Part shown: positions 1 to 64,000 of the stretch, piece by piece | Position numbering within the stretch: position 1 is the stretch's first letter | How the letters are laid out: each line of letters opens with the position of its first letter | NCBI GenBank assembly: GCA_965263035.1 | Contig: OZ253580.1 | Location: 3,328,001 to 3,392,000 of the forward strand | DNA length: 64,000 nt | Direction: 5' to 3' | Source: Acidobacteriota bacterium | GTDB taxonomy: Bacteria > Acidobacteriota > UBA6911 > RPQK01 > JAJDTT01 | Position numbers and translations under genes: made by a program | Notes under the pieces: model-generated | Seen by the model: only the letters and a program-made list of their open reading frames with translations | What the model was told of the DNA's origin: nothing | Database searches by the model: none

Positions 1-2
1 CT

Positions 3-740
3 CCCCGGGGACTCACCCGGATGGACTTCTACGGTCCCAACGTCTCCAAATACGCCGGCATTCCCGATGCCTACATCGCCCTGCCCAACGCCTACTACCA
101 TTGGGAGTTCGACCTGACCCGGAAGAGCCGGCGCGGCAAGCCGATCCAGCTTCCCTCCACTCTGGACGTGCAATTGATGACCAGCCGGGATGGAATCCGC
201 TGGAGCCGGACCCCCGAGCGGCGGCCCTTCATCCGGCTGGGGCCCAAGGGGAGCTTCTGGAGCAGCACCCTTTGGCCCGGCAACGTCCTGGTGGTGGGCG
301 ACGAGGTCTGGATCTACTTCGCCGGACTGGCCGTCTCCCACAAGGAGCAGTCGCTGCTGAAAAGCGACGGGGCCCGGACCCGGGCCGTCCTCCGGCTGGA
401 TGGATTCCTTTCGGCCGATGCCGCCTATACCGGCGGGGAGTTGACGACGCGGCCCCTGGTCTTCACGGGAGACCGGCTGCAGCTGAACCTGTCCACCGGC
501 GCGGGAGGGGTTCTGCAGGTGGAGATCCTGGACGAGAGGGGGAAGCCGGTCTCCGGATACGCCCTGGCGGAGGCCGACGAGATCAACGGCAACTACATCC
601 GAGTCCTGGCCAGTTGGCAGGGAAGCTCCGAGCTCGGTTCACCGGCCGGCGAGCCCGTCAAGTTGCGCTTCGTCATGCGGGACACGAAGCTCTATTCCTT
701 TCAGTTCCTCTCCGCGAACGAGTCTGGGAGATCAAGATGA
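3..740 (+). CDS. 5'-truncated glycoside-hydrolase-like (five-bladed beta-propeller-like) protein with conserved C-terminal LRLDGF...LYSFQF domain
   Basis: Frame is open from the window edge; SRDGIRW Asp-box-like motif; C-terminal domain shared with 25725-27290 and 40102-41637. Confidence 0.65.
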   Translation, partial: PRGLTRMDFYGPNVSKYAGIPDAYIALPNAYYHWEFDLTRKSRRGKPIQLPSTLDVQLMTSRDGIRWSRTPERRPFIRLGPKGSFWSSTLWPGNVLVVGDEVWIYFAGLAVSHKEQSLLKSDGARTRAVLRLDGFLSADAAYTGGELTTRPLVFTGDRLQLNLSTGAGGVLQVEILDERGKPVSGYALAEADEINGNYIRVLASWQGSSELGSPAGEPVKLRFVMRDTKLYSFQFLSANESGRSR

Positions 741-1237
741 AACACGTTGTGCAACGAATCTTCGTCCTTGCCGCGATTCTCCTTTGTGCCTGTGCCGGCG
801 GACCCCAGACGCCGGTGTCCGAAACGGGAACGAGACCCCGCCTGAAGGAGGATCTGGCCCAGTTGGGCCGCATGCGCACCGCCTTCATTCGGGCCATGAA
901 CGAAGGTGGAGTGGAGGAATGGATCCGATCCCACCTGGACCCGGGCGTGGCCGTCATGCCCCCGGGGCGGCCGACCATCTCGTCCAGGGAAGAGGTGGCC
1001 GCTTGGGCCCGGAGGCTCCTGCAAGAAAATCGGATCCACGATTTCGCCTTCACCGGGTCCAAGACGGTGGCCGGAGACTGGGCCTTCGAAAACGGCGTCT
1101 ACCTGCTGGAGTCGAGTCCGGCCGCCGGCGGCGAGAAACAGGGGCAGCGGGGCAAGTTGATCTTCGTCTGGAAGCGGGGAACCGAAGGGTGGAAGGGGGC
1201 TCTTGTTTCCTTCAATACTGACGGCCATTGGCCCTGA
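737..1237 (+). CDS. NTF2-like/DUF4440 (SnoaL-like) lipoprotein
   Basis: ATGA overlap with the upstream stop; signal peptide with lipobox LCAC; 'VAVMPPGRP..GDWAFE.G.Y..GK.IFVWKR..GWK' pattern. Confidence 0.7.
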   Translation: MKHVVQRIFVLAAILLCACAGGPQTPVSETGTRPRLKEDLAQLGRMRTAFIRAMNEGGVEEWIRSHLDPGVAVMPPGRPTISSREEVAAWARRLLQENRIHDFAFTGSKTVAGDWAFENGVYLLESSPAAGGEKQGQRGKLIFVWKRGTEGWKGALVSFNTDGHWP

Positions 1238-1495
1238 ATCTCCAGTTGTGGCATGAAATGGGGTTGTAGTCGGGACCGGTCGATGTGGATCGGGTATTCT
1301 CGTGCAGCGTTTGGGGAAGGAGGGGCGTTGTTGGGATAATGGGCTTAGCTTGCGAATTTCGAGTTGAACTGCGCGGTTGCGTGGCGGATTTATGGATGGA
1401 CTGAATTAGTGGATACGGTGCCTAACTGGATAGATATCAACACCATCGGGGACCATTTTCAGTTGGCGCCGAAAGGAACCCGGACAGAGTAGAAC

Positions 1496-2701
1496 ATGCA
1501 AGGCAAGAGGATAATCCGAACGATCCGGCTGCAGAAAATTCTCTCGTATGGTTCCTGGGATGCTGAGTTCCCATTGGAGCCGCTGAACGTTCTTATTGGG
1601 CCAAACGCTTCCGGGAAGTCGAACCTGATCGAAGTACTGTCGCTTCTCGCGGCGGCACCGACCAGGGATCTTCAAAAGCCGATTCGAGCCGGGGGAGGCG
1701 TTCGCGACTGGCTCTGGAAAGGTGCGCCACGACTCTCTACGGCAGCCGTGGAAGTTACGGTCGAATACTCTGCCGGACCACGCCTGAGATACAAGTTGTC
1801 ATTCACGGAAACCGGGTCGCGTTTCGAGCTCAGGAATGAGGCCGTAGAGAACGAGAGGCCTGCTCCGGGTAATAAGGATCCCTATTTCTACTATCGCTAT
1901 CAGGACGGCAATCCGGTTCTGAACGTCTTTACTAAGGACACTAAGGAACAGCCTCGGTCCGAGCGGCGTCTCACTCGGGAAGACGTGAAGCCCGACCAGT
2001 CGATTCTCTCCCAACGCCGGGACCCCGATTCATATCCCGAGTTGACGTATCTGGCTGACACATTCGAGCAGATGCGCTTCTATCGTGAATGGAATCTCGG
2101 ACGCGGCACCCCGACCCGCCTTCCACAGCAGGCCGATCTTCCCCAGGACTGGCTCCTGCAGGACGCTTCGAATCTCGGTCTCGTACTAAGCGATTTGCTG
2201 AACCGCCCCCCCGTAAAGCGCCGGATCCTGGACCGCTTGAGAGCCTTCTACCCGTACGTCGAGGATGTCGTTGCCACCATAGTAGGTGGCCCAGTGCAGA
2301 TATTTTTCCACGAAGAAGGCCTGCACTATCCGGTGCCTGCCACGCGGCTCTCTGACGGGAGCCTGCGGTATCTCTGCCTCATCGCCGTGCTTTGCCATCC
2401 CGATCCGCCGCCGGTCATCTGCATTGAGGAGCCGGAGATCGGCCTTCACCCCGACGTGATCCCGGAGGTGGCAAAATTTCTGATCGAGGCGTCTTCGCGT
2501 AGCCAGATCTTCGTCACGACACACTCCGACATTCTCGTCGATGCACTCACCGACACTCCGGATTCCGTGATCGTTTGTGAGAAATCCAACGGGGCGACGA
2601 GACTCCGCCGCCTCGAAGCAACGGAACTCAGACCTTGGCTGGAGAGATATCGGCTCGGCGAGCTCTGGTTGCGTGGAGATATCGGAGGAAATCGCTGGTG
2701 A
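1496..2701 (+). CDS. ABC-type ATPase (AAA_21/AAA_15 class), putative defence component
   Basis: Walker A GPNASGKSN, signature LSDGSLR, Walker B ICIEEPE, H-loop VTTHS, C-terminal LGELW..G.IGG. Confidence 0.85.
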   Translation: MQGKRIIRTIRLQKILSYGSWDAEFPLEPLNVLIGPNASGKSNLIEVLSLLAAAPTRDLQKPIRAGGGVRDWLWKGAPRLSTAAVEVTVEYSAGPRLRYKLSFTETGSRFELRNEAVENERPAPGNKDPYFYYRYQDGNPVLNVFTKDTKEQPRSERRLTREDVKPDQSILSQRRDPDSYPELTYLADTFEQMRFYREWNLGRGTPTRLPQQADLPQDWLLQDASNLGLVLSDLLNRPPVKRRILDRLRAFYPYVEDVVATIVGGPVQIFFHEEGLHYPVPATRLSDGSLRYLCLIAVLCHPDPPPVICIEEPEIGLHPDVIPEVAKFLIEASSRSQIFVTTHSDILVDALTDTPDSVIVCEKSNGATRLRRLEATELRPWLERYRLGELWLRGDIGGNRW

Positions 2702-3306
2702 GCGCCAAGCTCTTCGTGGAAGGTGGAGGCGGTAGCAAGACGCTGAAGACAGCGTGCCGCAAGGGTTTTCGGTTATTCATCGAAAAAGCGGGCTTGCGGG
2801 GAAGGATGCCCCGAATTGTGGCCTGCGGCAGCCGCAGGAATGCGTACCAGGACTTCACCAGAGAAAATGAGTCTCCCGCGCGTCAAGATGGCAACCCCCA
2901 TCTTCTCGTGGACTCCGAGGAGCCCGTAAGAGAAGCCGGGCCGTGGCAACATCTCAAGGTCCGCGACGGCTGGGATCGTCCTGACGGTGCGATGGACGAC
3001 CAATGCCACCTTATGGTGGAGGTCATGGAATCGTGGTTTTTGGCGGATCGTGAGGCTCTTGGGGCATTTTATGGTCAGGGCTTTCGCGGAACCGCACTTC
3101 CGCAAAATCAGCATGTCGAGCAGATTTCGAAACGGGATGTCCTGTACGACCTTGTCCAAGCCACTCGGCGTACACGAAAAGGTCCCTATGACAAGGGATC
3201 GCACGGCTTCGAGATCCTGGCGAGACTGGACCCATCGAAGGTCAGGAACGCGTCTCCTCACGCAGATCGATTTCTCGAAGCGCTTTCCGTGTTGGTAGAC
3301 AGTTAG
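2698..3306 (+). CDS. DUF4276-family TOPRIM-like protein
   Basis: GTGA overlap with the ATPase stop; FVEGGG, LLVDSE, MESWFLAD and YDKG motifs. Confidence 0.75.
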   Translation: MSAKLFVEGGGGSKTLKTACRKGFRLFIEKAGLRGRMPRIVACGSRRNAYQDFTRENESPARQDGNPHLLVDSEEPVREAGPWQHLKVRDGWDRPDGAMDDQCHLMVEVMESWFLADREALGAFYGQGFRGTALPQNQHVEQISKRDVLYDLVQATRRTRKGPYDKGSHGFEILARLDPSKVRNASPHADRFLEALSVLVDS

Positions 3307-3491
3307 GAGCCGCCGTCCCAACGCTGGATTCGTTTTGAGAGTGTAAATCAAAATGCGAAAACCCATGGCAGCATGTCCTCTTTCTATCCCTGACCGCTAA
3401 GTGGGCACTGAGCCGAAACCCGATGCCGCCAAACCGGACGTAACTGTCGAGGCAACCTGAGAACCCTGGGGTTGGAATGACGGCTCGTGCA

Positions 3492-3780
3492 GTGAGGATC
3501 ATTCGGCCGACCGAAGTTGAAGCCTGCGAGGGATACGGGATATGGCTCTGTTACTCAGACGGATCAGCCGGAGAGGTTGACCTGTCCCATCTGGTGGGGC
3601 GAGGGTGTTTCGGCTTGGGGTAAACCAGGGTGTCTCGAAAAAATCTATATCACGTCCCACGGAGCCATAGCGTGGGACGATGACTGTGAACTGTGGCCGG
3701 ATGCGCCGTATCTGGAACTTCCGGGCGAATCGTTCGACGAATTGCCCGTCGAAATCGACACGATAGTTCACGGCGCCTCA
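3492..3780 (+). pseudogene. Frameshifted DUF2442-like antitoxin remnant
   Basis: Frame A reads IRPTEVEACEGYGIWLCYSDGSAGEVDLSHLVGRG then stops; frame B continues AW..HGAIAWDDDCELWPDAPYLEL; frameshift near 3605. Confidence 0.6.
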
Positions 3781-3823
3781 CAAGGGCCGCCTCTATGGGA
3801 AAATTCCCGGACGGAGGAATGTC

Positions 3824-4063
3824 GTGACCGCCAAAGAATTGATACGGATTTTACAGAAATATCCGCAGGGGATGCGCGTCGTTGTGAATGGCTATGAGAC
3901 TGGGTTTGATGACCTTGAGGCGCGTCTTGTTTCTGTACGTGAAATACGCTTGAACGCTGGCGAAGAGTGGTGGGACGGACAACATCTCGCGGCGGAGGAC
4001 GCCCGGAAAAAAGGCAGTCCCTTCGTCAAAGCCTTGGTGCTTCCCCAGCCTGTGAACGCATAG
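3824..4063 (+). CDS. Small hypothetical protein (79 aa) immediately upstream of hsdM
   Basis: GGAGG RBS before GTG; ends 1 nt before the hsdM ATG. Confidence 0.6.
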
Positions 4064-4064
4064 C

Positions 4065-5660
4065 ATGACGCGCACCAAGCGGAAGTCCAATACCGGGGCC
4101 AACTTGGGCTACGAAGGCGAGCTCTGGAAGATGGCCGATGCCCTGCGCGGCAGCATGGACGCGGCCGAATACAAGCATGTCGTTCTCGGCCTTATCTTCC
4201 TGAAATACATCTCCGACGCGTTCGAGGAGATGCATGTCCGCCTGGAAGGCGAGCGGGACCAAGGCGCCGATCCGGAGGATCCGGACGAGTACCGTGCCCA
4301 GAACATCTTCTGGGTGTCGCCCGAGGCTCGCTGGACGAGTATCAAGGCCCGGGCCAGGCAATCGACGATCGGTAAGTTGGTCGACGATGCGATGTCCGGG
4401 ATCGAGCGGGACAACCCGGCGCTCAAGGGGGTGCTACCCAAGGAATATGCTCGACCTGCACTCGACAAGATCCGTCTTGGCCGGATTATTGATCTCGTCA
4501 GCAACATCATGGTGGGTGATGAGGATGCCCGGTCGAAGGACGTGCTGGGCCGCGTCTACGAGTACTTCCTGTCGCAGTTCGCCAGCGCCGAGGGCAAGAA
4601 GGGGGGCGAGTTCTACACCCCCCGCTGCATCGTCAAGCTGCTAGTGGAAATGCTGGAGCCCTATCAGGGCCGGGTCTACGACCCCTGCTGTGGGTCTTCG
4701 GGCATGTTCGTCCAGTCGGTCGAGTTCATCCGTGCCCACGCCACCGGCAATGGCAACGGCGGTCAGGTTTCGGAGGGCGGCAGAGCCGACATCTCGATCT
4801 ACGGGCAGGAGTCGAACTACACGACTTGGCGGCTCGCCAAGATGAACCTTGCCATTCGCGGAATCGAAGGGCAGATCGCTCACGGCGACAGCTTCCACAA
4901 CGACCGCCATCCCGACCTCAAGGCCGATTTCATACTGGCCAATCCACCTTTCAATGTCTCGGATTGGGGCGGTGCCCGTTTGGCCGATGACCAGCGCTGG
5001 CAATTCGGAAGGCCTCCCGTGCGGAACGCCAACTACGCTTGGGTCCAGCACATCGTCCACCATCTGACGCCGAACGGCATGGCCGGTTTCGTGCTCGCCA
5101 ACGGTTCCATGTCGTCCAACCAGTCCGGCGAGGGGAAGATCCGCAAGAGTCTCATCGAAGCGGATCTTGTGGACTGTATGGTGGCGCTGCCGGGCCAACT
5201 CTTCTATTCGACACAGATTCCCGCGTGTCTGTGGTTCCTTGCCCGAGACCGGAAAGGGGGCAAGTTCCGAGACCGGCACGGCGAAGTCCTGTTCATCGAT
5301 GCTCGCAAGCTGGGCCGTATGGTGGATCGCACCCACAGAGAGCTGACCGACGCGGATATCGGCCGAATCGCCGGCACCTACCATGCATGGCGAGGCGAGG
5401 ACGGCGCGGGTGACTATGCCGACGTGCCCGGCTTCTGCAAGAGCGCCGCGCTTAAGAAAGTGCGTCGGCACGGCCACGTCCTGACTCCCGGCCGTTATGT
5501 TGGGGTCGAGCCGCAGGAGGACGACGGCGAGCCGTTCGAGGACAAGATGAAACGGCTCGTCGCCAAACTTCGCGAGCAACAGGCGGAAGCTGCGAGGTTG
5601 GACGCAGGCATCAAGGCAAACTTGAAGGCGCTCGGGTTCCCGCTCGGAGGGGACCGCTGA
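4065..5660 (+). CDS. hsdM: Type I RM methyltransferase subunit M
   Basis: [25 protein letters not shown] (motif I), NPPF (motif IV, m6A). Confidence 0.97.
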
Positions 5661-6076
5661 TGATCGATTACGAAAAGTTCCGGATGTCGCTCAAACGCCT
5701 GGAGGAGCAGCACGAGAATTACCGGACACTCGAGACGTCACTACCTGGTTTGATTCAGGAAGCCGTCGCCGAATCGGTCATTCAGCGTTTCGAGACCTGC
5801 TACGACTGTTTGTGGAAAGTACTGAAGCGATACCTGATTTATGAGCTGGGCATCGCGAGTGTACCCAACAGTCCCAAACCCATCTTCAGATTGGCGAATG
5901 AGAACAATCTCTTCGCCGTATCGATTGAAGTCTGGCTGCGTTATGCCGACGCTCGAGTCGATACCACTCACGACTACGATGGCGAGAAAGCGAAAGCGTG
6001 CCTGGCCATCATGCCCGACTTCATCGACGATGCTATCGGCCTTTACCAAACCATGAGCGGATCGGTATGGGAGTAG
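5660..6076 (+). CDS. HEPN toxin, HI0074/HepT-like nucleotidyltransferase-substrate-binding family
   Basis: IQRFE, SPKPIFR and RVDTTHDY (RX4HXY) motifs; overlaps the hsdM stop. Confidence 0.85.
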   Translation: MIDYEKFRMSLKRLEEQHENYRTLETSLPGLIQEAVAESVIQRFETCYDCLWKVLKRYLIYELGIASVPNSPKPIFRLANENNLFAVSIEVWLRYADARVDTTHDYDGEKAKACLAIMPDFIDDAIGLYQTMSGSVWE

Positions 6077-7692
6077 ATCCAGCCATCGACATCACCACTG
6101 AACAGCGAGAGACGATTCTCGCTTTGCTAGAAGAACACTTGCCGGATACGGCCGCGTGGATCTATGGCTCGCGCGTGAAGTGGACCTCGCGACCACAATC
6201 CGACCTTGACTTGGTAGTCTTTGCAACCCCAGAGCAGGGTGGCCGAGTTGGTGATCTCCGGGAAGCGTTTGAGGAAAGTAACCTATCGTTCCGTGTGGAT
6301 CTATTCGTTTGGGACGATGTGCCGGAGGCATTCAGGAAGCAAATTGAACTGTCGCATGTGGTGCTGGTAACCGGAAAACGTACGCGCTTCGGCAAAGGGG
6401 TTCCGTTTGGAGCGAACAAGTGGCAACGAGTCGACCTTAACGATGTCGTAGAAATCTTCGACGGACCCCATGCCACACCGAAAAAGACTCGTAGTGGGCC
6501 GGTCTTCCTCGGCATTGGCAACCTGAGTTCCGGTCGCATTGATTTAACAAAAACGGAACATCTCAACGAGGAAGACTACGTACAGTGGACGCGTCGGGTA
6601 ACTCCTAGTCCAGGTGACGTCGTTTTCTCCTATGAGACTCGAATTGGCGAGGCTGCACTCATTCCTGCTGGCCTTCGGTGTTGCCTTGGTCGTCGGATGG
6701 GGTTGCTTCGTCCGAAGGGCGATAAGGTAGATCCTCGTTTCCTTCTTTACGCGTATTTGGGCCCCGGATTTCAGGACATATTGCGATCTCGAACGATCCA
6801 TGGCAGTACGGTGAATCGGATTCCATTGACCGAGATGGGGAAATTCCCAATCGAGATCCCGGCAACCATTCGCGAACAACGTAGGATTGCCCAAGTCCTA
6901 GGCACGCTGGACGATAAGATAGAATTGAGCCGGCGTATAAACGAGACGCTGGAGACGATGGCGTGGGCTTTGTTCAAGTCCTGGTTCGTCGATTTCGATC
7001 CCGTCCGAGCCAAAATGGACGACCGGGACCCCGGTCTGCCTCAACATCTTGCCGACCTCTTCCCCAACCGGCTCGTAGAGTCTGAACTTGGCGAGATCCC
7101 GGAGGGGTGGGAAGTGAAGACGCTCCGGGAATGTACTCACCTTACGATGGGACAGTCTCCCCCGGGACGCACCTACAACGAACGTGGTGAAGGTCTACCA
7201 TTCTTCCAGGGCCGAACTGACTTTGGCTTTCGTTATCCTTCGAATCGAAGATTCTGTTCTGTTCCAACACGAATTGCTCAGCCCGGGGATACGCTGGTCA
7301 GTGTGCGCGCCCCGGTCGGCGATATCAACATGGCCTGGGACCGTTGTTGTATTGGACGGGGCGTTGCTGCCCTGCGCCACAAGTCAGGTACAGCGTCCTT
7401 CACCTACTATTCTGCGCGGAAGATTCAGGTAGCCCTCCAAGAATACGAGCATACAGGGACAGTGTTTGGGGCCATCAATAAGGGCCAGTTTGAAGCCCTA
7501 TTGGTCATTGAACCACACACCAGAATCATTGACGCATTCGATGCATATTCTGGCGCTATAGATGCGAAGATCAAGTCGAATACTCGCGAATCCCGAGTTC
7601 TTGTGGCCCTCCGCGACACATTGTTACCGAAGCTGATCTCGGCCACAATTCGGGTTCCGGAGTCTCACAAACAAACCGGTGCGTTTGTATGA
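6067..7692 (+). CDS. hsdS: Minimal nucleotidyltransferase (MNT) domain fused to type I RM specificity subunit S
   Basis: N-terminal ~100 aa carry GSRVKWTSRPQSDLD (GSX10DXD) and FRVDL; then two TRDs with conserved EQRRIA..LDDKIE, LFKSWFVDFDPV, GEIPEGW and LRDTLLPKL; no stop between the parts. Confidence 0.9.
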   Translation: MGVDPAIDITTEQRETILALLEEHLPDTAAWIYGSRVKWTSRPQSDLDLVVFATPEQGGRVGDLREAFEESNLSFRVDLFVWDDVPEAFRKQIELSHVVLVTGKRTRFGKGVPFGANKWQRVDLNDVVEIFDGPHATPKKTRSGPVFLGIGNLSSGRIDLTKTEHLNEEDYVQWTRRVTPSPGDVVFSYETRIGEAALIPAGLRCCLGRRMGLLRPKGDKVDPRFLLYAYLGPGFQDILRSRTIHGSTVNRIPLTEMGKFPIEIPATIREQRRIAQVLGTLDDKIELSRRINETLETMAWALFKSWFVDFDPVRAKMDDRDPGLPQHLADLFPNRLVESELGEIPEGWEVKTLRECTHLTMGQSPPGRTYNERGEGLPFFQGRTDFGFRYPSNRRFCSVPTRIAQPGDTLVSVRAPVGDINMAWDRCCIGRGVAALRHKSGTASFTYYSARKIQVALQEYEHTGTVFGAINKGQFEALLVIEPHTRIIDAFDAYSGAIDAKIKSNTRESRVLVALRDTLLPKLISATIRVPESHKQTGAFV

Positions 7693-7799
7693 GCAGCCCC
7701 CTCGCTGCCCTGAGGGACGTTTTGCTGCCAAAGCTGATGTCGGGCGAAATCCGCACCCTCGCCGCCAATAGACAGGCTGAGGCAATTGCACGAGCATAG
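7689..7799 (+). other. 36-codon ORF duplicating the HsdS C-terminal conserved helix (MSSPLAALRDVLLPKLMSGEIR...)
   Basis: ATGA overlap with the hsdS stop; direct translation. Confidence 0.6.
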
Positions 7800-7840
7800 T
7801 TACGGGCGTCGAGAAGCACCACCTCGAGGAAGTTGTAGCC

Positions 7841-8713
7841 ATGAGCGCCAGCAACCAGATAAAGGTCGGGGATGCGATTAGGCACCTTCTCTCGACGAGT
7901 AGAACCGATCCTTCGTACGAGCGCGAGAGCTACGCTGAGATGCGAGCTTTTCGCGATATCCATAAGCTGGCTTGCGAAGGGAACATCCGAATCTCTGGCC
8001 GTGCGTTCGGTGATGCTTATCCAAAGCTAATTTCCCCTGAAACGCTTCGCGGTTTGCAGCCCATCGATATCTGCGTTCCCCGCTCGTGTCGAGCCCCAGA
8101 AGGGCACGTTTTCGGATTAGGGCCAGTGAATCCTGACACCACTCGGGAACACTCCGACGGGGGCGGTGTCTACGAGGATCTGCTCGTACACAGCCAGGAC
8201 ATCTACGAGTATTGGCCTATGTTAGGCGACCACGAGGTCGAAGAAGACTTCCTGAACAAGGAATTCGAGATACCTAATGTTCAAAGATTGCCCGTCGAAT
8301 CCCGCGTAGCCAAGATTATTGAGAGCCGGTTGAATGAGGTGGGCGTTGTTTTGGCCAATCGCGCGTATCTTTCCGCCATTGTCCTGTGCGGGAGTGTTCT
8401 GGAGGGGGTTCTGCTCGGAGCGGCTAAAAAGGATCCAGAAAAATTCAACCGGTCTCCAGCCTCGCCAAAACGTGACGGCAAGGTGAAATCATTGCGCGAG
8501 TGGGGACTGGCAGATTTAATCAATGTCGCGTGCGACATCGGTGTGTTAAAGCCTGATGTGAAAGAGTTTAGCCACGGACTCCGTCATTTTAGAAATTATA
8601 TCCATCCATATGAGCAGATGGCCTCGAACTTCACACCTGACGAACACACGGTCAAAGTTTGCTTCCAGGTTCTCAAGGCCGCACTTGCAAGTGTAGCCGG
8701 GGAGCGACTATAG
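7841..8713 (+). CDS. Hypothetical protein with C-terminal HEPN-like domain
   Basis: AIVLCGSVLEGVL helix and LRHFRNYIHP motif; low GC. Confidence 0.6.
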   Translation: MSASNQIKVGDAIRHLLSTSRTDPSYERESYAEMRAFRDIHKLACEGNIRISGRAFGDAYPKLISPETLRGLQPIDICVPRSCRAPEGHVFGLGPVNPDTTREHSDGGGVYEDLLVHSQDIYEYWPMLGDHEVEEDFLNKEFEIPNVQRLPVESRVAKIIESRLNEVGVVLANRAYLSAIVLCGSVLEGVLLGAAKKDPEKFNRSPASPKRDGKVKSLREWGLADLINVACDIGVLKPDVKEFSHGLRHFRNYIHPYEQMASNFTPDEHTVKVCFQVLKAALASVAGERL

Positions 8714-8802
8714 GCCATGTCTTAACGATTTGAATTAGAAATGCATCCGGAACTTACTCGTTCGTTCTTTCTGGACGAGTCCGAATAGATAATGAAGTCG
8801 CG

Positions 8803-11800
8803 ATGACCACAATCTCAGAATTCACCGTTGAGACCGCCACACTTGGTTGGCTTGAGACTCTCGGCTGGGACGTTGCTCACGGTCCCGACATCGCTCCGTA
8901 TACGGTGGGTTCCGAGCGCGACGACTACGGTGAGGTCGTGCTTCACCGAAGGCTGCGTGAGAACCTCGCGATCCTCAATCCTGACCTTCCTTTCGAGGCA
9001 CTGGAAGATGCATTTCGTAGGGTGACTCGGTCGGTGGGGCCGACGCTGGACATTCGCAACCGTGTCTACCACCGGATGGTAGTAGAGGGTGTGACGGTGG
9101 AATATCGTGCGGCTAACGGCGCGATCCGCGGGGCGCAGGTCCGTGTCATCGACTTCGAGAACCCTGACAGCAATGACTGGCTGGCTGTCAATCAGTTCAC
9201 CGTTACGGAAGACAAAAACACCCGTCGGCCGGACATCGTGCTGTTCGTCAACGGTCTGCCGTTGGGCGTGATTGAGCTCAAGAACCCGACGGACGAGGAC
9301 GCGACGATCTGGACTGCTTGGCAGCAACTCCAGACCTACAAGGCGGAACTGCCCGCCTTGTTCTCCATGAACGAGATTCTCATGGTCTCCGATGGGATCG
9401 AGGCCCGTATCGGATCTCTCACGGCCGGGCGGGAGTGGTTCAAGCCTTGGCGGACAATCTCTGGCGAATCCTTGGCCGACCCGCACATGACCGAGCTTCA
9501 GGTGATGCTGGAGGGCACCTGTACGCACCACCGCTTCCTCTCCCTGGTGCGTGACTTCATCGTGTTCGAGGACGACGGAAGCGGCGCTCTGGTCAAGAAG
9601 ATGGCCGGCTATCATCAGTTCCACGCGGTGCAGGTGGCCGTCACCGAAACCCTGCGTGCCACCCGATTGCAGCGCAAGGTAGACCGGATCGCCGAAGCCC
9701 GCGGCCGCTACGAGTCAGGCCGAAAACCCGGCGGCAAACTTGGGGACCGGCGCATCGGCGTGGTCTGGCACACTCAGGGCTCGGGCAAGAGCCTGACCAT
9801 GGCCTTCTATGCCGGGGCCATCATCCGCGAGCCGGCCATGGCGAACCCCACAATCGTCGTCTTGACCGATCGCAACGACCTGGACGACCAACTCTTCGGA
9901 ACCTTCTCCCGCTGCCATGACCTCTTGCGCCAGCCACCCGTGCAGGCTGAGAGCCGAACCGACCTGCGGCGGAGATTGTCCGTCGAGTCCGGAGGAGTCG
10001 TATTCACCACCATCCAGAAGTTCTTCCCCGAAGAGAAGAGGGACACCCACCCGACCCTCTCCCAGCGCCGCAACATCGTTGTGATCGCGGACGAGGCCCA
10101 TCGCAGCCAGTACGATTTCATCGACGGGTTCGCCCGCCACATGCGCGACGCGCTGCCCCGAGCGTCCTTCGTCGGATTCACCGGCACCCCTATCGAGCTT
10201 CAGGACGCCAACACCCGTGCGGTGTTCGGCGACTACATCAGCATCTACGACATCCAGCGCGCCGTGGCGGACGGGGCCACCGTCCCCATCTACTACGAGA
10301 GCCGACTCGCCAAGTTGTCCCTGGATGAGATCGAGCGGCCCCGCATCGACCCGGAGTTCGAGGAGGCCACAGAGGGTGAGGAGGTCCAGCGCAAGGAGAA
10401 GCTCAAGACCCGATGGGCGCAGCTGGAAGCCATCGTCGGGACGGAGAAACGGCTGGGTCTCATCGCCCAGGACATCGTAGACCACTTCGAAAAACGCCTG
10501 GAAGCCTTGACCGGCAAAGCCATGGTGGTGTGCATGAGCCGGCGGATCTGCGTCGAGCTCTATCGAGAGCTGGCACGCCTGCGCCCGGACTGGCATCACG
10601 ACGACGATCGCAAGGGACGCCTCAAGGTCGTGATGACCGGGTCCGCGTCCGATCCGCTCGACTGGCAACCGCACATTCGCAACAAACCCCGGCGCGAGGC
10701 GCTCGCCAACCGCTTCCGCGACGCTGGTGATGAACTGCAAATGGTCCTGGTTCGAGACATGTGGCTCACCGGCTTCGATGCACCGAGCCTGCACACCATG
10801 TATGTGGACAAGCCCATGCGGGGCCACGGCCTGATGCAGGCCATCGCCCGGGTCAACCGGGTGTTCAAGGACAAGCCGGGCGGTCTGGTCGTGGATTACC
10901 TGGGCCTCGCCCATGAGCTCAAGCGAGCCTTGGCCACCTACACCGAAAGCGGCGGCACCGGCGAGACGGCGCTCGATCAGTCGGAAGCGGTGGCCGTGAT
11001 GATGGAGAAGCACGAGGTCTGCTGCGGCCTGTTCCACGGCTTCGACCGGTCCAGGTGGATCGACGGCACTCCTCAGGAAAGGCTGGGACTGCTTCCTGCC
11101 GCACAGGAACACATACTTTCGTTGGAAAACGGCAAGGACCGATGTGTGAAGTCGGTGCGTGAGCTCTCTCAGGCCTTCGCCCTCGCCGTCCCGCATGAGG
11201 ACGCGATTCGGATCCGGGATGACGTGGCGTTCTTTCAAGCCGTGCAGTCTGTGCTGTCCAAGCGTTCTCCAGCCGAAATGCGGTCCCAGGAAGAGCTGGA
11301 CCACGCCGTGCGCCAGATCATTTCCCGTGCGGTGACCTCCGAGGGCGTGGTCGACATCTTCGCCGCCGCCGGTCTGGACAAGCCTGATATTTCCATCCTC
11401 TCCGATGAGTTCCTGGCCGAGGTGCGGGGGATGCCCCATCGCAACCTCGCCGTGGAGCTGCTTCAAAAGCTGCTCAAAGGGGAACTGGTCACCCGGCGCC
11501 GGAAGAACGTGGTCCAGGCGCGTTCGTTCGCCCAGATGCTGGAACAGACCCTGCGCCGGTACCAGAATCGGGCCATCGAGGCGGCACAGGTGATCGAGGA
11601 GTTGATCCAGTTGGCGCGGGAACTGCGCGAGGCGGACGCACGTGGAGAGGAGCTCGGGTTGTCGGAAGACGAGCTGGCTTTCTACGACGCCCTCGAGACC
11701 AACGACAGCGCGGTACAGGTCCTGGGCGACGAGACTCTGCGCACCATCGCCCGGGAGTTGGTCGAGACCGTCCGCAACAACGTCACCATCGACTGGACGC

Positions 11801-11943
11801 TACGCGAGAACGTACGGGCGCATCTGCGCGTCCTGGTCAAGCGCACGTTGCGCCGGTATGGCTATCCGCCCGACAAGCAGGAGAAAGCGACCCGGACCGT
11901 CCTGGAGCAGGCCGAGGTCCTGTCCGCTGGCTGGGCATCCTGA
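8803..11943 (+). CDS. hsdR: Type I RM restriction/motor subunit R
   Basis: [17 protein letters not shown] nuclease motif, [32 protein letters not shown]. Confidence 0.97.
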
Positions 11944-12076
11944 GCCGTTGCCGACGGTAGCCTGCCTCGAAAACGAACCAGGTTCGGCATTTGTGCTGCC
12001 CGTCGGCTGGCATGAGAAATCCACCACCGATTGACAGTCACAGAGCATCTTTTCCATTTACTCAATACAAAGAGCA

Positions 12077-12102
12077 GAATTACTCATTGTGTTGAGTAAT
12101 TC
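12077..12102. promoter_or_regulatory. Palindromic operator-like site GAATTACTCA-N6-TGAGTAATTC
   Basis: Perfect 10-bp inverted arms at the start of the AAA_14 gene; extra TTACTCA half-site near 12058. Confidence 0.45.
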
Positions 12103-13297
12103 GGGATACACGCGGCCTCACACCACAGATTTGCACTCCCGTCTGCGCGAGCCGCGCCGTTTCCTCCAGATCGTCACCGGGGCTCGCCAGGTCCGCAAGA
12201 CGACCCTCGTCACGCAAGTCGCCGAACGGTGCGGATTGCCCCATCACTACGCCAGCGCCGACGAGCCGACCTTGCGCGGCCCGGATTGGATCGCCGGACA
12301 GTGGGACGCCGCGCGGCTCCTGGCTGGCGGCGCCGGCCCCGAGGGTGCTCTTCTCGTCTTGGACGAGGTCCAAAAGGTTCCCAACTGGACCGAGGCCGTC
12401 AAACGCCTGTGGGACGAAGACACGCGGCGAGGGCCCCGACTCAAGGTGGTGCTGACCAGTTCCGCGCCGCTTCTGATCGGCCGGGGCTCGACCGAAAGTC
12501 TCGCCGGGCGTTTCGAACTCCTGCACCTGCCGCACTGGGGATTCCCCGAAATGCAGACCGCCTTCGGATGGTCCCTGGACGAATTCCTGTTCTATGGCGC
12601 CTATCCCGGAGCGGCTCCGCTGATCACAGAGCCGAATCGCTGGTCACGCTACATCCGCGACTCGCTCATCGAAACCACCATCTCCCGAGATGTCCTGTTG
12701 CTCTCCCGGGTGGACAAACCGGCCCTGCTGCGCCGGCTGTTCAACTTGGGCTGTGCGTATTCAAGCCAGATCTTTTCCTACACGAGGATGCTGGGACAGC
12801 TCCAGGATGCCGGGAACACCACGACCCTGGCCCACTACCTCGATCTGCTGGCGGGTGCGGGAATGCTGACCGGTTTGCAGCAGTACGCCGGCGCTGCCGC
12901 CCGGCGACGTAGCTCCAGCCCGAAGCTGCAAGTCCTCAATACCGCCCTGATGACTTCCGGGTCCGGCCTCACCCTGGAGCAGGCCCGCACGGATCGTGAG
13001 TTCTGGGGACGTCTGGTCGAATCCGCGGTGGAAGCTCATCTGGCAAATGCGGCTGCTGCAGGCGCCTGTCAAATCTTCTACTGGCGGGACCGCAACCGGG
13101 AGGTCGATTTCGTCGTGAGCGTGGGACGGACGTTGACGGCGATTGAAGTCAAGAGCGGCCGCACTCAGCAGTCGCTGCCTGGAATGGCCGCGTTTGCCAA
13201 TGCATTTCAGCCAATCCGACGCTTGCTGATCGGATGGGACGCCATCGCCGTGGGCGAGTTCCTGTCCAAACTTGTGGAACACTGGGTGGGGCCCTGA
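12089..13297 (+). CDS. AAA_14 ATPase + DUF4143 (PD-(D/E)XK) protein, possibly degenerate
   Basis: GARQVRKT (Walker A with G>R), LDEVQ, ESLAGR, EVDFV..AIEVKSG. Confidence 0.8.
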   Translation: MLSNSGYTRPHTTDLHSRLREPRRFLQIVTGARQVRKTTLVTQVAERCGLPHHYASADEPTLRGPDWIAGQWDAARLLAGGAGPEGALLVLDEVQKVPNWTEAVKRLWDEDTRRGPRLKVVLTSSAPLLIGRGSTESLAGRFELLHLPHWGFPEMQTAFGWSLDEFLFYGAYPGAAPLITEPNRWSRYIRDSLIETTISRDVLLLSRVDKPALLRRLFNLGCAYSSQIFSYTRMLGQLQDAGNTTTLAHYLDLLAGAGMLTGLQQYAGAAARRRSSSPKLQVLNTALMTSGSGLTLEQARTDREFWGRLVESAVEAHLANAAAAGACQIFYWRDRNREVDFVVSVGRTLTAIEVKSGRTQQSLPGMAAFANAFQPIRRLLIGWDAIAVGEFLSKLVEHWVGP

Positions 13298-13428
13298 AAC
13301 GCATCGCGGAATCCATGGCCGAAAGAGCGCCGCTATTGATAGCGGTAGATTCGGTAAAGGGTCGAATACAACCGCACAGGCAAGCTGATGCTCGGTTGGA
13401 CCAGGATCGCCCATTCTTCAACTCCACC

Positions 13429-16215
13429 CTAGAAACTACTCCCCCACGAATAGTTGAGGCGGGCGTAGTAGTAGCCGCCGCTCAGGCCCCAGGGGGTGAA
13501 CTGGCTGTAGGGGAGGCCGAAAATATCGGCGAAGAGGTCCAGCCGCTGCGAGAAGGTGTTCAGGACGTTCTGACCGCCGAACGCCAGCGTCACGCCTTCG
13601 CCCAACCGGATGCTCGCTTCCAGGTCGACGATATAGCGGCCTTCCAGCAGTGGTGAGTCGGCGCCGCGGACGAACCGGGCGTCGAAGTGGTCCACCCACG
13701 AGCCGTAGTAGTTCAACCGTCCCAGCAGGCCGACCCGGCCCACCTTCTGGTTGACGGCGGCGTTCCAGCGGATCCGGGGTACGCCGCGCTCCAGGCCCAG
13801 GACGTCGCCGGGGGTGAGTAGCTTCGACTCTTCCGTCAGTTCCGTATGGGTGTAGTTCATCGCAAAACTGAACACCGTGTTGCCGCCCAACCCGGGGGGG
13901 TTGTACGTCGAGACCAAGTCGATCCCCTGGTTTCGGCTCGAGAAGTCGTTGATGAAGAACCGGAAGAAGGCCAGCGTGCCGGCGGAGGCGATTCCCTCCG
14001 AGATCAGCAGCGTTCGTTCGTCCTCCGTGAGCGTGAACGTTTGCGACAGGGCGAGGCGGTTGGAGAGGTCGACGCGGAAATAGTCGGCCGTCAGCGTGAA
14101 CGGTCCGGTGTCGATCACCAGCCCAGCCGTGGTGTTGACGGACGTCTCGGGCTCCAGCGGCTTGCCGCCCTTCAGCTCCGCCGCCAGGAAGGTGGAGGGC
14201 ACGTTGGCGCTGTCGACCAGTTGGAGTGTCTTCGGGTCGATGGTGGTCTGTACGTTGAGCGTGTTCTGTTGGCCGGGCGTCGGTGCGCGGAACCCGGTGC
14301 TGACGCCGCCGCGCACGGAGACCACGTCGCTCAGCCCGAAACGGGCCGACAGCTTGCCGTTGGTGGTGGAGCCGAAGAGGTCGAAGTGTTCGAACCGGAG
14401 GGCGCCGCCCACCGTCCACCGGTCCCCCGGGTCCCGCAACTCCAGGTCGCCGTAGAGCGCCACGTTGCTGCGATCCCAGGCTCCGGCCGTATAGTCGGGA
14501 AATCCGGGGAAGCCGTTGGAGCCGGAGACGAAGCCCTGCGCGGCGTACGGTCCGACCTCCCAGGACGGCCTCCCACCGGCTCCGATCTCGAAACGTTCGT
14601 TGCGCCACTCGGTGCCGGCCGCGATGTTGACCATGTCGGTGGCGGCGTAGGAAACGTCGAAGTTGAGGTTCAAGTCTTCCTGACGGTACAGGCCCGGATC
14701 GAATTCACGCGGGGTTTCGGGTCCGAGCGACGCGTTGACGGTGTTCTTGAAGAAGAAGTCCGACTCGTGGGCGCCGTAGCTGGCACTGGCGTCCCAGTTC
14801 AGGCCGTTGGCCAGGATCCCTCGGACACCGCCCACCACGGACATGTCGGTGACCACGCCGCCGAACTGGGGTGTGAACCCGCCCGGGGCGATCTCCCGGA
14901 AAGAGAAGCAGTTCGGGTCCTCGAACACCCGCGCCAGGGCGGCTTGGTCCGGCACGTTGTCGGTGATGCGCACGGTGGGGCAGTTGGCCGATCCGTCGAC
15001 GACGCCGTCATCCGCATCCAGCACATCTGCGATCATCAGCGTCTCGCCCTCGTCGAGGCTGTAGATGTTGGCCCGGTTGTTGGGATTCCGGAAATAGAAA
15101 CCTTCCGTCACCTTTTTCTCGGCGTAGTTGGTGTGGCCGTAGAGCTGCACGCCGTTGGAGAACAGGTGGCCGAAGTTGCCGAAGAACTTGACCTCGTCCT
15201 CGATGGTCGGATTGCCCCAGATCTGCGCCGGGTCGGCCACGGCGGTGTTGCCGGCCGCGATCAGGGCCGCCGCGTCGGCGCGCTGCACGCTCCGGTTCGT
15301 GGGGTCGGAGTTGCCGTACTCCAGGCTGAGGTTGGCGAAGCCTGTCTCGCCCAGCGGCAGTCCCACGTTGCCGGCGATGGTGTACGAATCACCGTCGCCC
15401 GCGCGGTAGGTGCCGGTGTTGAACTCGACACTGCCACCCTTCCGGGCGTCTTTGAGCAGAAAATTGATCACGCCGGCAATGGCGTCCGAGCCGTACTGGG
15501 CCGACGCGCCGTCCCGCAGCACCTCCACCTGGCGCAGCGCGATCGAGGGAATGGTGGAGATGTCGGGACCCTGTGCGCCGTCCGTCACACCGGCGAACCA
15601 GGCGATGACCGACGAGCGGTGGCGGCGCTTGCCGTTCACCAGCACCAGCGTGTGATCGTGGGCAAGGTTGCGCAGGCTGGCCGGCCGCACCAGGGTGGCC
15701 GCATCACTGATGGGGTGCGTGGCGACGTTGAATGAAGGGACCAATGTCCGCAACTGGTAGTCGAGGGTGGTGGAGCCCTGGCTGATGACGTCTTGCAACG
15801 GGATGGCGTCGATGGGGACCGGAGATTTGGTCACCGACCGCGGTTGGGCGCGGCTCCCCACCACCACCAGTTCCGTCTCCAGACGGGCCTGGAGGGTGAT
15901 GGTGACCATACCCTCCGATTGGTCCGCGGAGCCTTCGTCGACCCGAAAATTCTTGGCCGTCACGATGACCCAGTGGGGTCCGGGACCGAGTCCGCAGAAC
16001 CTGGCGACGCCCGCGTTGCCGGTCCTTTCCTCTCGATCCCCGATGGTGACCGTGGCGCCCTGTATCGACGCGGACGAAGGGTCGAGAACCCGAACCTCGA
16101 GGCATTGGTCTTCCGGCTGGCCGGTCTGTTGCGCGATCGCCGGAAGCGTCGATAAAGGTGCAAGCAGAGCTATTAACCCGAACAGATAGCCGGGACGACT
16201 GGCTTTCAATCTCAC
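13429..16215 (-). CDS. TonB-dependent outer membrane receptor
   Basis: Signal peptide, plug motifs LVLVNGKRRH and EVLRDGASAQYGSDAIAGVINF, terminal F. Confidence 0.93.
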   Translation of the reverse strand: MRLKASRPGYLFGLIALLAPLSTLPAIAQQTGQPEDQCLEVRVLDPSSASIQGATVTIGDREERTGNAGVARFCGLGPGPHWVIVTAKNFRVDEGSADQSEGMVTITLQARLETELVVVGSRAQPRSVTKSPVPIDAIPLQDVISQGSTTLDYQLRTLVPSFNVATHPISDAATLVRPASLRNLAHDHTLVLVNGKRRHRSSVIAWFAGVTDGAQGPDISTIPSIALRQVEVLRDGASAQYGSDAIAGVINFLLKDARKGGSVEFNTGTYRAGDGDSYTIAGNVGLPLGETGFANLSLEYGNSDPTNRSVQRADAAALIAAGNTAVADPAQIWGNPTIEDEVKFFGNFGHLFSNGVQLYGHTNYAEKKVTEGFYFRNPNNRANIYSLDEGETLMIADVLDADDGVVDGSANCPTVRITDNVPDQAALARVFEDPNCFSFREIAPGGFTPQFGGVVTDMSVVGGVRGILANGLNWDASASYGAHESDFFFKNTVNASLGPETPREFDPGLYRQEDLNLNFDVSYAATDMVNIAAGTEWRNERFEIGAGGRPSWEVGPYAAQGFVSGSNGFPGFPDYTAGAWDRSNVALYGDLELRDPGDRWTVGGALRFEHFDLFGSTTNGKLSARFGLSDVVSVRGGVSTGFRAPTPGQQNTLNVQTTIDPKTLQLVDSANVPSTFLAAELKGGKPLEPETSVNTTAGLVIDTGPFTLTADYFRVDLSNRLALSQTFTLTEDERTLLISEGIASAGTLAFFRFFINDFSSRNQGIDLVSTYNPPGLGGNTVFSFAMNYTHTELTEESKLLTPGDVLGLERGVPRIRWNAAVNQKVGRVGLLGRLNYYGSWVDHFDARFVRGADSPLLEGRYIVDLEASIRLGEGVTLAFGGQNVLNTFSQRLDLFADIFGLPYSQFTPWGLSGGYYYARLNYSWGSSF

Positions 16216-16342
16216 TTCTCCTTGCTTTCCATGAGCGAAAAACAGGCCGGTGCTATCGGGTCGTGGAACGACAATGCGGCTGGAGACAAAAAGCCGTCTG
16301 ATTGGTTGGAAAAAAACGGAATGGCAGGGGTGACGGTGGAAT

Positions 16343-16419
<77 letters not shown>

Positions 16420-16432
16420 ACAGAGACGGGGA

Positions 16433-16462
16433 ATCGTAGTTGAAGGCGGGAGAGCTTGTCAA
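16433..16462 (-). promoter_or_regulatory. sigma70-like promoter for tRNA-Met
   Basis: TTGACA-N18-TACGAT on the minus strand, ending 13 nt before the tRNA 5' end. Confidence 0.6.
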
Positions 16463-16500
16463 GCTCCCCCGTCGCCTGGGTCATGGGTCCGTCGCCTTGA

Positions 16501-17340
16501 TTACTGTTCTCCGGCGCCCTCCGCGGAAGCCTCTTCCTCGGCATCCTTGGCGCACCGGAAACCGGTCCCGTACTGGGCCTTGGCCGGGTATCCGCTGCGG
16601 GTCATCAGCGTCATGCTGACCCCCTTGAAGGCGAAGGACGCGCCTCTGAGAGCGTAGAGCTTGAACCGGGGATTGAACGCATCGTTGTTGCGAGCCTTGC
16701 TCTTGGGATAGGGTCGGAGCCGGTCGCTGGTCCACTCCTGGACGTTGCCCATCATGTCGTAGACGCCGTAGCCGCTCTTGTCCGTCTCGAACATTCCGAC
16801 GTCGACCGGACGGTGGTAACTCGTGTCATTGGTATTGGACTTGCTCGGGTCGTAGGTATCGCCCCAGGGGTAAGAGAAGTTCTCCGGTCCTCGGGCGGCC
16901 CGCTCCCACTCCGCTTCGGTGGGGAGGCGGCTCCCGGCCCACTCGCAGTAGGCTTTGGAGTCATCCAGAGTCAGATTGGTGACGGGAACATCCTCCTTCC
17001 CGATCGAGTACATGGGTCGCCAGTTGCTCTCCACCTTGGTGCCGCTCTCGGTCAGGAACTTGATCCACTGTCCGTTAGTGACCTCATAGACGTCGATATG
17101 GTAGGGCTTGTCCATGGTCACGTTGTGGGCCGGTGTTTCCAGGCCGGCAGCGTTCTTCGGGACGTTGTCGGTTCCCATCATGAACTCCCCCGCGGGGATC
17201 AGAACCATGTCCCCCGGCTTGGGCTTGGGTGGAGGCAGATCGACCGGAGCCTGCTCAGGCTCCGGTGGCGGCTCAGAGCAACTGAACAGGGCCAGTGACG
17301 CGATCATGAGAACGGCGGAGAACAGAATTCTGAGTGTCAT
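16501..17340 (-). CDS. FGE-sulfatase (SUMF1-fold) domain lipoprotein
   Basis: Lipobox LFSC; FMMG, YEVTN, RLPTEAEWERAARG, DMMGNVQEW, GFRCA. Confidence 0.88.
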   Translation of the reverse strand: MTLRILFSAVLMIASLALFSCSEPPPEPEQAPVDLPPPKPKPGDMVLIPAGEFMMGTDNVPKNAAGLETPAHNVTMDKPYHIDVYEVTNGQWIKFLTESGTKVESNWRPMYSIGKEDVPVTNLTLDDSKAYCEWAGSRLPTEAEWERAARGPENFSYPWGDTYDPSKSNTNDTSYHRPVDVGMFETDKSGYGVYDMMGNVQEWTSDRLRPYPKSKARNNDAFNPRFKLYALRGASFAFKGVSMTLMTRSGYPAKAQYGTGFRCAKDAEEEASAEGAGEQ

Positions 17341-17410
17341 GGTGTCCCATTTATACCACCCGATTCGACGATAAGATAGATGCCGGACGGCGAATGAACG
17401 GCGCGCACGG

Positions 17411-18733
17411 CTACGTTCGATAGGTCTTCCGAACCCACGACAGAGCCTCTTCCCGAGCGGTCAGGATCCCTTCCAGTTGGAGGTCCTCGGCTTGCTGGAG
17501 GATCTCCGAGAATACCGGGCCCGGCTTCAATCCCAGTGCAATCAGATCGTGCCCGTTGAGGAGCGGAGGAGGGGTCAGGGCCTCCTGATCCAGCTCGCGC
17601 AATTTCTCCCGGCAGAAGTCGTAGTTGGAAAGATCTCCGTGACTTGCCAAGCAGTCCAGACGATGGAGTTCCAGGTGTTCGTCGAACCCCTCCGTTCGAA
17701 GAAAGCGGCGGAGCGTGCTCTCGCGCATCTGCCGGACGTGCATGAAGCGGAGGTGATCCTTCACCAGACGGACCACCTGCTGGATCTGGGTCCCCGAGAG
17801 CTTGAGCCGGCGGCAGACCTCTTCGGCCATCCGGGCCCCCAGTTCGGCATGTCCGTCGAATCGGATCCGCTCCCCGAAAGCGAACGTTTTGGGCTTGCCC
17901 ACGTCGTGAAGCAGTACTCCCAGGGCCAGGGTCGGGCTCAAATTCCGAGCCATGGAGAACATCAGGCGCGTGTGCTGATAGACGTCCCCTTCCGGATGGA
18001 ACTCCGGCGGCTGCATCACCCCGTGCAGGGCGTAAACCTCGGGCAGGACGGTCTCCACAACGCCCGTGTCGGACAGCAGCGTCAAGCCCCGCGCCGGCGC
18101 GGGACCTCCCAGGATCTTGAGGATCTCTTCCCGGATCCTCTCCCAGCTGATCTGGTCGAGCCGGTGGGCGAAGCGGGTCACGCCGTCGTAGGTGGGGCCG
18201 TCGATCCGGAAGCCGAGCTGGCAGGCGAACCGTATCCCCCTCAGCACCCGGAGCTTGTCCTCTCCGAACGTCAGCCGGGGTTCCCGGACGGTCCGAATCA
18301 GGCCTCGATCCAGGTCCTTCCTTCCTTCGGTGAAGTCGATGACCTCCTCGGTTTCCGGATCCAGGAAGAGCGCATTGACGGTGAAATCCCTTCGCAGGGC
18401 GTCCTGACGGGCATCGGTGAACCGGACCTTCCCGGGATGCCTGCCGTCCGTGTAACCCGACTCGGCCCGAAAGGTGGCGACCTCGTAGTTGAGCTTTCCC
18501 AATACGACCACGACGACGCCGAAATCGCGGCCCACTCCGATGGTGCGGGGAAAGAGCCTCTCCACGACGTCGGGAGGAGCCGCGGTGGCGATGTCGATTT
18601 CGGTGACGTTCCGGTTCAGGAGAAGGTCCCGAACGGCGCCTCCGGCGAAATAGACTGGGTAGCCTTCAGCCCCCAGAACCTTGGTGATGTGGAGAGCCCC
18701 TTCCAGAAGGCGGGGCTCGATTCGTTCCAGCAC
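17411..18733 (-). CDS. cca: CCA tRNA nucleotidyltransferase / poly(A) polymerase family with HD domain
   Basis: GGAVRD..EIDIAT, EVATFR, RRDFTVNA, EDKLRVLR, HPEGDV, LLHDVGK. Confidence 0.85.
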   Translation of the reverse strand: MLERIEPRLLEGALHITKVLGAEGYPVYFAGGAVRDLLLNRNVTEIDIATAAPPDVVERLFPRTIGVGRDFGVVVVVLGKLNYEVATFRAESGYTDGRHPGKVRFTDARQDALRRDFTVNALFLDPETEEVIDFTEGRKDLDRGLIRTVREPRLTFGEDKLRVLRGIRFACQLGFRIDGPTYDGVTRFAHRLDQISWERIREEILKILGGPAPARGLTLLSDTGVVETVLPEVYALHGVMQPPEFHPEGDVYQHTRLMFSMARNLSPTLALGVLLHDVGKPKTFAFGERIRFDGHAELGARMAEEVCRRLKLSGTQIQQVVRLVKDHLRFMHVRQMRESTLRRFLRTEGFDEHLELHRLDCLASHGDLSNYDFCREKLRELDQEALTPPPLLNGHDLIALGLKPGPVFSEILQQAEDLQLEGILTAREEALSWVRKTYRT

Positions 18734-18782
18734 TCGCCGCCCTTTCGGTTCGATGTCAGGATGGAAGGATCGGGTCCCCGCG

Positions 18783-19388
18783 TCAGGTTTGGATCGTGGC
18801 CCGGCCCGGACTTATTGTGACATCTTTGATGCCGTACGGCATGGAGAAGGGCTGCCGGGGATCGACCGGGAGTTGAGTCGCCTCGAGGAGACGGTCTATG
18901 AGGGACTCCAACAGCAGGGCAGGGAACGTGACGCCGTCCAGTGTCAATCCCATAAAACGGTAGCGTCCGCGGCCATCCTCCACCTCCAGGACACCGTCCA
19001 CTTCCACCTGATGGCGGCCTCCCAGGAGTGCCGTCAGGAGACCCGCCTGCGGCGTGTTCTTGCTCGAGGCGACCTTGCTGAGGTCAACGTCGGCCTGAAC
19101 CAGCAGACGATCTTGCCGGAAGCGCACCTTTACCGATTCGACGCCCTTGGGATTGTATTTCCGTAAGCGGAAGGCCAGAAAGGCATTGAGATCTTCTTCA
19201 CTGAGAACGTAGGTTTCGGGACGCGACCCGGAGGAATCGGATTGCGTCTCCAGCCGTTTGAGCAGCTGTTCAACCCGGACCACCGCCTCGCTCGGATCCC
19301 CGAGGGACTCGCCGGGAACGGGAACCAACAGGACGGCCGCCAGCAAGACCCCGGCGGCTCCGCGAAGAGTCCCAGCGAATCGTCTCAT
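18783..19388 (-). CDS. Hypothetical secreted protein
   Basis: Signal peptide; overlaps the thiI stop. Confidence 0.65.
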   Translation of the reverse strand: MRRFAGTLRGAAGVLLAAVLLVPVPGESLGDPSEAVVRVEQLLKRLETQSDSSGSRPETYVLSEEDLNAFLAFRLRKYNPKGVESVKVRFRQDRLLVQADVDLSKVASSKNTPQAGLLTALLGGRHQVEVDGVLEVEDGRGRYRFMGLTLDGVTFPALLLESLIDRLLEATQLPVDPRQPFSMPYGIKDVTISPGRATIQT

Positions 19389-20602
19389 GATGGATCGTTC
19401 CGAGTGCTGAGTCCTGCCTCGGTTATCGGTGTTTCCGAGGAAGCCGAATCGAAGGTCTCTCGTTCGGCACCGTCCAGGGCGGCTGCCACCAGTGCCTCCA
19501 CGTCGAGAGCTGCTTCGGTCTCCTCGATCGCCGCCGCTTGGGCGCGAGTCTCGGGATGTCTGGGCACGAAAAGGGAACAGCAGTCCACGTCGGGCAAGAT
19601 GGAGACGGGAAAGGTCCCGATACGCCTGGCGGTCTGAATGATCTCCTCCTTGTCGTCTCCCACCAAGGGACGGAGCACGGGTATGCTAACGGTACTGGAA
19701 ATGACTGACAGGTTCGGCAGCGTCTGGGACGCTACCTGACCGATGCTGTCTCCGGTCACCAGGGCCAGCGCACCCTCCCGGAGGGCCAACCGTTCCGCAA
19801 TCCTCATCATGAATCGCCGGTAGAAGATCACCCGAGTCTCCGGCGGCGTCAGGGCGACGATCTGTCGCTGGGTGTGGGCGAACGGCACTCGATAAAGGAC
19901 GGATTGAAACTGGTACTGGTTCAACAACCGGACCAGCCGACGAACTTTTTCCTGGGATTCCAGGTTGGTGAAGGGGTAGCTGTGAAAATGGACGAAGATC
20001 ACCGGACAACCCCGTTTCATGATCTTGTAGGCCGCCACCGGCGAATCGATCCCTCCTGACAGGAGCGCCACCACCGGTCCCGAAGTGGTGACGGGAAGAC
20101 CGCGGACACCTGGCAGCTTGGTGAAGTAGAGGAAGGCGTACCGTTCCACGATGTCGACGTGGCAGGTCAGATCCGGAGCGGTGAGGTTGACCCCCTTTCC
20201 CGAACGCTCCACCAGATAGGACCCCAGAAGACGGTTCAACTCGGGTGACGTCAGCGGAAAACTCTTCTGAGCGCGCCGGGCCTCGATCTTGAAGGTGGCG
20301 TACTCGCGGTCCCGGACGAGCGTCCAGAGGTTCCGTTCCAACTCCTCCAGGGATTGCCCCGAAAGCCACGCGGGAGAACAGGACGCCAGCCCGAATACCT
20401 TCTGAAGGCGCTTTCCGATCTGCTGGTGAGGGGCATCCTCCGGCACTTCGACTAGAATCCGGCCGGAGATTCGGCGAACCGATCTGTACGGATACCGGGC
20501 CAGAGCCCTGCGGATGTTCTGGCAGAGCCGCCTCTCGAAGAAGGCTCGGTTTCCCTTCTTGAGCCCGATCTCATGATAGTGACAGAGGAAGAATCGGCGC
20601 AC
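19385..20602 (-). CDS. thiI: tRNA 4-thiouridine synthase ThiI (THUMP + PP-loop, no rhodanese domain)
   Basis: EIGLKKGNR, LLSGGIDSPVA, GDSIGQVASQT, DCC. Confidence 0.93.
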   Translation of the reverse strand: MRRFFLCHYHEIGLKKGNRAFFERRLCQNIRRALARYPYRSVRRISGRILVEVPEDAPHQQIGKRLQKVFGLASCSPAWLSGQSLEELERNLWTLVRDREYATFKIEARRAQKSFPLTSPELNRLLGSYLVERSGKGVNLTAPDLTCHVDIVERYAFLYFTKLPGVRGLPVTTSGPVVALLSGGIDSPVAAYKIMKRGCPVIFVHFHSYPFTNLESQEKVRRLVRLLNQYQFQSVLYRVPFAHTQRQIVALTPPETRVIFYRRFMMRIAERLALREGALALVTGDSIGQVASQTLPNLSVISSTVSIPVLRPLVGDDKEEIIQTARRIGTFPVSILPDVDCCSLFVPRHPETRAQAAAIEETEAALDVEALVAAALDGAERETFDSASSETPITEAGLSTRNDPS

Positions 20603-20648
20603 CGGATCATTATAGACCGGAGAGGAAAGAGGAGATTCCCTCCGGCCA

Positions 20649-20684
20649 GGAGCGGCAGTTTCCTAACCGCCGAACTCCGGTGGA
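20649..20684 (+). repeat. Degenerate GGAG-type REP copy
   Basis: GGAGCGGCAGTTTCCTAACCGCCGAACTCCGG resembles 49979-50015 and 33294-33324. Confidence 0.55.
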
Positions 20685-20798
20685 ACAATGTGGCGAGGCG
20701 GGAGCGGACGATTAAACTGCCGTCCCTGCAGTCGTCCACGCTGCCTCGGAAATTCCGCGCAAACGGCGTGGTCAATCGGGGTGCGGTAGAATTACCCC

Positions 20799-21191
20799 AT
20801 GAATCGCCGCAACTATCTTCTTGGTTTTCTGGGAATCGGGCTCTTCTCCGGCCGCGCTTCCCTTGCTGCCCATCACAAGCCGATCCAACTCCACGTGGAC
20901 CTGGAAGTGGACCCGGCCCGGGAAGGAGAGATGGTGGAGAACTTCCACAAGATCTTCCGCCCGGCCATCAGCGGCCAGCCCGGCTTCGTCGAGGTTCGCC
21001 TGATGAAGCTGCGGCAAGCCCTGGCGGGTCCGGCTCCCGGCAACTTCAAGTACCGGCTCCTCATCAGTTTCAAGACCGAGGAGCAGCGCCAGACCTGGGT
21101 GGCCACGGATGAGCATCAGCGGGTCTGGCCCACCATCGAAAAGACGCTCACCGGAACCAAGTACGGTGTCCTTCTCTACGACGTGGTTTGA
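20799..21191 (+). CDS. Tat-exported ABM/dimeric alpha-beta barrel-like protein
   Basis: MNRRNYL twin-arginine signal; QPGF and W..TDEHQ motifs. Confidence 0.6.
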   Translation: MNRRNYLLGFLGIGLFSGRASLAAHHKPIQLHVDLEVDPAREGEMVENFHKIFRPAISGQPGFVEVRLMKLRQALAGPAPGNFKYRLLISFKTEEQRQTWVATDEHQRVWPTIEKTLTGTKYGVLLYDVV

Positions 21192-21245
21192 CGTTCCCAA
21201 CGAGCCGTGCCATGGGCTCGCGCGTGGACATCCACGGGAAATTCT

Positions 21246-22208
21246 TCAAGTGACGACGTTCCGCGGGCGGCCCTCGAGGAAGGCGATGACGTTGTCGACG
21301 ACGCCCTGGTTGAGGAGGTCGTAGCCTTCGGGGGTCTGGTCTGCGCTGTGCGGGGTCAGGACCAGTTGCTCGCATTCCAACAACGGGTCGTTCGCCGGCA
21401 GCGGCTCGGTGTCGTACACGTCCAGGCCGGCGCCTCCCAGATGTCCTGAACGGAGGGACTCCACCAGGGCGGCCGCGTCGACGATGGGTCCTCGCGCCGT
21501 GTTGACCAGCAGGCTTCCCGCTTTCATCAGCGACAATTCCCGGGTGCCGATCAGATGATGGCTCTCGGGAGTCAGCTTGACGTGGATCGTCACCACGTCC
21601 GACACTCGCAACAACTCGTCCAGCTCCAGAAAGCGGACCCCCAGCCTTCGGCTTCGCTCGGCGGACGGATTGAAGGTCCAGGCCACCACCCGCATTCCCA
21701 GCGCCCGGCAGAGCTCGATCATCTTGGCGCCGATGGCGCCGGTCCCGATGACGCCGGCGGTCTTGTCGCGCAGGTAGACGTTGTTCATGCCTATCCACCG
21801 GCCCGCCCGCAGCTCGGCGGTCTGGTAGGAGACCCGCTTGGAGGCGGCCAGCATGAGAGCGAGTGCATGCTCGGCCACCACCGAAGCCGTCTGTCCCGGA
21901 ATGTTGGAGACGATGATGTTCCGCTCCCGTGCCGCCTCCAGATCGATGGAGTCGGTTCCGATCCCGCATACCGTGATGAAGCGTAGACGGGGAAGCTGCT
22001 CCAGCAAATGCCGAGGCCATTTGACCGCGCCCCGGGAATTGATCATGACCTGCGCGTCCCGGACCCGGCTCAGTTTCTCGGCGTCGCCGGCGGGAGAAGT
22101 GGAGTAGAGGACCACCTCTCCGTAAGGGCGCAGGCGCTCCAGGTGCGGGGATCCGGCCAGTTGCACCGGGTTGTCACCGGGGACCACGATCAGGGGTCTT
22201 TTTTCCAT
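21246..22208 (-). CDS. D-isomer-specific 2-hydroxyacid dehydrogenase (SerA-like)
   Basis: GIGTDSID, VAEHA, GTGAIG, LVNTARG, GAGLDVY..EP, TPHSA. Confidence 0.9.
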   Translation of the reverse strand: MEKRPLIVVPGDNPVQLAGSPHLERLRPYGEVVLYSTSPAGDAEKLSRVRDAQVMINSRGAVKWPRHLLEQLPRLRFITVCGIGTDSIDLEAARERNIIVSNIPGQTASVVAEHALALMLAASKRVSYQTAELRAGRWIGMNNVYLRDKTAGVIGTGAIGAKMIELCRALGMRVVAWTFNPSAERSRRLGVRFLELDELLRVSDVVTIHVKLTPESHHLIGTRELSLMKAGSLLVNTARGPIVDAAALVESLRSGHLGGAGLDVYDTEPLPANDPLLECEQLVLTPHSADQTPEGYDLLNQGVVDNVIAFLEGRPRNVVT

Positions 22209-22410
22209 TGGAATCGGTCCTTTCTTCTGGTTGGTGATAGGATTCAGTGAAACTGTTTCTCACTCTCTGCCGCCGTTGAGGACGCCTGATGATGAGCGGA
22301 TTTTTCGCTATTCCGGCTCGGCAGCCGCCCTCCTCCACCGGCCGGAACGCCGTTCACAGTAGTCCTTTGGGCCGGGACGCGGCAAGGCCAATGGACGCGA
22401 GGCGGGTGAA

Positions 22411-23583
22411 GTGATCAGGCGCCGGGAATTCCTCAGAAGGACTGCCGCGGCGGGGGTCGTGGCCATGATCGGAAGGGTGACTGCGGGAGCCGCCGGCTCC
22501 GGAAGAGGAGACCGGGGAACCGCTGTCCCCGCCCCCTTTTCCTACGAGATTCCCCACACCCGATCCACGACTCCCATCCAGAGGGCCAGAATCTACCCCA
22601 TGTCCAGTCCCTTCACCCGGACCGACACCCGAACCGGCCTGACCCGAAACGGCCACGTCTACGCGGCCGGCAGCGGCTACCTCTGGGCGTCCCGGGATCG
22701 GGGCAGGACCTGGACCATGCGGAAGCTCCCGGTGGGAACCGGCGGCGGATTCGGAATCCTGAACGACGACGTCTTCATCCTGATCCATGACGCGCCGGAT
22801 CATTCGGTGACCTACGTTCAGCGCTCCACGGACTACGGTGAAACCTGGAGCGAGCCCTTTCCTCTGGACGTGAGCCCCTACACCTTCAGCGGCTCCGGTT
22901 GGAGCGACGTCTACCAGCACCCGGACGGTACCGCCATGATCACCGTGACGCTCCGCTCCCGGGACGGGGTCGACGAATGGGACAATCCTCAGGTTCGCGG
23001 TTTCCACGACCACATCTTTCGCTCCCGGGACGGGGGCCGGAACTGGGGAGACCGGACCCTGATTCTGCCCTATTCGGCCGAGACCACCCTGATGGCGGTG
23101 AAGGACTCGAACCGGATGTTGGCCTATATCCGAGCCCAGAGACCCATGCTGAAGGAGGATCCGGCCGACTTCCGGGAGCGGACCGGGGCCACCCCCACCG
23201 AGGAGTGGGTTCTCAAGAACGGGGTCATCGCCGAGTCCGTCGACGGCGGCCGGAACTGGGTGAACCCCAGGTTGTTCGACCTTCGGGGCAGCGTCCCGGG
23301 CGAGTTCGTCCAGGTTCCCGACGGAAGGGTCGCCGCCATCTGGTTGCAGCGCTACCCCTACGAGCTGGCCGAGATCCGGGCCCGCATCAGCTCCGACGGA
23401 GGACGGTCCTGGGGCCCGACGACTTACTCGCTCATGCACGGGCACGGCTACCCGGACAGCGTGGTCTATCCCGACGGATCCATCGTGACCGTCTGCGAAA
23501 ACACGGACTTGAACCACCGGGGCCGGGTGCTGGGAAGCCGAACCATGGCGGCGCTCCACTGGCGGCTCCCGGACCAGGAATAG
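22411..23583 (+). CDS. Tat-exported BNR/Asp-box (sialidase-like) protein
   Basis: RRREFL signal; repeated SxDxGxTW motifs. Confidence 0.8.
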   Translation: MIRRREFLRRTAAAGVVAMIGRVTAGAAGSGRGDRGTAVPAPFSYEIPHTRSTTPIQRARIYPMSSPFTRTDTRTGLTRNGHVYAAGSGYLWASRDRGRTWTMRKLPVGTGGGFGILNDDVFILIHDAPDHSVTYVQRSTDYGETWSEPFPLDVSPYTFSGSGWSDVYQHPDGTAMITVTLRSRDGVDEWDNPQVRGFHDHIFRSRDGGRNWGDRTLILPYSAETTLMAVKDSNRMLAYIRAQRPMLKEDPADFRERTGATPTEEWVLKNGVIAESVDGGRNWVNPRLFDLRGSVPGEFVQVPDGRVAAIWLQRYPYELAEIRARISSDGGRSWGPTTYSLMHGHGYPDSVVYPDGSIVTVCENTDLNHRGRVLGSRTMAALHWRLPDQE

Positions 23584-23589
23584 CCGCAT

Positions 23590-24392
23590 GGAGGGGCGAC
23601 TTCCAGTCGCCCAACAGGAGCGGCGGCTGTGCGCCAGGCTAACTGGCACAAGATAGGCGGTGAAAGTCCGCTGAAACGAAAGGACTAACCATCCACGTTT
23701 CTCCGCGAGCCGTGCGTGGGCGTCCGTGAGGGCGTCGGCGAAGCGTCGGTAGCGGTGCGTATGGGCAGGCTATTGAGCATCGAAAGCTCCTTGATCGGAA
23801 GTGCCGAGGCTGTAGTCGCGGTCGAAGGCAACACTGGCTGGACCGCCAAGGTGAGGGACGGCCGGGCTCCGCGGTGTCAAAGAACCCATGCACGTACGTA
23901 CATCTGGTGTCGGGACCTGGGAGGGCTTGGTCTCTCCCCGGCGAGAGCCGGGGCCTCGTGGGAAAGGAGAAAGCCGTAACCCATGAGGGGAAAGAGCAAG
24001 CAATCGGATACATCCATAGTAGTGATGAAGCGGGCGAACAAGGAGGGGGAACTCTCTGCGGAGTCGGTGGAGCGAAGGGGTGGAACCAAGGGGAATTCGG
24101 CTCACCAAAGTACGGACCGGACTCAGAGCCGGGCTACCGTGACACAGGCGGGGGTCGGATACGGCGGGCGTCGCGACCTGCCGTCATTACCTGAGGTAGG
24201 AGCCGTGTGCCTTAACGGGCACGCACGGATCTGCGCGGGGGGCGCTGGGCAACCGGTGTCCCTACCGCGACTTCTTGCTGCCGGGAGGGGCGACTTTCTT
24301 GTCGCCCACTGGGAGCGGCGGTTTTCTTGCCGCCGAACGGGAGGGGCGACTTTCTTGTCGCCCATTGGGAACGGCGGTTTTCTTGCCGCCGA
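23590..24392 (+). repeat. Tandem GGAG-type REP array (3 units of paired palindromes); first unit split by the intron
   Basis: GGGAGGGGCGACTTTCTTGTCGCCCA-TGGGAGCGGCGGTTTTCTTGCCGCCGA at 24283-24336 and 24339-24392; split copy at 23590-23628 / 24272-24283. Confidence 0.8.
23629..24271 (+). mobile_element. ORF-less group II intron (643 nt)
   Basis: 5' GTGCG; domain V GAGCCGTGTGCCTTAACGGGCACGCACGGATC (24200-24231, AGC triad); domain VI with bulged A24264; 3' AC; no RT ORF. Confidence 0.9.
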
Positions 24393-24460
24393 TCTCCGGA
24401 GGAACAACACGCCGACCAATTTATGGGCAATTCGAAAACCCACGCTTCAAAGGAGTCAAC

Positions 24461-25690
24461 ATGCACCGGTTTCACGTAATCCACTCCCTATGGGCATTGA
24501 TCCTGGGATTCGGCTGCGGTCCCTCCGGAGGCCCCGATGTCGAGCCGGCCGCTCCCGACCCCTTCACCCCCAACGGCGAAATCCGAATCACCCGGGACCA
24601 CCAGGTCATCGGAACCCTCCCCGCCGAATACATCCCCCTCGACTATCCGAACATGCCCTGGCGGGGTGACCCCGGCATCGGAATGACCCGGGACCGCGTC
24701 ATCTACGTCTCCCTCTATGCCCGGATCTTCCTCTCCCGCGACGGCGGAAAGACCTGGGAGAGCCGTTCCATCGACGTCGAGTCGCTGGATCCGCCCATGC
24801 GGGTCAAAAACTATGACTCCTTCGGCGTGCGCCGGGACGGCACCCTGCTCTGGGCCTACCGCGCCGACGATCCGCCCACCGACTTCCTGCTGCGAAGCAC
24901 CGACGGCGGCGAGTCGTGGCAGCCCTGGAGCCGGTTGGAAAACCTGTCGCCGTTCATCCGGGCGGGGGGGAACCAGAACTGCCTCCTGGAGCTTCGGGAC
25001 GGCACCCTCTTGTGGCCCACCATCATGGCCGCCCAGCATGCCTATGATCACACCGAGGACGCCTCGAAGCCGCCGCCCACCACCTACGTCTTCCGCTCCA
25101 CGGACGGAGGCAAGAGCTGGGAGGAAAAGCACGCCCTGCAGGAATGGGGGACCGAGACCAATCTGTTGGAACTGAACGACGGCCGTCTGCTGGCCGCCAT
25201 CCGTTACCAGCGCGTATTCGAAGCTCCGCCTCCGCAGAACGAACCGCCGGTTCTGATCGAGGAGCACGCCGGGCGGGAGATGCAAAAGAGCATCGTGGGA
25301 AAACGGGTCTTCCTGGCGGACTCGGCGGACGGGGGCCGGAGCTGGCAGAATTTCCGCCCCGTCTGGCGCCAGCCGGACGGACCCATGGATCTGGAGTTCG
25401 GCCAGGCCCACGGCCACATGGTTCAGCTTTCGGACGGCACGGTGGTCCTGGTGGTGGAAGACCGCTACCCCTATCCGGAGGGCGACGTCAGGGCCCGGAT
25501 CAGCCGGGACGGGGGCCAGACCTGGTTGCCCGAGGTCTACCATCTCAGCCCGGGGCACGGCTACGGCGGCAGCGTCGTCCTGGAGGACGACACCATCGTC
25601 ACCGCCTTGGGGAATACGCCGCTGGACGAGAGTGGTCGGCCGCAAGGAGACTACACGGCCCAGATCGTCCGGTGGCGGCTTCCGAAATGA
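24461..25690 (+). CDS. BNR/sialidase-like lipoprotein
   Basis: AAGGAG RBS, lipobox-like GFGC, five SxDGGx(T/S)W repeats. Confidence 0.8.
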   Translation: MHRFHVIHSLWALILGFGCGPSGGPDVEPAAPDPFTPNGEIRITRDHQVIGTLPAEYIPLDYPNMPWRGDPGIGMTRDRVIYVSLYARIFLSRDGGKTWESRSIDVESLDPPMRVKNYDSFGVRRDGTLLWAYRADDPPTDFLLRSTDGGESWQPWSRLENLSPFIRAGGNQNCLLELRDGTLLWPTIMAAQHAYDHTEDASKPPPTTYVFRSTDGGKSWEEKHALQEWGTETNLLELNDGRLLAAIRYQRVFEAPPPQNEPPVLIEEHAGREMQKSIVGKRVFLADSADGGRSWQNFRPVWRQPDGPMDLEFGQAHGHMVQLSDGTVVLVVEDRYPYPEGDVRARISRDGGQTWLPEVYHLSPGHGYGGSVVLEDDTIVTALGNTPLDESGRPQGDYTAQIVRWRLPK

Positions 25691-25724
25691 GGCGTGCGGC
25701 GCACGGAGCCGTCACCGGCGACGA

Positions 25725-27290
25725 CTATCGGAAGCGAATGGAGTAGAGATCCGCGTCCCTGAGGACGAAGCGAAGGCGAACGGGCTGCCCCGCCAGGGAC
25801 GAGACGTCCACCCCATCCTGCCAGGCGGCGACGCGCTCGATCTCGTCCCCGACGATCTCCAACGAATCCTCCAGCGCATAGCCGGCGATGGGCTCCCCGG
25901 TGGGCGACTGGATTTCCACCCGGATGCTGCCGGCGGCGGAAGTGGAGGTGTTGAGCACCAGTTCCTTCCCCGAGAAAGTGAGCGGACGGGTCACCATTTC
26001 TCCACCGTCATAGGGAGCGTTGACCGACGCGAACCCGTCCACTCTCAAGACGTACCGCCGGATGTGCCAGTGGCGGGTGCCGGTCTCCCGGGTGACGTAC
26101 ATGGAGATCTCCCGCGGGCTGGTGGGCACCACGCCGCGAAGGGCGTAGGTGGTGCGCGTGATCCAGTTCCGCGCTCCCGGTCCGGGACGAATGAAACCCT
26201 CCCGGAAGGTCGTGTCATAGTGGTTGCCGGGTCCACGCGTGGTCATGAGGACCGTCTCCGAGCTGTCCATCCATCTTCCTTCCGGAACCCCGGCTGTCCG
26301 AGCCTCCTCGTCGGTCAGAACCTGGCGGCCCACCATGAGCCGGGCCGGGAAAGCGAGATAGATCTGAGGCGCCCGGTAATAGGGAAGCGTCAGGTTGATG
26401 TAGAGGTGGTTCTCCGGAATGGTCCCGCCGTCCCCGAAGGTCATGGGTTGGAACTCGGACCACTCGAACAGATTGGGGGCCGTGAGCCGCCCGATGGCCC
26501 GCCGGCCCACTGATCGATTCGGGGAGGTGAAGTAGCGTGAGTAGATGACGTACCGCCGCTCGATCTCCGACCAGAAAAAGGAAAAGTCACCGTCCAGAGT
26601 CCCGTACAGGTTGTCCCGGAAAAGCGGCCTGTCTCCGAGTCTCTCCCAGGCCTTCCCATCCTCGGAGACCCAGGGGATGACGTCGGTGGGAGATCCCTGC
26701 CACAATCCTCGTTCGTTCACCGTGAGCTTCCGGGCCAGTTCCTCTTCGGTGGGATTCGCCCGGTACCCCTCGTTCAACTTGAGCGCTATGAGGCGCCGGC
26801 CTGCAGGGACACCAGGCCGGGTGTCGAGATAGACCCTGGCGGCAGGCTCCTCCAGATGATCGTAGAGATACTCGCCGCCGGCCGTTCCCACCAAGTTGTT
26901 CTGCCGGCTCCCGTCGACCTCGATCAGGCCCAGCGCCGGCTTGGTCCAGTGGATCCCGTCCCGGCTCTCGGCATAGCAAAGCTGGTTGGAGCCGTGGTAG
27001 TACATGAGGTACTTGCCCCGGTGCAGGATCACGGTCTGGCCGAATCCGAGTTCGCCTTCCCAGGGCCGGTCGCCCCGGACCACCGTTTCCGCAGGCCTGG
27101 GATGATGGAGCTTGAGGCGAGCGCCCTTCAGGCGATCGATGAGGTGATGATCGACGAACAACTCCAGCCGGTCTCCCATCTCGACCAGGACCGGCCGGTT
27201 CAAAAGGGCCGGAGTTTCGGCGGCGGTTTCCTGGGCCGTGAGGAATACGAATAGGAGCCAGTGCAGGAAGAAAAGTCGGTAACGCAGCAT
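25725..27290 (-). CDS. Secreted glycoside-hydrolase-like beta-propeller protein
   Basis: Signal peptide; LELFVD, YAESRDGIHWTKP, LRVDGFAS...LYSIRF. Confidence 0.7.
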   Translation of the reverse strand: MLRYRLFFLHWLLFVFLTAQETAAETPALLNRPVLVEMGDRLELFVDHHLIDRLKGARLKLHHPRPAETVVRGDRPWEGELGFGQTVILHRGKYLMYYHGSNQLCYAESRDGIHWTKPALGLIEVDGSRQNNLVGTAGGEYLYDHLEEPAARVYLDTRPGVPAGRRLIALKLNEGYRANPTEEELARKLTVNERGLWQGSPTDVIPWVSEDGKAWERLGDRPLFRDNLYGTLDGDFSFFWSEIERRYVIYSRYFTSPNRSVGRRAIGRLTAPNLFEWSEFQPMTFGDGGTIPENHLYINLTLPYYRAPQIYLAFPARLMVGRQVLTDEEARTAGVPEGRWMDSSETVLMTTRGPGNHYDTTFREGFIRPGPGARNWITRTTYALRGVVPTSPREISMYVTRETGTRHWHIRRYVLRVDGFASVNAPYDGGEMVTRPLTFSGKELVLNTSTSAAGSIRVEIQSPTGEPIAGYALEDSLEIVGDEIERVAAWQDGVDVSSLAGQPVRLRFVLRDADLYSIRFR

Positions 27291-27320
27291 TTGGAGTTTC
27301 TCCAGAGGAGGATTCGGCTC

Positions 27321-28613
27321 ATGATACTGGAAGAGGTGAGAGACACAAGACGAAGAATCGACATCGCCCTGTTCCTGGCAGCGGCCGGTTTCCTCTCTTG
27401 CGCGGCGCCGCGGAATGAAAAACCACCTCCTGCGTCCGCTTCCGCCGCCATTCATTTTACCGAGCATCTGATCATGGACGGGTACACCTATCCCTTCGGA
27501 ATCGCCGCCGCGGATCTGGACGGGGACGGCGACCTGGATCTGACCAGCGCCGACGCGCTCCCGCACAACGACCTCTACTGGTTCGAAAACGACGGGACGG
27601 GGGACTTCACCCGCCGTTTCATCCAAAAGGACGACCCCGAGCGTCTCGAGCGGCACGCCGTGGGGGACATCAACGGCGACGGGCATCCGGACGTGGTGAT
27701 CGTGAAGAACCTGCACGGAGACCTGCTCTGGTTCGAAAACAGCGGCAGTCCCCGGGACGGAGAGCTTTGGAAACGGAGAAACATCGCCAAGGGAACGTTG
27801 CCGGGCGCGTACGACGTGGCGCTGGCCGATTTCGACACCGACGGCGATCTGGACGTGGCCGCCTCTTCCTGGTGGTTGGGCTACCAGTTCGCCTGGTTCG
27901 AAAACCCGGGGAACCCCATGGACCCGGCGGTCGAAGCCTGGGATCAGCACCTGATCGAAGGCGATCTTCGGGAGACCACCACCATTCGGGCCGCGGATAT
28001 CGACGCCGACGGCGACTGGGATCTGCTGGCCACCGCCGCTCCCGAGGAGATCGTCCGGATCAACGGTGCGGAAGCCGGCGACGCCGTCGTTATCTGGTAC
28101 GAGAACAGTGGCCTCCCGGCGTCCGGACCCTGGAAGAGACACATGATTGCCGAAGCACCGCGGGCCCTCCACGGACAGCCGGTCGACCTGGATCTGGACG
28201 GCGACCTGGACGTGGTCATGGCCGCTGGCCGGGAGCTCACGCCGGGGCAATCGACCCACTCGGTCCTCTGGTACGAGAACGCCGGCGACCCGGCCGAGGG
28301 TCCGTGGCCGGTCCACGTGATCCGGGAGCCCTACCAGAATGCGTTCGAGGCGGATGCCGCGGATCTGGACGGCGATGGAGACGTGGACGTGGTGGCCACC
28401 GGTTGGGGCCAGCCGGGCCGTGTCGCCTGGTTCGAGAACGGGGGCGACCCCAAGGGCGAATGGACCATGCACGTGTTGAAGGACAATTGGCGGCGGGCCA
28501 ACCAGGTCATCATCGCCGACCTGGACGGAGACGGAGGCCCGGACCTTGCCGCCGTGGCCGAACGGGGCACTCTGGAATTCCGGTGGTGGCGGAACCAGGG
28601 TAGACAGCCATGA
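27321..28613 (+). CDS. FG-GAP/VCBS-repeat lipoprotein
   Basis: GAGGAGG RBS; lipobox LSC; seven DxDGDGDxD repeats with W(F/Y)EN motifs. Confidence 0.85.
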   Translation: MILEEVRDTRRRIDIALFLAAAGFLSCAAPRNEKPPPASASAAIHFTEHLIMDGYTYPFGIAAADLDGDGDLDLTSADALPHNDLYWFENDGTGDFTRRFIQKDDPERLERHAVGDINGDGHPDVVIVKNLHGDLLWFENSGSPRDGELWKRRNIAKGTLPGAYDVALADFDTDGDLDVAASSWWLGYQFAWFENPGNPMDPAVEAWDQHLIEGDLRETTTIRAADIDADGDWDLLATAAPEEIVRINGAEAGDAVVIWYENSGLPASGPWKRHMIAEAPRALHGQPVDLDLDGDLDVVMAAGRELTPGQSTHSVLWYENAGDPAEGPWPVHVIREPYQNAFEADAADLDGDGDVDVVATGWGQPGRVAWFENGGDPKGEWTMHVLKDNWRRANQVIIADLDGDGGPDLAAVAERGTLEFRWWRNQGRQP

Positions 28614-29740
28614 AGATCGTGGAAAGAGGCATCCTGGCCGAGAGCGAGCCCGGCACCGACCGCGCCGTGACCACCTTTCCGGCGCTTGCCGTCCTCGCGG
28701 GCGGCGGCCTCCTGGCCACCTGCCGCGCCGGGTCCAGCAAGGATGGCGCCGACGAGTGTCCCGAGCTCTTTCGTTGGGACGGGGAGGCGCGGCGTTGGAG
28801 CGCTCCGAGCCGCCCCTGGACGGCCCCCACCGTGGACGGAGTGCGGGGATCGCTCAAGATCTGCTACCTCACCGAGACGGCGCCGGGACGTCTTCTGGCC
28901 GCCGGGATGTGGGTGGACCGCCAGACCTACCCGGGCGGTGGGCTGTTCAACCCGGAGACCGAAGGCTGCCTCCCCATGGCGGTGATCCTGGCCGAGTCCG
29001 ACGACCAGGGGAGGACGTGGTCGCCATGGCGGGTCGTTCCCATGCCGGAAGAAATCGGTCCGCCCAGCCTGACCAGTCCCGTCTTTCGCCTCGCCGATGG
29101 AAGGCTCGGGATGAGCATCGAGAGCAACAAACACTACGACGACGGGTCCAAGTGGTACCAGAAGGTGGTCCTCTTCCACACCCGGGACGGAGGTCTGACG
29201 TGGGGAGATCCGGTCGTGGCCGGTGAAGACCCGAGCGGACGCATCTTCAACTGGGACCAGCGCGTCGGGGTCGCGCCCGACGGCCGGATCGCGGCTTTCC
29301 TCTGGACCTACGACAGTGAGGCTAACAAGTATCTGAACGTCCACCGGCGCCTGAGCGCCGACGGCGGCCTCACCTGGTCCCGCGCTCAGGATCTGGGTTT
29401 CGCGGACCAGGCCGCCCATCCGGCCATCCTCCCCGACGGCAGAGTCGCGCTGGCTTGGGTGGACCGGTACGGGACCCACTCCATCCGGGCTCGGCTGGCC
29501 CGGAGCGTGGACGCGGATTTCGATTCGGCCAGCGAGGTGATTCTCTACACCCACGGCCCTTCAGGGTCGCAGGACTCGCCGGAGGATGAGACCGGAGAGC
29601 TGCTCTCGGAGATGTCCCTCTGGAGCTTCGGGTTGCCGTTCGCCGAAATCCTTCCCGACGGGAGTGTGATGGTGGTCTACTACGCTGGCGACGCCGACTC
29701 CATGAGCTGCTACTGGGCCCGCCTGGATCCGGATGCCTGA
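28610..29740 (+). CDS. BNR/sialidase-family protein (no signal peptide)
   Basis: TFP, SDDQGRTW, TRDGGLTW, SADGGLTW. Confidence 0.75.
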   Translation: MKIVERGILAESEPGTDRAVTTFPALAVLAGGGLLATCRAGSSKDGADECPELFRWDGEARRWSAPSRPWTAPTVDGVRGSLKICYLTETAPGRLLAAGMWVDRQTYPGGGLFNPETEGCLPMAVILAESDDQGRTWSPWRVVPMPEEIGPPSLTSPVFRLADGRLGMSIESNKHYDDGSKWYQKVVLFHTRDGGLTWGDPVVAGEDPSGRIFNWDQRVGVAPDGRIAAFLWTYDSEANKYLNVHRRLSADGGLTWSRAQDLGFADQAAHPAILPDGRVALAWVDRYGTHSIRARLARSVDADFDSASEVILYTHGPSGSQDSPEDETGELLSEMSLWSFGLPFAEILPDGSVMVVYYAGDADSMSCYWARLDPDA

Positions 29741-31436
29741 CGCCGGCGGGGAAACGCCGGAAATCCACATCGAGATGGATGTCGAGGTCCCGGTCCGGGA
29801 CGGCCTCGTCCTCCGCGCCAACGTCTTTCGGCCCGAGGGCCCCTCTCCCTGTCCCGGCCTGCTGATGCGGACCCCTTACGGGAAGCCGGACAGCGGGTTC
29901 GAACCGTTCGTGCGGGCCGGCTACGCGGTGGTCGCCCAGGACAGCCGCGGCCGCTATGCCTCCGGAGGGGAGTACGTCCCGTTCACGGTGGAGCGGACTC
30001 AGGATGGGGAGGACGGGTACGACAGCGTGGAGTGGCTGGCCCTGCAGCCTTGGTGCAACGGCAAGGTGGGCACCTTCGGAGTCTCGTACAACGGCTGGAT
30101 GCAGTGGTCCCTGGCCCGTCTCCGGCCGCCTCACCTGGTGGCCATGTGCGCCAATTCCATCCCCCTGGAGATCACCGACCTGGACTGGTGGGGCTCCTTC
30201 CGTCCGGGCCGCCGGGTCAAATGGTGGATGACCAACATCGCCCCGGACCTGCGCCGCCGCCATGGGTTGCCTCCGCCCCACACACCGGAGCAGGCCGAGG
30301 AGATTTGGGACGGTCAGGAGCAGATGCGCTGGATCTGGTTCCTCCCCTGGATGGATCTTCCCAGGTACCTTCCACCGGGGCTTCGGAAATATGCTCGGGA
30401 CTGGTTCCAAGACCCGGCCCGCCGCTGCTGGCGATTCGACCGGGTCCACCACGAGGTGGAGGTCCCCAACCTGGACTTCAGCGGCTGGTACGATCACTGC
30501 AACGGTTCCATGGGACACTTGCAACTGATGCAGAAGCACGCCCGTACTGCGGAGGCGCGCGAACAGACCCGGCTCATCATCGGACCCTGGAATCATAAGC
30601 ACCTGGGGGAGCGCGCCCTCGGCTCCATCGACTACGGACCCGGGGCCCAGGTCGACCTGAGCCAGGTGATGATTCGCTGGTTCGACCATTGGCTCAAGGG
30701 AACCGGAGACGGACTGCGGCGGGAGGCGCCGGTGCGGTACTTCGTCATGGGATCGCAGGTTTGGAAAGGGGCCCAGACTTGGCCTCCACAGGATGGCATC
30801 GGCCAGTGCAAGTTCTATCTGGACAGCGACGGCGACGCCCATCGTCCGGACGGCTCAGGCAGTCTGCTGGCGTCGGCTCCATCGCGGTCCGGTGGAGATG
30901 CTTACGACTACGATCCCCAGGATCCGGTCCCGACGCTCTGGAGCCCGGAGATGTTCACCCAATCCTCCGATCGCTCCGCCCTCTCCCATCGCCGGGACAT
31001 CCTGAACTACCGGACCGGTCCCCTGGAGCAGGAGGTGGAGGTGGTCGGCTACCCCGAGGCCGTCCTCTTCGCCTCGACCTCGGCCCGGGACACGGACTTC
31101 TTCGCCCGGCTCGTGGACGAACATCCCGACGGCCGGGCCTTGGACGTCGGTTACGGCATGGTCCGCGCCCGGCACCGGATCTCCATGGATCGGGAGGACT
31201 TGGCGACTCCGGGTGAGATCGTCGAGTACCCCATCAGGCTGGGACCGACCGCCTGCCGGTTTCTCAAAGGACATCGAATCCGGGTGGAGATCACCAGCAG
31301 CGACTTCCCGAACCACGATCGCAACCACAATACCGGAGGGAACGATCTGGCCGAGACCGAGCTGGTGACGGCCCGTCAGGTGATCCACCACTCCCGGAGA
31401 AACCCTTCCCGGATCGTGCTTCCAGTAGCACGTTGA
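29733..31436 (+). CDS. CocE/NonD family hydrolase
   Basis: RTPY, QDSRGRYASGG, GVSYNG nucleophile, GWYD, GPWNH, SSDFP. Confidence 0.9.
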   Translation: MPDAGGETPEIHIEMDVEVPVRDGLVLRANVFRPEGPSPCPGLLMRTPYGKPDSGFEPFVRAGYAVVAQDSRGRYASGGEYVPFTVERTQDGEDGYDSVEWLALQPWCNGKVGTFGVSYNGWMQWSLARLRPPHLVAMCANSIPLEITDLDWWGSFRPGRRVKWWMTNIAPDLRRRHGLPPPHTPEQAEEIWDGQEQMRWIWFLPWMDLPRYLPPGLRKYARDWFQDPARRCWRFDRVHHEVEVPNLDFSGWYDHCNGSMGHLQLMQKHARTAEAREQTRLIIGPWNHKHLGERALGSIDYGPGAQVDLSQVMIRWFDHWLKGTGDGLRREAPVRYFVMGSQVWKGAQTWPPQDGIGQCKFYLDSDGDAHRPDGSGSLLASAPSRSGGDAYDYDPQDPVPTLWSPEMFTQSSDRSALSHRRDILNYRTGPLEQEVEVVGYPEAVLFASTSARDTDFFARLVDEHPDGRALDVGYGMVRARHRISMDREDLATPGEIVEYPIRLGPTACRFLKGHRIRVEITSSDFPNHDRNHNTGGNDLAETELVTARQVIHHSRRNPSRIVLPVAR

Positions 31437-31463
31437 CCGAAAAGTTTTCCCGCCAACGCGGCT

Positions 31464-31517
31464 GATTTGCTATTAATAGCGAAAATCGACGCCAGTTTTG
31501 CTATCAATAGCAAAACT
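31464..31517. repeat. Two adjacent AT-rich palindromes
   Basis: GATTTGCTATTAATAGCGAAAATC and AGTTTTGCTATCAATAGCAAAACT. Confidence 0.6.
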
Positions 31518-31770
31518 TTCCTAGGAGGGGACTTCCCACCCTTTGTCAAGGGGGAATCGACCCCCAGCGGGAGGCCCCGCTCTGGTCGCTACGCTCCCTT
31601 CACCGGGCCTCCCGCTGGGGGTCGCCTTTTCGCTGGCCATAGACCTCCTGGACCCTTCTCGGCCCGGAGCCCATTTGGTACCGGATGGACGCCCCGTGGG
31701 CCTCACCCTCGAGCTCCTGCAGCGGCCGCACACGGGCGAAGCCTGGAGTGGACCTCGGCCCGGATCGGGA

Positions 31771-33018
31771 TCAAGCGGCACGGCGCTGTCTCGCATGATT
31801 CGGATCGAACAGGGTCTGGTCTCGCAACATGGCGCAGGCCACCGCCAGCAGACGGTCCGCAACGGATCGCAGGGCCCGGGCATGGCCGTGACCCCGCTCG
31901 CGCAGGGCATCGTACTTGGCCCGGCTGATCGGGTCGTGTTGCACGGCCACGCGGGCCCAGTGGTAGGTCGCCTCGCGCAGCCGAGGATGAACGGCTTGGC
32001 GGCGAACGACAAGGGTGTGTTTGCCGGAGCGCCGGGTCACGGGGGCGACCCCGCACAGACAACGCAAGGCGGCGTAATCTCTGCGGCGCAACGGATCGGA
32101 GGCTTCCGAGAGCAGGGTGGCGAGGACGATTCGGCCGACCCCGGGCAGGGAGGCGAGGATCGCCACATCCCGCCTCGGTCCTGGGGACCCCGGCGCCGAC
32201 TCGCACCGCTGGTCCCAAGCCCGGATCAGACGCTCGACCTGACGACCGGTGTCCTTGAGCTGGCTCTGCACCAGGGCGAGGCGCTCCGCGAGGCTGGCGA
32301 CGTGAGCCACCGCCACCTCGGTGGTGCCGGCGGCGACGGGGAAGGCCGGAACCCGCAAGCGACGCAGGACTTCGCGGGCGTCGATTCGCCGGATCCGATG
32401 GTCTTTCAACACCTTGGCGACCCGGCTCGGGCGCAGCTTCTGGGCGTCGTCCGGCGTCGGGGCCAGCTTCCACACTTGCAGCACCCAGGGCTCGGCGAGA
32501 TTCTCGCTGAGGTCCAGGAACTGCGGATAGTAGCGCCAGAGTTGATCGCGGAGGCGGTTGAGAAGCCGGGTCCGCTCGCGGGTCAACTGCTCACCCAGTC
32601 GTGAGGACTCGCGCAGCTGGATCACCTCAGAAGCGACGGGTTTGAGACGGCGCAAGCGATGGCCGTCGGTTCTCAGCGCGTCGGCCAGCACCCGGGCATC
32701 GCGGCGGTCATCCTTGGCTCCGGCCGGCGAGAAGCGGTCGCGGAATCGATCCAGCTGCGTCGGATTGATGGCATAGACGGCAAAACGCCGCTCCATCAGG
32801 AAATCCACCACCGGACCGTGGTTCACTTCAATCGCCACCGAGACGGCCTGTGCACTCGTTCCCGTCTGCTGCAGAATCCAGTCGGCCATCTGGGCCAGGC
32901 CCGAACCGCTGTGCGGGAAGCTCCGCTGTCCCCGACAGGTGCCTTGCGCGTCCAGCACGCAGACTTGGTGCGCCTGGGACGCCCAATCGACTCCCACAAA
33001 CCATTGACTCTGTTTCAT
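31771..33018 (-). CDS. IS110 DEDD recombinase/transposase
   Basis: FVGVDWAS, AIE, AKDDRRDA (DEDD), LPGVG, GVAPVTRRSGK (Tnp serine); GGAGG RBS. Confidence 0.95.
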   Translation of the reverse strand: MKQSQWFVGVDWASQAHQVCVLDAQGTCRGQRSFPHSGSGLAQMADWILQQTGTSAQAVSVAIEVNHGPVVDFLMERRFAVYAINPTQLDRFRDRFSPAGAKDDRRDARVLADALRTDGHRLRRLKPVASEVIQLRESSRLGEQLTRERTRLLNRLRDQLWRYYPQFLDLSENLAEPWVLQVWKLAPTPDDAQKLRPSRVAKVLKDHRIRRIDAREVLRRLRVPAFPVAAGTTEVAVAHVASLAERLALVQSQLKDTGRQVERLIRAWDQRCESAPGSPGPRRDVAILASLPGVGRIVLATLLSEASDPLRRRDYAALRCLCGVAPVTRRSGKHTLVVRRQAVHPRLREATYHWARVAVQHDPISRAKYDALRERGHGHARALRSVADRLLAVACAMLRDQTLFDPNHARQRRAA

Positions 33019-33053
33019 CCCGACCCTCCCAGTGTTTAAATGGACGTCGGGCC

Positions 33054-33250
33054 GCCGCGATTCGGATCGGTTCCTGTACTGGTGCTCAGAGGCGCCAACT
33101 TCCCACCGGGTCTCCATCGCGGCTACCGGCCGGGGCACGAATCCCCTCCAGGTGCTCCGAGGGCACAGGGACATTAGGGTCGCTCCCGGCCAGGTGGCCC
33201 TCTTCACCCACCGTGGGTGAAGTCCCTTAAAGGGTGCTCGTGAAGGGTAC
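33054..33250 (-). ncRNA. Predicted IS110 bridge RNA in the left non-coding end
   Basis: Two stem-closed internal loops; their guide segments match the element's target and donor junction sequences (see findings). Confidence 0.75.
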
Positions 33251-33293
33251 AGGGACATTTTTGTCCCCCATTCTTTCTTGCCCAAACGTCAAT

Positions 33294-33324
33294 GGGAGTT
33301 CGGCGGTTAGAAATCGCCGCTCCC
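33294..33324 (-). repeat. GGAG-type REP copy
   Basis: GGGAGCGGCGATTTCTAACCGCCGAACTCCC on the minus strand. Confidence 0.6.
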
Positions 33325-33404
33325 AACTCGAAGGGCTCGGGGCAGACGTCTGGAACGGTACTTGGCGTTTCCGATAGACTACCCGCTGAACCCAGGCGCC
33401 TCCC

Positions 33405-34229
33405 ATGCCGGCTCCGAAACTCGAATTCAGGAAAGTGACCGGTCATTGCGGCGCCGAAGTGCACGGCATCGACCTTGCCCGGCCGCTCGGCGCGGAGGTG
33501 GTGGACGTTCTCTCCAACGCACTGGCCGAACACTGCGTCCTCTTCTTCCACGAACAGTCCATGACTCCGGCCCAGCAGAAGGCGCTGGGCCGCCATTTCG
33601 GTGAATTGCACATTCATCCGGCGTGGCCCCGGTTGGTCGACGGCCATCCGGAAGTCATGGAAATCTACGCCGACGAGAACACCCGCCGGATCGCCGGGGA
33701 AGACTGGCATTCGGATGTCTCCTGCGACCGGGAGCCGCCGCTGGGGACGATCCTGCAGATGCTGGAGGTGCCGCCGGTAGGGGGCGATACCCTGTTCGCC
33801 AACATGTACGCGGCCTACGAGTCACTGTCGACGCCGATGCGGCGTTTGCTGGACGGAATGACCGCGATCCACGATGGAGAGTATGTCTACCGGGGCCGTT
33901 ACGATGGCGCCGACGATGAGGGGAAGACCTTCCCCAGATCGGAGCATCCCGTCGGCCGGACCCATCCGGTGAGCGGACGCAAGGCGCTCTTCGTCAACCG
34001 CCTCTTCACGACCCGTATCGTTCAGCTCTCGAAGCGGGAGAGCGACGCGGTCCTCGGTTTTTTGGTGGAGCACGCCGCGAGCCCCATGTTCCAGTGCCGG
34101 TTCCGCTGGCGTCCCGGATCGGTGGCGTTCTGGGACAACCGCTGCGCCCAGCACTACGCCCTGTGGGACTATTATCCGAACCGGCGCCGCGGGTTGCGCG
34201 TCACCATCAAGGGCGATCGGCCGCGTTAA
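33405..34229 (+). CDS. TauD/TfdA 2-oxoglutarate-dependent dioxygenase
   Basis: WHSD, GGDTLFA, HP..RTHP.SGRKALFVN, WDNR..QH. Confidence 0.92.
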   Translation: MPAPKLEFRKVTGHCGAEVHGIDLARPLGAEVVDVLSNALAEHCVLFFHEQSMTPAQQKALGRHFGELHIHPAWPRLVDGHPEVMEIYADENTRRIAGEDWHSDVSCDREPPLGTILQMLEVPPVGGDTLFANMYAAYESLSTPMRRLLDGMTAIHDGEYVYRGRYDGADDEGKTFPRSEHPVGRTHPVSGRKALFVNRLFTTRIVQLSKRESDAVLGFLVEHAASPMFQCRFRWRPGSVAFWDNRCAQHYALWDYYPNRRRGLRVTIKGDRPR

Positions 34230-34235
34230 GGCGGT

Positions 34236-35876
34236 TCAATACTTGATCCGGAGTTGCACGCCGCAGAGAGTTGCCCCGTCGCGACCCACGTTTGCGTCTT
34301 CCGGGAGCGAGACCTCCAGCGTGTTCTCTCCGGTCCTCAGGGGCGGAGCGCTCAGCGCATAGGCGACCGGGTACTTGCACTCGCCATCATGCGGACTCTC
34401 CACTGACCCTTTCTCCAAAGACACGCCGTTGAGACGCAGCCGTAGTGGATCGTCTGCCGTGGGTCTTTGCAGCCTCAACTCCAGTCGGATCTCGGCCGGC
34501 GCCCCCGCCGGGGCGTTCGGGGCCAACTCATCGGCCACGGCCAGCGTGAACTCATGGGAGGTGCCTCTCTGGACCAAGCGCGGCAGAGGCGTCGGACTGG
34601 ACACGAACGCGTAGTGTTCGAAGGCCTGGGCGTCGAGGCCGTAGAGCTTTGTCTTTCCCGCCAGTGTCTCCGGCTCGCCGATCTCGTCGAGAGCCGCGTG
34701 CCGTTGATCCTTCACCTCTTGGGGACCGAACATGTTCCAGAGGTAGCTTCCGTCGGCTCCGGCTCGGCGCCAATTGGCCGCCAACGCCCTCATCTGTTCC
34801 ACTATGGAGCCCCTCAACCGGGTTCCCGTGTTGAAGCAGGGATAGACCAGCACGCCGTGCTTCTGAGCCGCCCGGGCGAATTCGGCCACGTCCAGCGAAT
34901 TCGGAGCGTACCCCCCGCCTGCGATCAGGATGTCCACCAATCCCTCCCGCGCCCACTGCTCCAGGTCCAGCCCGATTCCCCTGGAAAGATGGAAGCTGTC
35001 CGGGACCCGAGCGGCCAGAAGCAGGGGACGCCCGCGGCGAGTGGCGATCTCATCCATTGAGCGGCGAATGCGGCGCAGGAAGCCGGTCATGACGGCAACC
35101 TCTCCGTCGCCGACCGGCACTCCCCGCATCGATGAGCTGAAGTACACGGGCTGGCGGATGAAGTCCAGCTCGATTCCGTCGATGTCGTATCGTTGGCACA
35201 CCTCTTCGATGATCTCGAGCTTGCGCCGACGAACCTCCTGGTGGACGAAGTCCTGGGCCGTGACGTACAACTTCCGCTCGGGCAACATCCCGGTCCGGTC
35301 CACCAGGAACTGGGGGTGGTTCCTCTTCCAGTGGGTGATCCAGCGGTACCACATGCTGTCGTGCACGTCGTTCATGCGCAACGACGCGAATGCCTCCATC
35401 CCGTTAGCGTGGCAGAAGTCCACCACTACTTGCAGGGGACAGTGTCCGGCCTCGATCAGCGATTTGAGATTCGAGATCATGGGACCCATACGCGGGGCCG
35501 GATGGGCGTGGGCGGGGCCGAAGACCGGCTGGACGCTGCTGTCGTAGTTGGGCGCGTCCCCCTTGGTGATGGACCAGGCGACGGTATCGACCTGGGTGCC
35601 GGCCAGCCGTTTCAAACGAATTCCCAGGAACCCCTCCGGCGTGCTCGAATCCGCGTCGTGCAGGTCGCCGCCATCGTCATTGAAGATGATGCGCCGTGGC
35701 TTGGCGGCGGCCTCTTTGCGTGCTCGAACGACCTCCACCGCTACTACGGTACCCGCTGGGTCGGAGCTGTCGGCGGGCGCCTCAGGAGCCGGGGACTGGG
35801 TAGTGCAGGCCAGCGGCAACAGGACCAGAAGAAGACAACAGCCGGTCGAACGCGTGTACATAAGTGGCAACCTCAA
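34236..35876 (-). CDS. GHL10-like TIM-barrel glycoside hydrolase lipoprotein
   Basis: Lipobox LAC; IIFNDDG, SLRMNDVHD, YDIDGIELDF.R. Confidence 0.65.
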   Translation of the reverse strand: MRLPLMYTRSTGCCLLLVLLPLACTTQSPAPEAPADSSDPAGTVVAVEVVRARKEAAAKPRRIIFNDDGGDLHDADSSTPEGFLGIRLKRLAGTQVDTVAWSITKGDAPNYDSSVQPVFGPAHAHPAPRMGPMISNLKSLIEAGHCPLQVVVDFCHANGMEAFASLRMNDVHDSMWYRWITHWKRNHPQFLVDRTGMLPERKLYVTAQDFVHQEVRRRKLEIIEEVCQRYDIDGIELDFIRQPVYFSSSMRGVPVGDGEVAVMTGFLRRIRRSMDEIATRRGRPLLLAARVPDSFHLSRGIGLDLEQWAREGLVDILIAGGGYAPNSLDVAEFARAAQKHGVLVYPCFNTGTRLRGSIVEQMRALAANWRRAGADGSYLWNMFGPQEVKDQRHAALDEIGEPETLAGKTKLYGLDAQAFEHYAFVSSPTPLPRLVQRGTSHEFTLAVADELAPNAPAGAPAEIRLELRLQRPTADDPLRLRLNGVSLEKGSVESPHDGECKYPVAYALSAPPLRTGENTLEVSLPEDANVGRDGATLCGVQLRIKY

Positions 35877-35942
35877 AGGATATCGGGGGAAACGGGAGGC
35901 CTGCCGGCGCGGGTTCCCGGGTGCCCACTGGTTCCCGAGCCG

Positions 35943-37223
35943 TCAGGGCAGATTCTCCAACCGCCAGAACCGGCCCCGGAGGATCTTGTCCCGCTTGTAG
36001 GCGCCGAAGGTCAGGAACCGGTTCTTGGAGACTTCGATGGTCGCCGGCACCGAGGCGCTGTAGTGGTCCACCTTGCCCACGTCCCGGAACGCCGGAAACA
36101 CCGCGAACTTCTTGGCCTTCGCCGGTAACTTGGTGCCCTCTTCGGTGCCGTCGAGCCAGGTCTTCCCTCCGTTCAGACTGATTCGGAGCACGTGGTCGCC
36201 CTTAGAATCATCAGGTTGTCCCGGGTCCTGACCCGCGTGGCTGGCCAGGACCAGCCAGTCGTCCTTGGTCCAGACCATGGACCAGCGGTAGCTGGCAAAT
36301 CCGAACAAGCCGCCGGGCACTTCCCGGAAGGATCGGCCGCCGTCGGTCGATTCCAGCAGGATGCCGTTCTTGTAGGCCCAGTCGGGCATGTAGTTGGGCG
36401 GCGTCATGTCCATGGCGCTCAGCTTCCGGATCGTCTGAAGATCCTCCCCCGGCAGGGCTTTCCTCTGGATTCGGGTGGCCGCGAAGATGTGGTCCGGGTC
36501 GTTGGGATCCACGGCGTAGGCGGTCTCGGTGGCGTGCTGGTGGACGATGGTGGGATCTCCCCAGGTCTGTCCCCCGTCCCGGGCGCGAACCATCACGTCG
36601 CGGATGCCGGGCCGGGATTGATCCTCCTGATGCCAGTCCGCCCAGTCGTCGTAGCGCATGCTGAGGGAAAAGAAGATGGTCCCGTCGGGCCGCTCCACGA
36701 AGTTGGGGTGGCACCAGGCGGTCTCCATCATCGTATAGGGGTCCGTCTCGGGGTCGGGAGCGAAGCGGCCGTAGTCGATCTCCCGGGTCTCCCAGGTCCG
36801 GCCGCCGTCCGTGGATTTCGAGAAAAAGACCCTCCGGTCTTTGTATTCCATGGACTTGCCGTCGACAGTGTGGGTCGGGGGGGCCTGATGGAGCAGCCAG
36901 AGACTGCCGTCCCGGGCGACATGAAAGCCTGCCGTATGCTGGCCGGGAGGGGCCTGGGGGAGTTCGACCGGAATCGTCTCCCAGGTGCGGCCCTGATCCT
37001 TGCTTCGGAAGAGGCCCGGCTTGGGTTCACCGGTATTGAGCCAGATGGCTCCGTCCGGTCCGCGAACCACGTTATAGGCATCCAGGTCGGCGCTCGCCGG
37101 CGCGAGGATCACCTCGTCTTCGATGAAGAGCTGGACGTCCGCCAGGCTTCCTCCGGCCCACACGGGCACGGCGGCCAAACTGAAGACGAACAATGCGATC
37201 ATTGAGTTGATTTGTTTCGGCAT
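35943..37223 (-). CDS. BNR/sialidase-like protein, tandem paralog A (Sec/SPI signal)
   Basis: Asp-box repeats; near-identical to paralog B. Confidence 0.8.
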   Translation of the reverse strand: MPKQINSMIALFVFSLAAVPVWAGGSLADVQLFIEDEVILAPASADLDAYNVVRGPDGAIWLNTGEPKPGLFRSKDQGRTWETIPVELPQAPPGQHTAGFHVARDGSLWLLHQAPPTHTVDGKSMEYKDRRVFFSKSTDGGRTWETREIDYGRFAPDPETDPYTMMETAWCHPNFVERPDGTIFFSLSMRYDDWADWHQEDQSRPGIRDVMVRARDGGQTWGDPTIVHQHATETAYAVDPNDPDHIFAATRIQRKALPGEDLQTIRKLSAMDMTPPNYMPDWAYKNGILLESTDGGRSFREVPGGLFGFASYRWSMVWTKDDWLVLASHAGQDPGQPDDSKGDHVLRISLNGGKTWLDGTEEGTKLPAKAKKFAVFPAFRDVGKVDHYSASVPATIEVSKNRFLTFGAYKRDKILRGRFWRLENLP

Positions 37224-37236
37224 GAGTTGTCCTCCG

Positions 37237-38514
37237 TCAGGGCAGGTTCTCCAAGCGCCAGAACCGGCCTCGCAGGATCTTGTCCCGCTTGTAGGCGCCG
37301 AAGGTCAGGAACCGGTTCTTGGAGACTTCGACGGTCGCCGGCACCGAGGCGCTGTAGTGGTCCACCTTGCCCAGGTTCCGGAACGCCGGAAACACCGCGA
37401 ACTTCTTGGCCTTCGCTGGTGAGGAGGTGCCCTCTTCGGTGCCGTCGAGCCAGGTCTTCCCTCCGTTCAGACTAATTCGCAGCACGTGGTCGCCATAATT
37501 CTCTCGTTGTCCCGGGTCCTGACCCGCGTGGCTGGCCAGGACCAGCCAGTCATCCTTGGTCCAGACCATGGACCAGCGGTAGCTGGCAAATCCGAACAAG
37601 CCGCCGGGCACTTCCCGGAAGGATCGGCCGCCGTCGGTCGATTCCAGCAGGATGCCGTTCTTGTAGGCCCCGTCGGGCATGTAGTTGGGCGGCGTCATGT
37701 CCATGGCGGTCAGCTTCCGGATCGCCTGAAGGTCCTCGCCCGGCAGGGCTCTCCTCTGGATTCGGGTGGCCGCGAAGATGTGATCCGGGTCGTTGGGATC
37801 CACGGCGTAGGCGGTCTCGGTGGCGTGCTGGTGGACGATGGTGGGATCTCCCCAGGTCTGTCCCCCGTCCCGGGTGCGAACCATCACGTCGCGGATGCCG
37901 GGCCGGAATTGATCCTCCTGATGCCAGTCCGCCCAGTCGTCGTAGCGCATGCTGAGGGAGAAGAAGACGGTTCCATCCGGCCGTTCTACGAAGTTGGGGT
38001 GGCACCAGGCGGTCTCCATCATCGTATAGGGGTCCGCCTCGGGGTCGGGAGCGAAGCGGCCGTAGTCGATCTCCCGGGTCTCCCAGGTCCGGCCGCCGTC
38101 CGTGGATTTCGAGAAAAAGACCCTCCGGTCTTTGTATTCCATGGACTTGCCGTCGACAGTGTGGGTCGGGGGGGCCTGATGGAGCAACCAGAGACTGCCG
38201 TCCCGGGCGACATGAAAGCCTGCCAGATGCTGGCCGGGAGGGGCCTGGGGGAGTTCGACCGGAATCGTCTCCCAGGTGCGGCCCTGATCCTTGCTTCGGA
38301 AGAGGCCCGGCTTGGGTTCACCGGTATTGAGCCAGATGGCTCCGTCCGGTCCGCGAACGACGTTATAGGCATCCAGGTCGGCGCTCGCCGGCGCGAGGAT
38401 CACCTCGTCTTCGATGAAAAGCTGGACGTCCGCCAGGCTTCCTCCCTCCGGAGCAGCGCAGCCCGTCAGGGCGAAGGCCAAGATCATGCTCTTGGGGTCG
38501 AGTCGTCTTGTCAT
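37237..38514 (-). CDS. BNR/sialidase-like lipoprotein, tandem paralog B
   Basis: Start MTRRLDP; lipobox LTGC; Asp-box repeats. Confidence 0.8.
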   Translation of the reverse strand: MTRRLDPKSMILAFALTGCAAPEGGSLADVQLFIEDEVILAPASADLDAYNVVRGPDGAIWLNTGEPKPGLFRSKDQGRTWETIPVELPQAPPGQHLAGFHVARDGSLWLLHQAPPTHTVDGKSMEYKDRRVFFSKSTDGGRTWETREIDYGRFAPDPEADPYTMMETAWCHPNFVERPDGTVFFSLSMRYDDWADWHQEDQFRPGIRDVMVRTRDGGQTWGDPTIVHQHATETAYAVDPNDPDHIFAATRIQRRALPGEDLQAIRKLTAMDMTPPNYMPDGAYKNGILLESTDGGRSFREVPGGLFGFASYRWSMVWTKDDWLVLASHAGQDPGQRENYGDHVLRISLNGGKTWLDGTEEGTSSPAKAKKFAVFPAFRNLGKVDHYSASVPATVEVSKNRFLTFGAYKRDKILRGRFWRLENLP

Positions 38515-38543
38515 GAGCTGTCTTCCCCTGTTTCGTCTGAAGA

Positions 38544-38624
38544 GGGCGGCCACAAGGGCCGCCCCTACGGTCCCTATCCGGCTCATCGTGGCGGCAACGG
38601 TAGGGGCACCTCTTGTGGGTGCCC
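38544..38624. repeat. Inverted doublet of GTAG-type REP elements
   Basis: GTAGGGGCGGCCCTTGTGGCCGCCC (minus, 38544-38568) and GTAGGGGCACCTCTTGTGGGTGCCC (plus, 38600-38624). Confidence 0.75.
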
Positions 38625-38703
38625 TCGTTGACAATCTGGCGGGATCTCCCATACCACATGGGGCCGGGGTGCTCGGATCAGCGTCATGCAGTTCGCCCCG
38701 CCA

Positions 38704-39981
38704 TCAGGGCAAATTCTCCAGGCGCCAGAACCGGCCCCGGAGGATCCGGTCCTTCTTGTAGGTGCAGAAGGTCAGGAACCGGTTCTTGGCGATCTGGATG
38801 GTCGCCGGCACCGAGGCGCTGTAGTGGTCCGCCTTGCCCACGTCCCGGTACCCCGGAACCACCGCGAACTTCTTGGCCTTCGCCGGTGAGGAGGTGCCCT
38901 CTTCGGTGCCGTCGATCCAAGTCTTCCCTCCGTTCAGACTGATTCGGAGCACTTGGTCGCCATGACTCTTTCGTTGTCCCGGATCCTGACCCGCGGTGCC
39001 GGCCAGGATCAACCAGTCCTCCTCCGTCCAGACCATGGACCAGCGGTAGCTGCCGAACCCGAACAGGCCGCCGGGCACTTCCCGGAAGGATCGGCCGCCG
39101 TCGGTCGATTCCAGCAGGATGCCATTCTTGTAGGCCCAGTCGGGCATGTAGTTGGGCGGCGTCATGTCCATGGCGCTTAGCTTCCGGATCGCCTGAAGAT
39201 CCTCCCCCGGCAGGGCTTTCCTCTGGATTCGGGTGGCCGCGAAGATGTGGTCCGGGTCGTTGGGATCCACGGCGTAGGCGGTCTCGGTGGCGTGCTGGTG
39301 GACGATGGTGGGATCTCCCCAGGTCCGGCCTCCGTCCTGCGTGCGAACCATCACGTCACGGACACCCGGGCGCGTCTGATCCGTCTGGGAGTAATCCTCC
39401 CAATCGTCGTAGCGCATGCTGAGGGAGAAGAAGGCGCTCCCGTCGGGCCGTTCCACGAAATTGGGGTGGCACCAGGCGATATCGATGGACGTATAGGGGT
39501 CCGCCTCGGGGTCGGGAGCAAAACGGCCCTGGTCGAGATCCTGCGTCTCCCAGGTCCGGCCACCGTCCGTGGAGATGGAAAAGAAGCCCCGCCTGTCGGT
39601 GGACTTGATCGACTCGCCGTCGACAATTCGGTAGGGGGCGGCCTGGTGGACCAGCCAGAGACTGCCGTCCCGGGCGGCGTGAAAACCTCCCAGATGCTGT
39701 CCGGGCGGGACATCGGAGAGCGTCACGGGAAGGGTCTCCCAGGTGCGGCCCTGATCCGTGCTTCGAAAGAGGCCCGGTTCGGGTTCGCCGGTGTTGAGCC
39801 AGATGGCGCCGTCCGGTCCCCGAACCACGTTCTGGGCGCTTAGACGGGCGCTAGCCGAAGCGAGGATCACTTCGTCTTCGATGAAGAGCTGGACGTCCGC
39901 CAGGCTTCCCCCCTCCGGAGCAGCGCAGCCCGTCAGGGCGAAGGCCAAGAGTATGATCATGGAGTCGAGTCGTCTTGACAT
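38704..39981 (-). CDS. BNR/sialidase-like lipoprotein, tandem paralog C
   Basis: Lipobox LTGC; Asp-box repeats. Confidence 0.8.
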   Translation of the reverse strand: MSRRLDSMIILLAFALTGCAAPEGGSLADVQLFIEDEVILASASARLSAQNVVRGPDGAIWLNTGEPEPGLFRSTDQGRTWETLPVTLSDVPPGQHLGGFHAARDGSLWLVHQAAPYRIVDGESIKSTDRRGFFSISTDGGRTWETQDLDQGRFAPDPEADPYTSIDIAWCHPNFVERPDGSAFFSLSMRYDDWEDYSQTDQTRPGVRDVMVRTQDGGRTWGDPTIVHQHATETAYAVDPNDPDHIFAATRIQRKALPGEDLQAIRKLSAMDMTPPNYMPDWAYKNGILLESTDGGRSFREVPGGLFGFGSYRWSMVWTEEDWLILAGTAGQDPGQRKSHGDQVLRISLNGGKTWIDGTEEGTSSPAKAKKFAVVPGYRDVGKADHYSASVPATIQIAKNRFLTFCTYKKDRILRGRFWRLENLP

Positions 39982-40101
39982 GAGCTGTCTTCCCCTGTTT
40001 CGAATCGGTACCGGGTCTGCCGCCGTCGGCGAGTTTCCTCTATGATGAGGGCAATTGTCTGGACGTATTTCTCTCGTTTAAAGTTGATTGAGGAGATTCT
40101 G

Positions 40102-41637
40102 ATGCAATTGCCGCGGAAAACCAAATCCGGGATCATCCTGCTGGGATGCGTTCTCGCCGGCTGGGTCACGGCTGCGGCCGGATCCGAGCTGGACGTGGGG
40201 CAGAGCCGGCAACTGTTCATCGACGACTACATCATCGAGTCTTTGGACGGTGTCACCAAGACACTGAACCAGCCGGTCAAGTACGGGGCCAACCCGGTGC
40301 TGCCCATGGTTCCCGAGGGCGATCCGTCCTGGGAAGCGGGAATGCACTTCTGCTTCACCACCATCCTCTTCGACGAGGCGGACGGGCTCTACAAGATGTG
40401 GTACAGCCTCTGGGGGGAGAAAGACCAGTCGATGATTCTGGCCTACGCCCACAGCCGGGACGGAATTCGATGGGTGAAGCCCTCCCTCGGCATCGTCGAG
40501 CATCGGGGCAGCCGGGACAACAACATCATCATGGATCGGGACGGGCTGGAAACCGGCGTCTTCATCGATCCCCGCGAGACCGATCCTGCCAGACGGTTCA
40601 AGATGCTCTACCAGGGTATCCGGGCCGCCTATTCGGCGGACGGCCTCCATTGGACGGACTACAACGGCGGGGAAAAAGTCATCTTCCACGCGCCGGGGCA
40701 CGACAGCCAGCCGGTGCCCTACTGGGACGGCCGGCTGGGCAAGTACGTGGCCATCATCCGGGACCGCACCGGCATGATCAAAGAGGTGCGCAAGAAGATG
40801 GTCACCGATCCCTGGGCTCGCCGGGTCTACGCCCAGCTCTGGGGAGGGCTCAAGAAGGACCGGGTTCCCGAGAACCACAGCCTGCGCCGGGTCGGCCAGG
40901 TGGAGAGCGACGACTTCGTCCACTGGTCTCCCATGCGAACGGTGGTGGGGGCCGACGACCGGGACCCGATGCACCGGGACCAGTTCTACAACATGCAGGT
41001 CATGCTCCACGACGAGTTGCGGATCGGCTTGATGACCGTGTTCAGCTACGGTTACGAGCGTCCCCGGGGACCGGTCCAGTTGACCTACAGCCGCGACGGC
41101 CTGAACTGGCATCGAGGCGGCGGCCGGGAGGTCTTCCTGCCCACCTCCGAGCGGCCGGGCGACTTCGACTGGGGGTTCATCTGGCCGGTGCAGGGGCCGC
41201 TGGTCCGGGATGACGAGATCTGGATCTACTACGTGGGGTGGGGCGCCGACCACAATTCAGTGCCCCCGGACGGTTTTTCGGGGTTCAAGAGCGGCGTCGC
41301 GCTGTCGAAGTTGCGCCTGGACGGTTTCGTCTCCGTCGACGCCGGAGCCGGGGGAGGCGTCCTGACCACCAAGCCCTTCCGCTTTCGGGGAGGGGAACTG
41401 CTGATCAATGCCGATGCGGGGTCGGGCCGGGTCCAGGTCGAGATTCTCTCCGCGGACGGCAGTGCGCTGGAAAATTTCGGCAAGGATAATTGCGACGCTC
41501 TGGAATCGGACGCCGTCCGCCACCGGGTGACCTGGAACGGGCAGGGCAATCTGAAGGACCTGGAGGGCCAGCCGGTCCGACTGAAGTTCCATCTACGGAA
41601 CGCCAAGCTTTTCTCGTTCGGTTTTCGAGATCGATAG
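40102..41637 (+). CDS. Secreted glycoside-hydrolase-like beta-propeller protein
   Basis: GAGGAG RBS; QLFIDD, YAHSRDGIRWVKP, LRLDGFVS...LFSFGF. Confidence 0.7.
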   Translation: MQLPRKTKSGIILLGCVLAGWVTAAAGSELDVGQSRQLFIDDYIIESLDGVTKTLNQPVKYGANPVLPMVPEGDPSWEAGMHFCFTTILFDEADGLYKMWYSLWGEKDQSMILAYAHSRDGIRWVKPSLGIVEHRGSRDNNIIMDRDGLETGVFIDPRETDPARRFKMLYQGIRAAYSADGLHWTDYNGGEKVIFHAPGHDSQPVPYWDGRLGKYVAIIRDRTGMIKEVRKKMVTDPWARRVYAQLWGGLKKDRVPENHSLRRVGQVESDDFVHWSPMRTVVGADDRDPMHRDQFYNMQVMLHDELRIGLMTVFSYGYERPRGPVQLTYSRDGLNWHRGGGREVFLPTSERPGDFDWGFIWPVQGPLVRDDEIWIYYVGWGADHNSVPPDGFSGFKSGVALSKLRLDGFVSVDAGAGGGVLTTKPFRFRGGELLINADAGSGRVQVEILSADGSALENFGKDNCDALESDAVRHRVTWNGQGNLKDLEGQPVRLKFHLRNAKLFSFGFRDR

Positions 41638-41651
41638 TGGAGGGTTGGACG

Positions 41652-42863
41652 ATGACACGGAAACTGGAATGGATTGGGGTCGTCGTTTTGGCGTGGGGCG
41701 CCTCCTGCGCTCCGACTGAATTCGCTCCCCGAGCGAAGGTCGAGATCGAGGCGGAGGTAATGGTGGACCCCGTAGAATCGGGACTGGAACGTTCCATGCT
41801 GGGCATGGTCACCCACCCGGACGGGAGCATCTACCTGAACACCCAAACCCAGCAGAGGCTCTACAAGAGCACCGATCAGGGGAGAAGCTGGACCCGGTTG
41901 CCGGTAAATCTTCCGGAGGCGCCTCCCGATCAGGTTCAACACGGACTCTTTGTCAGCCGCGATGGCCGTCTCTGGCTGATGCATCAGTCTCCTGGCGGCA
42001 AGGACCTGTTCGTCTCCGTCTCGAGCGACTCGGGGAGCACCTGGAAGACCACGTCCATCGAATTCGGACAGTTCTCACCGGGCGGATCCGAGGACCCCTA
42101 TGTCCTCTGCGCAAACGACTACAACACCTTCTTCCAGGAGGCGGACGGCACCGTGGTGCTGGGGGTGGGGCTGCGCTACGCGGACCATAGAGACTACCAG
42201 CAGGAGGACCGGTCGCGGCCGGGATTCCACGAGACTCTGATCCGTTCCCGAGACGAAGGAGCGAGCTGGGGCGATCCCACCGAAGTCCACCAGCACGTCG
42301 CCGAAACCGGCTACGCCGTGGACCCCGACGACTCGATGCGCGTCCTGGCCATGACGCGGATCCAGAGGCCTCCGTTTCCGGGAGAAGACGTGGCGGCGAT
42401 GTCGAAGCGTAGCGGAGCTCCTCCGGGGGCCACGGCCATCTACAAACAGGGAATACTCCTCGAATCCAGCGACGGCGGACGGACCTTCCAGGAGGTGCCG
42501 GGAAGCCTGAATGAATACTACGGGCACCGGGGGACCATCCTCTGGACCCCGGGCAACGTGGTCGTGATCACCCACCAGGGAGGGGTCCCTGGCAAGAGCG
42601 CCCCCGACGGCACGCTGCTGGCTCGGATCAGCCTGGACGGGGGACGGACCTGGTTGGACGGAACCGAGTCGGGAACACCCTCCATGGCCGACTCCACCCG
42701 CTTCCTGCTGGTGCCCCGTCCTCCCGGCCACTCCTATACGGCTCCGACGGTGGAACTGGAGCCGGACCACTTCCTGACCGTCTACAACACCCAGCATCCG
42801 GGCTGGGAGAGCCGGGCCGTCAACGGCGTCTTCTGGCGCCTGGTCCGGTCGTCGGCGAAATGA
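41652..42863 (+). CDS. BNR/sialidase-like lipoprotein (distant relative of paralogs A-C)
   Basis: Lipobox GASC; WGDPT.VHQH.AET.YAVDP, TRIQR, GILLES.DGGR shared with A-C. Confidence 0.8.
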   Translation: MTRKLEWIGVVVLAWGASCAPTEFAPRAKVEIEAEVMVDPVESGLERSMLGMVTHPDGSIYLNTQTQQRLYKSTDQGRSWTRLPVNLPEAPPDQVQHGLFVSRDGRLWLMHQSPGGKDLFVSVSSDSGSTWKTTSIEFGQFSPGGSEDPYVLCANDYNTFFQEADGTVVLGVGLRYADHRDYQQEDRSRPGFHETLIRSRDEGASWGDPTEVHQHVAETGYAVDPDDSMRVLAMTRIQRPPFPGEDVAAMSKRSGAPPGATAIYKQGILLESSDGGRTFQEVPGSLNEYYGHRGTILWTPGNVVVITHQGGVPGKSAPDGTLLARISLDGGRTWLDGTESGTPSMADSTRFLLVPRPPGHSYTAPTVELEPDHFLTVYNTQHPGWESRAVNGVFWRLVRSSAK

Positions 42864-42890
42864 ACGGAGAACCGGGCAACGAGCCGTGAA

Positions 42891-45800
42891 CTAAGGCTTC
42901 TTCCCGACAGGCTCTTGCACCACAAGCAGGCGCCCGGCCGGGACGTTCTCCAGGATCTGTTCGGCGCCGCCGGGCCAGCGGATCTCCAGACGGTCTACGC
43001 GGGTCGAGTCGCCCAGGCCGAAGGTCAGACGGGGGTCGCTCTGGGAGAGGTAGCTGGAGCCGGTTCGTCGATAGCGCCGTTGGGTTGTGGAGCCTGTCTT
43101 CACCGTGACCAGCGTCCCCACACCGTCCCGGTTGGAGGTCTTTCCGACGAGCCGGATCTGGATCCAGTGGTTTCGGTTTCCCCCCTGGTTGCGTAGTAGA
43201 TGCGCCGGGCCTGCGTTTTCCGTCACGACCAGATCCAGGTCCCCGTCGTTGTCATAGTCGATGGCAGCGGCGCCGCGGCCGGCATAGGCTTGATCCAGAG
43301 CCGGACCCGCCTCCCCTCCCATGGGCAGGAAGCGACCGTCCGTCTGGTTGCGGAACAGGAGCGGCCGCTGCCGGTAGGTCAGCCGGGTCTGAACCGTCTC
43401 CACCAGGTCATCGATATGACCGTTGACCGCCAGCAGGTCCTGCCAGCCGTCCAGGTCATAGTCCAGGAAAAGGAGTCCGAAGCCCAGGGAGAATAGGCTG
43501 GGCTGTCCGATGCCGGCCGGGACGGCCTGATCGGTGAAGGCCAGGCCGCTGCTGAAGCGGTAATATCCGATCCCCTCGAAGGAGAAGTTGGTGACGGCCA
43601 CCGCCCCTCGGCCGTTGTTGTCGGCGTCGGCCACGTCGACTCCCATGCCGGCCCGGGCCTGGCCCGCTTCGGAGAAGCCGAACCCGCTGCGCGTCCCCAC
43701 CTCCTCGAAGCGGAACCCGCCCCGGTTCAGGTAGATCTTGTCGGGCTGGGTATCCTCGGCCACCACCAGATCCAGCAGTCCGTTCCCGTCGAAATCCCAA
43801 AGAGCCACTCCCAATGCCTTGCCCGACGGGTTGAACAGCCCCGACTCCGGGGTAACGTCCCGGAAACGCCCCTCGCCCAGGTTGCGAAAGAGGCGGGAGG
43901 TGTCGCCGGCAAAGATCTCGGGAGTGCAGTAGTGCTTGGCCCCGGGTCCGTAGCCGCACCACTGATCCTGGGAGGGGCTCCAGCGGACGTAGTTGGTCAC
44001 GAAGAGGTCGAGCTTGCCGTCGTTGTCCGCGTCCAGCCAGGCGGCGCTGGCCCCCCAGGAGGGATCTCCCACGCCGGCCTCAACCGTGACATTGGAAAAA
44101 GTCCCGTCGCCGTTGTTCCGGTAGAGCCGGTTCACACCCAAAATCGTCACGTAGAGGTCCGGAAAGCCGTCGTTGTCATAGTCTCCGGCAGCCGCCCCCA
44201 TGCCGTAGGCGTGAATTCCCAGTCCGGCCTCCCGGGTCACGTCGGCGAAGGTGCCGTCGCCCCGGTTGCGGTAGAGGACGGAGCCGACCCCCTCGGGCGT
44301 CCCGCCTTCCAGGCGCCACCCGTTGACGAAAAAGAGGTCCATCCACCCGTCCTGATCGAAGTCGAAGACCGCCAATCCCGATCCCATGGTCTCGGGCAGG
44401 TACCGCTTTCCCGTCTCCCCCTTGAAATGCCGGAAGCGAATGCCCGCCTCTTCGGTCACGTCGTCGAACCGGACGGGAGCGGGTTCGGCGTGAGCCAGGG
44501 CGGTCGCCGGCACCCTGAGCCACCCCAGGATGGGGGCTCTGGTTCTCACCCGGAATGCGGAGATCACACCGTACAATCCTTGCCGCAGCCATCCAAGGAG
44601 TCTGTTGCTCAGCAGTCCGTGGTGAAAGTCGCGCGAGCACCGAGACCGTTCCTGCGCCCGCCGGACAAGGCGCGATGAGGGAGCATACCGGGAGTATGTG
44701 ACCGAGTCGCAACGCACGGCAAAGGCAGGACGCAGGGACGGTCGAATGCCGTGACGACTTTTGCCACGGGCTGTCAGGCCGACCCTCTTTTCCTCGCCGA
44801 GTGCGGCGGACGGATCTCCTCGGCCCCGATCCCGGACGAAGACGTCGACGGTTCCATTGTCATCACGAGGCACCAGGTTGAAGGCCTCCGACTCGAAGGC
44901 CACAAAGCGGCCGCCGGAGCTGATGGTGGGATCCAGGCTCGGGCCGTTGGTTTCCCGGCCTCCTTCGGTCAGGCTGGCCCGGGTGGTCGTTCCCGTTTTC
45001 CGGTCGTGAACGAAGATGTCCAGTGATCCGTTGTTGTCGCCCTCCACCAGGTTGGACGCAAAGGAGTGAAAGGCGATCCACCGGCCGTCGGCGCTGATGG
45101 CGGGGATTCCGCTGCTCCCGTTGGCCTCCCGGCCCTGGCTGTCGACGCTGATCCGGGTGGTCCCCCCCGTCTGGCGGTCATGCACGAAGACGTCGATGTC
45201 CTGGTTGGTGTCTCCGTCCACCAGGTTGGACGCATACGAGCCGAAAGCGACAAAGCGGCCGTCGGCGCTGAGACTGGGTGCCGAGTTGCCACCGTTGGCT
45301 TGACGGCCCCGGCTGTCGACGCTGATCCGGGTGGTCCCCCCCGTCTGGTGGTCATGCACGAAGACGTCCGACACCCGGTTGGTGTCGTCGTCCACCAGGT
45401 TGGAGGCGAGCGACTCGAAGGCCACGTACCGGCCCATGCTGCCCATGCTGGACCCGGCGCTGGAGCCGTTGGCCTGCCGGCCTTGGCTGTCGACGCTCAC
45501 CCGGGTGGTCTCCAGAGTCTGCCGGTCGTGGACGAAAACGTCTGTGGATTCGTTGCTGTCTCCGGCCACGAGATTGGAGGCGAGCGACTCGAAGCCCACG
45601 AATCGTCCGCCGGAACTGGGGCAGGGAACACCGCTGGCGCTATTGCCCTGGGCGCCGTCAGCGGCCAGGCTGACCCGCGTGGTCTTCCCCGATTGCCGGT
45701 CGCGGACGAAAACGTCCAGTGCTCCGTTGGTGTCTCCGGGCACCAAGTTGGATGCCATGGACTCAAAGGCGACGAAGCGGCCGTGGGCGCTGATTCTTGG

Positions 45801-46133
45801 AAACTGACTCAGACTGTTGCCCTGATTCCCCGCGCCGTCGATGCTGGCCCGGGTGGTTTCCCCCGTCTGGCGGTCATGCACGAAGACGTCCGACACCCAG
45901 TTGGTGTCGCCGTCCACCAGGTTGGAGGCGGTCGAACTGTAGACGGCGAAGCGGCCGGAGGCGCTGATGTGAGCGTGTTGACTGGGACCGTTTCCCCGGT
46001 TGGGTCCGTGGACGCTGACTCGGGTGGTGGTCTGCGCGGAAAGATCGGGGGCCAGCAGGATCAGTGGGAAGAGCAGCGAGAGATTGGTGAAAACGCCTGC
46101 CGTTTTCCGTGAGCGCCGTCCCGGTCTTCTCAC
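42891..46133 (-). CDS. TolB/PD40-like beta-propeller joined in-frame (through a MITE) to a CRTAC1/ASPIC-UnbV FG-GAP protein; may be two genes (internal GTG at 44567)
   Basis: Repeated ISADGRFVAF.S.ASNLV.GD.N..DVFVHDR; then RFDDVTEEAGI, DFDQDG repeats, SYLSQSD..L.FGLG. Confidence 0.75.
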   Translation of the reverse strand: MRRPGRRSRKTAGVFTNLSLLFPLILLAPDLSAQTTTRVSVHGPNRGNGPSQHAHISASGRFAVYSSTASNLVDGDTNWVSDVFVHDRQTGETTRASIDGAGNQGNSLSQFPRISAHGRFVAFESMASNLVPGDTNGALDVFVRDRQSGKTTRVSLAADGAQGNSASGVPCPSSGGRFVGFESLASNLVAGDSNESTDVFVHDRQTLETTRVSVDSQGRQANGSSAGSSMGSMGRYVAFESLASNLVDDDTNRVSDVFVHDHQTGGTTRISVDSRGRQANGGNSAPSLSADGRFVAFGSYASNLVDGDTNQDIDVFVHDRQTGGTTRISVDSQGREANGSSGIPAISADGRWIAFHSFASNLVEGDNNGSLDIFVHDRKTGTTTRASLTEGGRETNGPSLDPTISSGGRFVAFESEAFNLVPRDDNGTVDVFVRDRGRGDPSAALGEEKRVGLTARGKSRHGIRPSLRPAFAVRCDSVTYSRYAPSSRLVRRAQERSRCSRDFHHGLLSNRLLGWLRQGLYGVISAFRVRTRAPILGWLRVPATALAHAEPAPVRFDDVTEEAGIRFRHFKGETGKRYLPETMGSGLAVFDFDQDGWMDLFFVNGWRLEGGTPEGVGSVLYRNRGDGTFADVTREAGLGIHAYGMGAAAGDYDNDGFPDLYVTILGVNRLYRNNGDGTFSNVTVEAGVGDPSWGASAAWLDADNDGKLDLFVTNYVRWSPSQDQWCGYGPGAKHYCTPEIFAGDTSRLFRNLGEGRFRDVTPESGLFNPSGKALGVALWDFDGNGLLDLVVAEDTQPDKIYLNRGGFRFEEVGTRSGFGFSEAGQARAGMGVDVADADNNGRGAVAVTNFSFEGIGYYRFSSGLAFTDQAVPAGIGQPSLFSLGFGLLFLDYDLDGWQDLLAVNGHIDDLVETVQTRLTYRQRPLLFRNQTDGRFLPMGGEAGPALDQAYAGRGAAAIDYDNDGDLDLVVTENAGPAHLLRNQGGNRNHWIQIRLVGKTSNRDGVGTLVTVKTGSTTQRRYRRTGSSYLSQSDPRLTFGLGDSTRVDRLEIRWPGGAEQILENVPAGRLLVVQEPVGKKP
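44613..44773 (-). mobile_element. MITE (161 bp) with imperfect 19-bp TIRs and TCAG target-site duplication
   Basis: CAGTCCGTGGTGAAAGTCG ... CGACTTTTGCCACGGGCTG flanked by TCAG on both sides; second copy at 53237-53391. Confidence 0.8.
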
Positions 46134-46143
46134 GATTCCGCCA

Positions 46144-46614
46144 TCATCCGCCCCGACGGAGATTCCGGATCGATCGAGACTTCACCCTGTCGATGAACTG
46201 TTTCCAGACCGGATAGTCCGCAGGATTCCAAATCGAAGCGATATGTGCACGGGCGTCTTCCCAGGACCAGTCCAGGTCTTGCATGGCATGGAGAGCGTAG
46301 AAAGCGCTGACCCGGTAGTTTGCCGCGCAATGGATCAGAATCTTCTTGTCCCCGGCGTTCTCCATGACGCGTCTGAAGAGGCGGAAGTCCGCTTCCGCCG
46401 GGTTCCCGAAGTCTACTGGAATGTAATGGTATTCCAACCCCTGAGCCTCGATAATTTCACATTCGTTGGGGACCGCCACCTCGGATGAGTCCGGCAACAG
46501 GTTGACCACCGCATCGAATCCATCCGCCCTGAGACGGCGGAGGCGGTCTTCGGACACCGATCCGGCGGTCGCGATGCGCTCGCTGATCTCGTGGTAGTTG
46601 ACGGCGCCTTCCAT
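46144..46614 (-). CDS. DUF442/protein-tyrosine-phosphatase-like protein
   Basis: VVNL, YHYIPVDF, LIHCAANYRVS. Confidence 0.8.
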   Translation of the reverse strand: MEGAVNYHEISERIATAGSVSEDRLRRLRADGFDAVVNLLPDSSEVAVPNECEIIEAQGLEYHYIPVDFGNPAEADFRLFRRVMENAGDKKILIHCAANYRVSAFYALHAMQDLDWSWEDARAHIASIWNPADYPVWKQFIDRVKSRSIRNLRRGG

Positions 46615-46864
46615 TCCCAGGGTTTCTCCTCAATTCGGATGCTGGTAGTCTCGAATCAGAGTCATTCCGACCGAGGAGCCTGCGCGGCAGAAATTGATCT
46701 ACTGCGAAAGCGGTAGAATCGGTCCATATTTCCTCGATTTCTCGGCGAATAGAACAACTATGCACCTCCAAATCGAGAAAATCTGGCCTCGATTCCCCAC
46801 TTTCTCGCTACGATCATTTCTACCGCGCAGACTCCGAGCCTGCAGAAAAGAAACGGAGCGTGAG

Positions 46865-49800
46865 ATGGAAGAGTGGAAGATCCTGGGTGTGGATCCGCTG
46901 CCGGTGGTGGGCCGCCCAGCCGCGGACCTGTCCCACCCCCATCGCTGGATCGAGGTGGAGACGGCGGACCCGGGGGTTCCGTTTCCGTCCGGACTGAGGC
47001 TCGAAACGACGGCGGGAGGCGTGACCCTGAGCTGTCCCGCCGAGCCCTGCCGGGAAGAAGGCAGGCTGTCGTTCCTGGCGGTGGCGAGGGACGTCTCCGG
47101 CACCGCCCGTGCATCGATCCGGCTGCTTGCCGGGGAACGGGTTCTGGCGACGGCCAAATTCGAGACCGGGCCGGTCCCCCTCTTCGAATATCACTTGATG
47201 CCTTCGTCCCATCTCTGTTTCGGATACTTTACCGGCCTTCCCGAGCACTGGGAGGCCTTTCGCTCCCTGCGCGACGCCGTCCGCCTGATCTCGGAGGATG
47301 ACAACTATACCTATAACGTAGAGTTCCTCTATGGACTCAAGAACCTGTTATGGAAGCGCCCGCAGTTGTTGGAGAGGGTGGAACGCTTCATCCGGGAGGG
47401 GAGGCTGGACATCAGCCCCACCTTCACGCCCAGTTACGCCGACTTCTATGAGGGCGAATCCTACATCCGCCAATTCGCCGAAAGCCAGTGGTGGCTCCGC
47501 CGCCGTCTGGGGGCGCAGGGCCGCGTGCTCTACTCCTGTGACAGTCCCGGGTTCGACCCGCAGATGCCTCAGATCCTGGACAAGTGCGGGATTTCCTTCT
47601 TCTGGCGCGGGCGCTACGGGGGCATCTATCCCCGGCCGGCGGGCAGTCCGTTGCTCGACGTCGAGGGCGCGGACGGCACCCTCCATCCCAGCTTCGTTCC
47701 GCAGGAGGGGGTCCTGGCCGGATACACGTCGCCCACCATCTCCGCCCTCTGGCGGACCGACGAACTGCTGGAGGGAAGTTTCGCCTCCCGGAGCCAGGTG
47801 GTGCGCCAGACGGCAGCCTCCATTCGTGCAGTGCTGGCGGCTTGGGGCGCCCCCTACGTCGGTCACGCCGCGGCCCGGGACCAGGCCGAATCCAGACGGG
47901 CCCTGATCGACCGCGTGGCGGCCTGGAACCGCAGCTTCGTCACCCCCCGGGCACGGTTCGATACCCTAAGCCGGTTCTCGGACCAGGTTGCCGCCGACTC
48001 CCGGGTCCGGCGGGACCGCCACCAGGGCTACCTGCCCCACTTCGCGCTCAACGCCCATGGGATGTATCCCATCATGGAGCAGTCCCATCGAGCAGGCTAT
48101 GCCCTGGCGGCGGCCGAGAAGGCCGCCGCTCTGGACTATTGCGTCACCGGCTCCCTCTATCCCCGGGATCTGCTGTCGGCGCTCTGGTCCGACCTGCTCT
48201 TCACCCAGCAGCACGAGCAGATCGGCTGGGCCGGCGACGAGACCATCCAGCACACCCGGGACGTGTTGAGGCGGGTCCAGGGAGCAGCCGACGACGTGGC
48301 GGTCTCGGCCGCTCACCGGATCGCCTCCAAGATCGCCTTCCGGCGGAAGGACACGGCCGTCGTGGTCTTCAACCTGATGAATTGGGAGCGCCGGGACGTG
48401 GTTCGACTGCCGCTTCCCGGCTCGGTCGACACCGACGGGCTGGTACTCACCGATTCCGCCGGTTCCCCGGTGCCTCACGAGCTGGGACCGGAGGGAACGC
48501 TGCGTTTCAGGGGCCGGGTCCCCGCAATGGGATATGAGACCTACTACCTGACCGGGAACGGCAAACCGGAAGAGACCGATTGTCCCCTCAAAACGGGTCG
48601 GTATTCCATCGAAAACGAGTTCTATCGGATCCGGATGAACCCGGCGACCGGTTTCTGCGAGAGCCTCTACGACAAGACGCTGGGAGTCGAGCTGGTGGAC
48701 GGCTCGGCTCCTTTCGGAGCAGGTGAGCTACTCGTCGAGGAGGACAGCGGCCGGAGCTGCATCGACTTCGATCCGAGCGGACGGGAGTATCGCAGCCGCG
48801 ATCATGGAGCGGCGGAAATCCGGGTGGAGGGGGGAGCCGTTTCGGCGAGCATCGAGGTGCGGCGCTCCCTCTTGACTCCGAAGGACGGCCCCGCCTTTTT
48901 CGGAGGCTACTGGAGCCAACGCTGCGTCCTCTACGCGGGCCTGCGGCGCGTGGACTTTTTCTTCCGCTGGCACTGGGACAACCGTCCGATGCACGGGTTG
49001 CGCTGGTTCCTTCCGCTGAACCTGGAAGACCCGGCGATCGCTTTCGACACGCTGTTCGCCACCCAGGAGCACGAACGGCACCTGACCGACCGGCTGGGAG
49101 CGGACGAGGTGTGGTTGGCCGGTGAGAAGGCAAAGGCCGACCGGGACGCCCGCATGACGGGGCGTTTCCTCAGCGTCCGGGACCGCCGGCGCGGCTTCTG
49201 CGTCACCGTCACTCCTCCCAAGAGCATGATGCGGTTCGACCGGGGAGTCCTCTGTGCCCAACTCTCCAGCAACGCCAGCATCTATGCGCCCACCTTCAAC
49301 TTCTTCCCGGGAGAACAGGAGGCTCAGCTTTCACTGACCTCCCACGCCGGGGACTGGAAGAGCAGTATGGACTGGCGGTTCGGGTGGGAGCACCTGGGGG
49401 GATGGAACCGTCTCTTGCCGATCGTTCCGGACCGCCGCTACGACATCCTGCCGGAGAAGGCGAGCCTGATGGCCGTGGGCCCGGACAACGTGGTGCTCTC
49501 GGCGTTGAAGCTGTCCCAGGAAGGAGAGGATCTGGTGGCCCGGGTTTACGAGGCGGAGGGCCGCCCGGTGAACATGACCTGCGAGCTCCTGGCTCCGTTC
49601 GTCACCTTCCGTCCTTACGAATTGGCCCTGCACCGGCGCGGAGGGGCGCCGTTGATCCCCCGCAAATTCGTTCCGCTGCCGGTGATCGAGGCCTGGGAGA
49701 CCAATCTTCTGGAGGACAACCTGAAACGGCTCGACCGGGAGGCGCCGGCCCGCGGGTTGCCCCTGTCCGCCGGTGAGATCAAGACCCTCAGGCTGGTCCT

Positions 49801-49948
49801 TCCCGAAGTCAGGCGCGGAGACGTGAGCGCGGAGTTGGGAGAGCGGACGGTCTACCGGCTCGAAAAGGCGTCTCCCGAACCGGAGGGCAGTGGAGGCGGG
49901 CCGGAAGAACCCATTACCGGCACCTCTCAATATCTGGGGGTCGGATAG
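46865..49948 (+). CDS. GH38 alpha-mannosidase-like protein (divergent)
   Basis: GRLDI, GESYIRQ, CDSPGFDPQMPQIL, VVFN...WER, IENEFY, LSALK..E..L.R.YE, ETNLLE, EIKT. Confidence 0.75.
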   Translation: MEEWKILGVDPLPVVGRPAADLSHPHRWIEVETADPGVPFPSGLRLETTAGGVTLSCPAEPCREEGRLSFLAVARDVSGTARASIRLLAGERVLATAKFETGPVPLFEYHLMPSSHLCFGYFTGLPEHWEAFRSLRDAVRLISEDDNYTYNVEFLYGLKNLLWKRPQLLERVERFIREGRLDISPTFTPSYADFYEGESYIRQFAESQWWLRRRLGAQGRVLYSCDSPGFDPQMPQILDKCGISFFWRGRYGGIYPRPAGSPLLDVEGADGTLHPSFVPQEGVLAGYTSPTISALWRTDELLEGSFASRSQVVRQTAASIRAVLAAWGAPYVGHAAARDQAESRRALIDRVAAWNRSFVTPRARFDTLSRFSDQVAADSRVRRDRHQGYLPHFALNAHGMYPIMEQSHRAGYALAAAEKAAALDYCVTGSLYPRDLLSALWSDLLFTQQHEQIGWAGDETIQHTRDVLRRVQGAADDVAVSAAHRIASKIAFRRKDTAVVVFNLMNWERRDVVRLPLPGSVDTDGLVLTDSAGSPVPHELGPEGTLRFRGRVPAMGYETYYLTGNGKPEETDCPLKTGRYSIENEFYRIRMNPATGFCESLYDKTLGVELVDGSAPFGAGELLVEEDSGRSCIDFDPSGREYRSRDHGAAEIRVEGGAVSASIEVRRSLLTPKDGPAFFGGYWSQRCVLYAGLRRVDFFFRWHWDNRPMHGLRWFLPLNLEDPAIAFDTLFATQEHERHLTDRLGADEVWLAGEKAKADRDARMTGRFLSVRDRRRGFCVTVTPPKSMMRFDRGVLCAQLSSNASIYAPTFNFFPGEQEAQLSLTSHAGDWKSSMDWRFGWEHLGGWNRLLPIVPDRRYDILPEKASLMAVGPDNVVLSALKLSQEGEDLVARVYEAEGRPVNMTCELLAPFVTFRPYELALHRRGGAPLIPRKFVPLPVIEAWETNLLEDNLKRLDREAPARGLPLSAGEIKTLRLVLPEVRRGDVSAELGERTVYRLEKASPEPEGSGGGPEEPITGTSQYLGVG

Positions 49949-49950
49949 GC

Positions 49951-50015
49951 GGGAGCGGCGACTTTCTTGTCGCCGACTGGGAGCGGCGGCTTTCTTGCCG
50001 CCGAACTCCGGAGGA
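49951..50015 (+). repeat. GGAG-type REP doublet, uninterrupted equivalent of the intron target
   Basis: GGGAGCGGCGACTTTCTTGTCGCCGACTGGGAGCGGCGGCTTTCTTGCCGCCGAACTCCGGAGGA. Confidence 0.8.
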
Positions 50016-50034
50016 GTTGCGGGGTAAAACGACT

Positions 50035-52512
50035 ATGGGACCTGGGAGTTTTAGATTCGGTGCTTGCCGCGCAGCGGCTCTCCTCGTCCTGATGGGCCTT
50101 GGGGACTCTCCCGTCTCCGGGGAGGACCATGCCCGGCTCCTGAGGGAACGGAGCGTCCATGTCTTGCGCCAAGCGCTGGAGGAAGAGAAAGGATGGGTCC
50201 GGATACGGGCCGCCGAAGCCCTGCTCTGGAACAACTACGGCAAGGGGGTGAAGGAGGTTTTCTCCCGCGAGGCGGTGGAGCCCGGTTCGACCCATGAGAT
50301 CGGCGTCTGGCAGATTCTGGCTCAGGCGACGCTCCGAAAGAGCCAACATGATTTGGAGCGGCAGCAGTACGAGGACCGGATCCTCCAAGCCTTCCTGTCG
50401 AGTAAAGACGAACGGGGAAGCCGGGCGGCGGAGGCCCTGGTCAAGCTGGGCTTCGCAGACCGGCCGAAGGAGTTGCTCCGGTTGGCTCGGGAGGGTCGGG
50501 GAGTCCGGCAAGTAGACGCCCTCTGGCTGCTGGCGGCTCCCGGGCAGGACGAGGAGCACGCGGCGCTCGCGTCGCGGTTGGATTCTCCTGACCCCGCTGT
50601 CCGCGCTCGGGCCGCATACGCAATCCGCCGCTTGGAGAGCATCGGTCCTGAGATTCGCGCCGGTCTGGAGCGGACCCTGTCCAACGAGGCCGCCGGTTCA
50701 AGTGCCCGGGTCTACCTCCTGAGCGCGCTTTATGTGCACGGCGGCGAGGAAGCCGGCCCGCCGGGCCGGTCCGAACTGCTCGCCTACGTCAGAAACGGCA
50801 CTCGGGAACAACGGTTGGAGGCCATCGAGACCCTGGCTCAGGCTGGACACAAGGACCAGGTCCCGCTGTTGGAACCGCTTCCGGTTCGCCAGGGGACCGC
50901 ACCGGAGATCCGTGTCGCCGCCGCCAATGCGCTGCTCAGGATCGAGCGGAGGGACTTCCGGGGCCTGGGGTGGGTGGACTGGCTCGTGGTCGCCGTCTAC
51001 GGCGCCTTCATGCTGGGCGTGGGTTGGTACTACTCTCGCCGCCAGACCAACACCGAGGAGTATTTCCTGGGCAGCCGCAGCCTGGGTTCGTTCGTCATCG
51101 GGATTTCGCTCTACGCCACGCTGCTGAGCACGATTTCCTATCTGGCGGTTCCCGGGGAGCTGGTCAAGCACGGGCCGGGCATCCTGGTCTGGGGACTGTT
51201 GGGGACACCGCTGATCATCGTCTGTTGCGGTTTCTTCCTCATACCCGTTTTCATGAAGCTCCCCATCACCAGCGCCTACGAGCTTCTGGAGGGCCGTCTG
51301 GGAATCGGGGTCCGGCTGACGGCGGCGGTGATCTTCATCCTGACGCGCCTGGTCTGGATGGCTCTGCTCATCTATCTGGCGGCCAAGGCCGTAGTGGTCA
51401 TGGTGGGTTGGCCCGAGTCGACGACGCCGATGGTGGTGATGGTAGCCGGGGCGGTCGCGGTGCTCTACACCGCCCTCGGGGGTCTGCGGGCCGTCGTGAT
51501 CACGGACGTCATTCAGTTCGTCATCCTCTTTGCCGGAGGCCTGATCACGATGGCGATGGTCACCATGGACATCGGTCTCGGGGGTTGGATCCCGACTTCC
51601 TGGGCGCCCCATTGGGACCAAGTCCCGGTTTTTGACTGGAACCCGACCGTCCGAGTGACGGTGATCGGGTCGATCCTCTCCGGGGCGGTGTGGACCATCT
51701 TCACCTACGGATCGGATCAGGTGGCCATTCAGCGTTACTTGGCGACGCAGGACACCAAGGCCGCCCGGCGCGCCCTGTACATCAACATCGGAGCCGGCGT
51801 CGCCGTCTCCGTGCTGCTCGCGGGGCTGGGCTTCTCGGTCCTGGGTTTCTTCCAGACCCATCCCCACGCCATCGCCGACGGCAAGGACCTGCTGGCGGAC
51901 GCCGATTTTCTGTTTCCCCACTTCATCGCCAACTATCTGCCGCACGGGCTGGCCGGCCTGGTCATCGCGGCCATGTTCGCCGCCGCCATGTCGAGCCTGG
52001 ACTCGGGCATCAATTCCATCGTGACCGTCTTCCACGTCGATTTCCTGGGCCGTTTCCGGCGGCGGAAACTGCGGAAGGAACACAGCCTCAAACTGGCCCG
52101 GGCCCTGGTGCTGGGCATCGGTATCGCCGTGGTCCTCCTCAGTGCGCCGGTGGGCAACGTCCCCGGCAACATCACCGAGGTGACGAACAAGACCAACGGG
52201 CTGTTCGTCGCTCCCCTGTTCGGACTTTTCTTCATGTGCTTGTTCGTACCGTTCTCGACTCCGTTCGGCGCCATCGTGGGAGCCGCCTACGGTTTTTCCT
52301 TCGCCTTCCTGTGGGCCTTCTGGGACCTGTTGACCGGCGGCCCGAGTCTCAGCTTCCAATGGATCTATCTGCTTCCATTCCTGGTCCACGTACTGGTGGG
52401 TTCGGCAGCGAGTCTGCTGCCGACGCGAGGCCGATCCTGGCGGTTCCTCCTTCCCTGCAGTCTTGCGGCCATGGCTCCGATCGCGATCGTCTTCCTGCTG
52501 TTGAGTTCCTGA
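50035..52512 (+). CDS. Sodium:solute symporter (SSS) with N-terminal HEAT-repeat domain
   Basis: VRIRAAEAL / VRARAAYAI / IRVAAANAL repeats; then EEYFLGSR, SAYELLEGR, GGLRAVVITDVIQ, DQVAIQRY, AAAMSSLDSGINS. Confidence 0.88.
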   Translation: MGPGSFRFGACRAAALLVLMGLGDSPVSGEDHARLLRERSVHVLRQALEEEKGWVRIRAAEALLWNNYGKGVKEVFSREAVEPGSTHEIGVWQILAQATLRKSQHDLERQQYEDRILQAFLSSKDERGSRAAEALVKLGFADRPKELLRLAREGRGVRQVDALWLLAAPGQDEEHAALASRLDSPDPAVRARAAYAIRRLESIGPEIRAGLERTLSNEAAGSSARVYLLSALYVHGGEEAGPPGRSELLAYVRNGTREQRLEAIETLAQAGHKDQVPLLEPLPVRQGTAPEIRVAAANALLRIERRDFRGLGWVDWLVVAVYGAFMLGVGWYYSRRQTNTEEYFLGSRSLGSFVIGISLYATLLSTISYLAVPGELVKHGPGILVWGLLGTPLIIVCCGFFLIPVFMKLPITSAYELLEGRLGIGVRLTAAVIFILTRLVWMALLIYLAAKAVVVMVGWPESTTPMVVMVAGAVAVLYTALGGLRAVVITDVIQFVILFAGGLITMAMVTMDIGLGGWIPTSWAPHWDQVPVFDWNPTVRVTVIGSILSGAVWTIFTYGSDQVAIQRYLATQDTKAARRALYINIGAGVAVSVLLAGLGFSVLGFFQTHPHAIADGKDLLADADFLFPHFIANYLPHGLAGLVIAAMFAAAMSSLDSGINSIVTVFHVDFLGRFRRRKLRKEHSLKLARALVLGIGIAVVLLSAPVGNVPGNITEVTNKTNGLFVAPLFGLFFMCLFVPFSTPFGAIVGAAYGFSFAFLWAFWDLLTGGPSLSFQWIYLLPFLVHVLVGSAASLLPTRGRSWRFLLPCSLAAMAPIAIVFLLLSS

Positions 52513-52677
52513 TTCTGGGAGTCCGTAGTGACCCTTGCCGTAGACGGATCTGAAACCGAAAGGGAAACTTTGGTTCCGCGTGACGGAAATGGAAGGCGGG
52601 GTGTAGCTATCGGCGGCCGGGAATCGGGGTTGGTACGGTCCCATCACCCCCGGTCAATTTGCATTTTCCATTTATCT

Positions 52678-52696
52678 TGTATGACAACGTCATTCA
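52678..52696. promoter_or_regulatory. Putative DinJ autoregulatory operator palindrome
   Basis: TGTATGAC-AAC-GTCATTCA, about 20 nt upstream of dinJ. Confidence 0.45.
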
Positions 52697-52718
52697 CACA
52701 ACCAAAGGAGAATCGACC

Positions 52719-52982
52719 ATGGCTGCGAATCGACTCGTCCAAGCCCGCATCGACGGGGCCGTGAAGGAAGAAGCGGCCGCCGTGCTGGCCGCAATGGGCC
52801 TGACTGTGTCCGATGCCGTGCGGCTGCTGCTGACAAGGGTTGCGCGGGAAAAGGCCCTGCCGTTCGCGCCACTGATCCCAAACGCGGTCACCATCAAGGC
52901 GATGAAGGAGGCCCGAAAGGGTGGCCTTCCGCAGTTCGACAGCGTCCAGGACCTCATGGACGATCTGCGTGCGCAAGATTGA
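52719..52982 (+). CDS. dinJ: RelB/DinJ family antitoxin
   Basis: AAGGAG RBS; VQARID..VKEEA..VL..MGLTVSDAVR..EKALPF..PN. Confidence 0.9.
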   Translation: MAANRLVQARIDGAVKEEAAAVLAAMGLTVSDAVRLLLTRVAREKALPFAPLIPNAVTIKAMKEARKGGLPQFDSVQDLMDDLRAQD

Positions 52983-53103
52983 GCGCACGAGCCAGTTCAA
53001 GCGCGATTACAAGCGGGAGGCCAGGGGCCGGCACCGAACGTCACCCGACGCCGACACGTTGCGGCTTGTTCGTCTCGGGTCGCATTCGGAATTCGCGCTT
53101 TGA
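52969..53103 (+). pseudogene. yafQ: Internally deleted YafQ toxin (44 aa)
   Basis: N-terminal MRKIERTSQFKRDYKRE fused directly to C-terminal PDADTLRLVRLGSHSE. Confidence 0.8.
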
Positions 53104-53236
53104 CTTCCTCGACAGCCAACGGTATCACTTCACCCGCTTCGATCAGGCAGTGTGAATCCGCCCACTCCTGGTAGGGCCTCTCCAGGAGTCAGAACTTGCC
53201 GGCGAGTTCGCCTTTTTCACCGGCGTAGCGTCATAC

Positions 53237-53391
53237 CAGCCCGTGGCAAGAGTCGTCATGGCCGACCGTCCCTGCATCCCGGCGGACTGCGTTGCGATTC
53301 GGTCACATACTCCCGGTATGCTCCCTCATCGCGCCTTGTCCGGCGGGCGTAGGAACGGTCTCGGTGCTCGCGGGACTTTCACCACGGACTG
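53237..53391 (+). mobile_element. Second copy of the ~160-bp MITE
   Basis: CAGCCCGTGGCAAGAGTCG ... GGACTTTCACCACGGACTG; internal sequence closely matches 44613-44773 in inverted orientation. Confidence 0.8.
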
Positions 53392-53455
53392 TCAACCTTT
53401 GAGCAGGTGGCTATGTGAAGTATGGGATGCGGGGTCCGGACCGGAGAGTCTCCGG

Positions 53456-56233
53456 TTACTCGGATCGCAACTCGATGCTCACCCGGTCCAGGATCGGGTA
53501 GCTGTCTCCGTTTTCGGACTCGAAGACGGCCTGGTACTGGAGGACACGGTCTCCGCTCTCCAGTAGAAAGCGGTCCCCCCTCACTCGGCGCCAGGGCTGC
53601 TGCTCCAGTCCGGACGGATCGGCTCCGGAACGGAGGCGGAAGGTCAACCGGCTGTGGGCCGGCGTTTCGGCTGCGGCCGTGAGCCGGCCTCTGACGCGGT
53701 CGCCGTCCCAGTGAAACAGGGACGACTCGTAGGTCTGGCGCCAGCTCCGGTCGTAGATGTGGCCGACGTCGGTCAGATAGATGGTGTGTCCGCCCAGGGT
53801 CGGGAGCCCCACCGTCCTGGGTGCGGTGAAGCGATTCCCGTCGTTGTAGAATACCTTGGAGTCGATGCGGTGGTCCCCGTGGCGCGTGTGGCAGACGACC
53901 GCCAGGTCGAGAAGACCGTCCTGATCGAAATCTCCGGCCATGGCGTCACTGGCGCTGTCGCATACGAGCCGGGTCTTGTTCTCGGGGCGCAGGCCCTCCC
54001 GGCTCCCCCAGAACAGGTAGGAGGGCATGGACTCGCGGACCCCGGTGCCGTGATAGGAGGGCGCGAACAGGTCCAGGAAGCCGTCCCGGTCGAAGTCGGC
54101 CACCGCCGGGGCCAGCTGGCCCATGCCGGGCAGCCACTGGGCGTTCCAGGGAGTGAAGCCCTCCTCCGATCCCCAGAAGATGAAGACCCCGACGTCGAAG
54201 AAGCCGGTGGTGGGATCGGCGTAGCCGCCCACGATCAGGTCCAGGTGTCCATCGGCGTTGAGATCAGCAGTTTCCTGGTTGCCCGCCCAAGGCACGTACC
54301 CGATGGGGTCCAGTTCGCGGCTCGGGCCATCGGGGCCGCCCCACAAGATGCCCACCTCTCCGTTCGACGAGCTTCCCGACAGGTCCAACCAGCCGTCCCG
54401 GTTGAAGTCGGCCAGGGTCAGCACCGAGGGGAGGACCAGGCGCCGGGTCCGGCGGTAGCCGGTCGCAGAGCCGTAGTAGATGATGGTTTGGGCGGGATCG
54501 AATCCGTTCAGGACCAGGTCCAGGTAACCGTCCCGGTCCAGGTCGGCGACGTTGCCGGACGAGAGATGGTTCTCCGAGAGGATGGTTCGGTGTTCTTCCA
54601 GGTCGAATCCCCGGGGCGTGCCCCAGAAGATGTGGGCTCCCACGTCGGGGTCGACCTGACCGCCGTGTCCCGAGTTCATGGCCACCAAATCGGTGAAGCC
54701 GTCCGCGTTCAGATCGGCGCCGACGGCTCCGTAACCGCCGCTGAAGGGGATGGCCCAGCGACGTTCCGGGTCGAAGCCGCCCTTGGCGCCCCAGTAGACG
54801 TAAAGAGGAACCCGCTCGTCCAGGGCGCCGCCCTGGCTGTTGCAGACGACGACCCGGGCCGGCAAGTCTCCCTCCGCCGGGACCGCCAGGACGCCGGAGG
54901 CTCCGGAGGAGGGGATTCCACGGCTCGCCCGTTGAAAGGAGCGGTCCTGGTTTCCGAAGAAGACCGCGGACTCGGCGCTGAAGCTCGACGGACCCTGGTA
55001 GACGGCTGCCGCCAGATCGGCCCTCCCGTCGCCATCCAGATCACCGATGGCCGAGGCCGAAGGGTGATCCACCGCCAGACTCAGTGAGCGGGCGGGGTCG
55101 TAGTTTCCCGCTTCTCCCCAGAGGACCCGAATCCTGCCGGGACGATCGGCCGCACCCCGCTCGCCACCCGACGCATGCCGGAGGCCGAACTTCGTCAGCG
55201 CCAGGTCGGCGTGTCCATCCCCGTCCAGATCGCCGATGGAGACGTGGGAAGCCGGGGTGGCCCGTCCTCGGACTGGCTGGTTCCAGTTGCGCCGGGCGCC
55301 GGCGGTGACGGTGTAGAGGGTTCCCTGTGAGGTACCCGCCACCAGGTCGGCCAGTCCGTCCCCATCCACGTCCCCGGCTGCCAGGCAGGCGGCCTGGGGG
55401 CCGGACAGAGAGATGCCGGTGGAATTCAAGCTCACCGGCGCGGCTGAAGGCACCAGAGAAGCCCAGAAGACCCGGATCTCGTTTTCGGCGGTCAGCACCG
55501 CGACGTCCCGGGCTCCGTCGGCGTCGAAGTCGGCCGCCTTCATGTCGACCGAGACGGGGAGCTCGTGGACTTGACGCCGCCCCAGGTAGAAGCCCAGCCG
55601 ACTGCCCCAGAACACCTTCATCACCATGCTCTCGACCGGTTTCCCGCCCGGCTGTCTCCGGGGCGCCTGGGCCAGGACCACGATGTCGGGCCACCCGTCG
55701 CGGTTCAGATCGGCGATGGCCACGGCTCGCGGGTCCCACGCCGGCAGGACGCCGCTGATCCGGTTGGAGCTCCAGCCTTCCGCGGCCCCCCAGGCGATGG
55801 AGATGAATCTGCGGGGGTGTTGAATGCCGTCGGGGTTGGGACAGAAGACCAGGTCGGTGAAACCGTCCCGGTTCAGGTCTCCCGCAACCGCCCCGAGACT
55901 CCCCAGAACCGCCAGCGTAGAGTGGGTGAGCGTCCGGGCGGCATCGAAGCCGGCCCAGGTCGCATCGACGTAGGTGATGCTGTCATGCGTATTGTTGAAG
56001 ATCAGATCCAGGTAGCCGTCCTGATTCAGATCGAAGCGATGGACGGTGCGCACGGTTCCGTTGCGAGACACGTAGAGGTTCTGGCCGGAAGCGTCCAGCC
56101 GCCCGTCGGCAAAGTCCTCGAAGCTGTCTTCGTTCCAGCTTTGAGCCCTCGTCGCGGGGAAACCCGCGCCCAACCAGAGGGCCATTAGAAAGAAGATCAG
56201 GGAAGTCCTGTGACCTGAAATCTGCATTGTCAA
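53456..56233 (-). CDS. Secreted FG-GAP/VCBS-repeat protein
   Basis: Signal peptide; many DLNxDGxxDL repeats alternating with (I/V)xWG motifs. Confidence 0.85.
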   Translation of the reverse strand: MTMQISGHRTSLIFFLMALWLGAGFPATRAQSWNEDSFEDFADGRLDASGQNLYVSRNGTVRTVHRFDLNQDGYLDLIFNNTHDSITYVDATWAGFDAARTLTHSTLAVLGSLGAVAGDLNRDGFTDLVFCPNPDGIQHPRRFISIAWGAAEGWSSNRISGVLPAWDPRAVAIADLNRDGWPDIVVLAQAPRRQPGGKPVESMVMKVFWGSRLGFYLGRRQVHELPVSVDMKAADFDADGARDVAVLTAENEIRVFWASLVPSAAPVSLNSTGISLSGPQAACLAAGDVDGDGLADLVAGTSQGTLYTVTAGARRNWNQPVRGRATPASHVSIGDLDGDGHADLALTKFGLRHASGGERGAADRPGRIRVLWGEAGNYDPARSLSLAVDHPSASAIGDLDGDGRADLAAAVYQGPSSFSAESAVFFGNQDRSFQRASRGIPSSGASGVLAVPAEGDLPARVVVCNSQGGALDERVPLYVYWGAKGGFDPERRWAIPFSGGYGAVGADLNADGFTDLVAMNSGHGGQVDPDVGAHIFWGTPRGFDLEEHRTILSENHLSSGNVADLDRDGYLDLVLNGFDPAQTIIYYGSATGYRRTRRLVLPSVLTLADFNRDGWLDLSGSSSNGEVGILWGGPDGPSRELDPIGYVPWAGNQETADLNADGHLDLIVGGYADPTTGFFDVGVFIFWGSEEGFTPWNAQWLPGMGQLAPAVADFDRDGFLDLFAPSYHGTGVRESMPSYLFWGSREGLRPENKTRLVCDSASDAMAGDFDQDGLLDLAVVCHTRHGDHRIDSKVFYNDGNRFTAPRTVGLPTLGGHTIYLTDVGHIYDRSWRQTYESSLFHWDGDRVRGRLTAAAETPAHSRLTFRLRSGADPSGLEQQPWRRVRGDRFLLESGDRVLQYQAVFESENGDSYPILDRVSIELRSE

Positions 56234-56359
56234 TCTCCTATCCCGAGTCGGATCCGGTTCGCGCGGAAGATTTCGCCTCGACGGACGAGGGCGCAGTGCC
56301 CTTCCGCTGGGCCTCGACCGAGGGGAACAACCCGCCGGGGAGCCAAGGTCCGGAAGTCC

Positions 56360-57136
56360 CTACTCCGGGAGGGGCAGCTTGCTCATCATTCCGCCGTCGA
56401 CGTTGATGGCGGTCCCCGTGACGTATGCGGAGAGAGGGGAGGCCAGAAAGAGGGCCACGTTGGCGATGTCCTCCGGCAGTCCCACCCGCCCCAGGGGCAG
56501 GGAGGCCACCAGCCTCTCCATGTAGGCGTCCCGATCCTCATTGCTGGTGAAGGAGCGGTCCAGCATGGGGGTCTGGATGCAACCGGGACAGATGGCGTTG
56601 ACCCGGATGTCGTACTTGCCCAGGTCGCGGGCCATGTCTCGTGTCATGGCCAGGATGCCCCCCTTGGCGGCGGCGTAGGGTGCAATCTGTCCAGTAGTGG
56701 CCAGGGCCTGCACCGAGGCGGTGTTGACGATGCTGCCGCCCCCGTTCCGGATCATGGAGGGAATGGCCCTCCGGCTGCAGAAGAACACACTCTTCAGGTT
56801 GACGGCGATCTGGCGGTCGAACTCCTGGTCCGTAAATTCCAGGAATTCCTGGTAGTGCTCGATGCCGGCGACGTTCACCAGGACGTCGACGGTCCCGAAG
56901 TCGGCCAGGATCTTTTCGAAAGCGGCGTCGGTGCTGCTCTCCTCGCCGACGTCGGCCTGAACCGCCAGTGCTTCTCCCCCGCACTGCCGGATCTCACGGG
57001 CCGTCTCGCGAGCCGTGTCGAAGTTGATATCGACCGCCGCCACCCTGGCGCCATGCTCGGCGAACTTCATGGCGCCCCCCCGGCCGATGCCGGCGCCGGC
57101 CCCGGTGACGACTGCCGTCTTGCCGCTCATGTTCAT
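56360..57136 (-). CDS. Short-chain dehydrogenase/reductase
   Basis: TGAGAGIG, NVAG, YAAAK, VNAICPG, VDGG. Confidence 0.93.
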   Translation of the reverse strand: MNMSGKTAVVTGAGAGIGRGGAMKFAEHGARVAAVDINFDTARETAREIRQCGGEALAVQADVGEESSTDAAFEKILADFGTVDVLVNVAGIEHYQEFLEFTDQEFDRQIAVNLKSVFFCSRRAIPSMIRNGGGSIVNTASVQALATTGQIAPYAAAKGGILAMTRDMARDLGKYDIRVNAICPGCIQTPMLDRSFTSNEDRDAYMERLVASLPLGRVGLPEDIANVALFLASPLSAYVTGTAINVDGGMMSKLPLPE

Positions 57137-57328
57137 CCGATTCCGTCCTCCTTCTTCCCGAGACTCGGCTCCCTGAGCGGCCCATGCGAGCGCCTGCGGA
57201 GATACGCCGGCGACGTTCCGGACTGGCCGGGCGGGAGTGAAAGTGTCCTGTATTCGGAGATGCTACCCGGCGAATATTTCTCTGTCCATTTCCGGCAACC
57301 GGTGCAGCCACGGGTGTTCTCACGTAAA

Positions 57329-57378
57329 TGACGATGTAAAATAAATTCTTGACGATGTTGGATCGTGCATGGTAAAAA
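57329..57378 (+). promoter_or_regulatory. Putative promoter with direct-repeat operator upstream of the TonB receptor
   Basis: TTGACG-N18-TAAAAA; TGACGATGT repeated at 57329 and 57350. Confidence 0.4.
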
Positions 57379-57585
57379 TATCAACAGCGTTGGGGGCCCA
57401 ATCCCAGGGGGCTTAATCTCTCGCGTTCTTGGCCGGGAAAACCGGGAACCAGTTTGGTAGCTTCTATCCCATCTAGACGATCCCCAGCCGATCCAGGCTG
57501 CAGACCGGGTTTCGATTCCGACTCCACCGAGTGCATTCCCAGGCGCTCCCTTCGTTCCACTCATCTCAGAGTTTAAGGAGACGTC

Positions 57586-60500
57586 ATGATCAACAAGCGA
57601 TTTTTGTGCGTTCTACTGGTTCCGGCAATGTGTGCGTTTCTGCTCACGCCGGTGCAGGCTCAGACCACCGCCGCTACCGTGCTGGGCACGGTCACCGACA
57701 TCGCCAGAGCGGTCGTCCCGGGTGTGACGGTGACGCTCACCAACCAGGACACCGGCTTCATTCGCGAGACCATCAGCGATGATCGAGGCGATTTCGAGTT
57801 TGCGGTGGTGCAGGCTCCGAACACCTACACCCTCAGCGCGGAGCTGCCCGGTTTCAAGAAGTACGTCAATGTTGACAACTATCTGGCCACCCGGGTCATC
57901 CAGCGGTTCGACGTCAAACTGGAAGTGGGTGAGGTGGCCGAGCAGGTGACGGTGCAGAGCGAGGTTCCGGTGATCAACACCGACACGCCCCAATGGAGCG
58001 AGACCCGGACCGACCGGCTCATCAACGCGGGACCGCGCGGGACCATGGTCATGGGTCGTTTCGGGCACGGCACCCGGCCCCTGAGCCTGGCCTTCGTCAA
58101 CGCCGACGTGGCCGACAGCTACAAGAGCAACGGCTCGCGAACCAGCATGACCCAGACTTCGGTGGACGGGACTCCCATGAACGGCGAGCAGGTGGGGCCT
58201 CCCTTCTCGGCCATCGCCGAGGAGAAGACGGTTGCCTTGAACGCCGCCGCCGAATTCCGGCACCCGCTGACCGTCGACGCCGTCACCAAGCGCGGTGAGA
58301 ACCGGCCCCACGGCATGTTCACGCTGAACATGCGCCACCCCCGGCTGGCTGCCCTCTGGCCCGGACCTCCCGGTGCGAGGCGGAATCCCGACGCGGTGTG
58401 GGCATTTCGATACAATTTCACCGGGGGCGGTCCCATCTACATTCCGAAAATCTACGACGGCCGCGACAAGAGTTGGCTCTTTATTTCATTCGAGCAGAAT
58501 CCGAACACCAACATCACCTTCGGGCAGGGAACCTGGCTCAACACCCCCACCCAGGCCATGCGCAGGGGCGACCTTTCCGCGTATCTGGCCAAGATCCGTC
58601 CCCAATTGGGGGAGTTGAAGGATCCCATCACCGGGGAGACCTTCGCCGGGAACATCATTCCCCGGTCCCGTTGGAACCCCGTCGCCATCAATATGATCGA
58701 CAAGTGGCTCCTGGAGCCCACCGGATCCAACATCGGCGACCCCGATATCCCGGAGCAGAATTTGCAGTATATCGGAAGCCAGCAGGGGGCCAACAAGCAG
58801 TGGATCTATCGCTTCGACCAGAGCATCCTCAACCGGAACACCTTCGGCATCATGCACACCCAGAGGGACGCTTGGGAGACTTGCCATTGCGGGGGTTCCA
58901 CCTTTTTCGGCCAGCGCCATCCCGCCACCGGACAGGACTGGACCGGCAGCCTGAATGACGTCATCAACGTCTTCGATACCCACATCTTCACTCCCGGCCT
59001 CATCAACGAGTTCCGTTTCGGCCTGTTCCGCCGGGACAACTACCGCCGGACCGAGCATCCCGCTTCCCTCTTCATCGACTCGCTGGGCATCGACCTGGGC
59101 GACGACGCCGCCACCCGCAAGTCGTTCAACACGCTCCCCCACATCCGTGTCGACAACCTCCACACCATCGGCACTCGGCTGGGCGCCAGCAACGAGACGG
59201 TGAGCAACTACTACAGCCTCCGCAACAACCTCAGCTATCGCACCGGAATCCACAGTTGGAAGCTGGGCTACGACCACGCCATCCGGCGCATCTCCGACCT
59301 CCGGGCCCTCAGGTCGGTGGCGGGCGACTGGAATCACACCGGTTTCTTTACCGGCGATCCCTTCGCCGACTTCCTGCTGGGACTTCCCACTCAGACCGGG
59401 CGCCACACCCCACGGCCGGCCGTGGAGGGGCGCTACAGCGAGTTCGGGATGTTCGTGCAGGACGACGTTCAGGTCAGTTCCAGGTTGAAGCTGAACATCG
59501 GGTTCCGCTACGACCGGATCTCCCCGCGCACGGACGCCAACGGCGCTTGGTACAACTTCAACATGGCCACCGGCGCCCTGGTGGTGCCGGAAGCCGGACG
59601 GGGTTTGATCGCCCCCGCCTTCCATCCCGCTATCCCCATCGAGACGGCGGACGAGGCCCGCTTTCCCAGCCATCTGATCAATTCGTTGACCAAGTGGTCA
59701 CCGCGTCTGGGCTTTGCCTACCGGCTCGACGACAAGACCGTCCTGCGGGCCGGTTACGGCATGTTCATGCACGACTCCGGGAGCACCAACAACTACTTCG
59801 CGACGCTGCTCACGGGCGGGCCTTTCGCTCTGGACGAGACCTTTCGGAATACCATCACCGACGGCGTCCCCCTGGTCACCACCGACCGGCCCTTTCCCCG
59901 GGCGACCGTCGGAGGCTCGGCTCCGGCCACCTTCAACATCCAGGGCGTGAACCCCGAGATCAAGGAGCCCTACCTGCAGCAGTGGAACCTGACCTTGGAG
60001 CGGCAGTTGGGACGCGAAACCTCCTTCCGCTTCGCCTACGTCGGCTCCTCGGCTACGAGCCTCTGGTACTCCAGGGACGTCAACATTCCTCCGGCGAGTC
60101 TGACTCCCTTTACCGAAGAGCGGCTCAACTACCCCCACAACCCGGGTTTTGACGACATCATCTACCTGGACAGCGGCGGCCACATGAGCCATCACCAGTT
60201 CCAGTGGCAGTTCACTCGGCGCATGTCCCGGACTCCTATCGGCGGGCTCATGTTCGACGGAATATTCCAGTGGCTCAAAGAGATCGAGGACGTGGACGAC
60301 ACTACGGCGTTCGCGTCCGCCTACGGGCGGGGCATAGCGCCGCGCCTCGGAGGCTATGCCGGGATCGAGGATCCCTACGACCGGAACCGGGATCGGGCCG
60401 ACGCCTATCTGAACCCGGCCTCAATCCGCATCAACTTCATCTGGGAGCTCCCGTGGGGTCCGGATCAGCCTTACCTGTCGCACCTGAGGAAAGGCTCGAT

Positions 60501-61005
60501 CCTGAGCGCCCTGGTGGGTGGCTGGGAATTCGCGGGCATCTTCGATGCCGGTACTGGACGTCCTTACCACCAGTACTACAGCGGTTTCGATCCCACCAAC
60601 ACCGGCCGCTTCAGCGGCCGGGCCAGCATGTCCAAGGCTGGCTGCAACCCGCAGATCCGCCCCCACAGCTATACGCGGCCGACGACCGTCGACATCAACT
60701 GCTTCAAGGTCCCGGATCCGGGCACCTACGGTACGACTCCGCGCGACGCCGTGAGCCGGCTGGCGGGCTGGGCCTTTGACGCGACGTTCTACAAATTCCT
60801 CCCCATCCGGATGCTCCATGAAGACATTAGAGCCCGGCTCTCCGTGACCTTCGTCAACCCATTCCACCACGTGGTGGCGTCGAGAGACCGCGGCCTCTAC
60901 GTCAACAGGCCGGCTCGCTTCGGAATCCCTTCACGGGGCGGAGGCCTGCTGCGGTTCGGGTCGGCTCCCCGTAGCGCCAACTTCCAGTTCCAGATCGTCT
61001 GGTAG
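57586..61005 (+). CDS. Oar-like TonB-dependent receptor with N-terminal carboxypeptidase-regulatory-like domain
   Basis: GTVTD..AVVPGVTVTL.N, GGPIYIPKIYDGRDK, FVQDD, WSPRLGFAY..VLRAGYG, QQWNL; terminal W. Confidence 0.9.
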   Translation: MINKRFLCVLLVPAMCAFLLTPVQAQTTAATVLGTVTDIARAVVPGVTVTLTNQDTGFIRETISDDRGDFEFAVVQAPNTYTLSAELPGFKKYVNVDNYLATRVIQRFDVKLEVGEVAEQVTVQSEVPVINTDTPQWSETRTDRLINAGPRGTMVMGRFGHGTRPLSLAFVNADVADSYKSNGSRTSMTQTSVDGTPMNGEQVGPPFSAIAEEKTVALNAAAEFRHPLTVDAVTKRGENRPHGMFTLNMRHPRLAALWPGPPGARRNPDAVWAFRYNFTGGGPIYIPKIYDGRDKSWLFISFEQNPNTNITFGQGTWLNTPTQAMRRGDLSAYLAKIRPQLGELKDPITGETFAGNIIPRSRWNPVAINMIDKWLLEPTGSNIGDPDIPEQNLQYIGSQQGANKQWIYRFDQSILNRNTFGIMHTQRDAWETCHCGGSTFFGQRHPATGQDWTGSLNDVINVFDTHIFTPGLINEFRFGLFRRDNYRRTEHPASLFIDSLGIDLGDDAATRKSFNTLPHIRVDNLHTIGTRLGASNETVSNYYSLRNNLSYRTGIHSWKLGYDHAIRRISDLRALRSVAGDWNHTGFFTGDPFADFLLGLPTQTGRHTPRPAVEGRYSEFGMFVQDDVQVSSRLKLNIGFRYDRISPRTDANGAWYNFNMATGALVVPEAGRGLIAPAFHPAIPIETADEARFPSHLINSLTKWSPRLGFAYRLDDKTVLRAGYGMFMHDSGSTNNYFATLLTGGPFALDETFRNTITDGVPLVTTDRPFPRATVGGSAPATFNIQGVNPEIKEPYLQQWNLTLERQLGRETSFRFAYVGSSATSLWYSRDVNIPPASLTPFTEERLNYPHNPGFDDIIYLDSGGHMSHHQFQWQFTRRMSRTPIGGLMFDGIFQWLKEIEDVDDTTAFASAYGRGIAPRLGGYAGIEDPYDRNRDRADAYLNPASIRINFIWELPWGPDQPYLSHLRKGSILSALVGGWEFAGIFDAGTGRPYHQYYSGFDPTNTGRFSGRASMSKAGCNPQIRPHSYTRPTTVDINCFKVPDPGTYGTTPRDAVSRLAGWAFDATFYKFLPIRMLHEDIRARLSVTFVNPFHHVVASRDRGLYVNRPARFGIPSRGGGLLRFGSAPRSANFQFQIVW

Positions 61006-61037
61006 GGGGTCCCAAGCCAAGAAAGGTTGATTTGACA

Positions 61038-61073
61038 GGGGGGAAGGGAAGCAGTTCCCTTCCCCCCATTTTG
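61038..61073 (+). terminator. Rho-independent terminator
   Basis: GGGGGGAAGGGAA-GCAG-TTCCCTTCCCCCC 13-bp stem followed by ATTTTG. Confidence 0.7.
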
Positions 61074-61088
61074 TTACGAGGTGCGGAT

Positions 61089-62120
61089 ATGAACAAAACG
61101 AGTCACCGCCTTTGGTTTGCATTGGTAGCCTTCTTCCTGCTGGCCCCGAGCCGGGCCGACGCCCAGGTCCACCGAGGTACACTCCAAGGTCAGGTCAAGG
61201 ACCAAGAGGGCAACCCCCTCAAAGACATCGTGGTCAGGATCGAGGGGCTCAACGGCAAGCAAACGTACGAGCTCAAGACCGACAAGAGAGGACGATACTT
61301 TCATATCGCCGTCGACCCCTACCTGGCGTATCGCATCGTTGTCATCAAGGAGGGCTACTGGACCGAGGAGTCGGTGGGAGTCCGGGCCTCTCGGAAACAG
61401 AGCGGCGGCATCAACAACTTCACCATGCGGCCCGGCCGTTCCACCGCCGCCGAAATGACGCAAGCGGCGAGAGACGCCCTGGTTCGAGAGCTGAAGCAGG
61501 CGGATGAGGTGAAGCGAAAAGTGAAAGCCATCGACGAGAGCCATAAGGTGGCGATGCGAATGATCGGTGAAGGTCGATACGCGGAAGCGGAAAAAGCCTT
61601 CCGCAGGGTGGTGGAACTGCAACCGACTCTGGCGCCGACGTGGGGCAACCTGGGGCACGTCTACACCAAGCTGAACAGGCCATCGGATGCAGTGGCCGCC
61701 TACCGGAAGGCCATCGAGCTCGATCCTGAGAACGCTACCTTCTACCAGGACCTGGGCCACGTCTACTCGGACATGGGGGAGGCCGGGAAGGCCAGGGAGC
61801 TGTACCGTAAGGGAGCCGAGTTGACCGGAAGCCAGGACCCCAAGGAAGCGGCCCAATCCCAGTACATTATCGCCGTGGACCACCTCAACTCGGGGAGGGA
61901 ATCGGAAGCCATGGAGGCTCTGCGGCAGACTCTCGCCGCCGACCCCGAACACGCCGACGCTCACTACTACGTGGGAGTTCTGCTGATCCGGGAGAACCGG
62001 ATGAAGGAAGCACTGGACCATTTGGGCAGACACCTGGAAATGTCGCCCGAGAGTCCCACCGCCGCCGATGCCCGGGCGCTCCTGGAGGCGCTGAGGCAAA
62101 CGCCGGAGGCTGCCGAATAG
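61089..62120 (+). CDS. Secreted carboxypeptidase-regulatory-like domain + TPR protein
   Basis: Signal peptide; G.VKDQEGNPL..KTDKRG; multiple TPR motifs. Confidence 0.85.
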   Translation: MNKTSHRLWFALVAFFLLAPSRADAQVHRGTLQGQVKDQEGNPLKDIVVRIEGLNGKQTYELKTDKRGRYFHIAVDPYLAYRIVVIKEGYWTEESVGVRASRKQSGGINNFTMRPGRSTAAEMTQAARDALVRELKQADEVKRKVKAIDESHKVAMRMIGEGRYAEAEKAFRRVVELQPTLAPTWGNLGHVYTKLNRPSDAVAAYRKAIELDPENATFYQDLGHVYSDMGEAGKARELYRKGAELTGSQDPKEAAQSQYIIAVDHLNSGRESEAMEALRQTLAADPEHADAHYYVGVLLIRENRMKEALDHLGRHLEMSPESPTAADARALLEALRQTPEAAE

Positions 62121-62174
62121 CAGTCGTCCGTGAGGGAATAGGGCCGGATCTCGGATCCGCTATCGAGTTTGGGA

Positions 62175-63839
62175 TCAGGGCCGGAAAACCTGGGCTTGGC
62201 TGGCATCTCCACCGGCCTTCACGATAGTGAACTCTTCGTTGCGGCTGGTGTTGTTTCCCCCGATCCGGTCCGCGATCTGAGCCCTGAGCGTATACTTCCC
62301 CGGCTTCAGTCGGGCCAGGGGAAACTGTTGCAGCAACATGGTGCGGCGATTGGAAGAGAAATAGACCGACTTGCCCAAAGAGTCATGGATCTCGAAGACG
62401 ATCTGACCGTCTTTCAGGATGAAGTAGTCCGCCTTGATGGACGGTTCACTGGATGCTGCATCCAGTTCCAATCCATAGATTTCCAGGTATGCCCATAGTG
62501 GGTATTCGCCGTCGAAGTTTCTTGAGACGCTGGGGCGGACCACCAGGTCGCCCATGACGAACATCTCGTATTGCTCAGGGACGTAACCCAACTGCCTCAC
62601 GTGATCCGACAGCAGCAGGGTGCTGGCGCCCAGACCTTCGTCCCGGGGTCGAAAGGGATTGATGGCCAGGGTCTTGCTGCCCACCTTTCCGCTCTCCATG
62701 TCCTGCAGAAACAGTTCCAGCTTGTAGCGCTGCCCTCGGCCCAGGGCAATGACCACCTGATGCAGGGAGACGTCGGTCAACCCTCGCGCCAGCTCGTTTG
62801 CGGGCACGTGGACGGCGATCTCCTGGTCGATCTCGGCCACATGCTGGTTGGTCATGTTGGTCACCAGCCCATACAGGTCCAGCGTGGCCGTAGCCACGGC
62901 CGCGCCGCCCGGTTTGAAGTTGAGCTCCTTCTTGGGCACTTCCAGCGTCAGCAGCACCAGAACTTCCTCGCCATTCAGCTCCAACTGGTCGTTCCTGAGC
63001 CGAAAGGGAAGCGGCTCATACGAGACACGGGTCCTCACGAACTTCTTCAGGTCGTCGTACTTGCCCTTGGTCTGGCCCATGGTGGCGGTAGTGACGCGGA
63101 GCCGGTCGAAATACTTCTGCACCTGGAGCCAGTCGCCGGCGCCGCTCATGTCCATCATGGGGCGTCCGTGCCTGAGCCAGCGGTCCGACCTGTCGGTGTA
63201 CCCTTGTATCTCGGCCCACTTCATGCCCCCGAATCCCTTGTCGTCCATCAGGTCCTTTTCGTCGGGGTGGTAGGCGAGCTTGAAATCTCCGGTGAAGGTC
63301 TGGTCGACGAACTCGATGATGATGTTCGATCCGATGCCCTCCAGGTTCCGGTAGCGCCAGCGCTCAAAGGGAAAGACGATGGTGGTGCCGAGTCCTTCAT
63401 CCAGGGTCCGGTCGTAGCGGCCGCCGGCAGGAAAGCTCTCGATGTCGGCGGGGGCCCCGTGCATGATGTAGATCCGGCCCCGATCCGTATTCCGGCCCGC
63501 GAGGCCACTGGAGAAGTGGTCGTCGGCATAGGCGATCCGGCGGTAGTGCTCCTCCTTGAACTCGTTGATCATGGTGCGCGGGTCGGAATCCCGGCGGCGC
63601 CAGAACTGCTCGATGAAGTTCTCCTTCTCTTCGGGACTGGTCAGCTTCTCGAAGACCGCCCGTTCATCATGGGCGATGATGTGAACGACCGTATCATTCA
63701 GCCATTTTTCGTAATAGTCGACGGCCTCTTCGCGAGAGGCGTCCTTTTTCTCGGGTCCGGCCCAGGTCATCGCGGGGGTCAGTGTCAGGACAAGGACCAG
63801 AGACGCTGCTGAACTCAATTTGGAATAGAAGGAGAACAT
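62175..63839 (-). CDS. GWxTD-domain protein
   Basis: FIEQFW.RRD..NEFKEEHYRRIAYA, G..TDRGRIYI.HG.P, PFERWRY. Confidence 0.85.
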   Translation of the reverse strand: MFSFYSKLSSAASLVLVLTLTPAMTWAGPEKKDASREEAVDYYEKWLNDTVVHIIAHDERAVFEKLTSPEEKENFIEQFWRRRDSDPRTMINEFKEEHYRRIAYADDHFSSGLAGRNTDRGRIYIMHGAPADIESFPAGGRYDRTLDEGLGTTIVFPFERWRYRNLEGIGSNIIIEFVDQTFTGDFKLAYHPDEKDLMDDKGFGGMKWAEIQGYTDRSDRWLRHGRPMMDMSGAGDWLQVQKYFDRLRVTTATMGQTKGKYDDLKKFVRTRVSYEPLPFRLRNDQLELNGEEVLVLLTLEVPKKELNFKPGGAAVATATLDLYGLVTNMTNQHVAEIDQEIAVHVPANELARGLTDVSLHQVVIALGRGQRYKLELFLQDMESGKVGSKTLAINPFRPRDEGLGASTLLLSDHVRQLGYVPEQYEMFVMGDLVVRPSVSRNFDGEYPLWAYLEIYGLELDAASSEPSIKADYFILKDGQIVFEIHDSLGKSVYFSSNRRTMLLQQFPLARLKPGKYTLRAQIADRIGGNNTSRNEEFTIVKAGGDASQAQVFRP

Positions 63840-63852
63840 TCCGATTCCAAGT

Positions 63853-63882
63853 AGTTTAGGTCCGAACCGGAGACGAGGTCAA
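63853..63882 (-). promoter_or_regulatory. sigma70-like promoter for the GWxTD gene
   Basis: TTGACC-N18-TAAACT on the minus strand. Confidence 0.45.
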
Positions 63883-64000
63883 GCCGGGAATGGGAGTAAC
63901 GGAGTCGTGGTCTTCACCCGACAGACTCGCGGTCAGGCCAAGCTCGCCACGTGCATGATCCGGTCCGACAGGTAGGGGTGTCCCCGCAAGACTGCCTGGC

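Follow-up and report, generated by a model that had tools for sequence, protein, structure and literature searches.

An HI0073/HI0074-type HEPN/MNT module in a type I restriction-modification operon, with the MNT domain fused in frame to the specificity subunit

Introduction

Toxin- and defence-related genes may be lodged within type I restriction-modification (RM) operons, which raises the question of whether they are merely carried there or are functionally tied to the RM enzyme. The question arises in an unusual form in an Acidobacteriota genome, in which a HEPN gene sits between hsdM and hsdS and its partner, a minimal nucleotidyltransferase (MNT), forms the N-terminal part of the specificity subunit HsdS. 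We asked whether this fusion is real, how widely it is distributed and what it might mean for the control of a putative toxin.

Results

Organization of the operon

The window, i.e. the whole 64,000-nt stretch of DNA analysed, harbours the following features, all on the + strand.

4065..5660, +: hsdM, type I methyltransferase subunit, 531 aa (Pfam N6_Mtase 1.3e-104, HsdM_N 3.6e-26)
5660..6076, +: HEPN gene of the HI0074 / NTase_sub_bind type, 138 aa, putative RNase toxin (R99-x4-H104-x-Y106; PF08780, E 6.7e-22)
6067..7692, +: MNT-HsdS fusion, single ORF, 541 aa
6067..6372, +: MNT domain, fusion residues 1-102, with G34-S35, D46-x-D48 and D78 (PF18765 2.8e-9, PF01909 4.4e-5)
6373..6414, +: linker, fusion residues 103-116, variable in length and sequence (AF2 pLDDT < 50; gappy alignment)
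6415..7692, +: HsdS body, residues 117-541, comprising TRD1, central conserved helix, TRD2 and C-terminal helix (PADLOC Specificity_I 3.3e-89)
7701..7799, +: 3'-terminal remnant of another hsdS (..LAALRDVLLPKLMSGEIR..), out of frame with hsdS, read from the sequence
7841..8713, +: orf290, second HEPN-fold protein with a DUF4145-like C-terminal domain (structure ranking, see below)
8803..11943, +: hsdR, type I restriction subunit, 1046 aa (Pfam HSDR_N 7.3e-46, SWI2_SNF2 1.8e-78, T1RH-like_C 4e-137)

With hsdM and hsdR encoded alongside, the hsdS of the window belongs to a type I RM operon. As the initial annotation had proposed, the HEPN gene lies between hsdM and hsdS and overlaps both: the hsdM stop codon TGA (5658-5660) and the HEPN ATG (5660) have one base in common, and the HEPN stop codon TAG (6074-6076) ends 10 nt into the MNT-hsdS ORF, which starts with the ATG at 6067. 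A GTG at 5998 was considered as a longer start for that ORF and set aside; homologues start with MG[VLI], and the conserved ATG is that at 6067. These stop/start overlaps suggest that hsdM, the HEPN gene and MNT-hsdS would form one translationally coupled unit. A scan of positions 3300-12200 revealed two promoter-like sites, compared with 3.0 expected, and nine terminator-like sites, compared with 7.6 expected. Our own HsdS profile matches positions 7662-7763, within an ORF at 7533-7796, and the leftover 3' end located just past the hsdS stop fits an earlier swap of the hsdS segment.

Characterization of the HEPN protein and the MNT domain

Among proteins of solved structure, the HEPN protein is nearest to HI0074 (PDB 1jog; E 7.2e-8) and the MNT domain to HI0073 (PDB 1no5; E 1.3e-13), both from Haemophilus influenzae and belonging to the same Pfam and NCBIfam families. 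The HEPN protein matches NTase_sub_bind and exceeds the cut-off of NCBIfam HI0074 (TIGR01987; 58.3 bits for a cut-off of 55.8). DUF86 is absent from its listed Pfam matches, and no model of the PADLOC library recognizes it. It consists of a single domain, with no PrrC/RloC-type ABC NTPase domain at its N-terminus, and its gene is the sole PF08780 gene of the 6.2-Mb genome. The RVDTTHDY sequence reported by the initial annotation is indeed an intact RX4HXY motif (R99, H104 and Y106), of which the first two residues are invariant across 32 aligned relatives. All three are retained in 38 of 43 HEPN relatives, the motif being degenerate in the other five, and the acceptor tyrosine is present in the window protein.

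Fusion residues 16-102 match Polbeta (PF18765) and HI0073, and the MNT domain also matches PF01909. The assignment of an MNT with an intact GSX10DXD motif to the first ~100 residues of HsdS also stands: the translation shows G34-S35...D46-L-D48, followed by D78 as a third acidic residue, and 90% or more of the 54 related MNT domains retain the GS and DxD elements. With 35.7 bits for a cut-off of 60, the domain remains below the NCBIfam MntA equivalog NF047752, and the pair is thus not MntA/HepT proper.

In the AF2 model, residues 6-101 form a separately folded domain, followed by the low-confidence linker; the corresponding region of the homologue alignment (columns about 219-262) is gappy and unconserved. 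Residues 116-536 make up a complete two-TRD HsdS, with a full-length PADLOC Specificity_I match over 117-535, matches to Pfam Methylase_S (2.1e-17) and to PDB 5ybb/3okg (5e-37), and two long predicted helices at 268-308 and 485-525. A complex prediction with two HEPN copies and fusion residues 1-118 gave no answer (score 0.01 for a mark of 0.32) and has no bearing on whether they bind.

Rejection of an assembly artefact

A stop codon or a frameshift between MNT and HsdS, the first objection raised by the initial annotation, was not seen. Run X6 of another study yielded a 951-nt contig that spans positions 6049-6999, junction included, with zero differences, and same-genus genomes at 82-85% DNA identity also carry a single fused ORF. 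Because the fusion ORF recurs in 44 loci (see below), in congeners and in the assembly from another study, we ruled out a frameshift or missing-stop artefact. Contigs from the RNA libraries X16 and X17 stem from a relative about 91% alike, for which DNA carry-over is possible, and the RNA library X18 yielded an identical piece of 156 nt, too short to show expression.

Distribution of MNT-HsdS fusions

Of 80 related HsdS loci, 44 encode fused MNT-HsdS proteins, and in 39 of these 44 a HEPN gene is found directly upstream (< 120 nt), the co-occurrence for which the initial annotation had suggested searching. In 33 of the 39, there is an overlap of 4, 8 or 10 nt between the HEPN stop and the nearest in-frame MNT-hsdS start. 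The 33 related loci devoid of MNT have no HEPN gene, and no HEPN without an MNT was found among the 80 loci. Four fused loci lack a HEPN match in the locus and have nevertheless kept intact MNT catalytic motifs, so that the domain could have a HEPN-independent role there. In these loci, HEPN never occurs without MNT, while MNT sometimes occurs without HEPN, as would be anticipated if the two are toxin and antitoxin. Similarly, all 30 sampled PF08780 genes of the phylum have an adjacent MNT, fused to HsdS in only 4 of the 30. Relative to the congener locus L111, dN/dS amounts to 0.15 for HEPN, 0.11 for hsdM, 0.14 for hsdR and 0.08 for MNT, the last a rough value because its dS is saturated (1.6). 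Strict co-occurrence, motif conservation and purifying selection support the initial view that HEPN and MNT form a module of the toxin-antitoxin type.

On a larger scale, 1464 protein clusters of HsdS size (297-947 aa) contain this MNT domain, and an HsdS domain is also present in 118 of the best 120 of them. The MNT domain is conserved across relatives while TRD1 is swapped, and the fusion has survived repeated TRD exchange. hsdR is found within the 6-kb flank of 29 of the 44 fused loci. In MNT-less relatives, the hsdM-hsdS gap harbours Fic/DOC, Abi_2, Schlafen/AlbA_2, YhcG or RhuM-type genes. We also identified single-protein MNT-HEPN fusions among relatives of the window (L032, L052 and P0195).

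In the MNT tree, the window domain falls in a clade whose 31 rows include 30 fused forms, with an SH-aLRT support of 97% and members under 9 phylum labels. Another clade (B) interleaves 10 fused and 6 free forms, and the starred branches force at least five gains or losses of the fusion. Where a locus has two MNTs, these belong to different clades in all six cases (L002, L005, L010, L032, L059 and L071). The MNT-HsdS fusion is a conserved, recurrent and horizontally spread architecture rather than a peculiarity of this genome; its persistence is suggestive, though no proof of an advantage.

Other arrangements of the pair exist in cultured bacteria. The fused form is found on Zymomonas mobilis pZMOB01, an RM-embedded but unfused pair on Acetobacter pasteurianus pAP1342-3, where the free MNT gene and hsdS share 8 nt, and a free-standing pair outside any RM operon on Z. 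mobilis pZA1001. In a decayed locus of the same genus as the window (L113), hsdS and most of hsdR are gone while HEPN and a free MNT are kept, indicating that the HsdS body is not needed. The deletion of hsdSp in Zymomonas ZM4 by Lal et al. (PMC8432527) was considered as a natural test; no ZM4 plasmid was among the matches to either half, and the text of that study is therefore uninformative on the fusion architecture.

Discussion

Comparison with known systems

HI0073 is a free 114-aa protein, whereas the MNT of the window makes up the N-terminal part of a 541-aa HsdS in an RM operon. Among the papers listed for HI0073/HI0074, none gave functional data on that pair or dealt with toxicity or nucleotidylation in its branch. 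In the type VII HepT/MntA systems (Shewanella SO_3166/SO_3165 and the HEPN-MNT pairs of Aphanizomenon and Legionella), an RX4HXY HEPN and a GSX10DXD MNT are encoded by adjacent co-transcribed genes, as in the window, and by analogy tyrosine nucleotidylation would be the mechanism expected here (texts of PMC7641770 and PMC11586414). However, HepT is a DUF86 protein whereas the window HEPN is of the PF08780 type, the window MNT falls short of the MntA equivalog, the toxin gene comes first and the antitoxin is fused to HsdS. The text of PMC3710099 likewise describes MNT as usually 5' in MNT-HEPN dyads, in contrast with the toxin-first order of the window. In FhepTA, the MNT antitoxin is also part of another polypeptide, which fixes the stoichiometry (text of PMC13000451); there, it is fused to its own toxin, while in the window it is borne by an unrelated DNA-recognition subunit and the toxin is free.

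The type Ic RM-gated anticodon nuclease PrrC of EcoprrI, also a HEPN RNase encoded within a type I hsd operon, is a conceptual model of RM-coupled abortive infection (texts of PMC3710099 and PMC12707154). PrrC carries an ABC NTPase regulator within the same protein and is kept silent by non-covalent association, whereas the window system has no ATPase and carries an enzymatic antitoxin domain on HsdS. TgvAB of Vibrio cholerae VPI-2, PIN toxin-antitoxin modules and embedded HEC candidates are accessory genes between hsd genes, as in the window (texts of PMC11411939, PMC5499597 and bioRxiv 10.1101/2024.01.29.577857); their components are separate proteins, none of them described in those texts as fused to HsdS.

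We found no description of the MNT-HsdS fusion in the running text of the literature searched. The texts of PMC3710099, PMC3632139, PMC4621449, PMC12839542, PMC13000451, PMC11586414, PMC11411939, PMC12707154, PMC5499597, PMC8432527, PMC11543638 and bioRxiv 10.1101/2024.01.29.577857 and 10.1101/2024.10.26.620412 do not mention it. RM_TRD is used as a label in Figure 5 of PMC3710099, and this architecture could be present in Additional file 1 of that paper or among the candidates tabulated by Payne et al. HEPN/MNT modules are a known kind; the fusion of the antitoxin to HsdS, which occurs in many bacterial phyla, was not found described in the texts covered. Where source names are given for these fusions, they read 'restriction endonuclease subunit S' or 'type I restriction enzyme S subunit'; with such HsdS-only names and no PADLOC model for the HEPN, the module is invisible to current defence-system annotation.

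Possible roles of the fusion

On balance, we favour the view that a HI0073/HI0074-type HEPN/MNT toxin-antitoxin-like module has been embedded between hsdM and hsdS, its antitoxin fused in frame to hsdS, and that the tethered MNT nucleotidylates the HEPN tyrosine, making toxin silencing dependent on HsdS production. Judging from its family, the HEPN protein would be a metal-independent RNase (R99-x4-H104). The MNT, held at the HsdS N-terminus by a disordered linker of ~14 residues, would silence it by transferring an NMP to Y106, as extrapolated from HepT/MntA and further type VII systems (texts of PMC7641770, PMC11586414 and PMC13000451). With a flexibly tethered MNT modifying the HEPN tyrosine, silencing would be tied to hsdS expression and contingent on a continued supply of intact HsdS. 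The primary consequence would be addiction, i.e. stabilization of the hsdM-HEPN-hsdS segment, and a possible second one an abortive-infection backup upon disturbance of the RM complex or of the supply of HsdS.

A less likely alternative, the one put forward by the initial annotation, is that the HsdS-borne MNT holds HEPN silent on the RM complex, and that inhibition of the complex by phage anti-restriction proteins or loss of HsdS releases the RNase for abortive infection, as in PrrC/EcoprrI. From the domain order, the covalent tether would place the antitoxin in every M2S1 or R2M2S1 complex, and the frequent proximity of hsdR to fused loci agrees with this. The repeated changes between fused and free forms, with persistence of the fusion over 9 phylum labels, are also in its favour. 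The toxin- and defence-type genes in the hsdM-hsdS gap of MNT-less relatives fit the idea of a multi-pronged RM defence (text of PMC3710099), and the text of PMC12707154 names PrrC and PARIS as RM guardians. However, the sequence reveals no sensor or release mechanism, and the HEPN protein has no ABC ATPase regulator of the PrrC kind. Moreover, type VII neutralization is covalent (HepT/MntA; text of PMC7641770), so that removing the antitoxin alone does not reactivate toxin that is already modified. Finally, HEPN coexists with a free MNT in L113 and in free-standing pairs, making the RM complex dispensable for silencing. It is also unlikely, although conceivable, that the RM complex serves as an antitoxin carrier: a HEPN dimer would be docked and kept nucleotidylated on M2S1 or R2M2S1, and abortive infection would set in once unmodified HEPN is set free by DNA mimics or further anti-restriction factors, or because unassembled HsdS is lost or degraded. 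The free-standing pZA1001 pair, L113 and the four HEPN-less fused loci point to an autonomous toxin-antitoxin module. Addiction, which the initial annotation also mentioned, matches these data at least as well as guarding of the RM complex, and our choice of the former draws on inference and on one decayed locus, L113.

Quite improbably, in our view, the fusion is without any coupling role: an autonomous toxin-antitoxin pair would have hitch-hiked into the operon, and a frameshift at the overlap of the MNT stop and the hsdS start would have fused the two genes, the fused state then persisting since fission is mutationally hard. The 8-nt overlap in pAP1342-3 indicates that a small frameshift would be enough to fuse them, and the disordered, unconserved linker, the mixture of forms in clade B and the low proportion of fusions among the sampled PF08780 loci of the phylum agree with such an origin. 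Nevertheless, the almost uniformly fused clade of the window MNT, which spans 9 phylum labels, the 1464 clusters and the endurance of the fusion through TRD exchange speak against this reading.

It is highly improbable that HEPN and MNT are instead a two-subunit nucleotidyltransferase, as in the original HI0073/HI0074 reading, with another target for RM such as an RM subunit, DNA or a phage protein: the Pfam and NCBIfam label of the HEPN ('nucleotidyltransferase substrate binding' subunit), the intact MNT motifs of the HEPN-less fused loci and the lack of a toxicity study on this branch among the papers listed are compatible with it, but a mere substrate-binding subunit would have no need for the Rx4H motif and acceptor tyrosine kept in most HEPNs, and related HEPN/MNT pairs are experimentally established toxin-antitoxin systems (texts of PMC4621449, PMC7641770 and PMC11586414).

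The conserved covalent link between antitoxin and specificity subunit points to type I RM as a concrete cellular partner of the HEPN/MNT module, and the fused, embedded-unfused and free versions on pZMOB01, pAP1342-3 and pZA1001, all from cultured bacteria that are non-pathogenic, offer a clean experimental handle. If the tether gates the RNase, it would represent a second RM-guard principle next to PrrC; if the carrier reading is true, an RM guard made from a toxin-antitoxin pair would exist in more than a thousand protein clusters of many phyla. If the fusion merely addicts the cell to hsdS, it would be a route for a non-addictive type I RM operon to post-segregational stability.

A second HEPN-fold protein in the operon

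The product of orf290, which is missing from the congeners' loci, has 1654 relatives at E <= 1e-3. It matches Pfam DUF4145 at E 0.12 only, and weak DUF4145 matches were found in 7 of 35 family members. Foldseek gave no match at E <= 0.001. Its C-terminal domain (residues about 149-290) harbours invariant R248, R251, N252 and H255 and is modelled by AF2 with a pLDDT > 90, and the top 25 rows of a VIA-align search are all HEPN structures (Z 10.3-6.5).

The HEPN gene and the MNT-hsdS gene in their operon

From the ORF listing and Pfam searches, a type I RM operon occupies positions 4065-11943 of the plus strand of the window. It is bordered by a HEC-01 pair and a PDC-S01 gene and therefore sits in a defence island.

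Genes of the RM operon and the defence genes on either side
1496-3306: HEC-01 pair, ABC-type ATPase AAA_21 and DUF4276 (PADLOC, 3e-171 and 2e-78)
4065-5660, plus strand: hsdM (N6_Mtase 1.3e-104, HsdM_N 3.6e-26)
5660-6076, plus strand: HEPN gene, 138 aa (PF08780, TIGR01987)
6067-7692, plus strand: MNT-hsdS, 541 aa (PF18765 and PADLOC Specificity_I)
7841-8713, plus strand: orf290, 290 aa (second HEPN fold)
8803-11943, plus strand: hsdR (HSDR_N, SWI2_SNF2, T1RH-like_C)
12089-13297: PDC-S01 gene, AAA_14 and DUF4143 (2e-166)

All the elements described in the initial annotation, namely a HEPN gene overlapping both hsdM and hsdS, its RX4HXY motif and an MNT domain carried by HsdS, were recovered with the same boundaries. 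One base of a TGATG sequence is common to the hsdM stop and the HEPN start, and the HEPN stop codon (TAG, 6074-6076) lies 10 nt within the MNT-hsdS ORF (ATGGGAGTAG). By family, the product of the HEPN gene (138 aa) is of the HI0074/NTase_sub_bind type (PF08780, E 6.7e-22; TIGR01987, 58.3 bits with a cut-off of 55.8; PDB entry 1jog, E 7.2e-8), and its RVDTTHDY motif corresponds to R99, H104 and Y106. None of the PADLOC models covers this HEPN. The MNT domain of the fusion matches PF18765 over residues 16-102 (E 2.8e-9) and HI0073 in the PDB (E 1.3e-13), with G34-S35, D46-x-D48 and D78 as catalytic residues; it is not indicated in the database annotation. In the AlphaFold2 model, linker residues 103-116 are disordered (pLDDT < 50), showing a predicted flexible tether between MNT and HsdS. 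The HsdS part is complete, with two target recognition domains (TRDs; PADLOC Specificity_I, 3.3e-89) and helices at 268-308 and 485-525.

Directly after the hsdS stop codon, the 3' remnant of another hsdS (~7701-7799) in a different frame encodes the conserved C-terminal helix. The G+C content is 0.61-0.65 in hsdM and hsdR as against 0.49-0.57 from the HEPN gene through orf290 (dip from 5600 to 8800). The remnant and the dip suggest that the middle of the operon may have been exchanged in the past. A similar hsdS fragment is found in another of the loci compared, L028. Just 5' of hsdM, the window also harbours a 79-aa ORF (3824-4063) of no known family, a look-alike of which is found in locus L068 (5638-5961) between hsdM and MNT-hsdS, the usual position of the HEPN gene. 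In L053, a HEC-01 pair is directly upstream of MNT-HsdS, with no hsdM or HEPN alongside.

Between hsdS and hsdR, orf290 codes for a further protein with a HEPN fold, similar to DUF4145. A search with its C-terminal domain gave 1654 relatives at E <= 1e-3, R248, R251, N252 and H255 being invariant in the family, and the Pfam DUF4145 signature is weakly matched (E 0.12 for the window protein; 7/35 family members). The model is all-helical and confident, and its 25 best VIA-align matches are all HEPN structures, with Z scores of 10.3-6.5 as against 5.3 in the next unrelated row, although values under ~13 are weak for helical bundles. The comparison of loci revealed no orf290 in the congener loci L111 and L112.

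Distribution of the MNT-HsdS architecture

The MNT-HsdS architecture is widespread. Among the best 120 matches of a search with the whole fusion, 107 combine Methylase_S with an NTase family (PF18765, PF01909 or PF22600), and the family lists of the remaining 13 show Methylase_S alone. Three proteins listed as having Methylase_S only (P0008, P0062 and P0080) nevertheless display an MNT domain in the alignment. In an alignment of 28 whole-fusion matches, MNT is conserved and TRD1 is unrelated between sequences. A search scoring only the MNT part (residues 1-112; proteins of 297-947 aa; E <= 1e-5) yielded 1464 clusters from 1645 candidates, with Methylase_S in 118 of the best 120 matches.

In two of the three same-genus genomes compared, the hsdM-HEPN-MNT segment is 82-85% identical in DNA sequence to that of the window, as far as the end of MNT (6344-6368); their TRD1 is wholly divergent, and hsdR is again about 83-85% identical. 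In sequencing run X6, which belongs to a different study from that of the best holder, a 951-nt contig corresponds to 6049-6999 with zero differences and takes in the junction of MNT with HsdS as well as the place where the HEPN stop and the MNT start overlap. The stop or frameshift separating the two domains, which the initial annotation had named as refuting evidence, is therefore absent: the fusion is common to relatives, congeners and the identical X6 contig.

Variants of the architecture were also seen. In L052 (5554-7665), HEPN, MNT and HsdS form a single ORF. Two MNT domains precede HsdS in L010 (5671-7530), P0028 and P0109, and MNT-HEPN fusions adjoin MNT-HsdS in L032 (5953-8417) and P0195. 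According to precomputed Pfam lists, some MNT-HsdS proteins of 650-840 aa, including P0056, P0090, P0093, P0122, P0130 and P0148, harbour additional endonuclease-type domains, DUF559 (PF04480) with PF18741, or GIY-YIG (PF01541).

Co-occurrence of HEPN and MNT

We collected 80 loci by scanning genome contigs with two conserved HsdS peptides, blind to the presence of MNT, and searched all their stop-to-stop ORFs with profiles made from the window proteins. MNT is in the same ORF as HsdS in 44 of them. The initial annotation had called for a test of co-occurrence between such fusions and an upstream HI0074-type HEPN, which was found less than 120 nt upstream in 39 of the 44 fused loci. The 33 MNT-less loci have no HEPN at all, the upstream sequence being 600 nt or longer in 28 of them. 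In L002, the order is HEPN, free MNT and MNT-HsdS. The profile search gave no HEPN match in the other four fused loci (L014, L029, L053 and L068), which have other genes upstream. In the last three loci (L045, L055 and L077), HEPN is accompanied by MNT and HsdS as two distinct proteins. Among 401 genomes sampled from the window's phylum, 37 have PF08780; the 30 PF08780 loci returned, the window's included, all have an adjacent MNT, in both gene orders, fused to HsdS in four cases. HEPN without MNT was never seen, and MNT or MNT-HsdS without HEPN sometimes was, an asymmetry that would be expected if HEPN is the harmful partner.

Signs of function and selection

Among 43 HEPN proteins no shorter than 100 aa, 38 have the complete R, H and Y set of RX4HXY; the other five read RHH, QHY, RHC, VPN and RLY. 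GS and DxD are kept in at least 90% of 54 MNT domains. Comparison of the window with congener L111 (NG86 method) showed purifying selection on the operon genes, with dN/dS values of 0.15 for HEPN (dS 0.71), 0.11 for hsdM, 0.14 for hsdR and 0.08 for the MNT domain, a rough value given its saturated dS of 1.65. An overlap of 4, 8 or 10 nt between the HEPN stop and the nearest in-frame MNT-HsdS start is present at 33 of 39 loci, the start choice being heuristic. In all six loci with two MNTs (L002, L005, L010, L032, L059 and L071), the pair comes from different clades, the pattern expected of co-resident pairs that must avoid cross-reaction.

Contigs from a relative ~91% alike, which span the hsdM end, HEPN and MNT (5514/5532-6316), were found in metatranscriptomic runs (X16 and X17), and one of them continues into a different TRD. 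In X18, an RNA library with the label sponge metagenome, there is a 156-nt piece identical to 5866-6021. Neither occurrence is proof of transcription.

Free, embedded and fused forms

An MNT tree was built with 82 domains (49 fused and 33 free) over only 97 alignment columns, leaving out L081 (a duplicate of the window) and matches with fewer than 70 profile positions or E > 1e-5. Because the first 80 loci were picked by HsdS similarity, free forms are under-sampled in it. The window's clade comprises 31 rows, 30 of them fused (SH-aLRT 97%), under nine phylum labels (Acidobacteriota, Latescibacterota, Binatota, Pseudomonadota, Nitrospirota, Verrucomicrobiota, Spirochaetota, Rhodothermota and Thermodesulfobacteriota). 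A second clade is mixed, with 10 fused and 6 free domains. Parsimony counts 11 switches between fused and free states, at least five of which are forced by well-supported branches.

States of the HEPN/MNT pair in cultured bacteria
Free-standing pair: Zymomonas mobilis pZA1001 (L116, NC_013356.1), HEPN-MNT beside a HicB gene, no hsd gene in the annotation of the stretch examined
RM-embedded, unfused: Acetobacter pasteurianus pAP1342-3 (L115, NZ_CP021512.1), hsdM, HEPN, free MNT, hsdS, hsdR
Fused: Z. mobilis ATCC 10988 pZMOB01 (L114 and L117, NC_017180.1), hsdM, HI0074-family gene, MNT-HsdS, hsdR

All junctions overlap in pAP1342-3, where the MNT stop lies 8 nt within hsdS. The pZMOB01 fusion, with MNT at its N-terminus, is annotated 'restriction endonuclease subunit S'. 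Free, embedded and fused forms presumably represent a series across cultured bacteria, and all three states are directly testable in these non-pathogens. In the decayed RM locus of a third congener (L113, 4649-7068), hsdS is lost, hsdR is reduced to a fragment and hsdM is internally deleted; the HEPN (141 aa) is still intact, and MNT (123 aa) persists as a free protein.

As a general landing site, the hsdM-hsdS junction takes up accessory genes coding for toxins or defence functions. In MNT-less relatives, the two genes lie 11-134 nt apart at 10 loci and 0.6-2.5 kb apart at 14. Nine ORFs from eight long-gap loci were scanned, revealing Fic/DOC (L013, L016, L042 and L075), the YhcG/DUF1016 nuclease (L036 and L073), and Schlafen/AlbA_2, RhuM and Abi_2 in one ORF each (the other loci scanned being L011 and L069). 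A tenth ORF, from fused locus L029, matched no family.

Relationship to known systems and possible roles

The window pair is a HEPN/MNT module of the HI0073/HI0074 branch. We did not file it as MntA/HepT proper because its MNT, at 35.7 bits, falls below the NCBIfam MntA equivalog cut-off of 60 and because PF08780, not DUF86, is the family of its HEPN. The architecture is also unlike that of PrrC, as the window HEPN has no ABC ATPase. Many links between HEPN and RM are reported, in which the fusion partners of RM-associated HEPN domains are nuclease, helicase and ATPase subunits and methylases are not among them; we found no MNT fused to an S subunit in the links described there (PMC3710099). 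In the article text covered by our literature search, we found no description of an MNT-HsdS fusion.

Our analysis establishes the domain order, the flexible tether, the integrity of catalytic and acceptor residues, a strict dependence between the partners, the stop/start overlaps and purifying selection. By analogy with characterised type VII relatives, Shewanella HepT/MntA (PMC7641770), Legionella HEPN-MNT (PMC11586414) and the fused FhepTA (PMC13000451), HEPN would be an RNase, which MNT would silence through nucleotidylation of Y106. Antitoxin activity could then be supplied by the HsdS protein only. Among the possible consequences, we rank first a stabilisation of the hsdM-HEPN-hsdS segment, i.e., addiction, because this type of pair is also an ordinary free-standing module and because L113 keeps HEPN and free MNT after RM decay. 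The coupling of HEPN release to the RM complex proposed in the initial annotation, which would make the pair a guard or backup of RM, comes second: no trigger is visible in the sequence, and L113 and the free pairs show silencing to be possible without the HsdS body or the RM complex. The part of that interpretation which stands is a pair of TA type whose antitoxin is joined to HsdS, on the strength of motifs, co-occurrence and selection; a neutral fusion ranks third, and a nucleotidyltransferase unrelated to TA fourth. The intact MNT motifs in the four fused loci with no HEPN match could mean that the toxin was lost recently or that MNT also has a role independent of HEPN.

Follow-up and report, generated by a model that had tools for sequence, protein, structure and literature searches.

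The 643 nt element at positions 23629–24271 (+ strand) of the window, by which we mean the whole 64,000 nt stretch of DNA that was analysed, is a real group II intron that lacks an RT gene. It is very probably a non-autonomous, IIB-like group II retroelement that descends from one ancestral deletion in domain IV, in which about 1.27 kb carrying the RT/maturase gene was removed, and that has multiplied and been maintained in four or more species of a single uncultured genus. The finding is real and well supported, and it comes with one testable puzzle, the missing helper. The window's own genome (G000; a single contig of 6.198 Mb, 97% complete) holds seven of these short introns (minis) and no full-length copies.

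An earlier note, made from the letters of the sequence, had proposed a non-autonomous, ORF-deleted group II intron with intact ribozyme landmarks, a proposal that is supported both by Rfam matches and by the deletion junction described below. The GTGCG 5' end that it had read lies at 23629–23633, and the 3' end, ...CCGCGAC, finishes at 24271 with the AC dinucleotide at 24270–24271; on direct reading, the 3' terminus is ...CCTACCGCGAC. The window copy has both termini of a group II intron, 5' GUGYG and 3' AY, and among 47 copies of the family the 5' terminus is GTGCG or GTGTG in 43, GAGCG in two and GGGCG in one. The comparison with Rfam models that had been suggested as a check gave a match of the domain I core (23663–23886, +) to RF02005 (group-II-D1D4-6) over the whole model (positions 1–225 of 225), with 164.5 bits against a cut-off of 49 (E 1.2e-47), and RF02005 has no matches in the control genomes (0/14). 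Minis score 150–169 bits on this model and full-length copies 161–176, with overlapping ranges. The segment 24198–24271 matches RF00029 (domains V/VI) with 36.9 bits, short of the cut-off of 40 (E 1.9e-5 for a search over 951 nt); the end of this match coincides with the proposed 3' splice site at 24271. Because the RT-encoding relatives score 37.5–41 bits on the same model, we regard the sub-cut-off score as a trait of the family and not as decay.

Domain V (24200–24231, +) carries the AGC triad noted previously, at 24201–24203, together with compensatory pairs at 24206–24225 and 24207–24224; its third pair is G-A, as it is in the RT-encoding relatives. Domain VI (24235–24268, +) is seen in a consensus structure folded with RNAalifold from 32 distinct copies and has compensatory pairs joining 24245–24247 with 24254–24256 (n = 3). 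U24263 and A24264 form a bulge in this consensus, which agrees with the branch site named in the earlier note and makes A24264, 8 nt from the 3' end, the candidate branch point, the consensus structure having been predicted from the same alignment as was tested. The predicted identity of the element is that of a self-splicing-type ribozyme. None of the outcomes that the earlier note had named as refuting it was encountered: domain V has a match, although one below the cut-off, further copies are present, and a related RT exists.

The RT-encoding parent was found in congeners and not in G000 itself. Full-length introns with the same ribozyme are about 1.27 kb longer than the mini (1917 nt in G002, G005 and G007; 1912 nt in G004), and encode a protein (IEP) of 499–519 aa that matches TIGR04416 with 356.9 bits (cut-off 300) and Pfam RVT_1 with 121.5 bits, identifying it as a group II intron RT/maturase. 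Of 22 IEP copies examined, 21 have YADD; one further copy, which lacks the start motif, was left out. Pfam GIIM has no match in the parental IEP at E ≤ 0.001, and no additional C-terminal domain was found either; given the lack of an extra domain and the length of the ORF, our reading is that this IEP probably lacks an endonuclease (En) domain. The IEP frame is open in nine of nine uninterrupted full copies in G002, three of three in G004, nine of ten in G007 and the single one (1/1) in G005.

When the parental RT is used as a tblastn query against the window copy, only remnants of its two ends are recovered, about the first 57 and the last 30 codons, consistent with the earlier description of an ORF-less element of 643 nt. 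The 5' remnant (~57–64 codons; 23983–24176, +) is 67–73% identical to parental IEP residues 1–57, and the domain IV deletion junction lies at 24176–24180 (+), where parental position ~558 is joined via CCT to ~1815 with the loss of ~1.27 kb. The suggestion that the two ends of the RT ORF are joined in domain IV thus holds for the remnants, both of which are present, but the ORF start had been misplaced by about 155 nt: GTGACACAGGCG, at 24139–24150, is really about codons 53–57 of the parental ORF, and the ATG that has been kept lies at 23983. Alignment of three minis, one each from G000, G005 and G007, with four full-length copies places the junction at the same point in all three; as in TeI3, these minis have a common domain IV deletion flanked by remnants of the ORF. 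We rejected the remnant as a real small protein: other mini sublineages do not conserve it as an ORF, it contains frameshifts in three G005 minis and its ATG-motif is unmatched in 8 of 20 minis.

Long matches to the family are limited to the genus (8/8 genomes, in a sample of 100 relatives), and the other genera in this sample yield matches of only ~33–121 nt, mostly to the domain V/VI end. The balance of long and short forms varies between genomes. There are nine intact full-length copies, one IS-interrupted copy and no minis in G002, and three full-length copies with one short fragment in G004. G005 contains one full-length copy and nine intact minis, one IS-interrupted mini and additional fragments, and G007 contains ten full-length copies, a truncated one, three intact minis and one MITE-interrupted mini. 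One intact and one MITE-interrupted mini were found in the draft genome G006, in which a full-length copy was not found, and G001 and G003 have family fragments only.

The 20 intact minis come from four species and form one clade. In a maximum-likelihood tree built on the ribozyme portion of 43 copies without interruption (four interrupted ones were left out), a 100/100 branch splits the 20 minis from the 23 full-length introns. Minis are 92–95% identical between species and 83–88% identical to full-length ribozymes, those of the same genome included. As minis are closer to each other across species than to full-length copies, have a common junction and are set apart by the 100/100 branch, we consider the mini an old, separate non-autonomous lineage; four sublineages can be recognised, three of which are found in G000. 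In a consensus structure of 186 pairs there are two-sided compensatory changes at 27 pairs overall and at 8 within the minis, and 99.3% of mini cells are paired, counts that lean toward pairing, since one alignment served both to predict the structure and to count the changes. Together with the retargeting described below, the compensatory changes point to a lineage that is probably long-lived, mobile and non-autonomous.

Retargeting is evident from the exon-binding sites. In the window copy, EBS2 (GCUCC; 23786–23790, +) and EBS1 (AGUCGC; 23814–23819, +) together form 11 of 11 possible pairs with the 5' exon. EBS2, supported by its covariation with IBS2 (GGAGC; 23617–23621, +), pairs with it at five of five positions and the two covary across three EBS2 states, while EBS1, which is in a domain I hairpin loop as judged from its loop position in the Rfam alignment and from covariation, pairs with IBS1 (GCGGCT; 23623–23628, +) at six of six positions including one G-U, with covariation across six EBS1 states. 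EBS3 is a single A at 23879 (+) whose partner is the base that opens the 3' exon, a IIB-type feature. The exon positions paired are –12 to –8 by EBS2, –6 to –1 by EBS1, and +1 by EBS3. Column 23879 alone in the alignment is complementary to exon position +1 throughout the 32 distinct copies (A-U, G-C or U-A), although the three states amount to only about two independent changes. By this EBS3 pairing the ribozyme appears IIB-like.

Seven EBS classes are represented among the 32 distinct copies, and pairing with a copy's own exons averages 11.4 of 12 positions (minimum 10), compared with 9.0 for exons of other classes. All seven G000 copies have 10–12 of 12 EBS/IBS pairs. One mini sublineage has switched all of its exon-binding sites, with CCUAC as EBS2, GGGUGC or GGUCGC as EBS1 and G as EBS3, and its targets match (GUAGG, GCACCC or GCGACC, and C, respectively); the G005 minis have two additional EBS1 variants with matching hairpins for each. 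Within the mini clade, the target-recognition loops have changed together with the targets.

All G000 copies are intergenic, and each is inserted at a short hairpin rich in G+C, either inside its loop or next to the loop. With a slash marking the insertion point, one such G000 hairpin is GGGGCGACT/TTCTTGTCGCCC, and the hairpin that the copy in the window has split is GCGGCGGCT/TTCTTGCTGCC. IBS1 consists of the 5' arm of the split hairpin plus the first loop base, and the start of the 3' exon (24272–24284, +; TTCTTGCTGCCG) provides loop and 3' arm, with T24272 as IBS3. Arm complementarity of at least 6/8 across the insertion point is seen in 38 of 47 copies from five genomes, against 8 of 47 in the control. 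The intron copies lack both terminal inverted repeats and a target-site duplication. G000 still has 172 empty sites that fit GGAG[CG]GGCG[AG]CTT. A search of the literature available to us listed no description of this intron family or of group II introns targeting REP-like hairpin loops.

At the window locus the intron is, as the earlier note had described, intergenic between two BNR-repeat protein genes on the same strand. The upstream gene (22411–23583, +; 390 aa; Pfam BNR_2 42 bits, BNR 33.5 bits) has its stop codon only 45 nt before the intron and is for this reason a likely source of read-through transcription; the downstream gene (24461–25690, +; 409 aa; Pfam BNR_2 55 bits) has AAGGAG 6 nt ahead of its ATG. 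The hairpin repeats here form an array of six 28-nt units, and the intron occupies the second of these. The first (23593–23612, +; GGGGCGAC TTCCA GTCGCCC; repeat families D2 and D4) is unoccupied, as are four more REP-like units (24285–24392, +; repeat family D1), which are potential targets. The hairpins were also considered as transcription terminators, and this was rejected: a terminator scan found no terminator-like sites in 23300–24600 and no T tail after the hairpins. A Y1-transposase (RAYT-like) match is present ~120 nt from one intron copy, and IS110-family transposase genes adjoin two. With these RAYT-like and IS110 genes near the copies, we interpret the hairpins as REP-like repeats at which several kinds of mobile element land.

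A DNA search for further copies, which the earlier note had recommended, identified seven full copies and one 67-nt 5' fragment in G000, with two pairs that are 100% identical at unrelated loci. The window copy (c2) is identical to the copy at G000:3743283–3743925; c1 and c2 have 0/643 differences, and c5 and c6 have 0/642. Copy c4 differs by one base from one of the identical pairs, and the most divergent copy differs from the others at 50–68 positions. The flanks of the G000 copies are unrelated except for a short motif, and no flanks are common to any of the seven G000 minis and the 16 minis of G005, G006 and G007. The orthologous BNR–BNR intergenic site is empty in all five congeners examined (5/5; flank identity 84–92%), and in one RNA-library run a contig of a related strain passes directly from 23627 to 24379, lacking both the intron and the extra hairpin units. 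The identical pairs, the empty sites and the unshared flanks indicate that several insertions took place within the G000 lineage. Gene conversion is an alternative account of the identical copies.

All seven G000 copies have leading-strand orientation, taking the origin to be near 2.87 Mb from GC skew and dnaA. Since 120 of the 172 empty targets (70%) share this orientation, giving P ~0.08 for seven of seven, we rejected the strand bias as independent support and as evidence of fork-primed retrohoming. In contigs assembled from four RNA runs the depth over the intron is greater than over the flanks, a depth that sums all copies as well as other organisms and is confounded accordingly, and none of these contigs, which are assemblies and not reads, has the exact ligated-exon junction. 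A contig joint from 23601 to 24272, found in one run, was rejected as a splice product and corresponds to a generic unoccupied hairpin found elsewhere in the genome.

We infer that the mini splices, that in doing so it depends on an IEP supplied in trans, and that new copies are primed as follows. A copy would be transcribed by read-through from a co-oriented upstream gene, and this is the likely source of intron RNA because six of the seven G000 copies are downstream of a co-oriented ORF (12 to ~1130 nt away, by a GC3-filtered ORF heuristic) and the window copy begins 45 nt after a stop. The intron RNA would then fold and, with a maturase acting in trans, splicing would re-form the host hairpin. 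The lariat RNP could reverse-splice into a second REP-like hairpin, within its loop (GGAGSGGCGRCT/T...), a target presumably recognised by 5 + 6 + 1 base pairs through EBS2, EBS1 and EBS3. The cDNA would be primed from nascent DNA at the replication fork, as would be expected of an IEP with no endonuclease domain; other En-less introns are primed by nascent DNA at the fork.

The source of the IEP in G000 is the puzzle. Searching the assembled chromosome by tblastn with the parental IEP revealed no cognate RT, and a closely related IEP-encoding intron is absent from G000 and present in G005 and G007. Apart from ORF stubs inside minis, the search identified six loci with 33–36% identity, and these RT loci belong to introns of other classes, four to five copies of which match RF02003 and two RF02001/RF01998; the resident open RT/maturase frames are three of one family (438–471 aa) and two of another (515 aa). 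There are no parental ORF relics in G000 beyond the mini-carried stubs, as judged by tblastn, and no full-length DNA match. Our best guess is that a cognate full-length copy was lost very recently, or that it may be polymorphic or extrachromosomal in the population. We rank a lost or hidden cognate helper first, stranded fossils second and a resident IEP of another class third.

The second of these is possible, if somewhat doubtful: the minis would have moved for as long as this lineage had a cognate full-length intron, the helper would since have gone, and the seven copies would now be immobile passengers, self-splicing or not, and bound to decay. That neither a cognate RT nor an ORF relic is present in a single-contig, 97% complete genome fits with this, and that G001 and G003 have family fragments only shows that loss does happen; disrupted minis, interrupted by a MITE or an IS, are also found elsewhere. 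However, there are two 100% identical pairs at unrelated loci as well as lineage-specific sites, so that the helper would have to have been lost very recently, and the covariance-model scores of the G000 minis are no lower than those of the helper-accompanied minis in G005 and G007.

That a resident, unrelated intron RT/maturase of the Rfam D1D4-4 or D1D4-3 type splices and mobilises the minis is unlikely. The three resident open frames of 438–471 aa and the two of 515 aa could serve such a role, the minis show signs of recent mobility despite the absence of a cognate RT, and some TeI4 IEPs are described as having relaxed specificity (PMC2882425). Against this, the resident IEPs share only 33–36% identity with the parental IEP, the ribozymes of their introns fall under different Rfam models, and the known cases of relaxed specificity stay within one closely related intron family (PMC2882425). 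We give similarly little weight to the broader proposition that in G000 the lineage is being spliced and retrohomed with no cognate enzyme at all, using either a promiscuous RT/maturase of another class (33–36% identical) or a horizontally visiting helper. If true, the minis would parasitise a whole community of intron RTs and could outlive their parent across speciation. It is highly improbable that the copies are domesticated RNAs kept for host use, such as processing or the insulation of neighbouring genes; six of the seven are 12 to ~1130 nt downstream of a co-oriented ORF (GC3 heuristic) and the ribozyme structure is conserved, but different species do not have the copies at the same sites, the number and placement of copies vary in a parasite-like manner, and the positions of the copies are accounted for by the locations of target hairpins.

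The closest known counterpart is the set of ORF-less TeI3 introns of Thermosynechococcus elongatus, which are mobilised by TeI4 IEPs (Mohr, Ghanem and Lambowitz 2010; PMC2882425). The two families are alike in having one ancestral domain IV deletion with break-points common to the copies, in the proliferation of the small form by mostly intergenic insertion, and in comprising families with different EBS sequences, each fitting its own site; as judged from sequence, the present family has all of the sequence-level features of TeI3/TeI4. It differs in its Acidobacteriota host, in an IEP that seems to lack an En domain and in its REP-like hairpin-loop targets, and its mini lineage spans at least four species. 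G000 has minis but no related IEP, whereas T. elongatus has six potentially active ones, and the present family is known from sequence. The general picture is unchanged, because TeI3/TeI4 of Thermosynechococcus had already established the principle.

Class C (IIC) introns, such as B.h.I1, insert just after terminator hairpins; their IBS1 is short and they lack EBS2. The present family resembles them in its apparently En-less IEP and in the use of DNA hairpins to mark intergenic, harmless target sites, but it inserts inside the loop and not after the stem, its ribozyme matches Rfam D1D4-6, and recognition appears to involve a 6-nt EBS1, a 5-nt EBS2 and EBS3, with no T tail. On the loop insertion, the lengths of EBS1 and EBS2 and the lack of a T tail, we rejected a terminator-targeting class C intron. 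The family is also similar to MITEs, being internally deleted and multicopy with its enzyme encoded elsewhere, and able to outlive or outnumber its autonomous parent, but the element is RNA-mediated and ribozyme-based and has no terminal inverted repeats or target-site duplication.

C.te.I1 of Clostridium tetani is a self-splicing intron present once, within a gene, whereas the present family has seven intergenic copies with signs of recent mobility, in a genome that also holds unrelated IEPs. The two are alike as ORF-less introns with no cognate IEP in the genome, C.te.I1 being described as the one bacterial ORF-less intron whose genome lacks an IEP-related gene (Zimmerly and Semper 2015; PMC4424553). 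According to that review (PMC4424553), group II introns without an ORF are rare in bacteria, do not last long and in nearly all cases share their genome with a closely related IEP. Unlike that picture, one deletion derivative here forms its own clade over at least four species, all three exon-binding sites have been retargeted after loss of the ORF, and G000 has very recent insertions in an assembly with no cognate RT. The family is a natural system for the specificity of maturase/RT–intron recognition, for the persistence of non-autonomous retroelements in bacteria and for REP-like hairpins as safe landing pads, and the compact 643-nt ribozyme, with a known cognate IEP of 519 aa that is probably En-less, is a convenient candidate for structural or targetron-type work.

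The mini-intron of the window lies in an array of six G+C-rich hairpin units of 28 nt (window 23590-24392), in which two unit types, GGGGCGAC...GTCGCCC and GCGGCGG...CCGCCG, alternate. Searches of the whole genome (G000) gave 787 sites matching the general hairpin pattern and 172-197 sites matching the intron-target pattern, and the window array and the genome-wide hairpins together probably constitute a REP/BIME-like repeat family. Genes for IS110-family transposases are also found in hairpin-repeat regions, where they flank the mini-intron copies c4 and c3. One is located at 2360-3307 (+) of locus L004 (G000:6115745-6116692), and an ORF of similar size is at G000:2483928-2484875; both encode proteins with DEDD_Tnp_IS110 and Transposase_20 matches. 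A Y1_Tnp (RAYT-like) match (G000:2482924-2483100) adjoins c3, and several kinds of mobile element thus seem to be drawn to the same hairpin repeats.

A 67-nt fragment of the mini-intron 5' end (L008, G000:4424636-4424702) is positioned within a target-like site. Because equivalent fragments, spanning intron positions 1-68, are present in the congener genomes G006 and G007, we regard it as an old truncated insertion. The downstream flank of another mini-intron copy, c5 (G000:3066875-3067516), resembles a flank of locus L068 in G007 (91% over 66 nt), which is occupied by a full-length intron. As judged from this flank similarity, the two may be the same or paralogous sites holding different intron forms in two species.

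Some congener copies are themselves interrupted. A MITE-like insert of about 117 nt, with terminal inverted repeats of about 22 nt, splits domain I of the mini-intron at intron positions of about 93-210 in both G007 (L059) and G006 (L061), and the interrupted site is orthologous between the two species. At L053 (G005) a mini-intron carries an insertion of ~1.96 kb in the domain V loop, and at L084 (G002) a full-length intron carries one of ~2 kb near position 60; both insertions are probably IS elements.

In full-length introns of G002 and G007, L075 and L065 among them, the reading frame of the intron-encoded RT/maturase continues through domains V and VI to reach intron position 1916 of 1917. 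The G004 frame ends at 1856, following a 5-nt difference.

Two additional group II intron families are housed in G000, one of RF02003 type (loci L016, L017, L018, L020 and L023) and one of RF02001/RF01998 type (L024 and L025). L016 (G000:2513011-2513270) matches RF02003 with 83.8 bits, no RT or GIIM match was found near it, and the locus may represent a further intron copy that is truncated or ORF-less.

Elsewhere in the window, a 915-aa ORF on the reverse strand (25725-28472) matches no Pfam family at E <= 0.001, and 16346-16419, also on the reverse strand, holds a tRNA gene that scores 66.3 bits with the Rfam tRNA model.

Follow-up and report, generated by a model that had tools for sequence, protein, structure and literature searches.

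Positions 31531-33251 (minus strand) of the window, i.e. of the whole analysed stretch of 64,000 nt from the genome of an Acidobacteriota bacterium, very probably constitute an intact IS110-group insertion sequence that moves by bridge-RNA-guided recombination. We regard this element as a well-founded addition to the known RNA-guided recombinases, not as a new kind of system. The analysis establishes the anatomy of the element, the conserved structure of the RNA encoded in its left end, and the covariation of guide segments with the flanking DNA; transcription, a circular form and catalysis are inferred.

Anatomy of the element and its recombinase gene

The element measures 1721 bp without the core, and its ends were set by the limits of similarity within its own genome and by the junctions of its family. 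Similarity among the four copies in the genome breaks off at 33251 and 31531; on the minus strand the left end starts with TGTAC from 33251, and the right end closes with GGTGGGAAGT at 31531. The recombinase gene (31771-33018, minus strand, stop codon included) encodes a protein of 415 aa, in which Pfam detects the DEDD_Tnp_IS110 domain (PF01548, E = 3.2e-36, residues 8-165) and the Transposase_20 domain (PF02371, E = 1.1e-17, residues 286-369). Compared with solved structures, the protein matches only IS621 (E = 1.3e-7) and ISCro4 (E = 2.2e-7). Residues D11, E64, D104, D107 and S331 align with the GID, IEA, DxxDA and ESG motifs of the IS621 chain 8wt6_A, the residue roles behind this catalytic D/E/D/D/Ser assignment being those described in PMC11208158. 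By sequence, its relationship to the IS621 and ISCro4 recombinases is distant yet significant; the ORF is intact and all five catalytic positions are kept. The element is bordered on one side by the 3' end of an S15 peptidase gene (ending at 31436, plus strand) and on the other by the start of a TauD-family gene (33405, plus strand); it accounts for the 1.7-kb insertion between these two genes in the genome annotation.

The two ends differ in their content. The 233-nt left end (33019-33251) contains both loops of the RNA described below, and the 240-nt right end contains just a palindrome and a -35 box. Membership of the IS1111 group, in which the guide RNA is located in a longer right end, was considered and rejected; the RNA lies in the left end, and the element is therefore assigned to the IS110 group. 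The palindrome is a perfect 20-bp inverted repeat with a 27-nt loop (31558-31624, not assigned to a strand), located between the stop codon and the -35 box, and sequences resembling it occur elsewhere in the genome (L007, L009 and L010). An Rfam search of 31000-34000 with E up to 1 matched no bridge-RNA family. What it did return was at chance level, namely a microRNA model, which matches the right-end palindrome on both strands, and one Streptomyces sRNA model.

The -35 box TTGACA (31544-31549, minus strand) lies 13 nt from the element end. Among the best 80 of 297 relatives (see below), a TTGACA-like hexamer is found at this fixed 13-nt distance, the counts for 63 right ends being TTGACA in 20, TTGCAA in 18, TTTACA in 8 and other sequences in the rest. 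A -10-like box, TACCCT, is present in the left end (33244-33249, minus strand). It takes the joining of right end, CC and left end to bring the two boxes to a spacing of 17 nt, to which the first two bases of the left end contribute. No sigma-70-like promoter was found for the integrated copy. We infer that a promoter may be rebuilt across the right-end/left-end junction, in agreement with the junction promoters of IS110 elements as described in the available passages of PMC11208160.

Four sequencing runs were compared with 31000-33800 in the form of contigs, which show presence only and not RNA ends. A metatranscriptome contig of 225 nt covers 33059-33283 with no differences, i.e. the bridge-RNA region together with 30 nt of the left flank, and a second study yielded a 170-nt contig from a variant copy, corresponding to 33055-33224; parts of the ORF were without cover in two RNA libraries. 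These contigs attest to presence in libraries that may include DNA, and they offer weak evidence for the bridge RNA. Neither a circle junction nor an element-skipping joint appeared among the contigs of the four runs, which cannot prove their absence. For IS621, the accessible part of PMC13626964 reports weak expression of the bridge RNA from integrated copies.

The predicted bridge RNA and its conserved structure

The predicted bridge RNA occupies 33050-33238 (minus strand, like all parts listed here) and has a length of about 190 nt; its 5' end is placed according to the -10-like box, its 3' end coincides with the end of the outer stem, and the assignment draws on the consensus structure and on covariation. 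The ribosome-binding site and start codon of the recombinase gene follow immediately after the structured region. It begins with a 5' stem-loop, CUUCACCCA-CGG-UGGGUGAAG (33202-33222), followed by the 5' strand of the stem closing the target-binding loop (33182-33193, pairing with 33126-33136; helix 2). Within this loop we find the left target guide AAUGUC with its core-binding CC (33168-33175), in the same sense as the left flank AATGTC-CC; a hairpin, GUGC...GCAC (33152-33166; helix 3); the right target guide GGAGG with its core-binding GG (33143-33149), complementary to CC-CCTCC (31530-31524); and a putative handshake guide AU (33141-33142), the A of which pairs with T31531, while the U may wobble with G31532, these being the last two bases of the right end. 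The second arm opens with the 5' strand of the stem closing the donor-binding loop (33116-33123, pairing with 33054-33061; helix 4) and comprises the left donor guide GGUGGGAAGU (33098-33107), identical to the right end at 31540-31531, a hairpin (33082-33095; helix 5), and the right donor guide GUACA with its core-binding GG (33073-33079), complementary to CC-TGTAC (33253-33247). Directly after the left donor guide, at the position expected to pair with the core, stands UG (33097-33096), which shows no match to CC, and the position of the donor-loop handshake is occupied by AA (33072-33071). In both loops the 5' side runs in the sense of the top strand and the 3' side is the complement of that strand, loop 1 being the target and loop 2 the donor loop, according to the strand rule for four guides described for IS621 (Durrant et al. 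2024, PMC11208160).

A bridge RNA with four guide segments had already been proposed for this region in a sequence-only reading, and when the minus strand of 31400-33400 was read again all eight of its coordinate pairs and all four of its segments proved exact. In the first loop, AATGTCCC is found at 33175-33168 and GGAGGGGA at 33149-33142, with the GTGC/GCAC hairpin formed by 33166-33163 and 33155-33152 and the closing strands given as 33190-33180 and 33140-33129. The stem of the second loop consists of GCCGCGAT (33123-33116) and ATCGCGGC (33061-33054); GGTGGGAAGT is located at 33107-33098, with a second occurrence forming the right end of the element (31540-31531), and GTACAGG (33079-33073) has its complement CCTGTAC at 33253-33247. 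Since the four segments follow the strand logic of IS621, the proposed interpretation as a bridge RNA is supported; the element may also be reprogrammable, as was suggested.

We carried out several tests on the single sequence. Three occurrences of GGTGGGAAGT were counted in the window, where 0.16 would be expected; none of 100 shuffled sequences reached this number. The third occurrence, at 7106, lies in unrelated sequence and is a chance match. When the sides of the loops were shuffled separately and compared with junction strings cut one base off the final core model, the longest junction matches were reached in 2, 244, 11 and 244 of 20,000 shuffles, and not one of the 20,000 attained all four at once. 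Folding of the single sequence was not significant (z = -1.59, with 12 of 200 shuffles folding as well), and in the minimum-energy fold the guide segments pair with one another; the case therefore rests on comparative tests.

For the comparative analysis of structure we used an alignment of 34 distinct left ends in which CCTGTAC and the right donor guide could be recognised, after removal of identical sequences and with one locus (L027) omitted for its length. The tested structure comprised five helices, i.e. the outer stem, which in the present element encloses both arms, the two closing stems and the two loop hairpins. Over the 34 sequences and 29 base pairs, 96.5% of the cells are paired, compared with 86.0% in shuffles, and 14 of the 29 pairs show compensatory changes on both sides. 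The covariation score is 0.294 compared with 0.118 in shuffles, a control that leaves the relatedness of the sequences in, and 0 of 500 shuffles scored as high; when the partners were slid by 1-3 columns, which likewise retains relatedness, pairing fell to at most 45.1% of the cells. The closing stem of the target loop (helix 2) has 11 pairs, 6 of them with changes on both sides, and 99.2% of its cells paired, and the hairpin of the target loop (helix 3) has 94.1% of its cells paired. The closing stem of the donor loop (helix 4) has 7 pairs, 2 of them changed on both sides, with 95% of the cells paired, and 3 of the 4 pairs of the donor-loop hairpin (helix 5) are changed on both sides. As far as can be read from aligned sequences, the left end carries a structured RNA gene with two internal loops upstream of the recombinase gene.

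Guides, junction core and targets

A scan of one genome per species yielded 297 relatives, of which the best 80 (58-82% aa identity) were taken together with 1.5-kb flanks. These best 80 come from Acidobacteriota, Vicinamibacterales, Bryobacterales, Rhodothermales, Longimicrobiales and some Proteobacteria, the closest being two Acidobacteriota MAGs, and alignment of their upstream regions reveals one common architecture. The donor-side segments hardly vary among them, and an exact 9-nt copy of the left donor guide is found downstream of the ORF in 63 of the 82 motif-bearing loci of the family. The target-side segments vary, and they do so together with the host DNA. Thus, the right target guide region reads CUCAAAUGGAC where the right flank is AGT/CCATTTGG (L033), CUGAAAAGGAC where it is AGT/CCTTTTC (L055), CUCCUGUGGAC where it is AGT/CCACAGGA (L027), and CUGGGAGGGAC where it is AGT/CCCTCCCC (L065); on the left side, the segments GCGAUCCC, GGGGUCCC, AUCGACCC and GUGAUAGCCC likewise agree with the flanks of their respective loci.

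The sequence-only reading had made its interpretation depend on loops and flanks covarying in homologs; such covariation was looked for and is present. Under our search patterns, 40 of 84 loci gave all four parts; two (L032 and L075), in which the right flank begins with CCTGTAC, were dropped to leave 38, and one locus was retained per distinct target loop, giving 18. In these 18 loops the longest match of the left target guide averages 7.83 with the cognate flank versus 4.11 with non-cognate flanks, and that of the right target guide 6.89 versus 4.12; for each of the two guides, 0 of 20,000 permutations reached the observed sum. Some of the 18 loops are related, which raises the non-cognate background and hence works against the result. 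Controls with the wrong strand average 3.17 (left) and 2.17 (right), i.e. background. The relation holds in unrelated genomes with unrelated targets, e.g. CC-ATTTGG, CC-TTTTC and CC-ACAGGA.

The same loci define the core dinucleotide as CC. In the set drawn from the best 80 of 297 relatives, CC follows ..AGT in 63 of the 63 right ends found and precedes TGTAC in 54 of 57 loci; in the window copy these positions correspond to 31529-31530 at the right junction (left donor-CC-right target) and to 33252-33253 at the left junction (left target-CC-right donor), both on the minus strand. In addition, in three copies from the same genome (L003, L004 and L005) the left target ends in G, leaving exactly two C's before TGTAC, and the right junction of L033 reads AGT-CC-A; the core is assigned on these grounds taken together. 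A CT core was rejected, as the left donor guide would stop 3 nt short of it and L003 and L004 would not fit. TC and GT cores are absent from the left junctions of L003, L037, L073 and L095. The earlier placement of the core within GTCCC, and its difference from CT, thus hold. From a CC core it follows that the donor is GGTGGGAAGT-CC-TGTAC and the target AATGTC-CC-CCTCC. Each differs by one C from the string first proposed: the target had been drawn with four C's and has five, and the donor junction has two C's and not three, a third being excluded by the copies with a left target ending in G and by right flanks such as AGT-CC-ATTTGG. In what had been taken for the right flank, TCCCCTCC, the T is the last base of the element (31531), so that the matching A (33142) of GGAGGGGA occupies the handshake position and pairs with the element, not with the flank. 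The core is paired by the left target, right target and right donor guides and, except for a wobble, not by the left donor guide.

In the searchable literature we did not find a CC core for an IS110 element; the passages on cores available there mention CT cores, or engineered AT, GT and TT cores, only. The supplementary tables of PMC11208160 may already list such elements, and the accessible text of that paper (Durrant et al.) limits one analysis to guides with a CT core, which implies other cores in their data.

The 6.2-Mb genome itself contains four full copies of the element, namely the window copy (L001, 100% identity), L002 (99%), L003 (85%) and L004 (83%), together with a 172-nt left-end remnant (L005). 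Their left junctions read AATGTCCC/TGTACCC in L001 and L002, AAAGCCGCC/TGTACCC in L003 and L004, and AAAGTCGCC/TGTACCC in L005, and the corresponding RNA segments are AAUGUCCC, AAAGCCGC and AAAGUCGC, respectively. The left target guide and the flank vary jointly: AAUGUCCC goes with AATGTCCC, AAAGCCGC with AAAGCCGC, and AAAGUCGC with AAAGTCGC. The right junction, GGGTGGGAAGTCCCCTCC, is identical in the four full copies, all of which possess the right-target segment GGAGGGGA, followed by U or C; the two resulting variants of the right target guide, GGAGGGGAU and GGAGGGGAC, are distinguished solely by the second handshake base. Outside the REP the copies have different flanks, and the guides differ exactly where the REP subtypes do. 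This amounts to natural retargeting within one genome, with three variants of the left target guide matching three REP subtypes. L001 and L002, 99% identical and each inserted in its cognate site at a different locus, indicate recent transposition.

The landing site of the present element is a family of REP-like sequences, of which about 30 empty copies are present in the same genome. The full target is a hairpin, GGGGGAC-AAAAAT-GTCCCCC, with the insertion point inside its 3' arm; its left half (GGGGGAC, the loop AAAAAT, then GTC) is found at 33254-33269 (minus strand), and the 3' arm is continued on the far side of the element (31524-31528). On the plus strand, behind the peptidase gene, the hairpin scores as terminator-like. 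Empty sites that fit the form LT-CC-CCTCC are AAAGTCGCCCCTCC, present 33 times, and AAAGCCGCCCCTCC, present twice, and the site predicted for the window copy, AATGTCCCCCTCC, also occurs twice. It counts against the model that the commonest related REP, with 22 copies, is a six-C variant of AATGTCCCCCTCC, while five C's are predicted.

Three features do not fit IS621, two of them in the donor loop. First, in IS621 all four guides pair with the core (PMC11208160), while here the UG that follows the left donor guide could form at best one wobble pair with it. Across the family, the bases in this position are UU in 48, UC in 12, CU in 10 and CC in 1 of 82 loci. The donor core is thus predicted not to be read by Watson-Crick pairs on the bottom strand. 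Second, the AA in the position of the donor-loop handshake can pair through its first A with the donor's own T (31531), while in most of the best 80 of 297 relatives this handshake is GA, matching the TC at the end of their left targets. In IS621 the corresponding change, G166A, strongly reduced recombination (PMC11208158), so that the window copy may recombine poorly, or the present element may not obey the rule. The handshake of the target loop occupies the same position as in IS621, i.e. after the right target guide (PMC11208158); it reads AC in 66, AU in 12, AA in 3 and AG in 2 of 83 loci of the family, and AC and AU can pair, the latter with a wobble, with the terminal GT of the element. 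Third, the linker that separates the core-binding CC of the left target guide from the hairpin of the loop varies in length: among 34 sequences, 16 have 1 nt, 7 have 2 nt and 4 have 0 nt, the other 7 being unscorable under our strict criterion. The possibility that the left target guide of the window copy is one base out of register was rejected, as it has the commonest register of the family (16 of 34).

These departures are among the grounds for supposing that the window holds a real IS110 element with a bridge-RNA gene, but in a copy that is inert or nearly so, the fossil guides still reading the junctions. The donor-loop handshake can pair with the copy's own donor, a state that blocks IS621 (PMC11208158), and the left donor guide lacks proper core pairing; moreover, the contigs of the four runs contain no element-skipping joint and no circle junction, and the 6.2-Mb genome holds only two copies of this subtype and leaves two perfect sites unoccupied. 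We consider an inert copy unlikely, given that many multi-copy relatives among the best 80 of 297 show the same handshake and left-donor-guide features, that the ORF is intact with its five catalytic positions, and that the recent transposition indicated by L001 and L002 placed each in its cognate site. A different proposal would make the structure in the left end a regulator of translation or stability in the 5' UTR, and the matches at the ends sub-terminal repeats bound by protein instead of guides. The location directly upstream of the ribosome-binding site and start codon would suit such a regulator, as the near-invariance of the donor-side segments in the family would suit protein-binding sites. 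Protein-binding repeats, however, cannot explain segments that covary with host flanks outside the element, and the covariation is strand-specific, as for RNA-DNA pairing, with wrong-strand controls at background, which makes this proposal highly improbable. That the guide-flank identities are leftovers of the origin of the copies (gene conversion, or a duplicated block including the flanks) and have nothing to do with targeting can be practically dismissed: the targets do form a repeat family, with flanks alike whatever the mechanism, but the flanks beyond the REP differ, the differences between guides fall exactly at those between REP subtypes, and the relation recurs in unrelated genomes with unrelated targets.

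For a mobile element guided by its bridge RNA, the reading we prefer, the following cycle can be proposed. Excision would join the right end, the CC core and the left end, bringing TTGACA to 17 nt upstream of TACCCT and so allowing transcription of the RNA of about 190 nt, folded into a 5' hairpin and an outer stem around two arms, each composed of a stem, an internal loop and a hairpin. By analogy with IS621, the DEDD/Ser recombinase would act as a tetramer in exchanging strands at the CC core, whereupon the AU after the right target guide could pair with the last bases of the right end. The circle would thereby be inserted into AATGTC-CC-CCTCC, i.e. into the 3' arm of the terminator-like REP hairpin.

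Comparison with known bridge recombinases

Bridge recombinases are under development as programmable tools to insert, invert and excise DNA. To our knowledge, almost all mechanistic work rests on IS621 and ISCro4, both of which have a CT core. The present element provides a point of comparison, being a distant orthologue with all guides mapped, a CC core, a G+C-rich terminator-like target and a deviating contact between donor guide and core, and it is a candidate for testing the generality of the rules derived from IS621. We would only tentatively, and with some doubt, extend this to the whole clade, found among the best 80 of 297 relatives in Acidobacteriota, Vicinamibacterales, Bryobacterales, Rhodothermales and some Proteobacteria: it may be a natural lineage of CC-core bridge recombinases with asymmetric reading of the core, the target core being recognised by Watson-Crick pairs on both strands and the donor core on the top strand only. 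If its enzymes are active, core pairing by all four guides, as in IS621, is not a general rule, and the clade would offer orthogonal editors for CC-core, G+C-rich sites.

With IS621 of E. coli (PMC11208160, PMC11208158, PDB 8wt6) the element shares a DEDD domain and a Tnp domain with a catalytic serine, an RNA encoded in the left end with the target loop followed by the donor loop, a core of 2 nt at each junction, a handshake position of two bases following the right target guide, a -35 box in the right end and a -10-like box in the left end, and a REP target. It differs in its distant protein (E = 1.3e-7 over two partial stretches; 415 aa versus 328 aa in IS621), in its core (CC versus CT), in having a right target guide of 5 nt and a left donor guide of about 10 nt, in the absence of Watson-Crick core pairs from the latter, and in a donor-loop handshake that matches its own donor. 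ISCro4 (IS622) from Citrobacter rodentium, as far as it is described in the accessible part of bioRxiv 10.1101/2025.05.14.653916 (PDB 9t56), belongs to the same family, uses the same guide nomenclature and has a similarly distant protein (E = 2.2e-7); it has a CT core and has been shown to be active in human cells, whereas the present element is known from sequence alone.

According to the available passages of bioRxiv 10.64898/2026.03.19.712850, ISPpu10 of Pseudomonas putida and IS621 both insert into REP sequences. ISPpu10, in the same passages, resembles the present element in its insertion into one conserved intergenic REP with a stem-loop beside the paired target, in a natural mismatch at the interface between donor loop and donor, and in a junction promoter, predicted in the present case; it differs in its CT core and in that the role of its stem-loop is proven experimentally, whereas the present hairpin, with the insertion point in its 3' arm, is an observation from the sequence. 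Elements of the IS1111 group share the recombinase superfamily and, in the accessible text of PMC11208160, an RNA that guides recombination, but carry this RNA in the right end and have long sub-terminal inverted repeats, whereas the RNA of the present element is located in the left end.

REP-like target sites and guide subtypes

The REP-like target family of the element, with the form GGGNGAC-loop-GTCNCCC-CTCC, comprises about 110 sites in its own genome, including the one in the window (33254-33269 plus 31524-31528), and resembles intrinsic terminators read on the opposite strand. Its members can be divided into subtypes with AATGTC and 4, 5 or 6 C's, with AAAGTCG, and with AAAGCCG. In each subtype of the insertion sequence, the guide fits one particular REP subtype.

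A solo left end and irregular right junctions

One own-genome locus, L005, contains only a left-end remnant (L005:1501-1673), in which the target loop is intact and its guide, AAAGUCGC, matches the flank of L005 itself. This remnant breaks off within the donor-loop hairpin at ..CAGTGTCC, directly followed by CCTCCC, the usual right target. Judged by its sequence, L005 looks as if the stretch from an internal GT-CC site to the true right junction had been deleted, perhaps by the recombinase itself; half-match recombination, as treated in a preprint (bioRxiv 10.64898/2026.08.31.748434), offers a comparison.

In two relatives from other genomes (L032 and L075), CC-TGTAC comes after the right end, and the sequence beyond it is not that of their own left end, so that the flank resembles the right half of the donor. 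This flank is unlike the target predicted from the right target guide of these loci, and a half-matching site, used for insertion or recombination, may account for the junctions.

Match of the bridge RNA to the left junction

In the window copy and in the majority of relatives, a U follows the left target guide of the predicted bridge RNA, and the GU of the hairpin stem comes next (33167-33164 versus 33251-33248); the RNA thus matches the post-insertion left junction (left target-CC-TGT) over 11 nt. This correspondence could be a coincidence, or it could reflect a bottom-strand handshake; since the left end is invariant across the family, covariation is uninformative with respect to these two readings.

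Inverted repeats near the element ends

In the part of the right end that separates the stop codon from the -35 box, two 20-bp arms form a perfect inverted repeat around a loop of 27 nt (31558-31624); this repeat may function as a terminator or insulator. Sequences resembling it are found at three other places in the same genome (L007, L009 and L010), with 76-86% identity. Closer to the termini, AAGGGT at the right end (31543-31538) and ACCCTT at the left end (33248-33243) appear from their sequences to form a short sub-terminal inverted repeat flanking the donor site; for the IS110 group, repeats of the sub-terminal kind, 2-3 bp in length, are mentioned by Durrant et al. (PMC11208160).
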